64,000 nt of DNA from Adineta vaga (lineage: Eukaryota; Animalia; Rotifera), in contig CP075496.1 of assembly GCA_021613535.1 (NCBI GenBank), positions 1,302,001 through 1,366,000 on the forward strand, given 5' to 3'. The notes under the pieces were generated by a model. It did no database searches. It had not been told where the DNA came from and saw only the letters and a list, made by a program, of their open reading frames with translations. Shown here piece after piece: positions 1-64,000 of the stretch; position 1 is the first letter of the stretch; the number at the start of each line of letters is the position of its first letter. A program made the position numbers and the translations under genes.

Positions 1-153
1 TTTGATAATGTTGGAGATATTCATAATGATAAATTAACAATGTCACAATTTGTTGAAGGTTGTTTGAAAGATGATCTAATTTCACAATTATTAGAACCTG
101 GATCAGCAACAACATTGACTAATACACATGATAATTCAACGGCTAGCACATGA
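1..153 (+). CDS. 3' end of a neuronal calcium sensor (NCS/recoverin family) EF-hand protein, partial
   Basis: Frame 1 reads FDNVGDIHNDKLTMSQFVEGCLKDDLISQLLEPG...AST*, matching the NCS last EF-hand and C-terminal helix (KLTxxEFVEGCxKD). TGA at 151-153. Confidence 0.75.
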   Translation, partial: FDNVGDIHNDKLTMSQFVEGCLKDDLISQLLEPGSATTLTNTHDNSTAST

Positions 154-514
154 CATTTATTTAGAGCGTTTGCAGTGTTTAGTAGTTCAGATAGAATCTT
201 CTTCCGTTTGTAAAATCTTTTCAAATAATTTATTGCTATTGATGCAAGTCTTCTTTTTTTTCTGTAAATTGATTGACAATAAATACACTGCACAGATCTT
301 TTGATTAACAAATAAATTCTTACAGATGCAACACATTTACAAGATGAATAAACTTGATCGTCAGAGAGAAATTCTTGCCTTTGAATTATTAAAACTTTTA
401 TTCATATGATTTACTGAAGTTTTCTTTTCGAATACGATTAGTAAATGTATGTAAATCTTCGTCGCTGTCATGTATGATTGGCAGACTAACGTCATAGAAT
501 TAATGAACGATTTG

Positions 515-1006
515 ACATCAAAGATGCAAAAGACGGTATGTATGGAAAAAGCAGTTTTGTTTTTATCTTCGAAATACTAGAAAGACACGCTTCAATCTTG
601 TCTCTAAATGATGACTAATAGCACGTTCTGATAAGATAATTTTCGTATTTTGATATTCTTTGATCTGATAACCTTGGTACAAAAGAAAATCTTTGACATA
701 TAAATAACATTGAATATTCCGATGAAAAGATAGGATTAATATCAACAAATAAACTTTATCAGATACACATTGATTTCTAAAATCAACATTCGAATCAAAG
801 AATACTTTGATTGTATATATTTCTAATGATAGACAAGTAATCATCATTGCTAGTGTCAATCATGACAGAATGTTTATATAAATGTCTAATCATATGAATA
901 GTTTGACAATGAAATCTATGCGTTAATTTCTTTGATTACTGATGAAAGGATAATATCACTCCATTTATTATTCAATGAATATAACAACAACAAAAAACGA
1001 TCAAAG
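515..1006. promoter_or_regulatory. Cluster of six TCF/LEF consensus sites (CTTTGAT/ATCAAAG) 3' of the NET gene
   Basis: ATCAAAG at 517, 794 and 1000; CTTTGAT at 658, 805 and 930. Extended matches ACATCAAAG (515) and CTTTGATCT (658). Confidence 0.5.
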
Positions 1007-1076
1007 TAGTGTAAGGATACAACCTTGTTCTTTTTTTCTCTTTAAATATGAATATGAATATGAAATATATAAATGA

Positions 1077-1736
1077 TTAATTTTTGTTATTATTCAAATA
1101 TTCAGTTGCTGATAGAGACAAGTACGGATAAAAATACGGCAATTGATCATTGCTATTGATTAATTTCGAAGGTTTTGAATAAGGGTGAAAACGTTGATGA
1201 TTGACGATTTTCGATAATCGATGATTTGATCGAATATGATCATGTTCTGATGAAAGTTTTCTATGACATGAATATGGTGGGAAATTATATTGAGCTGTAT
1301 GACATTGAAAACATCCAGGGATTGTACATATAGGTGGATATGAATATTGAGATGCAAGATAAGCAAGAGATGAATGAAGAAATAGATTAGTAAGTGATGA
1401 TGTGGAATCACATTGAGGTAAAAGATGATTGAATTCTTGAGGAGATTGTTTATTTGAAATCGATTGTGATGAAGGTGAAAAACGTTTTATCGATGAAGAT
1501 TTAGGTACATGAGAGGTAGGAGTCGGTGATGAAGAACGAATTAATGTCAATGGTGAATCTTTACCAATACTTGAACAAGTTTGAGCGAGTAGAGCTAATG
1601 GACTTTGACTTGGATCGTACTAATCAAAAGAAAATCAAAAGAATGTTTTTTTTTGTGATTATTTCAATGGTCTTACTGGGAGTATTGAAGATGGTTGAAT
1701 ATAATCTGATTTCGTTGGAGTTCTTGTTGAAGACAT
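1077..1736 (-). CDS. NET-family (Noc/Elbow/Tlp-1; ZNF503/703-like) transcriptional regulator, 2 exons (1736-1677, 1619-1077)
   Basis: Spliced product MSSTRTPTKSDYIQPSSILP|YDPSQSPLALLAQTCSSIGK contains the Sp/NET box. It also has a Btd-like box (CTIPGCFQC), a degenerate C2H2 finger (SCHRKLSSEHDHIRSNH) and the NET C-terminal RFHPYSKP motif. Intron is GT-AG, phase 0. Confidence 0.85.
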
Positions 1737-2931
1737 CTGTCTCTTTTTCCAATAATGATGATCGTTATGTTATGTATCTCTTGAATGTATATGAAAGCTT
1801 TTTCTTTTTTTCTGCTTCTTTCTCTCTGTTCTTTCTATTTATACATAGATAGAAAGAAGAGGCAAAGAACAGATTTGTATGCGTGATAAATGATGATCAT
1901 GTTTGCTATTCTCATGCGAATAAACGTACACTACAGCTTGACACATGTCAATTAGAAAAGGAAAACAACATTCGATGAATAATGACAATACTGATGGCAT
2001 CTCTCTTTCGAGTGTTTCTTAGAGTAAAATCACATGTTAACTACGATTTCGATTTTGTTTTCGATTCAAACGAAATGTCAATCGTATTATGACAGAAAAA
2101 CAAATGTTTTCTCTTTGCTCAAGTAAAAGAAATGCGTACGATTGAAAATGATCAATATCGACAGTTGTGACAGGAAAATAAAAGTTTCTTTTTTCTTTTG
2201 GTTAAATGACAGATAATAATGATGATGATATAAAACATTCCGAACTGGCACATATGTATTATTTCACAATATGTCAGCATGATCATCATCATCGTTATTT
2301 TTACTGACACAAAAATCAAGATCTTGATCGATCGGATAGAGAAAATATCAGAAGACATTCGGATCATTAATCATTCAACGTTCTTCTTTAATAACAATGA
2401 TTTATTGCCAATGATGAGATGAAACATACGAGTTATTTTATCAAATACAAATATATTCACGATGAAAATTTTAATGACAAAGGAAACAAGAAGTTTTCTC
2501 TATGAAATAACAGATATGATTTAAGTTTTCGTGTACTATGTCATATACACATCATCAGAAAGTATGACATCATAGAAGTTTATTCTTGAATGTATCAATA
2601 TGTGAACTAAGACTCTCATTCAGCATAAACACACAATTGTATGTTATTATTCATAGACAAACCACTCTTGTGATATCTTTCTTCCACTCAGAATCAAAAC
2701 GAACGAACGAACGAACGAAAAATTCTTTCTTTCTCTTCAGAACACACATACAAACTTGAGCTAAGAAGAAAAAGAACAAGTTGAACATATACATGTGAAT
2801 ATGAACTGTTAGTTAGACAGACGACAATCTCAATGCAAATAATAGTAGAGAAAGAAGAGAAGACAACGTGCTTATTCGTGTAATTTACCAATAATACAAC
2901 ATCGGTCAAACATTTCTTCACAATAAAATCA

Positions 2932-4385
2932 ATGTCATCAACTTCAACTATTGAAATCTTTCCTCAAATTGCTTATCCAATTCGAATAATAATTCCAATT
3001 GTTTATACATTTCTTCTTTTCATTTCAATTCTTGGTAATCTCCTGAATTTCTATTCATTATGTGTCACCTACGATCGATATCAACGAAAAAGTATTCATG
3101 TTCTTATTTGGAATTTGATTATCGAAGGAACTATTTGGTCATCAATCTTTTATTTAGTTAAAATTGTTTCCTTTGCTGATTTAGGTGAACATTTTGCATT
3201 GAATAATGGTCGATGGTTAAATGATTCATGGTGTAAATCAGAAATGTATATTTTACGAGTAATGGATTTTCTTCTTGCTTATACAATTGTCTTTTTATGT
3301 CTTGATCGTTGTGTTAAAAAACGCATTTGTTGTTATGGTCAACGTCGATTTGTTAGTGGAATTTGTATTTTCATTTCACTTTGGTTAATCATTACTTATG
3401 CATTAATTCCAATTCTTTTCTTTGATCAACAATTAAAATCATTGAATTATGGATCATATGAATGTATTTATAATCAAACACAAATTAATCAATTTACTTG
3501 GTTAGATATTCAACAGATTCAAACACCTTATCGAACTATTTATTTATTAGATTTTATCTTTGCTAATCTTTTACCTTTTATTCTCATGATTTTATTTTTA
3601 ATTTTAAGAATTTTTATTCATCGAAAATCGAAAACTTATGAAATTGAAAGAATCGATGAAAATAATTATAAACAATTTGATTTACAAACAAATATTGATG
3701 ATGATGATGATGATGAACATCCTAATCTTATCAAAATGGTTTGTCTTTCTTCTTCATTATCTTATTGAACTTATATTTCAAATTCTTTTCGTTTTAGGTA
3801 ATTCTTTATGTTATTTTGTATTTCTTCTGTCAATTTCCCTATCATATTTATCATTTAATTCGTATTTATAATCCATCCATTGAATTATATTTATCTTCAT
3901 TGAATCTTTTGTATGCAATTGATATTCCATTGATTACTCTTCGTTTTATTAATCGTTCGATCAATCCTTGGCTTTCGTTCTTTCTTATCAATTCAATTCG
4001 AAATTCATCAGATCAAATCTGTTCATCATTTTGGTGTTGTTCTTGTTTACCTTGTTTTCCAAATCGATGGTCTTGTATTGATCATTGTTTATCTTCGATG
4101 ACAAATGAATGGAATGATCTTACAAAAAATCATCAAATCATTCGAGAAATTCGTCCAACGGGCAAAATTATGAAAAAACAAATGATTAATTCAAATGGAA
4201 AACATATTCGACAAACATTTGAAGAATATGTGAGATTTTATCATCGACCACGTTCATCACAATTAAGTGATGTTAATCCAGCTTTATTATTTGCAGGAAA
4301 AAAGATTCAATCAGAAAATAATAATTTATCTTTTATTACAAATAAGAAAATAATTTATCCAGATGAACCACGAACAGAACTTTAA
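2932..4385 (+). CDS. Orphan class A (rhodopsin-like) GPCR, 2 exons (2932-3738, 3798-4385)
   Basis: TM1 GN (ILGNLL), WCK before TM3, LDRC in place of DRY, ECL2 Cys, FCQFPY in TM6, INPWL in TM7. The two ORFs join in frame across a 59-nt GT-AG intron. Confidence 0.85.
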
Positions 4386-4612
4386 CTTGTTTTTTTTTGT
4401 GAATATTTTAAACTATGGTTGAATATCATTTTGTATTCAACAACAATATGATAGTGTGAACGAGAGATGTAATCTAGAATAGTTGACTGTTAATATATGT
4501 GTACGATAATACGTATTGCTTATTGAACAAAGGATGATCTGCATAGGAAAAAAACTCTATCATGTCATCTATACAAAATAATTATTAAACAATATTGGTT
4601 TTTCTATATTAT

Positions 4613-4890
4613 TCAAAGGTTTTGTTTAGTGTTTTCAACTCTTTTTCGAACATCTTCAAGATCTCGATGGTTAGAAGGTACTGTATGCTCTTGAATAGAT
4701 AAAAAACACGGTTATAGTATGAAAGTGCATGTGACAGTTTCTATACATTCAGTATGATTGTCTTTGTCATTATTTCGGTTCTATCAAACGAGATGAAAAT
4801 TTTGAATAGCACGAGTCTAGGATTTTTGCGATAAGGTTGATATATAGATTAGTTTCTCATTCGATTGGTGATTTTCGGAGGCTTTAAAAA
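4613..4890 (-). pseudogene. Decayed TPR-repeat gene remnant (C-terminal end)
   Basis: Minus strand reads ALSYYNRV/(shift)LSIQEHTVPSNHRDLEDVRKRVENTKQNL*, typical of the end of kinesin-light-chain-like TPR proteins. Frameshifted. Confidence 0.5.
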
Positions 4891-5154
4891 AAAATATTCA
4901 TATTGATTATTGGAAAATGATAGAGAATATATAGATATTACGAATGTTGAATGAGAAATAGTCGAGTATACGATATTGATTAAATATGTTTTGGATAATA
5001 TTCATAAACTGAAGAACACATAGCGAAGATGTATCCCATTTTTTTCTGTTTTCTATTCAAAACATCGCATTTAGATAGATAAACATTGTTATTCATATAC
5101 AAAGAAAATCTCTTACTTCGACTACTGCAAATGTAATTATTTTCAAACTATTCA

Positions 5155-5266
5155 TCTTATTCTTATTCATATAACTCGTTGTTAACTGAAGAGAGCGAAA
5201 TGCATCGATATAGGGACATGAAAGATTGAAAAGAGGTCTTCGTTGCTCAGAGTAACATGAAGTAAA
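5155..5266 (+). repeat. Dispersed direct repeat, copy 1 (~110 bp)
   Basis: attcat...gttaactg...atcgatata...tgaaagattgaaaagaggtc...ctcagagtaa.atgaa aligns with 9398-9510. Confidence 0.75.
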
Positions 5267-6032
5267 GAGTAAATTACGTCACGTATCACCTTTTTCGAAC
5301 ATTTGACAACATGATCGCGTGTTCGTAAAAATATGCTTTTACCGTGATTCATATAGTCGAAGGGATCGAAACAAACAAGTTTGAATGTATCTTAAATATA
5401 TGAATTGACATTGTCAGAGAGTTCTTTATAGTATGAATATAGGTCAGAGTGATGATTTGTGACGTGGAAATGAATCAGAGTATATGTGGCTAAACATTAC
5501 ATATTCTTTGGTATCCTATCACTCAGACTCATACCACTATCAATGACGTTTGCACCTACATCCTCAAGATATTCAGAAAAACGATGATGTCATTCAATAA
5601 TCATCATTATTGTTATATTCAGTAAAACTACTTTTTAAACTTATTATTACTTAGAAATCGAGGAGAATACCAGAAATGTTAGTATATGGTTTTGTATACA
5701 CAAGAAAGAATTAGTTAAAAATCATTCTCGCAAAACAAACAAACAACATTTTGTCTTAATCACAGGGAAAAAATTGTTTTCTGTAAAAAGAGAGAAGAAT
5801 TTATTATACCGTTTTGTTAACAAGCAAAATAAGACGAGATATTCGGATTCAATCTTCTCTCGTTGCCGTTATTGTTAAGAATCAAAAATATTAAACAATT
5901 TTCAATATGCAAGAGCAACGTTTGTCAAGCATGAATAAATAAAACGTAAGATAAAAGGAAAAGTTTTGAGCTGCATTTTTCTTTTTTTTTCTGAAAGAAA
6001 GTCATTTGTTTCATTTTGAATATTCACTCGAT

Positions 6033-8592
6033 ATGAAAAATACAATTCTATTGTTTCTACTTGTATTCATCATCATTATTGCACAATCAAATTTACAAAA
6101 CACTAACACATTACTATTATCTCAAATAAATAATATTCGATATCAATGTACTCATCCGGGTTGTTCGACTCCAAAGATCAGCTTCCGACAAAATTTGAAA
6201 GCCTGTCAAACAACTTGTTTAATAGATATAAATTGTCGTACAATAACATTTGATCAATCTAATAATCAATGTGAACTCTATGCTGATGTTCCCAGTCAAT
6301 ATGGCAATTTGATAGCACAATTAGGTGTTGTGACTTTAATTGCTGTTGATAATCGACAACTATCAGCTCGTGAGTCACGTCATCTTACACATGTTTGTTA
6401 AAAGACAGGATATTATCTGAGAGAACTATCTGATTTTACGTGTAGAAGCATGAATGTAACGATGATATTGTAGATAGTTAAATCTAATTCACTGAATATA
6501 TTTCATACATGAATGAATCGATATTACTACGAAAGAAGAAATGTGTGTGCAGACAATTGTAGACACGAATATTTTCTGTTCTTGAAGAATATACTGACAT
6601 TTCAAATTTGACGTATATTTTCATTTGTAAACGTTTTAAATAAACACTTTAAGTTATTTGTTCTCTTGTTTTAGCGATGACGACAAGCACAACAACAACA
6701 ACATCCACGTAAGTTTGTATCGTAGATGAATCAGCAATAGAAAAACTTTAGAACCTATTTAACATGTGGTTAGGCATACGTGTGATTAAATGCAATACTA
6801 TTTATCTACAATTTATCTTTTCATAAATTATTCTCTGAATGTAGCGAGTTGTATGTTCAAAATATTCATGTAAATCCTATGTTTTCAACCTTTTGTTTTG
6901 CAAACTTCACAATCGAAGCAGTCAGAACAAAGAATATATTCTCAATGATTCCAACTGAAATGATTTATTGAAGACAAAATGAATTTCTTGCATATTAATA
7001 CTTCTACATTTATTACTACGAATTTTCTTCCTAACAAAAACCACTCCCATCAGTAAATGAATATAATAATCAAAATAAAACATCGTTTTACACATACGAC
7101 ATTTCCCTTTCTGTGAGCAGTTGCAGCAGTGATGAATTGTTCATCAATGAGAAATTATTACTTACCAATAGATGCCTAGAGAAAGTGAGAGAGGAAATTA
7201 AAAATACTTGAATTAGTGTTTATTTATGATAGTATTGTTTATAAGTACTTACAGAACAACATCATTTACTTCATCAACATCAACGACTACAAGTACAAGT
7301 ACAACGTCATCGACATCAACATCGGCAACAACCACAATTAGTTAGTAAATTTGTTGAATGAGTAGTAATGTGTTTTGTGGGTATCCCATTATTAATGTCC
7401 ACATTAAATTTGAAAATATGGGCGACAATATCACGAAAATTGTTACCCGTGCAGAACTGAATGAGAATACCACACGATTGAGAACTTGAAAATTGAGAAG
7501 AAAGATGATTTCCTATGTATTTACTAACTTTCAATAAGTTTTATAAATAGGAAACATTATTTTGTTATTTGTTTTTCGTAAATTGATCTGCTAGAGAGTC
7601 GTTTATATTCGAAATCGAATCAGGCATCGCATGTGAATATTTCGATAAAATCCGCTATTCAATTTGAATGTTACCCATATTCTATATCTACGAGATTCGA
7701 ATTGATTTTCAATAAAAAAATCTCTTTTTCATATTTAGCATGGATAGCAGCAGCAAACATGAATGTCGGACGAGATGCATTTACAACATCCATATTTTCA
7801 AATGGGAAGATATTAGTTGCTGGTGGATCCAATGCTGGTTATGTGAAGGATACTGAATTCTATGATCCATCGACGAATACTTGGACAGTGACAGGAAACT
7901 TGAATACCGCACGGTGGCGTCATACAGCATCAATACTAGCGAATGGATCAGTATTGGTTGTTGGTGGAGAGTTTAATGGTATTTATCTTAATAGTGTTGA
8001 ATTATACAATCAATCGACAGGTACTTGGATAGCAGCACGAAACATGACTGTTGCATGAGCTGCACATACAGCATCGATATTATCAAATGGAAAAGTATTG
8101 ATTGCTGGTGGATATAATAATACTGTTTATTTCAATACAGCTGAATTATATGATCCATCGACAAGTACTTGAACAATGATAGGAAACTTGAATGTCGCAC
8201 GGTCTTTTCATACAGCATCCATGTTATCAAATGGGTCAGTATTAGTTGTTGGTGGACAAGGTAGCAGTGGTTATTTGACCAGTACTGAATTATATGATCC
8301 ATTGACAAATACTTGGACAATTACAGCAAGCATGACTACCACACGATATAAACACACAGCATCCGTCTTATCCGATGGTTCAGTATTGGTTACAGGTGGA
8401 CAAAGTAGTAGTGGCGTTTATTTCAAAAGTACTGAACTATATAATCCATTGAGAAATACCTGGGCCATATCAGTAAACATGAATGTCGCACGATGTTCTC
8501 ATGCAGCAATCAGCTTATCAAATGGAAAAATATTAGTTGCTGGCGGATATAATAGTACTACTTCTCTCAAAAGTGTTGAGTTATTGAATTGA
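6033..8592 (+). pseudogene. Secreted PAN/apple domain + Thr/Ser stalk + six-bladed Kelch protein with two in-frame TGA codons
   Basis: Signal peptide MKNTILLFLLVFIIIIA. PAN cysteines CQTTCLIDINCRTITFDQSNNQCELY. Phase-compatible exons ~6033-6369, 6675-6708, ~7255-7339, 7739-8592. Kelch repeats ARxxHTASxLxNGxVLVxGG...ELYDP...W. TGA at 8056-8058 (Arg position) and ~8170-8172 (Trp position). Confidence 0.8.
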
Positions 8593-9397
8593 CAAATATT
8601 CTCAAAGCTACATTTCTTTGTTTTTCATCAAACTATTCAATCGTGAATGCTTCGAGAAAGTATCAATTACCGAACAGTAAATCACTCGTATTTACTCTAA
8701 TAAAAAAGAAATGATCGCTTTCTTTTACTACTATCTGACTATTTATTTTTCTCTCGTCACAATAATAAATTGGAGAGATCACAACATCCTTATCGTTGAT
8801 ATTTAATGCATAGTTCATCAGCCAGTTACGTGCACATCACATAATCCATTACATTATAAAGAAAAATTAAACACGTATGAAATGTGGTATGACGCTGAAT
8901 TGTCAAGTAGTTGTCAAAAAAAGAGTAATACCATTAGATCGAATCATTGCTTATACAGTTGAATTGATATTTCCTTTGTAAAAAAGAATACGTTAAATCT
9001 CTTAGTACTTTGTTAAAATAAAGAGTCATTTTTATTTTCTTTTAATTAATTAATTTTCTATATAATAAATGATTTGTCACAAAACAGAATTAAGCTTCAT
9101 ATAAATCGTTTGAGGAATGTTTATAGCGGTAAAATATTTTACTACAGCCAACAACACACTTACATTATAAAACCTCTGACCAATCAAAAAATTTTATGCT
9201 TAATTTTTGAATGATTTCCTTTTTTTTGAGAAAGACCATTTGCATCCAATTGACAATACAGAATATATTACAGTATCTCTGATAGAAGCGACAATTTATA
9301 GTTTACGATCTTTAATCATATATCTCGTAAAAAGAAACTCCATTTTGTACCATATTTTTCTCAACGAAAAGTAGATAAAAGATATATCTTTACCCAT

Positions 9398-9510
9398 ATT
9401 CATCTCATTCATAAGACTCGTGGTTAACTGGAAGAAAAAAAGAAATGTATCGATATAATGACGTGAAAGATTGAAAAGAGGTCGTCACTACTCAGAGTAA
9501 TATGAAATAA
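9398..9510 (+). repeat. Dispersed direct repeat, copy 2
   Basis: Similar to 5155-5266, same orientation. Confidence 0.75.
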
Positions 9511-9621
9511 TTCTATCGTCCAGATAAAGAACGAAAAAAATCTCATGATCTTTGATGTCGCTTGTAGTTGATCGATATGCATCAGTGTCGCCCTCTCATA
9601 TTCGATCTTTTATCAACATTC

Positions 9622-9634
9622 GTTTCATAGCAAT
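9622..9634. promoter_or_regulatory. Putative RFX X-box upstream of EML5/6
   Basis: GTTTCATAGCAAT, a near match to the X-box consensus GTNRCC(N0-3)RGYAAC, ~90 bp before the ATG. Confidence 0.35.
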
Positions 9635-9724
9635 GACAAATTCGATGGTGACATACGTACATTACTATTCTTTACAACTTATCAAGTTTTTGTGCGAATC
9701 ATTCGTACTTGACGTTCGTTTCTA

Positions 9725-18121
<8,397 letters not shown>

Positions 18122-18222
18122 TGTTTTCTTATCTTTTTACTCATTATTGTAGTTAATTATTCTGACTCTAACATATGTTTTGTTTTGTTTTTGGAATTGC
18201 TTTTCTTTTTAGATAGAATCGA

Positions 18223-19696
18223 ATGAATTATTTTAGTGATCCATCACTTTCGACTTCTTATCAATTTTCTCGTTGGTCACCATCATTAATTCGACCACCG
18301 GGTAATAAATCCGATAAGAACACACTGAAATCAACGTCAAATCAGCAATGTTCATCATTTATTGAATCACGTTCTCATTCACCTCCATTACTTTATCAAC
18401 CTGCACCAACTCCAGATCTTTATGTGATTGATGAACAATCATCTTCAGTTTCATCGATCACACCAGTCCGAATCAAATCTGCAACATTAACAATTCCGTT
18501 GAAAACGAATTCCGAAGAAATAATTTTAACGAATTTTGCTAAACAATCTCATGAAAGACGAAAACTCGCACTAGAAAGAAAATTACGTAAACAACAAGTT
18601 CAAAAATATGCACATATGGATTCTGATATTTGGTTTCATTTGAGACAATCATCGATACCATTAAAACGTTTAACGAAAACAGATGAAGGTCAGAATACTT
18701 TACAACAATTACCAATAAATTGTGAGAAACTCGAACAGAATGAGAAAAAATCAGGTTGGTAAGTTAATTCATGAAGATATAACATTTCTTCTTGATGATT
18801 GAATTTCCTTTCTCATCTCTAAAACGGTCAAAGTTTTCTTATTAAGATTTCAAATCTACACCGATTCTTCGCCCACGAACAAGCATACCAAAATCATCAA
18901 CTTCAGCATCTCAAACACTACTAAAACCTATTCTGGATCAACTTTTCAACCTTTTTTCGTCGCTGCTAAACCACTTCATCCATTACTCATAACTAATAAA
19001 ACTCATTCATCAAAACCACAAATTAAATTCATCAAACCACCATCATCAGCACCACCACGAATGCGTTCTTCTCCTCAAACACCATTACCTCCATCTCCTT
19101 CTCTAACCACACCTGAAACTCCTCCAATCATCGAAGAGAAACCTCTCGACTCTTCTCCAATCATTTCGGAATCACTCAATCGTCCGAAAACTGCTTCTCT
19201 AAAATCCACCATTAAATTACAAAATCAAATTCCACGTTGTCGTAGTGCCACTGATACCAAATCCTTATCTTCATTAAATAACTTCACTCCGCGTTTTATT
19301 TTAATAACCGACGATGAACATCGAATTGAATGTTGGTACCATCGATATCCTTTCATAATCAGTACAGATCTTCTTCAATCATTTCAATCAAAATCTTCTT
19401 CATTGACAATTTCCGCTTATTTTACCGATGATTCTCCTCAATCAATAGATTTTAATAGAATAAGCAAAGGTCATCTTCAACCTAAACCATTTCATCGAGA
19501 TACTGATTGGAAAAAATACGATCTAATTTTTATCTCAGAAAAGATCTATCAAGATGTGATGATTTATTTACAAACAATTGTTAATTTAATTCATAAATTA
19601 TCAGGAAAATTTATTCCAATTCATCGGGTGAATCAACAAGAAGATTTAAAAACTCAAGTAACACATTTCTGTAAACAAATTGGATCTAACATGTAA
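18223..19696 (+). CDS. Uncharacterised Ser/Pro-rich protein (at least 2 exons; junction ambiguous)
   Basis: ORFs 18223-18762 and ~18842-19696 are separated by a GT..AG intron (~18755-18846). AATAAA at ~19706. No recognised domain. Confidence 0.6.
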
Positions 19697-20225
19697 ATTT
19701 TCTGTAATAAAACAATTAACTTTTTTGAATCTATTACATTAGATTTTCAGTTGACAGGTACCTATATGACCTTTATTGTAATGTCTACTGTTATTTTGCA
19801 AGGTAATGCCTTGAAATCAAGATGAAATGTTAGAGAGACAAAAATAAGTTTGTCATAGGGAAAATAATTGTTATTCAAAGTGAGAAACATGTTTATTATG
19901 ATAAAAATTCATATTGATATATTGAATTTTTGAAAGGTATAGAGAGTTTTAAGGTGAATAGACTTGATAATTGTTTAAATGACATCTATCGAAACTATTT
20001 ATTGCTTGATATTGATCATCGGTTAATTATGGACTTCGATTCGATTGATTTTTTCGTTATTTATGAAAAATATTACTCGTTATATTGATTTCGATTCATT
20101 GGATATTGATTAAAACCATTAAATAATTTATACGAAACCTCTAGAAACTTCTGGTATTGGTTACAATCGTTCATACACAGCTGTACGGTTTTGTCATCTA
20201 TCAAATCAAATTTCCTTTCAAAATT

Positions 20226-20822
20226 ATGTCCGAGAATAATTTTCTTCATGATTGTATTAATTTAGCTATTGATGGTTTCTTATTTCGTGGAATAACTCCA
20301 TCCGATCATTATTATCATTTTTCTCAAGCATTTCCACAAGCATTTCGCGAGAATCCAAATTGTCAATTAACCTTCAAACATTGTTACAATTCTCAACGGT
20401 TAAAATCAAAATATTCATTGGATTTTTCTTTACCCGATGGTAAATGTTCTTTAACATGTCTTTCATCAAAATTCTCCAATTCACGAACAATTCTAAGTAA
20501 TCAATCATCAGCAAAAACAACACCAGAATTAGATACCCATTTTCAATTGAATGCAGATCATTTGAAAAGTTTTGAACATGAAATTCGAAAAATTCAAGAA
20601 CGAATTGCTAAACATCGTTTAAAACATAATCGACCTGATAATCTATCCGAAATGACAAATAAACAAATTTATGACGAAAAAATTCATGTTCAACAAGAAT
20701 TATTACGATTTGAAACTAAACATTCCAAACCAACACAAAGTGACGAAAAGAAAATTGTTAAACCTTTATATGATTATTACCGACAATTGAAACGACTTGT
20801 AGAAAATCAACAGCAAACTTAA
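20226..20822 (+). CDS. Small intronless protein with FAM13-like C-terminal domain
   Basis: MTNKQIYDEKIHVQQELLRFETKHSKPTQSDEKKIVKPLYDYYRQLKRLV resembles the FAM13A/B C-terminal motif (EKxxLQKxLLxxExxHGRP...KPLYDRYRxVK). Confidence 0.7.
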   Translation: MSENNFLHDCINLAIDGFLFRGITPSDHYYHFSQAFPQAFRENPNCQLTFKHCYNSQRLKSKYSLDFSLPDGKCSLTCLSSKFSNSRTILSNQSSAKTTPELDTHFQLNADHLKSFEHEIRKIQERIAKHRLKHNRPDNLSEMTNKQIYDEKIHVQQELLRFETKHSKPTQSDEKKIVKPLYDYYRQLKRLVENQQQT

Positions 20823-22575
20823 AATTGTTTTGTATTTATTTTGTTTTTTCTGAATGGAATTTTTTTATCAGATAAAATAATTATAGAATATTCAAAAAAA
20901 AAGAAAGAAAGTGATGCCACTTCACAAATGACAAAAAAAAAGGTTCGTTCTTTTTCCTTCAAATGTACTGATAATCACCGGTTTATAAAGAAAACATAAT
21001 ATTAGTAAAGTTTTATATTATGATTAGAAAAGATTGTTTCATCAACATTGACATTGAGAACATATTCTTTCCCTCTTCTATTACGTTGTCTCAAGACAAT
21101 TATTTGTTCGTCAAGCTTTTCTTTCTTATTCTTGATTAGGAATAATGCTGAAACATATCATTTTTCTATCGTTAATCTCTATTTTTGCTCTTTTTCTTCT
21201 TTGTTTATCATCTCTCGTCTTCTGGGCAATAGGCAAATGTGACGCTCCATACGGCATATACTATTCAAAGAACAACTATGATAACATTCGATATGTCACA
21301 AAGATATCTAAATGAATTGGTATTTGTACCGATATATAGTTGTTGAATGGTGTTAAATTCTTTGTTAAAATGAATTTAACGATATTGTGTTAGAATTAAC
21401 AGATGTTTTATCCAATTTCTTTACTTATTTTATTCATCATCTTGAATTCTTTTTCCACATGCTTCTTTTATCATCACAATCCGTACTTACTTTTCGTCGT
21501 ATTATGAACTCAAAACATCGAACATTAAAGGTATGTTAGTTCAAATTGATTCAAATGCAACAAAATAAAAATATGAATATGAAAACGTTTTCTTTTCATT
21601 TCAACATATACCACATAACGAAAGGGTACAATAACAAAATCTCAATCTTTATTACACTGATAAGATTTCATTTATGTACTAAAGTATTCTCATTCCTTAT
21701 CTTATACTTTTATTTTTACGACTAATCAAAGCAAAGCAATTTCTACCATATCCAATCTTACAGATCAATCGAGAATTGCCTAAAACGAAACTATTCATAA
21801 AGAAACATAATTATCTTGCCCCCTAGACATTCGTTTACCTAATGTCATTATAACATTCAATTTTCTTCAAAAGTACTTATCAAACAAATACCTCTTTATA
21901 TATTTGTTCTATTTATATATTTAAGCGATGTTTTTTTCTACTAGCAATTCTATTTTATATAAGTGTTATCTTTCCGACAAATTTAAATGAAAAGATTTCT
22001 TCTAAAGATGAAATTTGAGAAGAAATTCTGAAGTTTTAATCGAACATGTTTGAAACAGAAAAGGAAGATTAAGTATACCAGAAGTGATTAACAAGGTTCA
22101 TATTTTACCTTTTCTCTCCTTCAAACTTTCGATTGAATATGAAATGAATGTTCACTGAGATGTGAAAGTAAGAAAAAAAAGGAGTTCTGTTTACTTAGCG
22201 ACTTTAGCCTCGAATTTCTTTCATTCTCTACGTCAACGTTTAGAAATAAACGCACGTAGAATACTTTCATTTTTTCTTTCTTTCTTCTTTTATCCAATTG
22301 CTACCAGGTAAGAAAAAAACTTGGTATATAAAACATTTCAGTGAACTGACATTGATCAAATAAAAATTCGATTTGTATGAAGAGAAAAAAAAACATCAGT
22401 TTATTTTTATTTATTGTTGGATCGAAACTGGTTTAGTAAATGTATAGAAGAGAAAGAAATATATACCGTCACTCTACTCGTTTCATGTAAAATTTGCATT
22501 TCTTTTATCATTATTAATCATTCAATTTTTTTAAGATTATTATTCATTATTATTTAGGATCGATGGTGGTGGTGC

Positions 22576-24016
22576 ATGATCGTTGGAAATACTCTTTGTA
22601 AACGTACAGTTTTTGCTTATTGTATATTTTTCTTTACTGCAATACTCATTTGGAGACATCATGAAAAATCGATTCAATTAGAAGAAGATAAAGATACTTT
22701 AAGACCGCGACGATTTTCAATACCAATTAGTCGAATATTATCATCTCCAACAACATTCTTGAATACGAATGAGAGAGAAATAGGATCGAGAATTGATCCG
22801 AATCGTTTAGATTATTGGTTAAGAAATAATTCACGAACATTAGGAATAAATTTAACATCGATTCTTAAACCAAAAAAACCCCAAAAATATCTTGTTTATG
22901 TTTGTCATGAAAATTGTGGAGGTAAATATTTCGATAAATTATTTGAGGAAGAAAACTTTTCTATTCAATTCGAATTTAGGTTGGGGTGATCGTCTTCGTG
23001 GTATAATGAGTATTTTTATGATTTCATTAATGCTGGATCGTAATTTTCGTATTGAAATAACTCATCCATGTGATTTAACGAATATATTTCGTCCAAATTT
23101 ATATAATTGGACTCAATCAATCAAAGGATTAATTGCTGTTGATCCAAAAACTCATCGTCGTAGTTTTAATTTAACACGTAAAATGTTAATAACAACTGCC
23201 AATGCTCGTCGAGAAGTTCTAACGAATGTTTCACAAATATTACATCACAATCGCTCAATCAATTCGATTTGGTCCGAAGATGTTTTATATTGGGCAACGA
23301 ATAAAGATTATTTTCATCAATTATCAAATAATTTATTCTATCGAAAACAATTTAAATCCTATGGCATCATGACAAAATATAATATTAAATTAGAAATCTT
23401 ATTTCCTTTATTCTATGAAATACTTTTTCGACCCGTTGATCAAATTCAACAACATATTGATTATTATAAATCAAAAAGAAAGACAAAACAAATGATTTGT
23501 GCACAAATACGAACAGGTAGAAAATATTTATCTATTTTCATTCATAAACATTCGATTTTAGGAAAAAATCCAACAATTCCCGATGATAAATTACTTCCAG
23601 GTCGTCGGAATATCAGTGAAACAATGTTTTCCTTTATTGATTCAAATCTTTGGACAAAAGATTCTCAAATATTCTTAACAACTGACAATGAACAAGTTTA
23701 TCATGAAGCTCAACAACGATATGGATCTCGTCTATTATATGTTTCGGGTGAAATAACTCATATCGATCGTTCATTAAATACCGATCAGAAAGTGTGTCGA
23801 GAACAAGATAAATTAATAACAGATTTTCATTTATTAGGAGAATTATGTGATATATCAATCATATCAAATTCAGGTTTTGGTTTTTGGGGAAATTTAAGAC
23901 GATTTAAACCATTTGAACAATTGTATGTGTTTTGTGCAGGAAGAATTTATAAAATTGAATCAATGTGGCATTTGTATAAAATGAGAGAACAAAATCAAAA
24001 TGGCGAATTATGTTAA
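22576..24016 (+). CDS. Type II membrane fucosyltransferase-like glycosyltransferase (GT23/NodZ/O-FucT clan), 3 coding exons
   Basis: N-terminal TM anchor; motifs CGGWGDRLRG, CAQIRTG, IFLTTDN, HIDR, DFHLLG..CD....SNSGFG. Introns ~22922-22978 and ~23517-23561. Confidence 0.75.
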
Positions 24017-24365
24017 AATTTCATCTCAATTCAATTCATAGTAGAAATATTTAAATATATTGTATTAAATTGAAAATAGATCGTAAATTGTTTCTATTAT
24101 ATTTAATATTGTTATTTTTTGTTATATTTTACATTTGTTTTTCTGTTTTTCAACAAAAAATAAGAACTAAATTACTAAAACTATGTATAACCAATTGATT
24201 GATCAGTAGATTTTCTTTACCAAAAGAAAAAACAATCTGATTCGTAGAAACAAAAATAATTTTTTGTAAAAATGAAATAATAATATTTTCATGGCGCTAT
24301 AACCAAAGTCTAACTTCTGTCGAATAGTTCATATTGCGTATCATAACGATGTTTATCTCTTAATC

Positions 24366-25415
<1,050 letters not shown>

Positions 25416-25942
25416 CTGAAAACTATCGATTAGAAATATTAAAAAAAGCAGAATTAATCATCGACATTCGAGAAGGCGAACAGATTTTTTTAATAGAATT
25501 TCTTCTTATTTTAACTTCAATAATGATCGTGAGACTAAGAATGTTTTCTCTTTTTCAAGCTGACTACCATTAGAAGAAGAAATCAAAGATCTATACAGAA
25601 AGATTTCTTATCAATGATAAATATCATTTCGACGTGATTTTTTTTTCTTCTATCAGATATAATTTGATAAATCATCTCTTTGATCTATTGAATGAACTTC
25701 ATGTTCATCTTTTGACAATCGAAACATTTATTTTTCTTAAAAAACGATCTAACTGTGTAGAAGTAGACGTTTCTTTTGTTTCACATAATGATCGATGTTT
25801 GACAAGGGAAATAACATCGATTAGATGGTTATTTTCAGATATTGGATAAAAAAACTCGATCAAGTTTATTTTCATCCAATCATTTTCTTTCGATAATTTA
25901 GACTAGATTTTTTTTCTGTTCTTCTCTCTTTCATTCATAACG

Positions 25943-26409
25943 ATGACAAGCTCAAATGAAGAACATTCTTTCCACACTGAATATATCAATCCAATGGTAA
26001 ACATTTCCTTTTAAAAGACTTTGAAAACTTTTCATTATTTATTTCATAGATTGATCAATATTCATCTCAACAAGAAAATCCGTTAGTATTAATGGCTAAA
26101 GTATGTAATAATATTGGAAAAGATCTTTCGATATCAGTTGAACAAATCTCTCCATCATTTAAACATTCATCAAAACAACGAAAATCTCTCAAACGAATTT
26201 CATCAACGAAGAAAACTTCATCATCAATGAATTCATTAGTTTTACATCATTTTAATCGAATCTATTCTTCTTCGTCTTCGTATTCAATCGATTCGATACT
26301 TTCATCTCCATTCATTTGTAATTCAACAAATACAAATGGAAAATATTTGATCAATCCGAATTATTTATTCAGCCAATTTTCCTTTCCATTGTACAATTCA
26401 TCTTTATAA
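25943..26409 (+). CDS. Second, truncated NET-family paralog (Sp/NET box, remnant finger), exons 25943-25996 and 26050-26409
   Basis: MTSSNEEHSFHTEYINPM|IDQYSSQQENPLVLMAKVCNNIGKD is a divergent EYLQP...SPLALLAQTCSQIGK, with a phase-0 intron in the same region as the first NET gene. PFICN resembles the start of the NET finger. Confidence 0.7.
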
Positions 26410-26963
26410 ATTATATGACGAAACATTAGACAAACTTTCAATTGAAATCCTAAATATTTAATGTATCATTTATCTCGAATCATTAATAAAAAGAAACACA
26501 CAGTTGTTGTCAGTTTTGATTGTCTTGGTTCGTGTTGTTAACGATGCTTTTTAAATAGAGAAGGATCTTTTTCTCATTTTGATCGATGTGTCACAGCATG
26601 TTCGATTAATCGACTGACATTTATCTTTTTTTCTCTTCTTCTTCTTCAGTTTTAATGATTTGAAATCGAAATTGATAGATCAATGACACGCTTGTCCACC
26701 TGCTGCATGATCAATCTGACTTCTCCCACCTGTTTTTCTATGTTCTTAACAAAGAAAACTATGATCAAAAGGACCTCCTACATGTCAATGTTATTCTTTT
26801 CTAATTGACTTTTTATTAAACTCCTCCTTATTTTGATCTTTGTTTTCTAATGTGTCTACCATTTGATGTATTCTTATCACTTTGATCATATTCTTAAGTA
26901 GTTTACTAACTTTTCTAGGAAACATTTTATACAGAGTCACGTCTTTTGTGTTTATAAAAACTA

Positions 26964-27353
26964 TCACGTTATGTTTTTTGATATAGTACATTGATGTTGT
27001 TTTTGTGCTTGTTGATAAGCAGATTGTCCAATGAAAACAACAAACCAAAAGTATATTCGAGCATCATTTTGACAACGTTGAATATTTGATAGTGGTGATA
27101 ATTGTTGACATGCTTCGATCATACATTGAAGAAATGTTGTATCACATGCAAATTGTTTCTTTCCACATGTATCATAACATAAATCATGTTCATTACAACA
27201 AATAATTAGAATATCTTCACCGATTTGTCGAAGAAATTCATCGAGATTGAGACTTGCCGGACCACAACCATTTGCTTGACGACGAAATCGATTAATTGGC
27301 AAATTTAATGAATGTAATGGAAGGACAAATGAAGCGAAGAGGAATAAATACAT
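26964..27353 (-). CDS. Secreted phospholipase A2, group XII-like, intronless
   Basis: Signal peptide MYLFLFASFVLPLHS; NGCGP Ca-loop; CCNEHDLCYDTCG with catalytic His-Asp; CDTTFLQCM; AYQQAQ..C tail. Confidence 0.85.
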   Translation of the reverse strand: MYLFLFASFVLPLHSLNLPINRFRRQANGCGPASLNLDEFLRQIGEDILIICCNEHDLCYDTCGKKQFACDTTFLQCMIEACQQLSPLSNIQRCQNDARIYFWFVVFIGQSAYQQAQKQHQCTISKNIT

Positions 27354-27746
27354 TTTTATGTTAAAATTCTTCCAAAGACGAATGTCTATATAATAGACAA
27401 GGTTTGTATGCAAAGAAAACAATATCATTCTTTTATTTATTGAAGAAACAACAGAAAAAAAAGATGTTTCTTTCTCTAATTTACCTTGAATGATATACTT
27501 ACGAAGATATAACTTTCAAATAGTTAAATAAATCGATTCATTCGATGATAGAGTTACTCTACCTGAATTTGTTTTGTCTATTTTGGAAAATATATCATTT
27601 ACTTATGAATGATGAATTAAACAAATTAATATAGATCATTTTGAATTTCGTGATATAGAAATAAATTAATATTCAATACGATATAACTACTCAAATGAAA
27701 AATAAAAGAATAAGAAAGAAAAATAAAGAACGAAAAGTTAATGTTG

Positions 27747-30700
27747 TTAAGCAAGACTTGGAATTGTTGATGGAAATTGTTGTTCCAATGCATAATGATG
27801 AAGAATTGATGAATAATCTTTGGGGGTTGTTCGAGTTAAACAGGAATCAAGAAAACGAGAAAAATCATAAACTTCGCGAAAACCAACATCATTATATAAA
27901 CGATAATAACGTGGAATACTCCATTGGTCGTTTCTCCATGTTTGCGATAATTCACGATGTCGTTGAGAGCGTGCAGTTGCTGTCGTCGTCGTCGTCGTCG
28001 TCGTCATTGTTGTTGGTGGTGGTGATGGTGACGTTATTATTGGAGTATTTCGACGTAAGATTGAAACAATTGGTCGAGGAACTGGTTTTGATGATGTAAC
28101 TGGTTCACGAAGACGAGTTTGATTTGGTATTAAAACATGATTCGTAGAAATTCGAACACGTTTCGAGGCGGGTGATGCTGATCGTGTCATTTTTCGTGAT
28201 GATAATAATCGAGGTGAATTTGTATTTAAAGATTTCGCACGATAAGATGAACCATAACTATATCGATATGCACTCACTAGAAAGAAAATAGAAATAGAAA
28301 TAAAAAAGATGAAGACAAGTTGTTCATTTACATATATCATCATGATCATAATTCATATGATTTTGATAACTTGATCGTCCTCTAAGAATATCATCAATAC
28401 GTTGTGTTGTTGTAGCTGTTGAATTCAATGTTGATAGAGCATATTGTCCGTCTTCAACATCATCAAGTTCTAACATTAAATCAATTCGTTGTTGTAATCG
28501 TTCCATTCGTTGTTCATTATAACGAATCCATGCTGAACCAGAACTATGGTCACTGAAACATATTTCACAATAATGTGGTTGTGTTGATGTTTGTTTACAA
28601 GGAATTGAAGTTGAATATAAGTGAGATGATGGAAGATAATCAGGAATCATTTCATCATTTGTAATATTTGAAATATATCGATATCGACTACGTGATGAAC
28701 CAGTTGATGACATTGGAGATGATGGACGATCTTCTCTTGGTTTAGGTGATGCTGTTACTATATCATGCTTCACTTGTATTGCCTGAATAGGATATCAAAT
28801 ATCATTACAAGAAGAAGAAAAAAAACGAAATGAAAAGCAAATTTACTCTGTTCGATTGTGTTGTTACTGGATCTCGTATTCTTTCACGATAATTTTGTAC
28901 AATATGTCCAATATCATATAATTCATCATTAATCATTGCAGTAGTTCGTCGTCGATCTTGAACTGTTCGTTCATGTCGCTCCATTAATGATTGTAATAAA
29001 TTACTTGATGGATTTTGTGAAATTGGAGTTGTCATTGTTTGAGTAATATCATTTGTTGAGATAACTTCTGTTGGAGGATAATTATCATGATCAGGTGTCG
29101 AATATGTTCGACGACTAGGTGCTAAATCAAATGAATTATAACCTGATGATGATGTAACACGACGTGATCGAGCTGAATTTCGACTTGATGTTTCAGTTTG
29201 ACCATAACTATAATGTGATTCTAAATCACCAGGAGAATCAAGCTAAAACACAATCATAAAAATGATATGATTAAAATCAATGAATGTTAAAATACTCGTC
29301 GACTTATGCGAGGTAATGATTCTTTTGTTGTATTTTCATCATCAATTTGATCAATAACTTGATAATCATTACTAATTGTTACCGACGATGATGATACTGG
29401 TGTACGAGATGAACGTGATGATGATGGCCGTGGTCTTTCCAATTCAATATCAGTATCATGTTCGGTTTCTGTTCGAGTTAATTGTTCCGATTGTCTTGGA
29501 GAAAGAATAGATGAATCTCTATCTTCATGCGGTTGTATTATATATTCGGATAGAATTTCACTGGTAGAAAATTGTAGCCAAAAATCAGGATAATCAGTAC
29601 CTGTAGCAATCGATCGGCTGGAATGTTGAACTTCATCTTGTGTTGAAACTGATTGATTTAAATATTCGAGATCATCACGAGTAGAAACCGATTGATTTAA
29701 ACATTCAAAATCGTCACGAGTAGCAACGGATTGATGAGAATATCCGATATCATCACGTGTTGAGACGGATTGATTTAAATATTCGAAATCATCACGCGTT
29801 GCAACAGATTGATGAGAATATGAAATGCCATCAGCAGTAGAGACAGATTGATTTATATATCCAATATCATCACGTGTACCGGTAGATTGATGAGAATAAT
29901 GAAGATCATCATGAGTTGATACGGATTGATTGGCATATTCAATGTCATTTCCAGTTGCAATAGAACTATGAGTAAAATCAGCATGATCACGTGTAGAAAC
30001 CGATTGATGTGAATGTTGAATATCATCTTGCGTAGAAACCGATTGATTAAGACATTCAATATCGTCACGTGTTGAACAAGATTGATTCGAATAATGAAGA
30101 TCATCATGAGTTGAAACCGATTGATTCACATATTCAATACCATCACCTGTTGAAACCGATTGATTTACATATTCGATATGATCACGCGTAGAAACTGATT
30201 GATGCGAATGTTGTACATCATCATGAGTTCCTACCGACTGATGTGCATAGGATACATCGTCATATGTTGACATTGAACGATCAGAATATTCGATATCATC
30301 ACGAGTAGCAACGGCTTGGTTAGCATAATGAACATCATCATAGGTTGACATAGAACGATCCGAATATTCAACATCATCATGCGTTGATACAGATTGATTT
30401 GAGTACTTAACATCATCATAAGTTGACATTGATCGATCTGAATATTCAATATCATCACGCGTTGAAACTGATTGACTTGCATATCCAATATCATCATGTG
30501 TAGCAATTGATTGGTTTGAATATTTAATATGATCACCAGTAGCAACTGCTTGATCGCAATAGTTGATACCATCATGTGTAGCAATTGATTGATCAGAATA
30601 TTGAATATCATTTCCAGTAGCAATAGAATGATGTGTATCATTAATATGATCACGAGTAGAAATCGACTGATTTGAATAAGAAATATCATCATGAGTTCCG

Positions 30701-31693
30701 ATTGCCACATTATGTGATTGCCTTGATGAAGTTGAATGAATACTTTCAGTGATCTCGACCGTATATAATGATGAAGAAGTTATTCCTGAATCAATGGATG
30801 TTGATCGGGTCTTCATTGAATTGCTAAATAAAAATAATATTTCTTATGATAATAAATCAACAAATGTATATCTACTCAGTTTGTGTTTTCATTGAAATTT
30901 GAACGCGATCTTGTGGTACTTCATGATTATGTATCATTTCACGAGCATTATGTTCTTCAAATTCCATTGTTGAATGTTCATCGGCTGTTTCTTCTTGAAT
31001 AAATGGAAGTGATTGTACTTGACCTGTATATTGTTCATTATCCAAATCACATTGAATAAATTTTAATGAACCCCGATTAATTGAACTTGTATATTGAAAA
31101 TAAGGTATACTATGATATTCATTGACATCATGCCATGAATGACGACGACGTCGATCATATCTTGTTAAAATTGTATGATTAAAAACTTGATATTGACTTG
31201 ATGATAATAATGAAAGAAGTGTTCGACCACCGAGAAAAACTGTGACAGCTGCATCTTGTACCATTCGTGGTTTTCCACGTTCAACAACAGCACCATCAAC
31301 TATAAAACAAAGAATAAAATTTATTTTTAAGAAAAACCAAACAATCATTTTACCAATTATCCAAAGTTTACACATCATTGGTAAACGAGTTGATTCTCCT
31401 TCAATATCCCATCGAATAACTTCTGATGTTTCACAATCGGAAAATAATGATCCAATACATCGCGCATTTTCTTGTTTAAAAAATGCTTCTCTTTCTCCTG
31501 TTGTAACCCATCCATCACGTCCATTGGCAAATGAAAATGGTTGTCGAACACTTGTTAAACGTTTTACATAAGGTCGAAATGGTATAATCGATGTTCCACT
31601 TTGACGACGTCGTGGTGGTAATGAACGAATAATAATATTTAAATCATCGAAATTAATTGGTTTAGTTGTATCAAGAGTACTCAACGGTTGCAT
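27747..31693 (-). CDS. Large multi-exon uncharacterised protein with a central 13-aa tandem repeat array
   Basis: Consecutive minus-strand ORFs (31693-30872, 30816-29287, 29035-28805, 28773-28324, 28349-27747) separated by short AT-rich introns. Confidence 0.75.
29593..30720 (-). repeat. Coding tandem repeat, ~29 x 39 bp (consensus Y-S-N-Q-S-V-S-T-[HR]-D-D-I-E)
   Basis: Counted 29 [SA]xxT cores, from AIGT to SIATGTD, at a 13-aa period. Confidence 0.92.
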
Positions 31694-33089
31694 AATGATC
31701 GTCGAAATTGATAATTCTATTGATTATCTAGAAAGAACTAATATTGAATTTTACGGATTTCAAATGTTTTCTTCTTAACAACGAAGTAAAAGCTAATCGA
31801 TCCGAGCTGACTTAAATAACGCACTTTATTTGCTACAGCACCTGACGATCATTCACTGTGTGTGTGTGTGATGTATTTAAGAACACAAGAAAAGAAGGGA
31901 AGAGACAAACGAAATTCGATACATTTTTAAAGAAAGAAGAAAAGAGAGAGAGAGAGAAAAGAAGGTGAATGTTTCAATTGAGATTTTAAATTGCATTACT
32001 TCTAATGGAAAGAAAAACAAACAGGAGACATTTCATAGGTTTTGATAAACAAAAGGAACATTTTATTTTCATCATCGAAATCCATTAGAACATTGAAATT
32101 TGATCGAAGAAAAAAATCATTGACATTCAAAAGACGTTTTTTCTTCTCTTCAATCAATATTTCAAAAGATATAATCCTGTTAAAGATCTGACCAAAAGAA
32201 AAACATTCATAGATTGACGAAAATTTGACGAAGATATTGACAGAAATCAAAATTAAAAACTTACTTTATTGAAAGTTCAAAATAATCATCATTTAGAGAA
32301 AATTTTGACTATATCTAGAGATTATTTATGTCTGAAATATGTTATTTTTGGAGTAGATCGAAAGAAAATATTTAAGGTTTCGTTTTTCTTTCTTATTATT
32401 GGTTTCTAAATGATTTACATTTTTCAATAGTGAATCGATGATGAGAAAATGAATTTCTATTTTCCTTGCTCAATTTTACCACAAAAAGAAATATTTTCAT
32501 TTTTTTTCTCTTCAAAACAATACTGCTGCTTAGTGATGTTGTGGTATTTCAAGTATTATTTTTCTCTTTCGTTCGATGATTTCGATCTGTTTCACTAATC
32601 CTTGCATCGCTTCTCTCCCCGGTTTTTTTTCACAAAAATATACACAAAGTTTTCTCTTCTTTTTCGTTTTTTTGATCAACTTACGATTGTTGTTATTGTT
32701 ATTGACAATATGAAGAAAACGATCGATTGTCATCATCTAAGAATAAAAACGATGAATAGTCTTAAACGAAGTAAAAACGCCGAATTCATTACTATTTTGT
32801 ACGATATGGTAGTTTAACAAGGATATTCAGTTCTAAGGTTTCTTAAATATTGGATACTGTTTAACTAAGACGTTAAAAGTCATTTCAATTCGTCCTTGTG
32901 AAACCTATCGAGATCTGTATTATAAAAACAATGAATCCATTCGAATAGATTTTGCTCTGCGAGATCATGCACTGTTAATTACATACCTTGATTCCTTTTT
33001 TCGTATTCATTAAAAGTCCAATCCAACGTCAAATATATTAATAGCTTACTTAGTGAACAGTTACAGAAGCTTAGTAAAACACATGATGA

Positions 33090-33545
33090 TCATCATCCGT
33101 TTATACTTTGTCTCATAATTAGGGTCGTCACTTTGTTCGAATGATCAGAATCCTCGAAGGCTATTCGTCTTTATAAACAATCTCTTCAGATTGATCAAGA
33201 TTCGAAAAAAATCGGATCAATCTTCTATATTGATATTCCATCGGAATCTTGCACGATTGTACAGAAAATTCGGATATTTGACAGAAACATTGAACCATAC
33301 CGTTCATGCACTTACTTATCAACAGCAGCTTTCATCCGAAAAAAGAAAGTCTATTAATCGAAACTGATGAGCTCTATAAGATTGGCTGGATTTATCTGGA
33401 AATGGGACTATCTCCTGATGCCCTTCAATACTTAACTAAATCTTTAACTATCTATCAAATCAACATATATGCATCCGACTATTCTAGTATGCAAGTGGTT
33501 CCCAGTAATATTACCCAAGCAGCCAGCTTAAGTCGATCCAACTGA
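33090..33545 (+). pseudogene. Decayed TPR-repeat gene fragment
   Basis: LYKIGWIYLEMGLSPDALQYLTKSLTIYQ and an upstream KAIRLYKQSLQI are TPR helices, broken by stops and frameshifts. Confidence 0.6.
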
Positions 33546-33796
33546 TAGTAACTCTCACCATTATAGACAATCTTATATGAATAATTAAAAAATTCGATAA
33601 TATTCCAAGTCTAACTGGTAATCTTCTTATAATAGTAATCTTGGAAACCCTTTATCAAAAGCCTGATACTTTATCTACTTCATTTCAAATACATTAAGTT
33701 CTCACACTGTTCATCTATCTAAGAGAGATTTAAAAAAATGTTTATTTTGAAAAAGATTCGTTATAAGTACATAATTCTACAACGTTTCTCTTTATT

Positions 33797-34635
33797 TCAC
33801 ATAAAAATAATAATAAAAGCAAAAGTATCAACCAGCGTGAACATTAAAGGGAATCTCTGAGTGTAATATGTTTCATCATCCATATAAATTAATTTCGTTT
33901 TACATGAATTCGAATATTGTTGTAATAAAGCAATTGAAGTTTGGAATTCATTATTAAAATGTTCGCCATAAATCAAGTCAATAGAACAATAGATTCCGCT
34001 AAGAACGAGATTGGCAATAACAAGTGAATCATGTCCTTCAATATCACTTTTCATCATAATTTTTGGTGGATCAAATCCAGAAGGAATTTTTCTATTTAAA
34101 ACAATTTTTTTCATCCAAGAAACAATATCAATGCTTGGTATAATTATATTTGTGTTCTTATTTCCACTTTCTAAACTTGCTCCTATTGATTATTCACTTC
34201 TTTTCCTGGTTCAAGATAAAATGTAATATTTGTTTGCTTATTACTAACAGCCATTGATTTGAATATTTTCACACGCTAATTTTGTTTTAAATAAAAATTT
34301 TCAAATTCTTCCAGATAACTAGTATGTAAAGGATTTGCTTCAAAACCAACTGAACAAACTTCATCCGAATAATTACCAAACATTTCTTTAAACAACGGAA
34401 CAACAGCAGCATCGGGATATAAATCGGGTTGATAAAGTTTTCGAATTTGAATACCAATATTTGTTCCCATATCGATATATACATATCGACAGCCATCAAG
34501 AAAATTCTTCTCTAATTTGCTAAAATGTATTGGACTTATTTGTCTTAAATCGATACGCTTTTCCATCATAATCATAAAGTATGAAATGCTCACAATAAGT
34601 AACAAAATAAATAATATACATGTTGTTCTATTCAT
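33797..34635 (-). pseudogene. Intronless membrane-anchored FkbM-type SAM methyltransferase, disrupted
   Basis: VYIDMGTNIG (motif I), GFEANP, MAVS, KIMMKSDIEGHD (FkbM KxDxEG). TAG at 34276-34278, plus a stop/frameshift at ~34184 (NNQ*/GASL). Confidence 0.75.
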
Positions 34636-37084
34636 TGAAGAAAATTTTGGTTAGATATGTAAAAGATATCCCTGGTTGATTTTTTCCTTAATCGTATCTT
34701 TTTATACGAAAGAAATCAGTTCTACGAAGATAAGAAGGAGATCAGATTGAACAAAGGATTTCCAAGGACTGTAAAATAGGAACTCCTACAGTTATTTGAT
34801 TATCAAAATGAAAACAGGATCCTATTCGCAGTATTTTTCGTCCTATATCTATATGAATAAATAAAAATGTCTAGATGTGAAAAACATTGCAGAAGAAACA
34901 TCGCACTTTTTATTACGAACGGAAAAACAGTGAGCGAATCGATGGTCAATTCTCGATTCCCTCCGAAGAATTATTATAGAACTACTGATAATTCTTTGTC
35001 AGTTTAGGAATTCCTACTTATCAGTCCTTCGGTACCGCTAACAGTGTCAATAGAAACTGAAATAACAATAAAATCAAAAGATAGAATTTGCATAGAAATG
35101 GAATACATATAAGCTATTAAGCAAGAACATATGGTGTCATAACTATATCAATACCTTTCTATAGATAAAAGATACGTTAGGAAATAATCGACTGCTATTT
35201 TCTGTACTCAATAACCCATTATCAATTCTATGGAAATTATCAAAAGCGTAAGAATCAATTTCATCTCATTTTACACATACAAAGTCCTCATGTTCGTTGA
35301 TTAAGGCAAAGATTTTCTAGTTAATATGGACTAACGTAAGTTTTTTCTTCTTTCTTTCTTTTTACTTGCTGGACGAACACATCGAAACTTGATACTCTAC
35401 ATGTGAAGTCTCTATATTTCAAAACTCCTTCACCATGAAAAGAATTGAGAGTCTCAAGGAGAATAGATCGGTTTATTCGACTTGAGGAGAAAAACAAAAA
35501 ATGTGAATGAATGTATTCTCCGAGAATCAGAAAAAGAGCAGAAGCATAAAGAATGTTATTGCAGATAACATTCTCTCACGTAAGCAGAAAAAAAGGAGTA
35601 GCCATAATATACTATCGCTAACACTACGAGACCATGATCTCGAGACTAAAAGGTCGGGAATATATAAAGTTTCAATACCCGATTGATACTAACTATTATT
35701 TTATTCTTTAGAAAACATTTCGTTCGTTTACTTGTTTTTACGTATCTTCGCTTGTTCGATAATCGACATTTGCACAGCATTTCGTAGTTGAGTAAAACTC
35801 GAATACCATCTAGTTTCACAAAGTCATCAATAGAGAGAATTTTTTTTGCTTTATCCATCTAAACTGATAGAATTGTGTAAATAAGATCTAGTCTTATTCT
35901 TGCTAATTTAATGTATTTATCTGTTTTATATTCATGTTCACTTTTACTTCATTCCAAGAAAAAACTGGCTTATTTCCATTCATTTTAAAAGTCACTATGA
36001 CAGAACGATTAAACAAATGACCCTTCGTTGGATGGACTAGAAAGGCATCAGAATCTCAGTTTAGCGTCATAGTGTATCCTCACGAGAATAATTGAGACAG
36101 AACAACCAAGGTATTCAAGAAAAATATTAGTCGACAAAGATGAAAGTAGAACTCAGTGATATTCATCAGAATAGATCGCTAACTCATTTCCTTCTTCAAG
36201 AAAGATATTTGAGAGCGATAACAATCAAGCAGCTTTATTGTACGAGTATTCTGCAAGTTTAATTTAGTCGAGATCTTCAGTTGATTGATACTCGTTCGGG
36301 TGCATTATCGATGTACTGAACAGTATTGGTTAACTCATCAATAGTTCGTTCATTTCAATACCTTCTATTATCAAAGTTATTTGTTCATGATAAGACATAT
36401 AGATCTTATTAAAATGAGAAAAATGTATCTCAATAGTCCTTTTCGAACATTGTTGTGTCAAACCATAACATATGTAAAAAATCAGCAAATGGGAGATCGT
36501 TGATTGATCACACTAAACAATATTATGAACGGCTGATGGGTAACAAATCAACATAATCATGGTTCATTGCAGACTATAAATTCTATTTGTACTATAAAAT
36601 ATGTCGTCAAAAGTTGTTTTAATGACTCTTTTAGATATTGCACAGCTATGAAATAATTTTTATTTCTCATGATTAAAATAAATCAAAGTTGAACGAGAAT
36701 CTTTCCCTTTTCACTAACTTTTCATGATGAAGAATTATTCAAACAGAAGATTTCCTTGATTATCAATCTTATTAAATATGAGTTTTTGATTGGTAGATTG
36801 AAACATAAGAGAAATCTTTTGTCGTCGTTCTGTTGGTATACGACGTCGGTCGTGCAATACAAAATTTATCTTCATATATTTTGAAGGAACAAAATGAAAG
36901 AATACGACTCCTTCTCCCACATGAGTTACAACATTGATCAAAAGCAACTCAATGAGTGAGTGCCTATTTCTAATGTTTATAAAAATTTACTCTTATTTTT
37001 ATTTTTCTGTTTACAAACTAATATAAATCTTTATACTATTATCTGATACCTTCCCAATCGATACATGATAACAAGAATGAACAA

Positions 37085-37503
37085 ATTTTATAGATTATCA
37101 TTAAGAATTACATAAACAATTTGATGAAATTGAAGTTAATCGAGATCCTTGTCGACAAATACTTAATGACCATACCGATCATTCCGAAAAGCATTTATTA
37201 ATAAAACAGATTAATAAATGGGAAGAAGAATCTATTCAAATTATTCAACAAACAGGAAAAATATGTAGACAAATTTTATTTGAACATATAGCTAAAAATA
37301 TACATCAACTTGAAATGACTTTAACAAATTTGACTGATCAACTAAAAGAAATTCGCCAAGAAAATGATTTTAATGAAAGTGATTTATATCAATTTCAAGA
37401 AAAATTAAAACAATTGAGAGAAGAACTTGCTAAACCATTGAATGTCTCAATTGAACAAAGATCTAAATCACCCCTCCAGAACAGCAGCTCACTGGGCTTC
37501 TAA
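37085..37503 (+). pseudogene. Fragment of a coiled-coil gene (B-box-associated helical domain), 5'-truncated with an internal stop
   Basis: NFIDYH*ELHKQFDEIEVNRDPCRQIL...LIKQINKWEEESIQIIQQT...RQENDFNESDLYQFQEKLKQLREELAKP. No start exon or C-terminal domain is visible. Confidence 0.6.
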
Positions 37504-38231
37504 TGTGTCCAGAAAATTATAAGTCTAAAGGTGGGCTTTTATTCTGGATGGGAGGTTTACTCCAACTCATTCTGTTCTTGTTTGAGGGAGGTTGATGGAT
37601 TTTTTCCTTTCTCTACTATTATGCAGTTGATTTTTTTTTCTTGACGGCTATCATTCCTTGTATAGTATAGGTAGCTGTACACTCCACTGCTATATATCAG
37701 AAGGGTTAAAAGATCAAGTTTTGGGTTTCTTCATGTTTGAATACATTCGGTTTACAGAAGTTAACGCACATTAAATTCTCATAATAACTGTCGTCCTTTC
37801 ATTCCTGTCCTATTACTATTCTGTCATCCGACGTATTTATTCATTGATGTTTAGGTTAGTAGACTTCGGTTAGAGAAGTAGAAATGTTCTCAAGTAATCA
37901 ACAAATAAAAACTACAGGTGTCATGTATAGCCATATTAAGTTTAATCAATAGATCTTATAGGAAAAAATTGCGATGAGTCGACATGGATTTCAAGACAAC
38001 ATTGATATTTTACAGATGTCTTTTTTCTTGTTGAACCTGTCCTCTGTTGTCTGAAAAGTTTAGTTTTCACGAAATTCATTACTTCATCACTATCGATAGT
38101 GATTATTCTCGATTTTTCTACCATGAAAAGTTCGCATCAAGCTCGGTAAGTCGAACATTTGTCTAATTTTACACTAAAACAACCGACAACTGTTCAGCGA
38201 GATGTTATGACACTACATGTAGAACAGAGCA

Positions 38232-38298
38232 AACGATGAATTGAGCCTTGGAGTTACTGTGTACCAGATGGATGCTCTACCAACTGAGCAATCCAGCC
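38232..38298 (-). pseudogene. Degenerate tRNA-derived sequence (tRNA pseudogene or SINE head)
   Basis: GGCTGGATTGCTCAGTTGGTAGAGC has an intact D-arm/A box. It is followed by CTGGTA and a B-box-like GGCTCAATTC. Acceptor and anticodon stems do not pair. Confidence 0.6.
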
Positions 38299-39073
38299 AT
38301 GTATCCCCTCTATCATAGGATAACTATACAATTATTAATCATTTCCATTCGATTTGTTGAAACCTAAATAAAAAATATTCCTTCAATTTAGTTTCTTTTT
38401 TTTTCATTCAACTTTGATGATTTTTTTCTCTTTCTTTTGGGTATATAATTCAACTAAGATCATATACATTCTTTTCTCAATAATTTCTTTCAAGTGAACA
38501 TTTTGAAAATATTTACTAAATAGGAATACAATTCTATTTGACCTTGTTGCTTCATTGTAAAAACGACTCATTGAAAATTTTTCAAGAGTTGGTAATTCCA
38601 TTTGAATAAAACAATATATTCGATGTGTAAAAAGATCTTCATAGACAAGATAAATAAAATCGTTTACTTGTGTATATTTATCTAATACTTATCCTTGAAA
38701 TTGACAAAACAAATTTTTTTATTGTAAATGATCAACACACGTTAATATATTGTACAAGAAAGCGAAAAAAAAGCGGTTATTTTTAATCTTTCCAATAAAC
38801 ATGATTAGTTTGTACTTATCTTCTTTAGTTTTTCTTATTAACAACTAATCAAATGCATAGTCATTTATGTTTGAAGTACTTCTTCAGGCAATGCACGTAG
38901 ATTGGACCTTTATAATTAGAATTGCTTGCATGATAATCGTCTAAATGTTTATAAATATTAATAGAAACGTTTTGTTTTGTTTTTTTCTACATAATATTTA
39001 TTTAATTAATTGAATATTTTATTTCGATATTTACCAAGTCGATTATTTTCATGATAATCAATGGACGTCGAAA

Positions 39074-40464
39074 CTAAAATGAATGTAACGCTGATGATTG
39101 ATCAGTTTTTGTTTGTGATTTCGATCCCTTACGTGGAAATAATGGAATATCTGCTTGTTTGTAATAAATTTCATTTATATTTGGATTAATACGTGGACAA
39201 CATAAGGAAAAGATTTTTTCTAGACCATCTTTAAATGTTTCATTAAAATAACCATAAAAAAATGGATTTGTTATAGCCGATATCATACATATTAGAAAAC
39301 GTAATGGTAGATATATCGATAAATCATTAGTTTGTCCTGTTGAGGATGTATGACCTGTATCTTTAATTGGAGAGATTATATTTATTAGCAAGAAAGTTTA
39401 TGACTCTACCTGTATGATTTTGAAAACTACTGTTATATGTAAAAACTGTGTAAGAGATATTGAATGGTAACCAACTAATTGCATAGGATGTAACAATTAA
39501 TAATAGAAGAACGTTATTTCGTCGTTGTCGACGAACTTCATGACGTAATGAAGCAATATTATGACGTTTGATTAAAAATCGGTATCGAAAACCTAGAAAA
39601 TTACAAATATCTTTTATTCTAACCTTTATATTTAGAAGGAAGAAAATGATGTCGAAGAAGTTACATACGTTCTCTTAATTTGAGCATAACTTGATAATAT
39701 GTAATACAAATAATTGATATCGGAAGAATAAATTGAAGAAAAAAGATAAAGATTGTATAAATAAGACGCCAATTGCCATATTTCGGCCAAGATTCATAAC
39801 AAACATGTAAACCTCGAAGTGTTTTATAATGTTCATCAGCGCATGAACTATTCGATGAGTTTGTACAATACAATTCAATTATTTCCTCAATAAAAACATC
39901 ACCATAAACTTGTGATGAAAATGAATAAATAAAAAGTGGACTGGCTGCTACAATTGCCAATAACCAAATTCCAATCATCGTGAAAAATGTCATAAATGTT
40001 CCGATAAATTGTTTATGTGGATAGGAAACAACTAAATATCGATGAATGGATATAGCAACAATTGTTAATGATGAAACACAAACATTAATCGCAGGAAAAC
40101 TATCAGCTAATTTACAAAATGCTGGTGGAAATTTCATATAGATATTCAAACTTCGATAGGTATTCAATGGCATTGTAAATAAACATAAGACTAAATCACT
40201 TAATGCTAAATTAACGATAAAACTATTATATGGTCGATGAGAAAGATTTGATTTTCCCACACATGAAATGACAATAATAACGAGACTATTGCCAACAATA
40301 CCAAGAATACTTTCAATACTTGATATGATGATAAATGGAACGAATAACCATTTGGGAAAAGATGTAAATGATTTCGTATTGAGAAGAGATGGATCCGGTG
40401 AAATGAAATTTTTCATTGGTAAAGTTCGATTTTCGAATGAATGATTTCCGTTGATGAACTGCAT
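39074..40464 (-). CDS. Neuropeptide receptor, NPY/NPF/PrRP-type class A GPCR, 3 exons
   Basis: GIVGNSLV, FIVNLALSDLVLCLFTMP, FCK, VSSLTIVAISIHRYLVV, CYESWP, LQFILP, ISWLPFN, MISAITNPFFYGYFNETFK. Introns ~39668-39593 and ~39410-39357. Confidence 0.88.
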
Positions 40465-41470
40465 TTATCTAAAGAAGTGACAGAATCAACAGTTTTTATA
40501 TTTTGTCCTCGTTAATTGTAAAGAAAGAGGAAAAGCAAAAGAAGAAAGTTTGCTTTAAGCACTTATCAACTTTGATGGTACTGAAGTTTTCTTTTTCTAT
40601 TATTCTCTCAATCTCTTAACTCAACCTACTTCCTTCTTAAATCTATATTCTTTACCATTGTTAACAAAAGAAAATGTTTGTCGTCCCTGCACTTGTTTTT
40701 GATTACAACAACAAGAATATTTCCCTTCTTTAGATATCTCATACCGATCTGGAAAAGACGAGAAGAAGTTCATTGTATTTATCTGGATGATAATAACATA
40801 TTTGACTTGTTCTTTTATGGTTGATTATTATTTATGAGACAAGATTAGAAAATTGTATATACAAAAGAATTTGTTTTTTTCATAGTACTGATCCTGAAAA
40901 GAAGAAAAGAAAGAAAAAGAAAATATAGAACTAATTTAATTAACCAACAAACTTACCGTATTTCCATAATTTTATTTTTTCTATAGAAAAGAAAAAAAAT
41001 TCACACTGATCCAAAGATTTCTATCAATATGAAAGTAGACATTCTTTAGGAAATAAAAATCTTTGAAACGAATAAGAACAACAACTATAATTAACAATGT
41101 TTTCTTTCTCAAACCTATATATCATTAGTAATCAAGTCAAAAAGATGTATAATTAAACTTGCATGTTGAGGAGAAAAAGAATCGTCCTTGATTCATTCTC
41201 ATAAGAAGAAGAATTGCCATGAAAATCTCTCAGGACAATGGTTTCAATAGAACAGCCTATGAATTCATGTCAGAAAGCAAAAGATCATATTCAATATTCT
41301 CCTAAACTCAACGACTGTTATGTCGTGGGAGAGAAATAGATTCGTTTTCATTCTTTTAATATTAGTTTTATTTGATCTCCAACAACTTTCTTCCTTTTAC
41401 ATTGTTCAAACAGAATTTTATTGATTAAGAAACAGAAAAGAAAACTGATGAAGTTAGTCGAGTTTTAAGA

Positions 41471-43065
41471 TTATTTTCTTCCACTTTTAGGTGTTCGTGG
41501 TGGAGGACGAGGTGTAGTAGTTAGATTATTCAAATCCATTTCTGCTAAAAATGCTAGAAAAAAATAAAAATAATATATATATGAGATGAAAATACAAGTT
41601 CATTCTGATTAATAAACTCACATGCAACATTTGCATAGTATGGAGCAAAGAATTCTTCGGCTTCTTTGATTTTATTAGTGAATAATTCACGTGCATTAGC
41701 ATGCGTTTGATTTTCATCAAACCATTTCAATGTATCTTTCGTATATTTTTCCATTTTTTTCTACAAATAAAATAAAATAGTCATTGTCTCGAAAATTCAT
41801 TTACTAAGAATTACTTTATCATCTTTTTTCAATTTATCTAAATTTTTTACTGGATCAACAATGAAATCTTTCGCATCGTTGATAATACGTGTGAGTTTAT
41901 TTCGTATAGCTAGAAGAAAAATAGTTCTTTTTTTTAAATAGAATAATCTTTATCTTTTATAAAAAAAAAAAAGATTAATAAAATGAATCAGATTAGAAAA
42001 TACAAAAGATAATTGTCTTACCGATCCATTCCAGGTATTCAACTAATTCATTATGATGATATCGACGTGCTATATCTATCGGCTTTTCTCCATTAACTGT
42101 TTCTTGATCAATATCACCTCCTACTGCTATAATACTCTTAATCGTTTCTAATTGATTCCAAGCACAAGCAAGATGTAAACATGAATATCCTAAATAATTA
42201 TTTTTCTAGATAAAACTCATTATCTTATTTCGTCTTTACCTGCTCCATTGGTTAAATTAATTGCATCAGTTGTCATTGCTGTACTTTTTTCTGCTAATAA
42301 TTTTACAATATCAGGATGACCAAGCATGGCAGCAAGATCTAAACATGTTCGTGTTTGATCATTTCGTACTTGTAATAAATGATGATATTGAATTGCTTCA
42401 TAACGAAGATTTTCAACATTTTTTGTAGGTGCTGTTAAAATTTCATTGAGAATTGGTAGATCTCCATGAGAAGATGAATGAAATAATGTTTCCGTTAATT
42501 CAGGTACATTTATTTGTTCAATTAATAATGTACGATCAATTGTACTTTTCTATTAAGAATCGTTCGATTTATTTAGAAAGAATTCATTCAATTGATCTTA
42601 CCCTTTTTGCGTCCTTTGGGGGCTAAAAATATATACAAATAAACAAACTTAATTAATATTTCTTTTATCAAAAAAAAACTAAATGACAAGATAAACAGCG
42701 ACAATAGATTCAACTAATCGGCTTAAATAATGTTATTTTCAGAATATTCATTTTTCTAGTAGAAGTCTATCTTTCTCTTTCAATTAAACAAAATTTTTTG
42801 TCAGAATAAAATCCAATAAATTAATGAGCAAAATACGCAGAATTTCTTCTTCTTCTCACATTTAAACAGTAAACACGAAAAAAAGACAGACTTCCTGATA
42901 GAAATAATTCAATGACATTCGGAAATTTAATGAATATGATTAGGTTTATTAGACTTATTGATAAGTATAAGCTGACCCTTATAAAACCGGATATTATTCA
43001 TTCAATGTTCAAGTTAAACTCAAAAGGATTAACATATAACCTATGAAATTTCTGTCACTTACCAT
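41471..43065 (-). CDS. ANKRD45: Ankyrin repeat protein, ANKRD45-like, multi-exon (first coding exon is ATG only)
   Basis: Spliced M|PPKDAKR|...RTCLDLAAMLGHPDIVKLL...GYSCLHLACAWNQLETIK...GEKPIDIARRYHHNELVEYLEWI...KDFIVDPVKNLDKLKKDDK. ATG|gtaagt at 43065-43063. Confidence 0.75.
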
Positions 43066-43134
43066 TGAAACTGAATGTGACAAGTGAAATTTGTATTGTT
43101 GTTAGATGTCGCATCATTCTCCATTTTCATTTCC

Positions 43135-43149
43135 GTAACTCTTAGCAAC
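43135..43149. promoter_or_regulatory. Putative RFX X-box in the ANKRD45/SRSF7 divergent promoter
   Basis: GTAACTCTTAGCAAC, ~70 bp upstream of the ANKRD45-like ATG. Confidence 0.45.
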
Positions 43150-43461
43150 ATATAATGAACCTCAATCGAGAAAATTAATTCAAATTTTCTTAAAAATCAA
43201 TTCTAATCAAGTTTAGATTAAAAACTTTTTCTCAAAAAAAAACTATTCGATCAAAACGATCGTTGAATAAACTAATTACTTATTGACTCATAGAAATTGT
43301 ATCGTTAATAGACCATGAAGAAAATTCAGTCGTTTTCTTTTCTCTCGTTCTTTGTACTGTATATAATATCACCTTGATGAAAAATGAAGAGAATATACAT
43401 TTATCATTTGTTGATTGTAACCCTGATCATATGTGCATTTAGATTGGATTATTGAAGGCAA

Positions 43462-44931
43462 ATGTCGCGTGAACGCGATGGATCTGTAACGGTATTGATT
43501 TAAGAGACAGATTTTGTTTTTTTTATAATGATTTTTTTGAATAAAAGGTTTACGTAGGAGATTTATCACGAAATGCATCAGAAGAAGAAATCGAGAAAGC
43601 ATTTAGTTATTATGGAACAGTAAAAAGTGTTTGGTAAGAAAGTCAATGAAAGTTTTCTTTTCAGTTTGAACAGTTATACATTGTCTATTAGGATATCAAA
43701 GAATCCATCTGGATATGGTAAAAATTAATATTGACAAATGAATTGATTTTCAAGAGTTCTATTGTAGGTTTTGTTGATTTTCAAAATCAACGTGATGCTG
43801 TTGATGCAGTGAAAGGTCTTGATGGAAAGTAAGTATGATTGATTTCTGGTGATGATTAAAAATAAATGTGTTGACCATTTAGAGTATTATGTAGTAGACG
43901 TATTCGTGTAGAATTTTCCCATGGACGTAAACGAGGTAGACGAGAACAAGAAAATCGACGAAGATCACGTAGTCAATCATTGCCTCAAAGAAGACGCTTT
44001 AGTCCGCGTGATGTTTGTTTTGAATGTGGAGGTACGTTCTTTCGCATTAATTATTCAGTTTATTAAGATAATAGATGTGATTTATTCATAGAATATTACT
44101 TTTTTTTAAAGAAGAATGTGAGATTAAAAGTTAAAATTACTTTCCGGAAGGTTCTATGAATAAATATTTGAGTACACGTACAGATTTGAATGTCCTTCTA
44201 GAATAATAGAAATTTATCATAGCTAAAAGGCTTCTTCAAGGATTCAGTACTCAATATCGAAATCCAATGTCCTATCAATCATTTTGATTGTTCAATTGGA
44301 ATTTAATGAGAAAATTTTCTAGTTTAATTTCATTTTTATTTTCTAGATCGTGGTCATTATGCGTATGATTGTCCAGTTCGAATGAGACATCGACAACGTG
44401 AGAAGTAAGACAAAAATCTGTTCTTATGGTATATGTTCTTCAATACGAATATCCAAGTTTTGCATTAGATTATTTCTAAATCTCCACATAAAAAAGACGA
44501 AAGTATCTGTTTTTAGTTCACATGCATATTGAAGAAAAGAGACGCTAATACGAACGAACGATTGATACTTTATTCCTAGATCACGATTTACAAAGAATTC
44601 GTTAAGATATCAGAATATTCCACACTTGATTTCATAACAAAAATCGTAGAATCCCTCCTGATAAAGTAGGTCATTCATTGTTCAGTTATTCGAAAACTTT
44701 CTTTTTCCTTCAATAAAAATCAACTAAACCTACAAGCTTATAGGTCAAGATCAAGAAGTCGCAGTCCACGACGACAACGCACTAAACGTTCATCGCCCAG
44801 ACGTTCCAAACGGTAAGGAATCTTATGACTTTTGTTTTGATTTCAAACAAATTTCTCTTTATATTTATAGAGAACGTCGACGTAGTCGATCGAAAAGTCA
44901 TTCTCAATCATCCTCATCATCTCGCAACTGA
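43462..44931 (+). CDS. SRSF7: SR splicing factor SRSF7/9G8-like (RRM + CCHC zinc knuckle + RS domain), 8 exons
   Basis: VYVGDLSRNASEEEIEKAFSYYG..VWISKNPSGYGFVDF..RDAVDAVKGLDG..IRVEFSHG; CFECGDRGHYAYDC; RSRSRSP. TGA at 44929-44931. Confidence 0.9.
44580..44665 (+). other. Candidate poison (premature-stop) cassette exon in the SRSF7-like gene
   Basis: tag|ATCACGA...ATAAA|gtagg inside the ~340-nt intron after the zinc-knuckle exon. In frame it reads SRFTKNSLRYQNIPHLIS* (TAA 44635-44637). Confidence 0.5.
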
Positions 44932-45474
44932 TCCTAGATCCACATCTATACCAATTACAACACGATTTATCCTTCTTTTTCTCTCAACGATTCGATAAAT
45001 ACCTTTTGGTCTTTCTCTATGAAAGAAGTTTCTATTTAATGCAAGTTTTATATGTTATCAATTGTTTTTTTTATGTGATGAAATAAAGTCCATAGCTGAT
45101 TATTTTCTCATCAAAATATCTTAATGAATGAGTAGGGTTAAAGTATTGTTTAAGTTATTTCAAGGAGAATATCTTTGTCAAAGAAAAAAAGAACCAGAGA
45201 GAGAGAGAGAACATAAAGAGATCGATGTACTAAGTACTGTCGTGTTCTTCGTCGTTTTTTTTTCTTCTGTAGTTTTAATGTCTTTGGTCAAGGAGAGAAA
45301 GAAGAAGAAGAAAAAGTAAGAGAATTTATTTGTTGGTTCCATTGCGCAAGAGAAAGGAAGAGAGAGAGAGAGAGCGAGAGAGCGAGAAGTATTTTTTCAC
45401 ACGAGCTCATTTTAAAACAATCATTCTTATTCTCGGTGTGTATATGTGCAGCATTTGCAGCTAATCTTTAAGCA

Positions 45475-47111
45475 ATGTCGACTGTTGTTTCGCTTCTTTT
45501 CCTATTTCTCATTACACTATGGATCGTTTATGGCCAAAATCATATTACAGGTAAGTAAAGTACAAAAGAGAAAAGAGCACATACCGAAGAAAATTGGTTC
45601 CGCTGTCTGTATGTACATGTTCAGCAGCTGATACCGATCAAATTTCAATCGAAATTAATGACCTTTAAGTAAAAAGTTCGATGTTTGTCCAATATTTTAC
45701 TCCGTAACATATCAGATTATCTTTCTTGAACACATTTTACTAAATTGATGTTAATACTCTACAATTGAGATTAATAGTTACACACTAAGACATGTATAGG
45801 CCATCATCAAGATGTTTGCATAGGCAATAGAAAGAGAATGAATTCTTTTACAATCTATACGATATATATGTATGTTTCTACTTGAAAAGGCTCATTGAAG
45901 ATATTAGGTGTCAATCGTATCATTTTGTTCAAAAGTGTTAAATTGCTTGGATTTCTTGAAGAAAAAGAAAAGATTGCTCTTTATACTCTCATTAGCATTT
46001 TAATATGAAATAATCTTTAAATAAATCATTTCATCCTTCTAGTAATCAGTCAAGCAGATGATCCGAATTGTGCAAAATGCGACACTCGTGCTGTGTGCAT
46101 ACGTTTATCTAATGGAAGTGGTGTCAGCTGCGTATGTCTTCCGGGTTTTGCTCTTTCTTCCTCAACAGGACGTTGTGTGCTTCAAGGTAAGAGGTTTTTT
46201 GTTACATAACATTTCCTTTCATATTCCCGCCAAAAGAGCGTAAAACAAAATTCCAACATCCGTTGAACAATCATATTCAATAATTATATATATAGAGAGA
46301 AAGATGTGTATACATATATATGTCATTTTTTTTAATAGAAATACCGCAAAATGGCATCTGCGACAGCCGTTATGAATGTTTTAATGGAGGTCGGTCATTT
46401 TTCTTCTCTTTTTTTGATATGCTTGAATTGATCGATTAGAAGTAAATCGTATTTATATTCAAGGTTTTTGTTCAAATGTCACAAATAAATGTGTATGTTC
46501 ATCTGGCTATGGAGGTTTAATGTGTGAATTGGATATCAATGAATGTGCTACTAATGAACGGATTTGTGGATCATTTACTTGTACAAATTTACCGGGCGAT
46601 TATAAATGTGATTGTGATTTTTTTCATTCGGGAAAACGTTGTCAAAATAGTAAGATAGGTTTTTCTATTTAAATATAAATTTTATCTATTTCTCATTTGT
46701 AAAGTTAGTGGTATTGGTATATTCGTAGTAGTTATATCTTCAATTCTTGTTTTGTTAATCATTGGTTTTCTTATTCTATTTGGTATTCGAACACTTCTGT
46801 CATATCGATTATCGAAACGAGTATCCAGGTAGAATTTGTTTGAATAATGTTTGTTTTGAAAAAAAGATCGATTTTTTACTTTTAGAGAACGTGAACTTCA
46901 ATTACAAAATCCATGTATGGCAACATTAACTGCTGGTGGTATGATGGGAGATGATCCATTAGGAAATGGTTCGTCATTTGTACGTCCGATTGGTCATCGA
47001 ATATATGTTCCAATGGATACAAGTTTTGCTCATGCAACTCGTGTTCAAGCAGAACGAGATGATGATGATAAAAAGCAATTTCCACTTCCACCACCCAAAT
47101 ATAATTCTTAA
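45475..47111 (+). CDS. Type I membrane protein with three EGF-like domains (one Ca-binding) and a PPxY tail, 6 exons
   Basis: Signal peptide MSTVVSLLFLFLITLWIVYG; CVCLPGF; CFNGGFC..CVCSSGYGGLMCE; DINEC..CTNLPGDYKCDC; TM GIGIFVVVISSILVLLIIGFLILFGI; ends PPPKYNS*. Confidence 0.82.
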
Positions 47112-48539
47112 CATCAATAATTGATCCACCTGTGACGATATGCATATGTTTGTTATGCTCTTATTTTAATAATATGAGAGAAAAAAAAGAAAACCTATTT
47201 ATTTTTTTTTGTCATTTAAAATATTTTTCTTTTGAAGAAATAAGAAAATTTTATTCGGTATTTAATTTCTTTTTCTTTGTTTGAAGTAGAAGTTATTGAA
47301 TAATGAAATATTTAATCTGTAAGAATTATATTCGCATCAATGGTTATGTTCTTATCATTAGATAACATTCGAAATAGTAAGATGACTATCAACATTAGTT
47401 TTAAAAGATATTCTTTCACCTTTCTAAGAAATTATGGGTTTTCATTTTGTGGGAAATGAATGTTATCTGTAGTTTCCCTTATATAATTATGTGTGATTTG
47501 TTCTTGTTTAGACACAATCCATCCGGAGTAGCTTCTTTCCGTCCATATGAAACAAGTAAGATGAATTTTAGTTGATAATGACGTTTATGAAGTAAAATTC
47601 TAAGAATTGATTTGAATGTGTCGTTGTCAATCCTATTAGAACTAATCCGTTGAATAAGAAAAGTTATGCAATAGAAATCTACAGTTCAATCCTTGAACAC
47701 ATCATTCCATTAATCAACGGAAGACATACTTTTCTTTTCTTTCCTCTTCTCTTATACCTATGTGACATGACTTCAATCTCAAAATCTAAATCATTGAACA
47801 TTTGTATGACTTCTATACATAAATTCACTCAGTTTAAGAAATCAACATTCATCTCATCCCCTTATGATGGAAATTTGCTTTTAAAAGTAATTTCTTTGAT
47901 TATATTTACATTTACTTGAACAGGAAATCGAGACGATTGAATAACAATGCTAAATAATGTGATAAGAATTCATAAACTAAACATTTCTTAGTCGTCTGAT
48001 TCAATGCGATTCCGTGCAAACACAAACAGTAAGTATAATCATATACAGTGTGTCTAATTTAGCAATCCAGAAACACTTTTCTGTGAAAAATTGGAGTTTC
48101 ATTATAGATGTCACTATTCATCGTCTTATTCAAAGTAAAGAAACTTTATCTTCGTTTATCAATGGTTTTATCAATTGATCAATGACAATTTCCTATATTG
48201 AACCCTTCTTCTCAAAATCATAACACTTCACTAAAAGCTTTCCTCGTATTCCTTGTACACAAAGGTATTTATAAGCATGTTTTAGAATTGAATATCTTCA
48301 CAACAGAGTAGTTCAATAGTGACTGACTCATGGGAAATTCGTGTAGAAGAATTAATCTAAACATCTTAGAAGAAAAAGTTGTTATTGTTATTGTTTTTCT
48401 TTGAGTTGTAAGTGATGTTCTTTTTCTTTGACTATTTATATAATTAAAATTTGTTAAGAAAAAGAAATAAACGATGATGTATATTCAATTTTTATCCGAA
48501 TAAGACGAAAAAAAAGGAAAGAGTTTGATCGATTTCATT

Positions 48540-48851
48540 TCATCCTTGTCGAGATATCCATAATGGTTTGCCATAAAAACGATTTCCACGTGTTCGACGT
48601 GATAACCATAATGGACTAAGACGAAATTTTGAATATTGATTTCGTTTATTTACTTGATCTTCATTTTCATCATTGTGATTTCCATTAATTTCAGATGAAT
48701 CAAACATCGATGGATGCTCATTAAGTTCATCAATCACTGAAGCCAATTGTTGATCCTGTTGAGTTCGATAATATTCTCGAGGAATACCATATAAGGTGTG
48801 AATAAGAAGACAAAAGAATACAAAGATAGTTAATGATATACGATTATGCAT
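48540..48851 (-). CDS. Neuropeptide precursor (103 aa)
   Basis: Signal peptide, acidic spacer, then KR-NQYSKFRLSPLWLS-RR-TRGNRFYGKPLWISRQ-G-stop. Duplicated PLW[LI]SR motif and a terminal Gly (amide donor). Confidence 0.8.
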   Translation of the reverse strand: MHNRISLTIFVFFCLLIHTLYGIPREYYRTQQDQQLASVIDELNEHPSMFDSSEINGNHNDENEDQVNKRNQYSKFRLSPLWLSRRTRGNRFYGKPLWISRQG

Positions 48852-49346
48852 TGTAATTTTAGTTAAGAAAACTTTCTATTGTGAAAGGGAATTTATATTC
48901 GGACGCTAGAAGAAAATACCTTAGAGAGAGAAAAACCGTGGGGGTAGAGAGAAAAATACGATATAAACCAATCAAGATTGAGTATATAGACGAAATACTA
49001 CTTCTTCTTTTTTCTTTTTCTTCTTTGGTCTTACGTCAGTCATTTCTTTCACAGACATGAGAACATCCTACACAACACGATTAGAATCATGTCTAATCAT
49101 AATAAGAAATAATCGATATAAAAATGAATGGCCTTGTTCGTCTATATTTTCTTTTTCTAATCAAAATAATTTAAAAGAATAATCATTAAGATCACTTTCT
49201 TTAGAAAGCAATCGTTTTGAATAGAAGAAAAGGAAAACAAAAGAGTTCATCAATCATACCGAAGAAGAAGAAGAAAAAGAAACCCAAATGAAAATTCATC
49301 AATCATGTATCTTTAGATAAAAATGAGTCTATAATTGATTTTCGAA

Positions 49347-52114
49347 ATGCTATTGAATCTTTTTCTTCTGATCCATTTCGTCAATCTTCATTCCATCGTT
49401 TCATCCAATGAATATCTGGCAAATACAAGCAAACATCTTTTCTATTTTCTTCAAGTAAATTCGATCGTTTTTCAAAGTATAAAATCAATTGATTATTTAG
49501 ATAACTGATATTCATATAACTCATTTTGGTCATGAAGATCGAATGAAACAATTTGAAGAGTTTTGTAATCAAATTATCAAAACATTAATTAAACCTGAAG
49601 TAACAATTGTGTCAGGTAGAGAATTCAATTATGTTCTTTGCCTTTTTTCATTAATTCAGTTATTTCTTATTCAGGTGATCTTGTAAATAGTGTAGCAAGT
49701 TTGAAATCTAAACATGATCCATTATTTGGAACAGCACAATATGAAAAGGAATGGATTATTTATCGAAATATATTAGATCGAACGAATGTTACACAATATA
49801 CAAAATGGTTGGATACTAAAGGAAATCATGGTAAAGAAATAAGGATATGAGGAGATTATTAAATTGATGAATTTCAATGAATAGATACGTTTATGGATTC
49901 AAATCCTGATTCAGTAAATAGTTATTTTCGGTAAGAGAAACTGTTTGTGTTTTGTAGAGGAAATATCTTTTGACTTTTATTCAAGTATGTATTCGCATCA
50001 AGGACAAGTTCATAGTGGTTCATATGAATATACATTGAGAACGAAGGATAATGATAGTTACTCATTTATTAGTATTGATTTATGTCCGAAACCGGGTATT
50101 GGACGACCATTTAATTTCTTTGGTTTAATGAGTAATGTAAAAGAAAATATTTTATTTGGTGAAAAAGTTCTGTTTTTTTTTTCTTAAAATTTCAGAAAGA
50201 AATGCAAAATTTGAGAAAATTATCAGAACGAACGAAAAATTCCACAACAGTTATCTTATTCGGTCATTATCCTTTATCTTTTACTTATGCATCTGGACTT
50301 CAACAACTTATGAATCATGCGATCGTTTATCTAAATGGTCATTTACATTCCGGTATTAAACATCTATATACTCGTCATTCAAGTGGATTACTTGAATTCG
50401 AATTAGGTGATTGGAAATCTAATCGACGGTAAAACTAAAATGACCAATGAATCTTTTGTTTATTTCGTTTGAATAGATTTCGTTTGATCACAATCGATTC
50501 CGGACTTTTATCATTTGAAGATTATCGATTTAATCAACCAATCTATGCTATTATATCAAATCCAAAAGCAGCGAAATTTCAAACATCAAGAGAACCATTA
50601 AATCGACTAAGTCAAAGTACACATATTAGGTTTATTCAAATCAAATATGTCTTGGATTTTATCAATAAGAAATCTTTTCTATTTGTTTTAGAATTCTTAT
50701 ATTTGCTTATTTACCGATTAGTGATGTCAAAATATTCATTGATGGACAAGCGAAAGGTTCTGCTGTACAAACAAATGATCATAAGAATTTGTTTGTTTTA
50801 CCATGGAATACAAGTTTATATAATGATGGAAATCTTCATGAAATATCTGTTCAAATTAAAGTAAATTAAAACGAAAGTAAAATTTCATAGTTGATTATTT
50901 TTTGTTTAAAAGGATAATGGCAATAATACTGTGACTATTACTCATGAGTTTTCTTTCTCACTTTCAACGAGAATACCTTGGAATAGATCAAAGTTTTTAC
51001 TTTCGATTCATCTACCAACTTTCGTAAAAGATGATTTCTCTTTTCTTTTCTAAAACTGACTTTATTTTCTTTTAGGGTCTTTGTATTCAGATATTATCTC
51101 TATGTATCTACATACTTATTCTCTTCTTCTTCCGATATCAAGCTAAACATAAATCTAGTAAGTTGAATTTTCAGGTACATATCATAGAATACAAGCATAG
51201 GCGGAGATACAATCAACGATTGTAGAAATACGTAAGATATCGATCAAAATTCGAAGAACATATGCCCACAAACTAATGAGAAGAAAACAGATTCATGCAA
51301 TGTCTGTCATATTTGTTTACACATAAGGATCGATTAGATCTATTTCGATAAAAATAACTTTATATGACAATCTTCAATATTTTTTGCAGGCCATTTTACT
51401 GGACGATGTGTTTTATGGAATCGATTTCGTTTACGAATGACACTTCTTTGTTCTGTTGATTTGATCTTCTATTCCCTCGTCAGTTTTTCAATCTATCATC
51501 TCATCGGTATTGATCTTTGATTATTCCTTTAACATCATGTCTAAATCGATTGTTTTGTAAATTAAGGTCCATGGTATATTGGTTATTTAACAAAAGATGA
51601 TATCGGTAGTGTATTTTTATGGGGAATATTAGTTCAAAAACATTATTTACCAACTGATACACAAATTCAGACAGGATTTGTTCAAGTAAAATCTTTTCTG
51701 AACTCGAAAAACTAGTTTTCTTTGAAATTTTAGTTATGTTTCTTCTTATTTCCATTAACAAATTGTTTAAGTTTTCTTTGTTATTATCGTTACAAACAAC
51801 TTCAATCAAATACAAATCGAATCAAACTTTATTTCAGTCGTTGTTGGAGAATCTTGACTGTTTACATTCTTTTTCTATATACAATAAGTTTTCTTACTTT
51901 CTGGTCATTTGTAATAACAGCATCGTATAAATTTGCCTGGATTTTATCTCCATTTGGTCTGATATTAATTGCTTTAACCATACTTCTTTATATTCAAGTT
52001 CATCGATTAAAATTTGAAGATTTTCATTTGTTAATTTCAAACAATTCCACAGAAATAATCACTTCTCCGAATTCGAAAATTTACGAACAAGAATTCGTTT
52101 TAAAATCTCAGTAG
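49347..52114 (+). CDS. TMEM62: Transmembrane protein 62-like (calcineurin-like metallophosphoesterase + C-terminal TM region), multi-exon
   Basis: Signal peptide; FLQ|ITDIHI, SGDL, WLDTKGNHD, FGHYP, YLNGHLH, LEFELGDWK, STHIRIL; hydrophobic C-terminus. Confidence 0.85.
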
Positions 52115-52415
52115 ATAATCGAACAGTTTTATTTATTTGTATAATCTCGCGCGAATGAAAGTTATCAGAATATTTTTAAATAAATATTTCAAAAAATTAA
52201 CTTCTCCTATTGGAAATCTTACGCACAATGAATTTCAAACTAAACATTAGGCAAATAAGACAAGAGTTTCCTCAAAAGATTTTATTCTTTTTGTCCAAAA
52301 AAACAACAACTAGCAAATAGAAGAACAAACACAAAAAATAATCACATGAAAGAAATACTTTTCTTAGCTAGTTCAAAGAACTTATTTAACAAAAAACATA
52401 AATAAACAGAATGTT

Positions 52416-55400
52416 TTACTGAACTTGAACAGTGGATCCTGTCTTATTGATAATTGCATTTGTATTACTACGATTATCTTTACTATAATCATGTTTTTCA
52501 CTTTTCGAATCATGACGACGATGTTTTCTATGATAATCATGATGATAATGGTCTTTTCGTTTTTTGTTATGAATAGAACCAGTTTCGTCATTGATTTTAT
52601 TCGAAGAATTTGATAGAATTGAAGATTTTTCATTCATCACTGTTTCAATTCGTGATGCAAGAGTTTTAGGTCGTACATCCGATGGCACTGTAGGATCATC
52701 ATTTCTATGTGAACGAGATTGATCACGATTTCGACTAAAAGAAATAATGAGAAAAGAAAAGAGAGATTGAAAATGTATTCTTACTCGGAATGATGATGTT
52801 TGGAAGAGGAAGATTCATGCATATAAACAATCGTACGTTGAGTAGATTGTTGAACTGTTGGTGGTGGACGAGGCGAACGACGTCTTTCACGAGTTGAATG
52901 GTATGAACGTGGAGATAATCTAAATCAATGAAGGAGAAATGTAGAAGAAGTTGTATTTTGTAATAAATCTTACTTTCGAGATTTTGATGAATGATAATCA
53001 TTGCGTAGAGGAGGAGTTCGTCGTCGAGGTTTCGATATAATTGGTGATCGTCGTTTTTCTCGATGATTTGGTGAGATTTTTCGTGATTCTTCATGGCGAT
53101 GATTTCGACTATGTGAGGAACGATGACGATGACGACGAGATAATGATGAATGACGTGAATCACTGATTTAATTTAAAAACATAATAGAATGTTTCATTTG
53201 CATACTAATGATTAACTTACTTGCTAGTATTGGATGAATAAGATGAACGAGAACGATGACGACTAATCGATCGTTTACTAGAAAAAAACAGAAAAGAAAG
53301 ATTTAGAGATATCTGTCAGTTAATTCTATTGAAAATACCGTTGTTTTGAATGAAATTCATCTTTTGGAAGAATCGTGTCGATCGATTTTGATATTGGTTG
53401 TGTAGTTGTATCTTGATGATGATGAGCAATTACTGTTGAGGTTGAAGTTGCAGCATATGTTGTACCTGGTTGATGAAGTGAAGATATATTTGCTGTTTCG
53501 TAATGTGTAACATGAAATCCATTGATTGGATTTGGTTGAAGATGTGTTGCATTGAATGAATGAGGATGAGTTACAGGAAAATGTGGATGTTGAGGATAAT
53601 GATGATAGCCACCGGGTGGGAGAATTGGAGGAGCACCGGGATATGAAAGATGCATTGGTGGAGGATAAAAATTACTGAAAGAAATTGAGAAAATGGAAAG
53701 TTCAAGAGAATAATGTCGAAAAATTTACTGATGAATTGGATAGAAATTCGTTGATGATGCTGGTAAAATTGATGGAGGATACATCATATTATGATACATA
53801 TGTTGTTGTTGATGATGATGTGAAGGAGTTGGATAATAGTGTGAAAGCATAGGTGTTGCAGTAGTTGTTGTTGTCGTTGGTGGAGATGAAAGAATTGTAC
53901 TGACTGGTGTCAGTTGAGATGGAGGAGTTTGACGATCAGATTTTCCAGCTTTATAACAAATTAGTTTTTCCAAGAAGAAAACTTCATTTTGTAAAAGGAT
54001 TCTTTACCTTCTGAAATATTTGTATCCATTTCTGTATTTGATATTTCTTCGTCGATACCATTATTCACTGTTAATAATTGAAAATTATCATCTTTTTCAC
54101 TAGAATCGATGAAGAAAACAAAGGAAAATCTTTCCTAATGCAAAAATCCTCGGAATATACCTGGCTGTTGTTCCATCTTCAGATGTCGTATCAACCGATT
54201 GCGTCATTACTACTGGCGAAGATATTGATGGTGATTGACCACGTCCAAGTGGTTGCATTCGAATAACAATTGGTGCTGTTTTCACTGTTTGTTGCGGTAC
54301 TGTCGGAAGATTCATTGTCTCATATTCATCAGTATCACTTGATAGTTGATTATTTATCAATCCAACGGATCGTGTTGATGATGAATCAAAATCTTTTTCT
54401 ATCGTCTGTGGTGATAAATAATGATTTGCTGATATGTATGGATACGAAGATTTTCGTTGTCGTTCTTCAAGCCAATTATTAATATGTTTTCGTAAGAATA
54501 AATTTGGATTTATCTGATCAATCGCAACATGTTGACGATGACAATGTGGACATTCATGATCTTCACTTTCAATTAAAGCTGTACGAATACCTTTAAAAAT
54601 AGATATAGACATTAAAATTCAATTGAATTTTCTTTTCATTATTTTATTACATTCATCACAAAAACTATTATGGCAACATGGTGTGATCACTGCATCATTA
54701 TAAATTTGTTTACATATAGGACAGAGGAGATCCTCAGATGGTAAATCTTCATCAGCAGATTTTGTTGGTAACATGGATGGTGGTGGAGCTGGTGGAAGAA
54801 CACCTTTTTCTTGAAATTGTCGAGCTCGTTGAGCTAAAGCATCTGCTTTCTTTTCGCTGTTTTCCACAATTAATTGACTACAGATAAGATAAACTGTTTT
54901 GCTTCCGTATTAAAGTGAAAATACTTACGCCATTTGTCGTGGTACAACAGAAGTACCGGCTTGATCTGAAAAAGCACCGGGGATATGTCTTGGAATACGA
55001 ATAAGACCACCACGTGGTATTCCTGTGGGTTTTTTTGGTAATGGCTCTTGTCGTACATGACCTGTTCCACGATAATGAGCACGATTACCATGATGTGGAT
55101 GATGATGAGGATGGAATGTTGATTTCATAGTATCAGTTCTACCACCGGATGATGAAGGATTTCCATTGGTATTCGTCGATGATGACTGCTGAAGATAGAA
55201 AGGTATGAACGAAAAGATAAACAAGATTAGAGTTTGTTTCTTTTTCATATTTGTTTTATTGGATGAAGATTCTCTATGAGAATAAGATGGGTATGTACTT
55301 TTATGATAGAGATGACCCTCAAGATGGGATGATTAGAATACAAAGTAGCTTTATTATTTATGATAAAAGAATCTAATTTACAAAATGGAATGGATATGGA

Positions 55401-56353
55401 CAAAACAACAGATAATAAAGATCGACGTTGATGGACAAAGATAATTATATATGATGAATCCATAGTAAATATGGAACCTACCAGAAGAAGTGGACATTGA
55501 TTTCTTAAATGACCCGGTTGTTTACAATTGTGACATATCTGCGAATTATTCGATCGACGCGATGATCTAAAACAATCAATGTACCGATTGACAGAGATAT
55601 GTAAAATAGTCGAAGTTATATTTACAAATATTGAGAACGAGATGTTTTCACAATTTCTTTGATTCGTTCATCTTCAGTCAATTCAGTTGTTTCCGTTGTA
55701 TTTAATGGCTATGAATACAAATTAATCAACTAAATTTATATTCATTCAACATTCATAAACTTACCGGCGTAAGCATTTCTAATGGAACCGGTATACTTTC
55801 AACCATCGTTGACGATGTTGTCTAAAATCAATTCCAAAAGATATTCTATAATATTCAAAATGAATATCTAACTTACAATTTGCGTTGGTTGATACATCGC
55901 TGGTAATAGATATCTATCAAATTCGATGAAACTATCTTTGAACAACAGAAAATATCTTTTTAAACTTACTCTTTAACAATATCATCAGAAGAAACGACTG
56001 GTTTGTGAATTGATGATGGTGTTAATGATTCAAATGTTCCTCGAATACGACGAGTTACAACTACACTTGTATTTCGCGCAATCATATCCGAACTATCCTT
56101 GTATTCTAGAAATGATTGAAAAGATTAAAAAAACATGATGATTTGAATAAAGCAATTCACCTATATGTGTTGTTGAATCGCTAATGATTAAATCATAATC
56201 ATCTTTGGTATGATTTGATCCAGATCGAGATGATTTCTCAATAATTAATCGTTTCAATTCTCCAAGAGAACAACTCATGCCTTCGAATTGAATGGATTCG
56301 TAATCTCGATCTGCTTTGTACTTATATCGAATAATTGACATTGTTTTAGCCAT
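52416..56353 (-). CDS. RBBP6: RBBP6/Mpe1-like E3 ligase (DWNN + zinc knuckle + RING + RS-rich), multi-exon
   Basis: MSIIRYKYKADRDYESIQFEG..LGELKRLI (DWNN); CHNCKQPGHLRNQC; KKPTGIPR; LLCPICKQIYNDAVITPCCHNSFCDECIRTALIESEDHECPHC; RS-rich tail. Confidence 0.92.
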
Positions 56354-59034
56354 ATGAAGATAGATGAACAAAATTATGAAGAGACCAAAATATTCTAATT
56401 AACAATCGACAAACACGATAAAGAAATATTTAACATGATCAATAAATCATATATAATCAGATGTATGAAGCTATTATATCATTCAATCTAGAAAGTCAAA
56501 TAATCAATATCAAGGTTTATATTATTATCTATCTTATGTGATATTGAATAAGGTCGAAAAATCAAGGCAAATAAAAGCCCTATGAGTCATGAAGATTGAA
56601 TAACTATCATCATAGGATCAGTCAAAACAAATCTCGTATGCAGAAGAGAAAACTACCTCTACATTTATAGATGATTTCTCTGTAAATGAAATTCAGAAAA
56701 CTGATTGTGAAATTTCTAAAGCGAAAAATTTCCAATGATTCATCTAGTGAGACATATAGTGACATCTATTACCGCTAGTAGTTTAAAGACTTCGCATTAT
56801 ATCATATACAGTGCTTGATTGACTTACGCCATCAGAATCAGAACTTAATAATAGAAGAAAGAAGAAAAACATGATGAAAATGAGTATATTTGTTTTAATT
56901 ACTAATATTTTCTAATTAAGAGACAGAATATTAGTCAAATGAATAGATTTTTATATACGTCACTATTCCTATTTCTAGCTTTGTTTTTTTCTCGTTATAT
57001 TTCTCTCTCGTTCAGTCTGTACTTGTTATGCCCTGAATCTTACCCAGATACAGTTCATAAGAATGATCTTCACTATGATCGTATATGTGTTATATTCTCT
57101 TTTGTTCCCGTTTCTGTTCTTTTATATAGGTATTTTCCCCTCTTGTCATTCTCTCTATCGAGAGGTATTTTCTTCTCTTTCATATATGGGGGATTAGTCC
57201 TCTCTCTGTTATCTTTCATATTATTCTAGATGTTCATTTTAGGGATTTACCTTGCGTATTCATATATGGTTTTTTTCCTTTTGCAAACCTATATATATAT
57301 ATATATACGTTCATTTTGTATCGAGAGTGTGTGCGATAAGATAAACGTCAAGTGAATAAAGAGGGTATAACAGTACTTCTATTAGTTATAGTGAATCTGA
57401 CAATTTAAACATCGGAGATATTCGAACAAATACGAAAATAGCTTGGATGATAAATTAATCGGTATATGTTTTAGTCATGTTAGATTATATATAGATAACA
57501 GAATAAGGTTAAAGAGCAGTCTAATCTTATAACTACAAAGCAATATCCAACACCCATCCTCTGAAGACCTTTCTTTAACTAAAAAGCAACTATAGAGCTA
57601 CTGACCATATTTGTATCCTTTTGTTGAGAATCTGAGGAATACAGCAACTGTAAAATGTTCTCATTTAAGCTGCAAAATTGATTTGATTTGATGTAACCTT
57701 TTCGATTGACTAAACAAATTGAATTACTGGAAATTCTATAATAATCTGAGATTATCCTGATAAAAAAAGAATAACAATATCAGATAGAAAGATTTATGCC
57801 ATCTAATATCGGCATCTATTGATACGGAGAAGTCGAAAGAAAAGGAATTCAAATACGAAATGATTAGATTATACTTTGTTACAAATCGATCATCATTCAA
57901 AAACGTTTCTTTATAACATCAATCGTTAGAAATAACTAGACAAGAATTTCATTGGTAGAAATTAACTTCAATCGACAAACAATTTCTTTCCTTTAACCTT
58001 TAAATGCCAATCTGATTTTTATCAAATTATTCTTCAGAATACATTTTTCCTAAAACTTTTATTTAAGAACATTTCAAACGGATAAGTTCGCCTTCGTAAT
58101 CATAGAATTCGGTTTAGATTCTCCAGATTGATGTACGAAAATCATGTAGAATGAGGAAGTATGATTATTCAAAATCGCCATCGAATCATTACGAAAGTAT
58201 AGCCTTAGTTATTATAAGACATCAAGCGCAAACAGTATCAGATATTGTTTGATCGATAGACTTCGACATCTATTTTTCCGTAAAACTCGGAAGAAAAGAA
58301 ATTACAAAATAAGGAAGAATTGGAAAGAACCAGTGACATTTAATATTATATCGAGTTACACAAAAAGGAAACTTTTGATGAAATTACATGGTTGAATAGC
58401 AATGAATTCTTTCAAACATTTTAATTTATGAGAAAAATTTGTTTTGAATATGACTTTTCAATAAATTAATATCTCAAACAACATTTTCATATCGTATATG
58501 AATCAAGAAAGTCCTTCTCAAAAGTTCTCTTCTTTCTCAATGACATTTCTATTTCGAATCATAGTTTTTCATCTTTTCTAACTTGGATACGCATGAGTTC
58601 TCTCGAATATAAATTGATATTCTCCTAACTTCTTTCTTTCTCTTTTCGATTCAGATAATTTTTATCGCAAATAAAATCTCTATTGATTCTTTTTCTAGAT
58701 TGTTCGACAAATTGATCAATTAAAACCTTACACAAAAGATCATTTCTATTGCAAAGGTAAGTCAAGAAAAAGCCAAATGAAAACACTTGATGATATAAGC
58801 ATTTCAATAGATATGTGTGTGTTTTTTCTCTCTTGAAATACACTTTCGATTCGAAGGCATATTAATCATTCAACTATCACTGCCATCTATTCAATTATCT
58901 AAGTGACCATTGGCTCAATTTCCTTGTTGTCATTAATCATTCTTCCTTTCTTTTTTATTCCTCTTTCTGTCAATGAAATGAGACAAAAAAAACGGAAAAA
59001 AAAACAATTGAAGATTTTTCTTTTGTCTTTAGAT

Positions 59035-61513
59035 ATGAGTTTATCTCCGATATCTTCTCCAACGAAAATGATTACTAATTCCAGTTCTTCAGATGATTCA
59101 CCAAAAGAAGAAGGTAATGTAAAAGAATGCCAAAGAATTGTTCTTTGAGAATTAATTCATTTTTAGAACATGATTGGCAAAGTTATTTAATTGAAACAAA
59201 TAGTGAAGCAGCACCAGCGGAAAATTTCAAACAAGTAAAGATAATTATGAGAAATGTGAAGAAATTCATTGAATTATTTATTTGTTCTAGACATTGATTC
59301 CACCAGAAAATAGTTTTGTTATAGGAGAAAAACTTGAATCAATTGATCCGCGAAATCAAGATTCATGGTGTATTGGAACAATTGTTGAGAAAGATGGACC
59401 AAGATTACGAATACGATTAGATGGAACTGATGATCGAAATGATTTTTGGCGTTTAGTTGATTCAACAGATATTCGTTGTTATGGAACAACAGCCAAACTA
59501 GTAGGAAGAATCGTTTTTATTTGTAATGCCATGTTCAAATATTCTTTTTCAGAATGGACAAATTGTTCCTCCACTTGGTTTTCAACAGAATTCGACACGT
59601 TGGGCAAAATATTTCGAAAAAAATGTGAAATCAGGTCCATTTGCAGCTGAATCATGTTTTAAATCTCAACCACCTAAGCCTGAAAAGAATTTTTTTAAAA
59701 AAGGACAAAAATTAGAAGCTGTTGATCCTCGACATCCCAATCTGATCTGTCCAGCGACAGTTAGTAATGTCATTCCAGGTGATCCGTCGATTAACGATAT
59801 CATTAGATGGATGGAGTTCATCGAATAATTTCAAAGTTGACTATGTATCGCGAGATATTTTTCCCGTTGGATGGTGTCGACTTGCAGGACTTCGAATTGC
59901 TAAAGTTGGAGGAAATCGTAAGTTTTATCTTGTATTTTCCAAATGAAATTCAATGATTTCGTCTTTAGCAGCCGCTCGAACATCGAATAAAACATTACCC
60001 GTAACTCCCAATAAACAAAATGGAAATGTACGATCACAACCAAAATCGAAGAAACCAGTTGTTTCGCCATCATCAAATGATTCATCTTATTCTCCAACAA
60101 CCATGGATGAGAAAAATAACAATCTAGTAACAAAACCTAAATCAAAATCGACATCATGTTTGAAAAAGGAACAAAGAAATTCCAATGAATTTGATGAAAA
60201 TATCAAAACAGAACGACCGATTGGTAAAACTAAACTTCACTCTTTCAATAAAAATTTCAATTCAACTCATATTTTAGTAACTGTATATCTAAATTATATG
60301 GATGATAATAGTGGAATGTTATTAAATCCACAAAAATTTCGTGTTTCAATGCCATCAATATTCGGTCCAGCAGAAATTCATACTGTCTTAGCAACAATAT
60401 TCAATTCTTGTATCAAATGTGCTTTTCAACAAACATCATTTCTCAAACGAATTCTCGATATATTTCCAGTACCAAAAGATCAAGAAAAAGATTCTTATAC
60501 ACAATTAAAATGTATGTGAAATAGACGAATTTATTCTAAGAATATAAATATTTTTCTAGTGGATAATGGAACAATTATTTTTCTATCACATTTGGATACA
60601 TTAGATGACTTTTGGGATGTTATTCGAACATTTCAAAATGTAATTCTTTCTGGGAATGATCTATTTATTTCAACTCCACCAGTAGCATCATTGAACAATC
60701 AAAGTAAACTATCGTAAAGAAATCCATACAATCGTAATTTGAATCTTTATTTATTTAGGTAATGGTTCATCGTCATCATTTCTCGATTCATCAGTATCAC
60801 CCGGTATGTATTGAATGAAAGTTTTTCAAAGAAAATAAAGTTTTTCTTTTCTAGATAAAAAAGAATGTGCTCCAGCAAATCGATCAACGATTAGTAATGC
60901 AATGAAACGGAAAAGTACAGAGTTAATATCATATTCAGGTATGAAAATATCTTTGAGTTTCTGAAATGATGTTTTTGCCTTTCTTTTAGACAATAAAACG
61001 TTTATTAGTAATGGTAAATCTGCTCGATCAGATTCGAATGAAAGATCAGTTTATGATACAAGTAACATTTTCAATGAAAAGGAAACTAATTCTTCTTTTG
61101 ATATTTAGAACCTTTATTGACTAACAATACTAATCCAATAACAACAAATCAACCAGCGATTAAAACCATACAAAATGGTAGTATGTTTATATTTGCGAAT
61201 TTAATATTCAAATTGATTTGTTTTCTTCTTATAGGTGGATCTCGTCGTCCAGAACGTTATACACCAAGTGAAGTTGCAGCATTTGTTCGTGGAATTGATC
61301 CATCCTTTGATAGTCTTGCTACACGTTTTCTCCAAGAGGTATTTTTTCTATTGATTTTCATTCATTGATTAATCCAGTCTAATTTGTTTCTAGGAAATCG
61401 ATGGCAAAGCTCTTCTTTTACTTAATACAGATACATTAATGCGACATATGGGTTTAAAACTTGGTCCATCCCTTAAAATCGTTCATCATATTGAAAATTT
61501 GAAGAAATCCTAG
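59035..61513 (+). CDS. Scm: Polycomb Sex comb on midleg-like (2 MBT + SLED + SAM), with an apparent frameshift in MBT2
   Basis: DWQSYL..AAPAENFKQ; GEKLESIDPRNQDSWCIGT..RLDGTDDRNDFWRLVDS; GQKLEAVDP..LICPATV; DIFPVGWC; VTVYLN..MPSIFGP; EIDGKALLLLNTDTLMRHMGLKLGPSLKI. Extra base near 59784. Confidence 0.88.
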
Positions 61514-62157
61514 ACAAAGTCATATTGATCTTTTTGTTCTAGTCTGATCTATTGCATTGTTTGTTTGTTTTTTTCTAAACTAATTCTCGGTGATTCTTTT
61601 TGATTTGCACTCAAAATGAGAAGCACATGATCTTATTTTTGTATCATAACAGTGCACTCTCCATTTTCTCAAAATCGTTCATTTTCTTCTTTTCTATGTA
61701 TATATATATATATATATTATCGTCGAATGGGTTTATGTGAATATATTCAAAAGATTATGTTGAACCTTCTTGTCCGTTTAACTTATATGATGATCGAATC
61801 TGATGATTTTAGTTCTACTGTTGATTCAAAGAGAAAAAAACGTATAAAAGAGAAACTCTTTCTACTGTTTAAATATAAAATACATATATTTTGCCTGTTT
61901 GTGTGTATGTGTATGCTTTATTTTTGTTTCTATACTTATTTGTCAATAAATGATGATGTTGTTCTGTTGATTGTCACTAATTATGTAATGTTGTTGACTT
62001 TCTTTTCCTGTTTTTCTTTCTTTCTTTCTGTTTGTTTGTTTTTTTCTCTTCTGTTTCTTATATATAGTCTTGGAAATGATGAAGAAAAGAAAAGAAAATA
62101 AAATTTTAAACAACTTGAAAGATTGTGTCTACAATGAGATAATCCAATTTAGTTTAG

Positions 62158-62829
62158 ATGTCTTCATTGAATAATATTACAAAACGTTTTGCTTTGATTC
62201 TTATTGACCCTCAAAATGGTTTTATAAACGATGGTTGTTGGGCACGAATGTTTCCTCCAGGTCAATCAACTCCAATTCTTGAAGCTTTTCATCATATTGT
62301 ATCATTTCTTCGTTCAATACCAAATCCTTCATCGATTCCAATTTTAATCAGTGAAACAGGTTTTTCTCACCATGATCGACAAATCTTTGAACCTATTGAA
62401 AATGAACTTTCACAATGCAATTTTCTCTCGATTACTCGTACTTATAAACCTCATACGAATCTTTCGGTATGTTCAGGTGTTCGTCAATGGTTACAAGAGC
62501 AAGTCCATGAAAATATTGATGTTGTTATTGGTGGATGTACAATAACGTCATGTGTACGTGATTCATCAATTCAAATAAAAAAGCTCTTTCCACAATTGAA
62601 ATTATTTGTGGATCAAAGTTTATGTGCAGCAAGAAAAGACAATTATATTCAAAGATGTCAAAAATGTTTGGAAAGATATATGATTCATGCATCACCACCA
62701 GTAGAGGAATGTGCAGTTTGTTTAGGAAAAGATTCAAATGAAAAAAGTATTTCACCTGTCGAATTAGCTTTTCAACAAATGAAAAATGCTGGAGTGAAGG
62801 TTGTTGGGCAATACACGCTGATGATTTAG
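62158..62829 (+). CDS. Intronless isochorismatase-family cysteine hydrolase with a CxxC..CxxC insertion
   Basis: ALILIDPQNGF (Asp), TYKPHTN (Lys), IGGCTITSCVRDS (Cys); CQKC...CAVC before the terminal AFQQMKNAGVKVV. Confidence 0.8.
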   Translation: MSSLNNITKRFALILIDPQNGFINDGCWARMFPPGQSTPILEAFHHIVSFLRSIPNPSSIPILISETGFSHHDRQIFEPIENELSQCNFLSITRTYKPHTNLSVCSGVRQWLQEQVHENIDVVIGGCTITSCVRDSSIQIKKLFPQLKLFVDQSLCAARKDNYIQRCQKCLERYMIHASPPVEECAVCLGKDSNEKSISPVELAFQQMKNAGVKVVGQYTLMI

Positions 62830-62884
62830 ATTAATATTAATATTATTAACATTGTTTTTATTATCGTCTTTTTATATTCGTTTT

Positions 62885-63115
62885 GCTTTAGACAATAATA
62901 AAGCATTTATTGATGATAATAAATCAGCTCGATCAGATTCAAATGAAAGATCCGTTTGTGATACAAGTAACATTTTCATGAAATTAGAAATAAATTATTA
63001 TCCTTTTGTTTAAAACCTGTTTTGATGAATAATAACAATCCAATAAGAATAAATCAACCGGCAAGTAAAGCAACGCAAAATGGTGGTAAGTTTATTTATG
63101 AGAAGAATTTAAAAT
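62885..63115 (+). repeat. Diverged partial duplicate of two Scm exons and introns (source ~60984-61210)
   Basis: tagacaata..aaatc.gctcgatcagattc.aatgaaagatc.gttt.tgatacaagtaacattttca..aatccaataa.aa.aaatcaacc.gc..caaaatggt.gta.gtttat. The second acceptor AG has become AA. Confidence 0.85.
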
Positions 63116-64000
63116 GTGAATGCGTCGATTATTCTATATTCTATTCGTCATATTTACCGTTTCAGGTAAAGATATTTGAGTGCGTTTCAATGGTGTTGGA
63201 AACTGATGTGGAATGACCCTTTACAGAAAATGATCAAATAGAAACACATGTAACATGTTATTTCGATTTTTATATTCTAAATTGATATTCCATCTTTATT
63301 ATTTGAATAATGATTACATGAACAGAAACAATATCAAAAGCAGTTTGGTAGGAACGAGTAATTTTCTTTTAATTTTCAAATGATGTTCGTATACATATAA
63401 ATAGATTGCTCTTAAAATAGATCTGATGATTGTTTCATATTGTTGAGAAACATTACTTATGCAAAGAATACGTCTTCCGTCGAAGAAAATTTATACTAAA
63501 ATGTCTAAACAAAACAGAAATTTCGATGGATTGTATCGAGAACAGTGAAATGCAACTGATGATTTTTTTAGTGCTGTTTGTTATAGCGGTCTTGGTAAGA
63601 TACACTCATTAATTGTAACAAAGCAGAAATACAATCGAAAATGTTTAAATAATTTTGTATCTATCGTTAATTCGATTTAGATTATGTCTTGTAATATTTT
63701 ATAAAAATTCTTTTATATGATCGTTTTTTATTTGTTTCACTCATATTAAAAGACATTCAATCACAAATAAATCGATCGATTTCCATAAAGTTCATTATGA
63801 GAACTCAATTAAGATGGATGAGATAATAAAATCTATCTCAATGGAACAAACATATTCTATTCGATGTCATTCATCATACATATAGATTGTTCACATAACT
63901 AATAGCAATAGAAATGACGCTCATAAGTACAATTTTGTTGTCCAACTTCTTCGATGACTTTGTTCATCGACACATTGAGTAAATATATACTCAGTCATTC

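Follow-up and report, generated by a model that had tools for sequence, protein, structure and literature searches.

A duplicated PLW[LI]SR motif in an apparently bdelloid-restricted precursor of a putative amidated signaling peptide

Amidated protostome prohormones with a single peptide, of the DH31, PDF, and CCHamide type, share a layout of about 100 amino acids, in which a signal peptide is followed by an acidic spacer, a dibasic site, a conserved peptide, and an end consisting of Gly with or without basic residues. For rotifers, an AKH-like precursor was the sole one reported before the NP-HMMer preprint, which gives neuropeptide sets for Adineta ricciae, Rotaria socialis, Didymodactylos carnosus, and Brachionus plicatilis (10.1101/2024.07.20.604414). 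This survey lists amidated peptides for bdelloids, including those of the CAPA type (F-P-R-I-amide) and the leucokinin type, it gives no tachykinin or luqin for A. ricciae or R. socialis, and by its design it could find only families shared with arthropods (10.1101/2024.07.20.604414). Neither its lists for A. ricciae and R. socialis nor any of its 13 supplementary files contains the PLWISR family described here (10.1101/2024.07.20.604414). A full-text literature search found no paper on a PLWISR-type motif, and a search of the Adineta and bdelloid neuropeptide literature returned nothing on such a family.

The gene described here lies on the minus strand of a 64,000-nucleotide stretch of the Adineta vaga genome (contig 4, 1302001-1366000), which we refer to as the window and whose numbering is used below. 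The open reading frame starts at its first in-frame ATG, at 48851, and its features are collected in Table 1. With a probability of roughly three in four, judged from the sequence evidence set out below, we consider the product to be the precursor of a bdelloid-restricted secreted, amidated signaling peptide, that is, a neuropeptide or a peptide hormone. The PLWISR precursors are an undescribed family of an ordinary gene kind.

Table 1. Features of the peptide gene and its two neighbors, in window coordinates.
Feature	Position	Strand	Basis or remark
mRNA, single exon	48387..48988	-	RNA contigs, no joint inside; 5'UTR at least 137 nt
Coding sequence	48540..48851	-	103 codons plus TGA stop at 48540-48542
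Predicted signal peptide, residues 1-22	48786..48851	-	hydropathy, modeled helix, and homolog layout
Acidic spacer, residues 23-68	48648..48785	-	11 D/E versus 2 K/R; poorly conserved
Lys69-Arg70 dibasic site	48642..48647	-	K69 and R70 each at least 90% conserved among 31 sequences
Peptide 1, residues 71-84, first F-x-x-x-PLWLS unit, predicted without amide	48600..48641	-	F76 and S79-S84 invariant (31 sequences)
Arg85-Arg86 dibasic site, opening the multibasic linker R-R-T-R-x-N-R (residues 85-91)	48594..48599	-	invariant (31 sequences)
Peptide 2, residues 87-102, end PLWISR-Gln, predicted C-terminal amide	48546..48593	-	R91-R101 invariant (31 sequences)
Gly103, predicted amide donor, last residue	48543..48545	-	invariant
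TMEM62-like neighbor, many short introns, directed away from the peptide gene	49335..52111	+	PF24384 at 50687-50914, plus strand; spliced RNA contigs; tblastn
3'-side neighbor, convergent with the peptide gene, product of ~270-300 aa	45217..47281	+	tblastn, spliced contigs

The initial annotation of this stretch had described a signal peptide, an acidic spacer, KR and RR sites, and a terminal Gly, and hydropathy and composition confirm that all of these are present in the 103-aa reading frame. The N terminus is basic at first and then turns into a hydrophobic core (the Kyte-Doolittle mean over 11 residues peaks at 3.16 within residues 5-20), AlphaFold2 models a helix over residues 2-21, and the alignment places the same layout in all homologs. 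The signal peptide would be cut after Gly22, at a point where the family consensus reads ..HTL-x-A before INP. Directly past this predicted cut, in a spacer that is otherwise free to vary, lies an I-[NP]-P-x-Y motif (residues 23-27, window 48771-48785, minus strand), whose P25 and Y27 each vary in no more than 10% of the 31 sequences; it could act as a sorting or convertase-docking element.

The duplication noted at the outset, two copies of F-x-x-x-P-L-W-[LI]-S-R, is borne out as well. The tail units F-x-x-x-PLWLSR and F-x-x-x-PLWISR are identical at 6 of 10 positions, a score that was reached in 11 of 20,000 shuffles of the 33-residue tail. The same annotation had pointed out that the final Arg is not directly followed by Gly, and in every member listed one more residue precedes the Gly. 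It had also judged the internal G-K-P an improbable cleavage site, and the relatives bear this out: P0032 has A instead of the G and P0038 has Q instead of the K, both with an unaltered PLWISR.

A word-based search returned 31 homologous proteins of 87-130 aa from A. ricciae, A. steineri, the contig 1 copy of A. vaga, R. socialis, Rotaria sp. Silwood2, and D. carnosus, together with proteins from metagenomes and read assemblies. The alignment of these 31 reveals that F76, S79-R88, R91-R101, and G103 are invariant and that K69, R70, N71, and Y73 are nearly so, whereas the spacers vary in length and sequence with many indels and substitutions. The conserved peptides are thus held between conserved basic sites (KR, RR, and R-x-x-R are kept) behind a divergent spacer. 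Among 18 representatives that include the most divergent members, PLWISR, the final Gly, R88, R91, and the P-L of the first unit are invariant. The residue before the Gly varies and can be T, P, Q, H, N, or F. In all sequences listed, the protein ends solely in G, GR, or GRR, so that the C-terminal Gly is either the last residue or precedes basic residues alone. Interchangeable endings of this kind are what an amidation signal predicts, and we see no other reason for them.

The exceptions to this pattern point to the core product. In P0037 (Rotaria magnacalcarata / R. socialis), KR reads K-H and the first unit has decayed; in P0038, where the first unit has decayed too, KR reads K-G and RR reads R-Q; P0039 has lost RR and most of the first unit and ends in S-R-F before the Gly. 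All three retain PLWISR-x-G(R). In the divergent copies the second unit thus outlasts KR or RR and the first unit, which makes the amidated C-terminal peptide the probable core product, and we take the PLWLS peptide 1 as an accessory product that most lineages have retained. The linker R-R-T-R-x-N-R carries a one-residue deletion in Didymodactylos-type sequences; such tolerance fits a linker that contains putative cleavage sites (RR, and R-x-x-R ahead of the second Phe). The check that the initial annotation had proposed, conservation of the motif and the basic sites in relatives, therefore came out in its favor: PLWISR is kept throughout, and KR and RR are kept save in the divergent copies.

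To examine conservation at the DNA level as well, coding sequences of nine gene copies, representing five species, were compared by the Nei-Gojobori method over the 26 most conserved codons. Over these codons dS ranges from 0.1 to 1.4, and nonsynonymous changes are found at three variable codons only. The accumulation of synonymous changes next to confined nonsynonymous ones indicates that the constraint acts on the peptide and not on the DNA. For the peptide codons themselves (48546-48620, minus strand, compared with L002 and L004-L011), dS is 0.24 between the A. vaga copies and 0.1-0.5 between genera save Didymodactylos. This modest dS and the recurring CCA TTA TGG do not tell codon bias apart from an extra constraint at the RNA level. 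An open frame on the plus strand (48458-48616), antisense to the peptide region, has tblastn matches in other loci; it reflects the conservation of the peptide codons on the other strand and is no second gene.

Transcription was assessed with contigs from four public runs of whole-animal RNA, each from a different study. Four contigs cover the peptide gene (X19, 48387-48988; X1, 48398-48805; X5, 48450-48849; X7, 48473-48801), and none has an internal joint. In two of them, T runs that the genome does not encode precede 48450 and 48473 and represent the A tails of minus-strand RNA. Polyadenylation at 48473 and 48450 gives 3'UTRs of 67 and 90 nt, respectively, and the longer contigs extend to 48387. 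In the same runs the genes flanking on both sides yield contigs that are spliced at GT..AG joints of 46-62 nt, and the runs are therefore RNA. The peptide gene, a single exon among intron-rich neighbors, makes an unspliced, polyadenylated mRNA from the minus strand, and the call for transcript evidence was answered by polyadenylated RNA in four runs from four studies. The contig word depth of the peptide gene is ~10 times that of its neighbors, word depth being a poor measure. At window position 48672, the third base of codon 60 (Asn), the assembly has A and all four RNA runs have G; this is a strain or allele difference with no coding change. A chance reading frame was rejected on the strength of the transcripts and the conservation.

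The A. vaga assembly (100.8 Mb, six contigs) contains two copies of the peptide gene. The second is located on contig 1 at G000:C1:10574180-10574494 on the plus strand (L002:1477-1791) and encodes a 104-aa protein, P0026 (NCBI locus tag I4U23_003392), which NCBI names a hypothetical protein of Adineta vaga. P0026 is 49% identical to the window protein over residues 9-103, with hardly any difference in the peptide region; its end reads PLWISR-P-G-R, and its spacer contains an extra KR. A third genome match, L003, proved spurious (E 0.197, internal stops). One further protein, P0040 (97 aa), nearly matches the A. ricciae copy P0002 over its first 58 residues, and its tail is in another frame with the peptide region lost, so that it represents a broken allele or else a frameshift introduced in sequencing or assembly.

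The relatives total ~40 (31 plus 8). All that carry a name or an informative context come from bdelloid rotifers (Adineta, Rotaria, and Didymodactylos), and the rest are metagenome or read-assembly proteins. An exhaustive profile search of 1.84 billion representative proteins gave 14 matches at E ≤ 0.001, all from the PLWISR-precursor family, and no match in this collection could be traced outside the bdelloids. It should be noted that, at this library size, matches below ~40 bits miss the E ≤ 0.001 threshold and a short, much-diverged peptide is invisible. "Bdelloid-only" is thus used here to mean that searches of protein collections detect no relative outside the bdelloids. Within them, the family is found in every genus sampled and in both ancient duplicates. 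The initial impression of an unfamiliar, lineage-specific family agrees with these results: the relatives are confined to bdelloids or metagenome sequences, no Pfam family applies, and the motif is absent from the literature searched.

The gene context is conserved along with the peptide. The peptide gene stands head-to-head with a TMEM62-like gene (Metallophos, Ig_TMM62, and TMEM62_C domains) in both copies of A. ricciae, in A. steineri, in R. socialis, in both copies of Rotaria sp., in Didymodactylos, and on a 2-Mb metagenome contig. In most of these loci it is also tail-to-tail with a gene for a protein of ~270-300 aa, and the order in the window is identical. By exon-wise tblastn, the TMEM62-like gene of the window matches the one beside the peptide gene in eight other loci, and the gene at 45217-47281 matches L002, L004, L005, L008-L010, and L012. 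The contig 1 copy has the same gene order, which identifies it as an ancient duplicate of the gene in the window; as the order is common to both ancient duplicates, it predates the bdelloid genome duplication. The contig of the divergent P0039 has the neighbors of the second A. ricciae copy (EML and a TMEM218-like gene), so P0039 also derives from a bdelloid-type genome.

These observations bear on how the gene arose. It is intron-free among intron-rich neighbors and has no detectable relative outside the bdelloids, which has led us to a tentative scenario that we regard as possible although rather unlikely. The interval that separates the TMEM62-like gene from its neighbor would have gained the new gene in the bdelloid stem, either de novo or through retroposition, after which the PLW[LI]SR unit was duplicated in tandem and then frozen by selection. 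If true, it would provide a dated and traceable birth of a peptide signaling system.

Structure prediction and feature-based searches were in accord with a prohormone. The AlphaFold2 model from the 31-sequence alignment has a pTM of 0.28 and contains only two helices, at residues 2-21 (the signal, pLDDT ~90) and 25-45 (in the spacer); residues 46-103 are coil with a pLDDT of 50-59. A globular secreted protein was ruled out by this model and by the absence of cysteines. The protein-language-model neighbors of the whole protein, at 0.89-0.93, are mostly neuropeptide precursors of like size (DH31, NPFF, PDH, gastrin/CCK, FARP, and urotensin 2B). The match is below the recognition threshold (2030 versus 2300, and 160 shared features versus 170), and we read it as "looks like a prohormone" and not as kinship. 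The same search with the C-terminal 40 residues alone gave no match above chance. For the processing enzymes, the A. vaga genome encodes a copper monooxygenase domain of the PHM type (PF01082, best 143 bits) and a convertase P domain (PF01483, 68 bits), both being matches at the level of domains only.

Taken together, the conserved peptide with its processing signals, the divergent spacer, the transcripts, the lack of a globular fold, and the language-model neighbors support the original proposal of a neuropeptide-type precursor. The other amidated peptides reported for bdelloids set a precedent, and the processing-enzyme domains in the genome point the same way. Our current model of its maturation is as follows. 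The signal peptide would take the protein into the secretory pathway, where subtilisin-type prohormone convertases would cut past KR70 and within residues 85-91 (at RR86 and possibly at R88 or R91). A carboxypeptidase would remove the basic residues, and peptidylglycine alpha-amidating monooxygenase would convert the terminal Gly to an amide. The C-terminal peptide predicted as the core product has 11-16 residues and ends in PLWISR-x-NH2, with x being Gln in the window copy; peptide 2 would be shortened to residues 92-102 if R91 is also cut. In most species, peptide 1 with its related PLWLS motif would be released as well, without an amide. As target of the ligand, a G-protein-coupled receptor that recognizes both the PLWISR core and the amide is most likely. 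Cleavage, amidation, cell type, and receptor are all inferred from sequence and from what is established on prohormone processing. Several points count against a signaling role. It is unusual for a ligand that the only variable position should be the residue predicted to carry the amide; a contig depth of ~10 times that of the neighbors, poor measure as it is, would be more than expected from expression in a few neurons; the language-model score stays under the recognition threshold; and a cationic mature part rich in Trp, Phe, and Pro behind an anionic propiece is the design of many host-defense peptides too.

The last point leads to a distinctly less probable explanation, in which the protein is a cationic host-defense (antimicrobial) precursor. 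An anionic propiece would mask a Trp/Arg/Pro-rich amidated peptide, which convertases would free to target microbial membranes. The charge design is indeed that of the Trp/Arg/Pro-rich antimicrobial precursors (indolicidin, tritrpticin, and the cathelicidin-type and frog skin precursors), which likewise consist of a signal peptide, an anionic propiece, a dibasic site, and a cationic, aromatic-rich amidated peptide. In the window protein the acidic propiece (11 D/E) and KR are followed by a stretch, residues 71-102, with 8 K/R, no D/E, and 6 aromatic residues in 32, and by the predicted C-terminal amide. No cysteines occur in this mature part and no fold was modeled; the contig depth above that of the neighbors, a weak measure, would agree as well. 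However, antimicrobial precursors such as those of frog skin peptides conserve the prepro part while the mature peptide changes fast, and the bdelloid family has the reverse pattern: the mature part is invariant across genera and in both duplicates while the propiece drifts. In place of an expanded, diversifying gene cluster, there are two copies per genome. A conserved prepro part with a diversifying mature peptide in an expanded family is thus not what we find, and of this comparison only the charge design holds.

About equally improbable, in our view, is that the precursor belongs, as a strongly diverged member, to a bilaterian family already known, namely tachykinin/natalisin, PRXamide (e.g., pyrokinin/CAPA/neuromedin U), or luqin/RYamide, with a receptor orthologous to that of the family. 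Motif resemblances and apparent gaps in the bdelloid repertoire speak for this: P-L-W-x-x-R, as the initial annotation noted, may resemble the natalisin core P-F-W-x-x-R, the succession of aromatic, x, Ser, Arg, x, and amide is loosely like F-x-P-R-x-amide, P0039 is predicted to end in S-R-F-amide, and the tachykinin and luqin slots look empty in bdelloids, judging by the A. ricciae and R. socialis survey lists. On the other side, Pfam searches with the window protein and the 31 homologs at E up to 10 returned no neuropeptide family, and what they did return was noise from the hydrophobic and acidic parts; no neuropeptide profile falls on any of the 31 members. Each of the three candidate families also departs from the bdelloid precursor in its own way.

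For the natalisins and tachykinin-related peptides (F-x-x-x-R-amide and F-x-G-x-R-amide), the likeness consists of an aromatic residue four places ahead of an Arg near the amidated end and of a Pro-aromatic-Trp-x-x-Arg that looks like the natalisin core. In the bdelloid precursor, in contrast, an extra variable residue separates the Arg from the amide, Arg is never the amidated residue, and there are two units of which one is amidated, where natalisin and tachykinin precursors have many amidated copies. The C-terminal F-x-G-x-R-amide of tachykinins (a family with F-x-G-L-M-amide endings as well), usually present in several copies, is absent; the protein has an internal F-Y-G-K followed by Pro, in which G and K are replaceable. 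Natalisin is known from arthropods only. The alternative that had been raised initially, a very divergent natalisin/tachykinin relative, thus found no support, given the extra residue between Arg and Gly and the lack of a tachykinin profile match.

The PRXamide peptides (pyrokinin, CAPA, ETH, neuromedin U, and sCAP) share with the bdelloid ending an aromatic-x-[small]-Arg-X-amide in which the last residue varies, and the P-R-N-amide of neuromedin U is similar to the S-R-N-amide end of two bdelloid members. The invariant residue ahead of the Arg is Ser, though, and never the Pro of a C-terminal Pro-Arg-X-amide; no NMU profile matches, and bdelloids already have a separate precursor with the canonical CAPA-type F-P-R-I-amide. 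In luqin/RYamide precursors, the peptide lies right past the signal peptide, ends in R-F/Y/W-amide, and is accompanied by two C-terminal cysteines, whereas the PLWISR peptide is at the extreme C terminus with no Cys-containing part beyond it and an R-F-amide end is seen in P0039 alone.

Most improbable of all is a role outside signaling, in which a small protein or peptide is secreted, for instance as part of an adhesive or glandular product or as an inhibitor, and its basic sites go unused. Secretion is indeed the only well-supported step. Yet without processing and amidation there is no easy explanation for the interchangeable G, GR, and GRR endings or for the conserved dibasic sites that bracket the conserved segments, and there is neither a fold nor a cysteine in a protein whose spacer is free to vary.

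If the precursor does encode an amidated signaling peptide, it adds a strongly constrained and apparently bdelloid-only ligand family to the neuropeptides of rotifers, and it provides a concrete synthetic peptide, ..PLWISR-x-NH2, for receptor deorphanization and for behavioral and physiological tests in bdelloids. Its use lies in annotation and in the study of lineage-specific peptide signaling; the general concept is unchanged.

By its construction, the precursor is closest to the DH31, PDF, and CCHamide-type prohormones. It has their size and their order of parts, its conservation, like theirs, is limited to the peptide, and they are the nearest by language-model features. For DH31 the similarity is 0.93, with 160 shared features against a guide value of 170. 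The DH31/calcitonin-type hallmarks (a peptide of ~31 aa with a conserved core and a Pro-amide, and the DH2-like Pfam family) are not found in it: there is no Pfam match, and a Pro-amide is predicted in some PLWISR copies only. There is also no sequence similarity to any of these prohormones, and the bdelloid family differs from them in two features of its own, a PLW[LI]SR unit that is duplicated and a predicted amidated residue that is variable.
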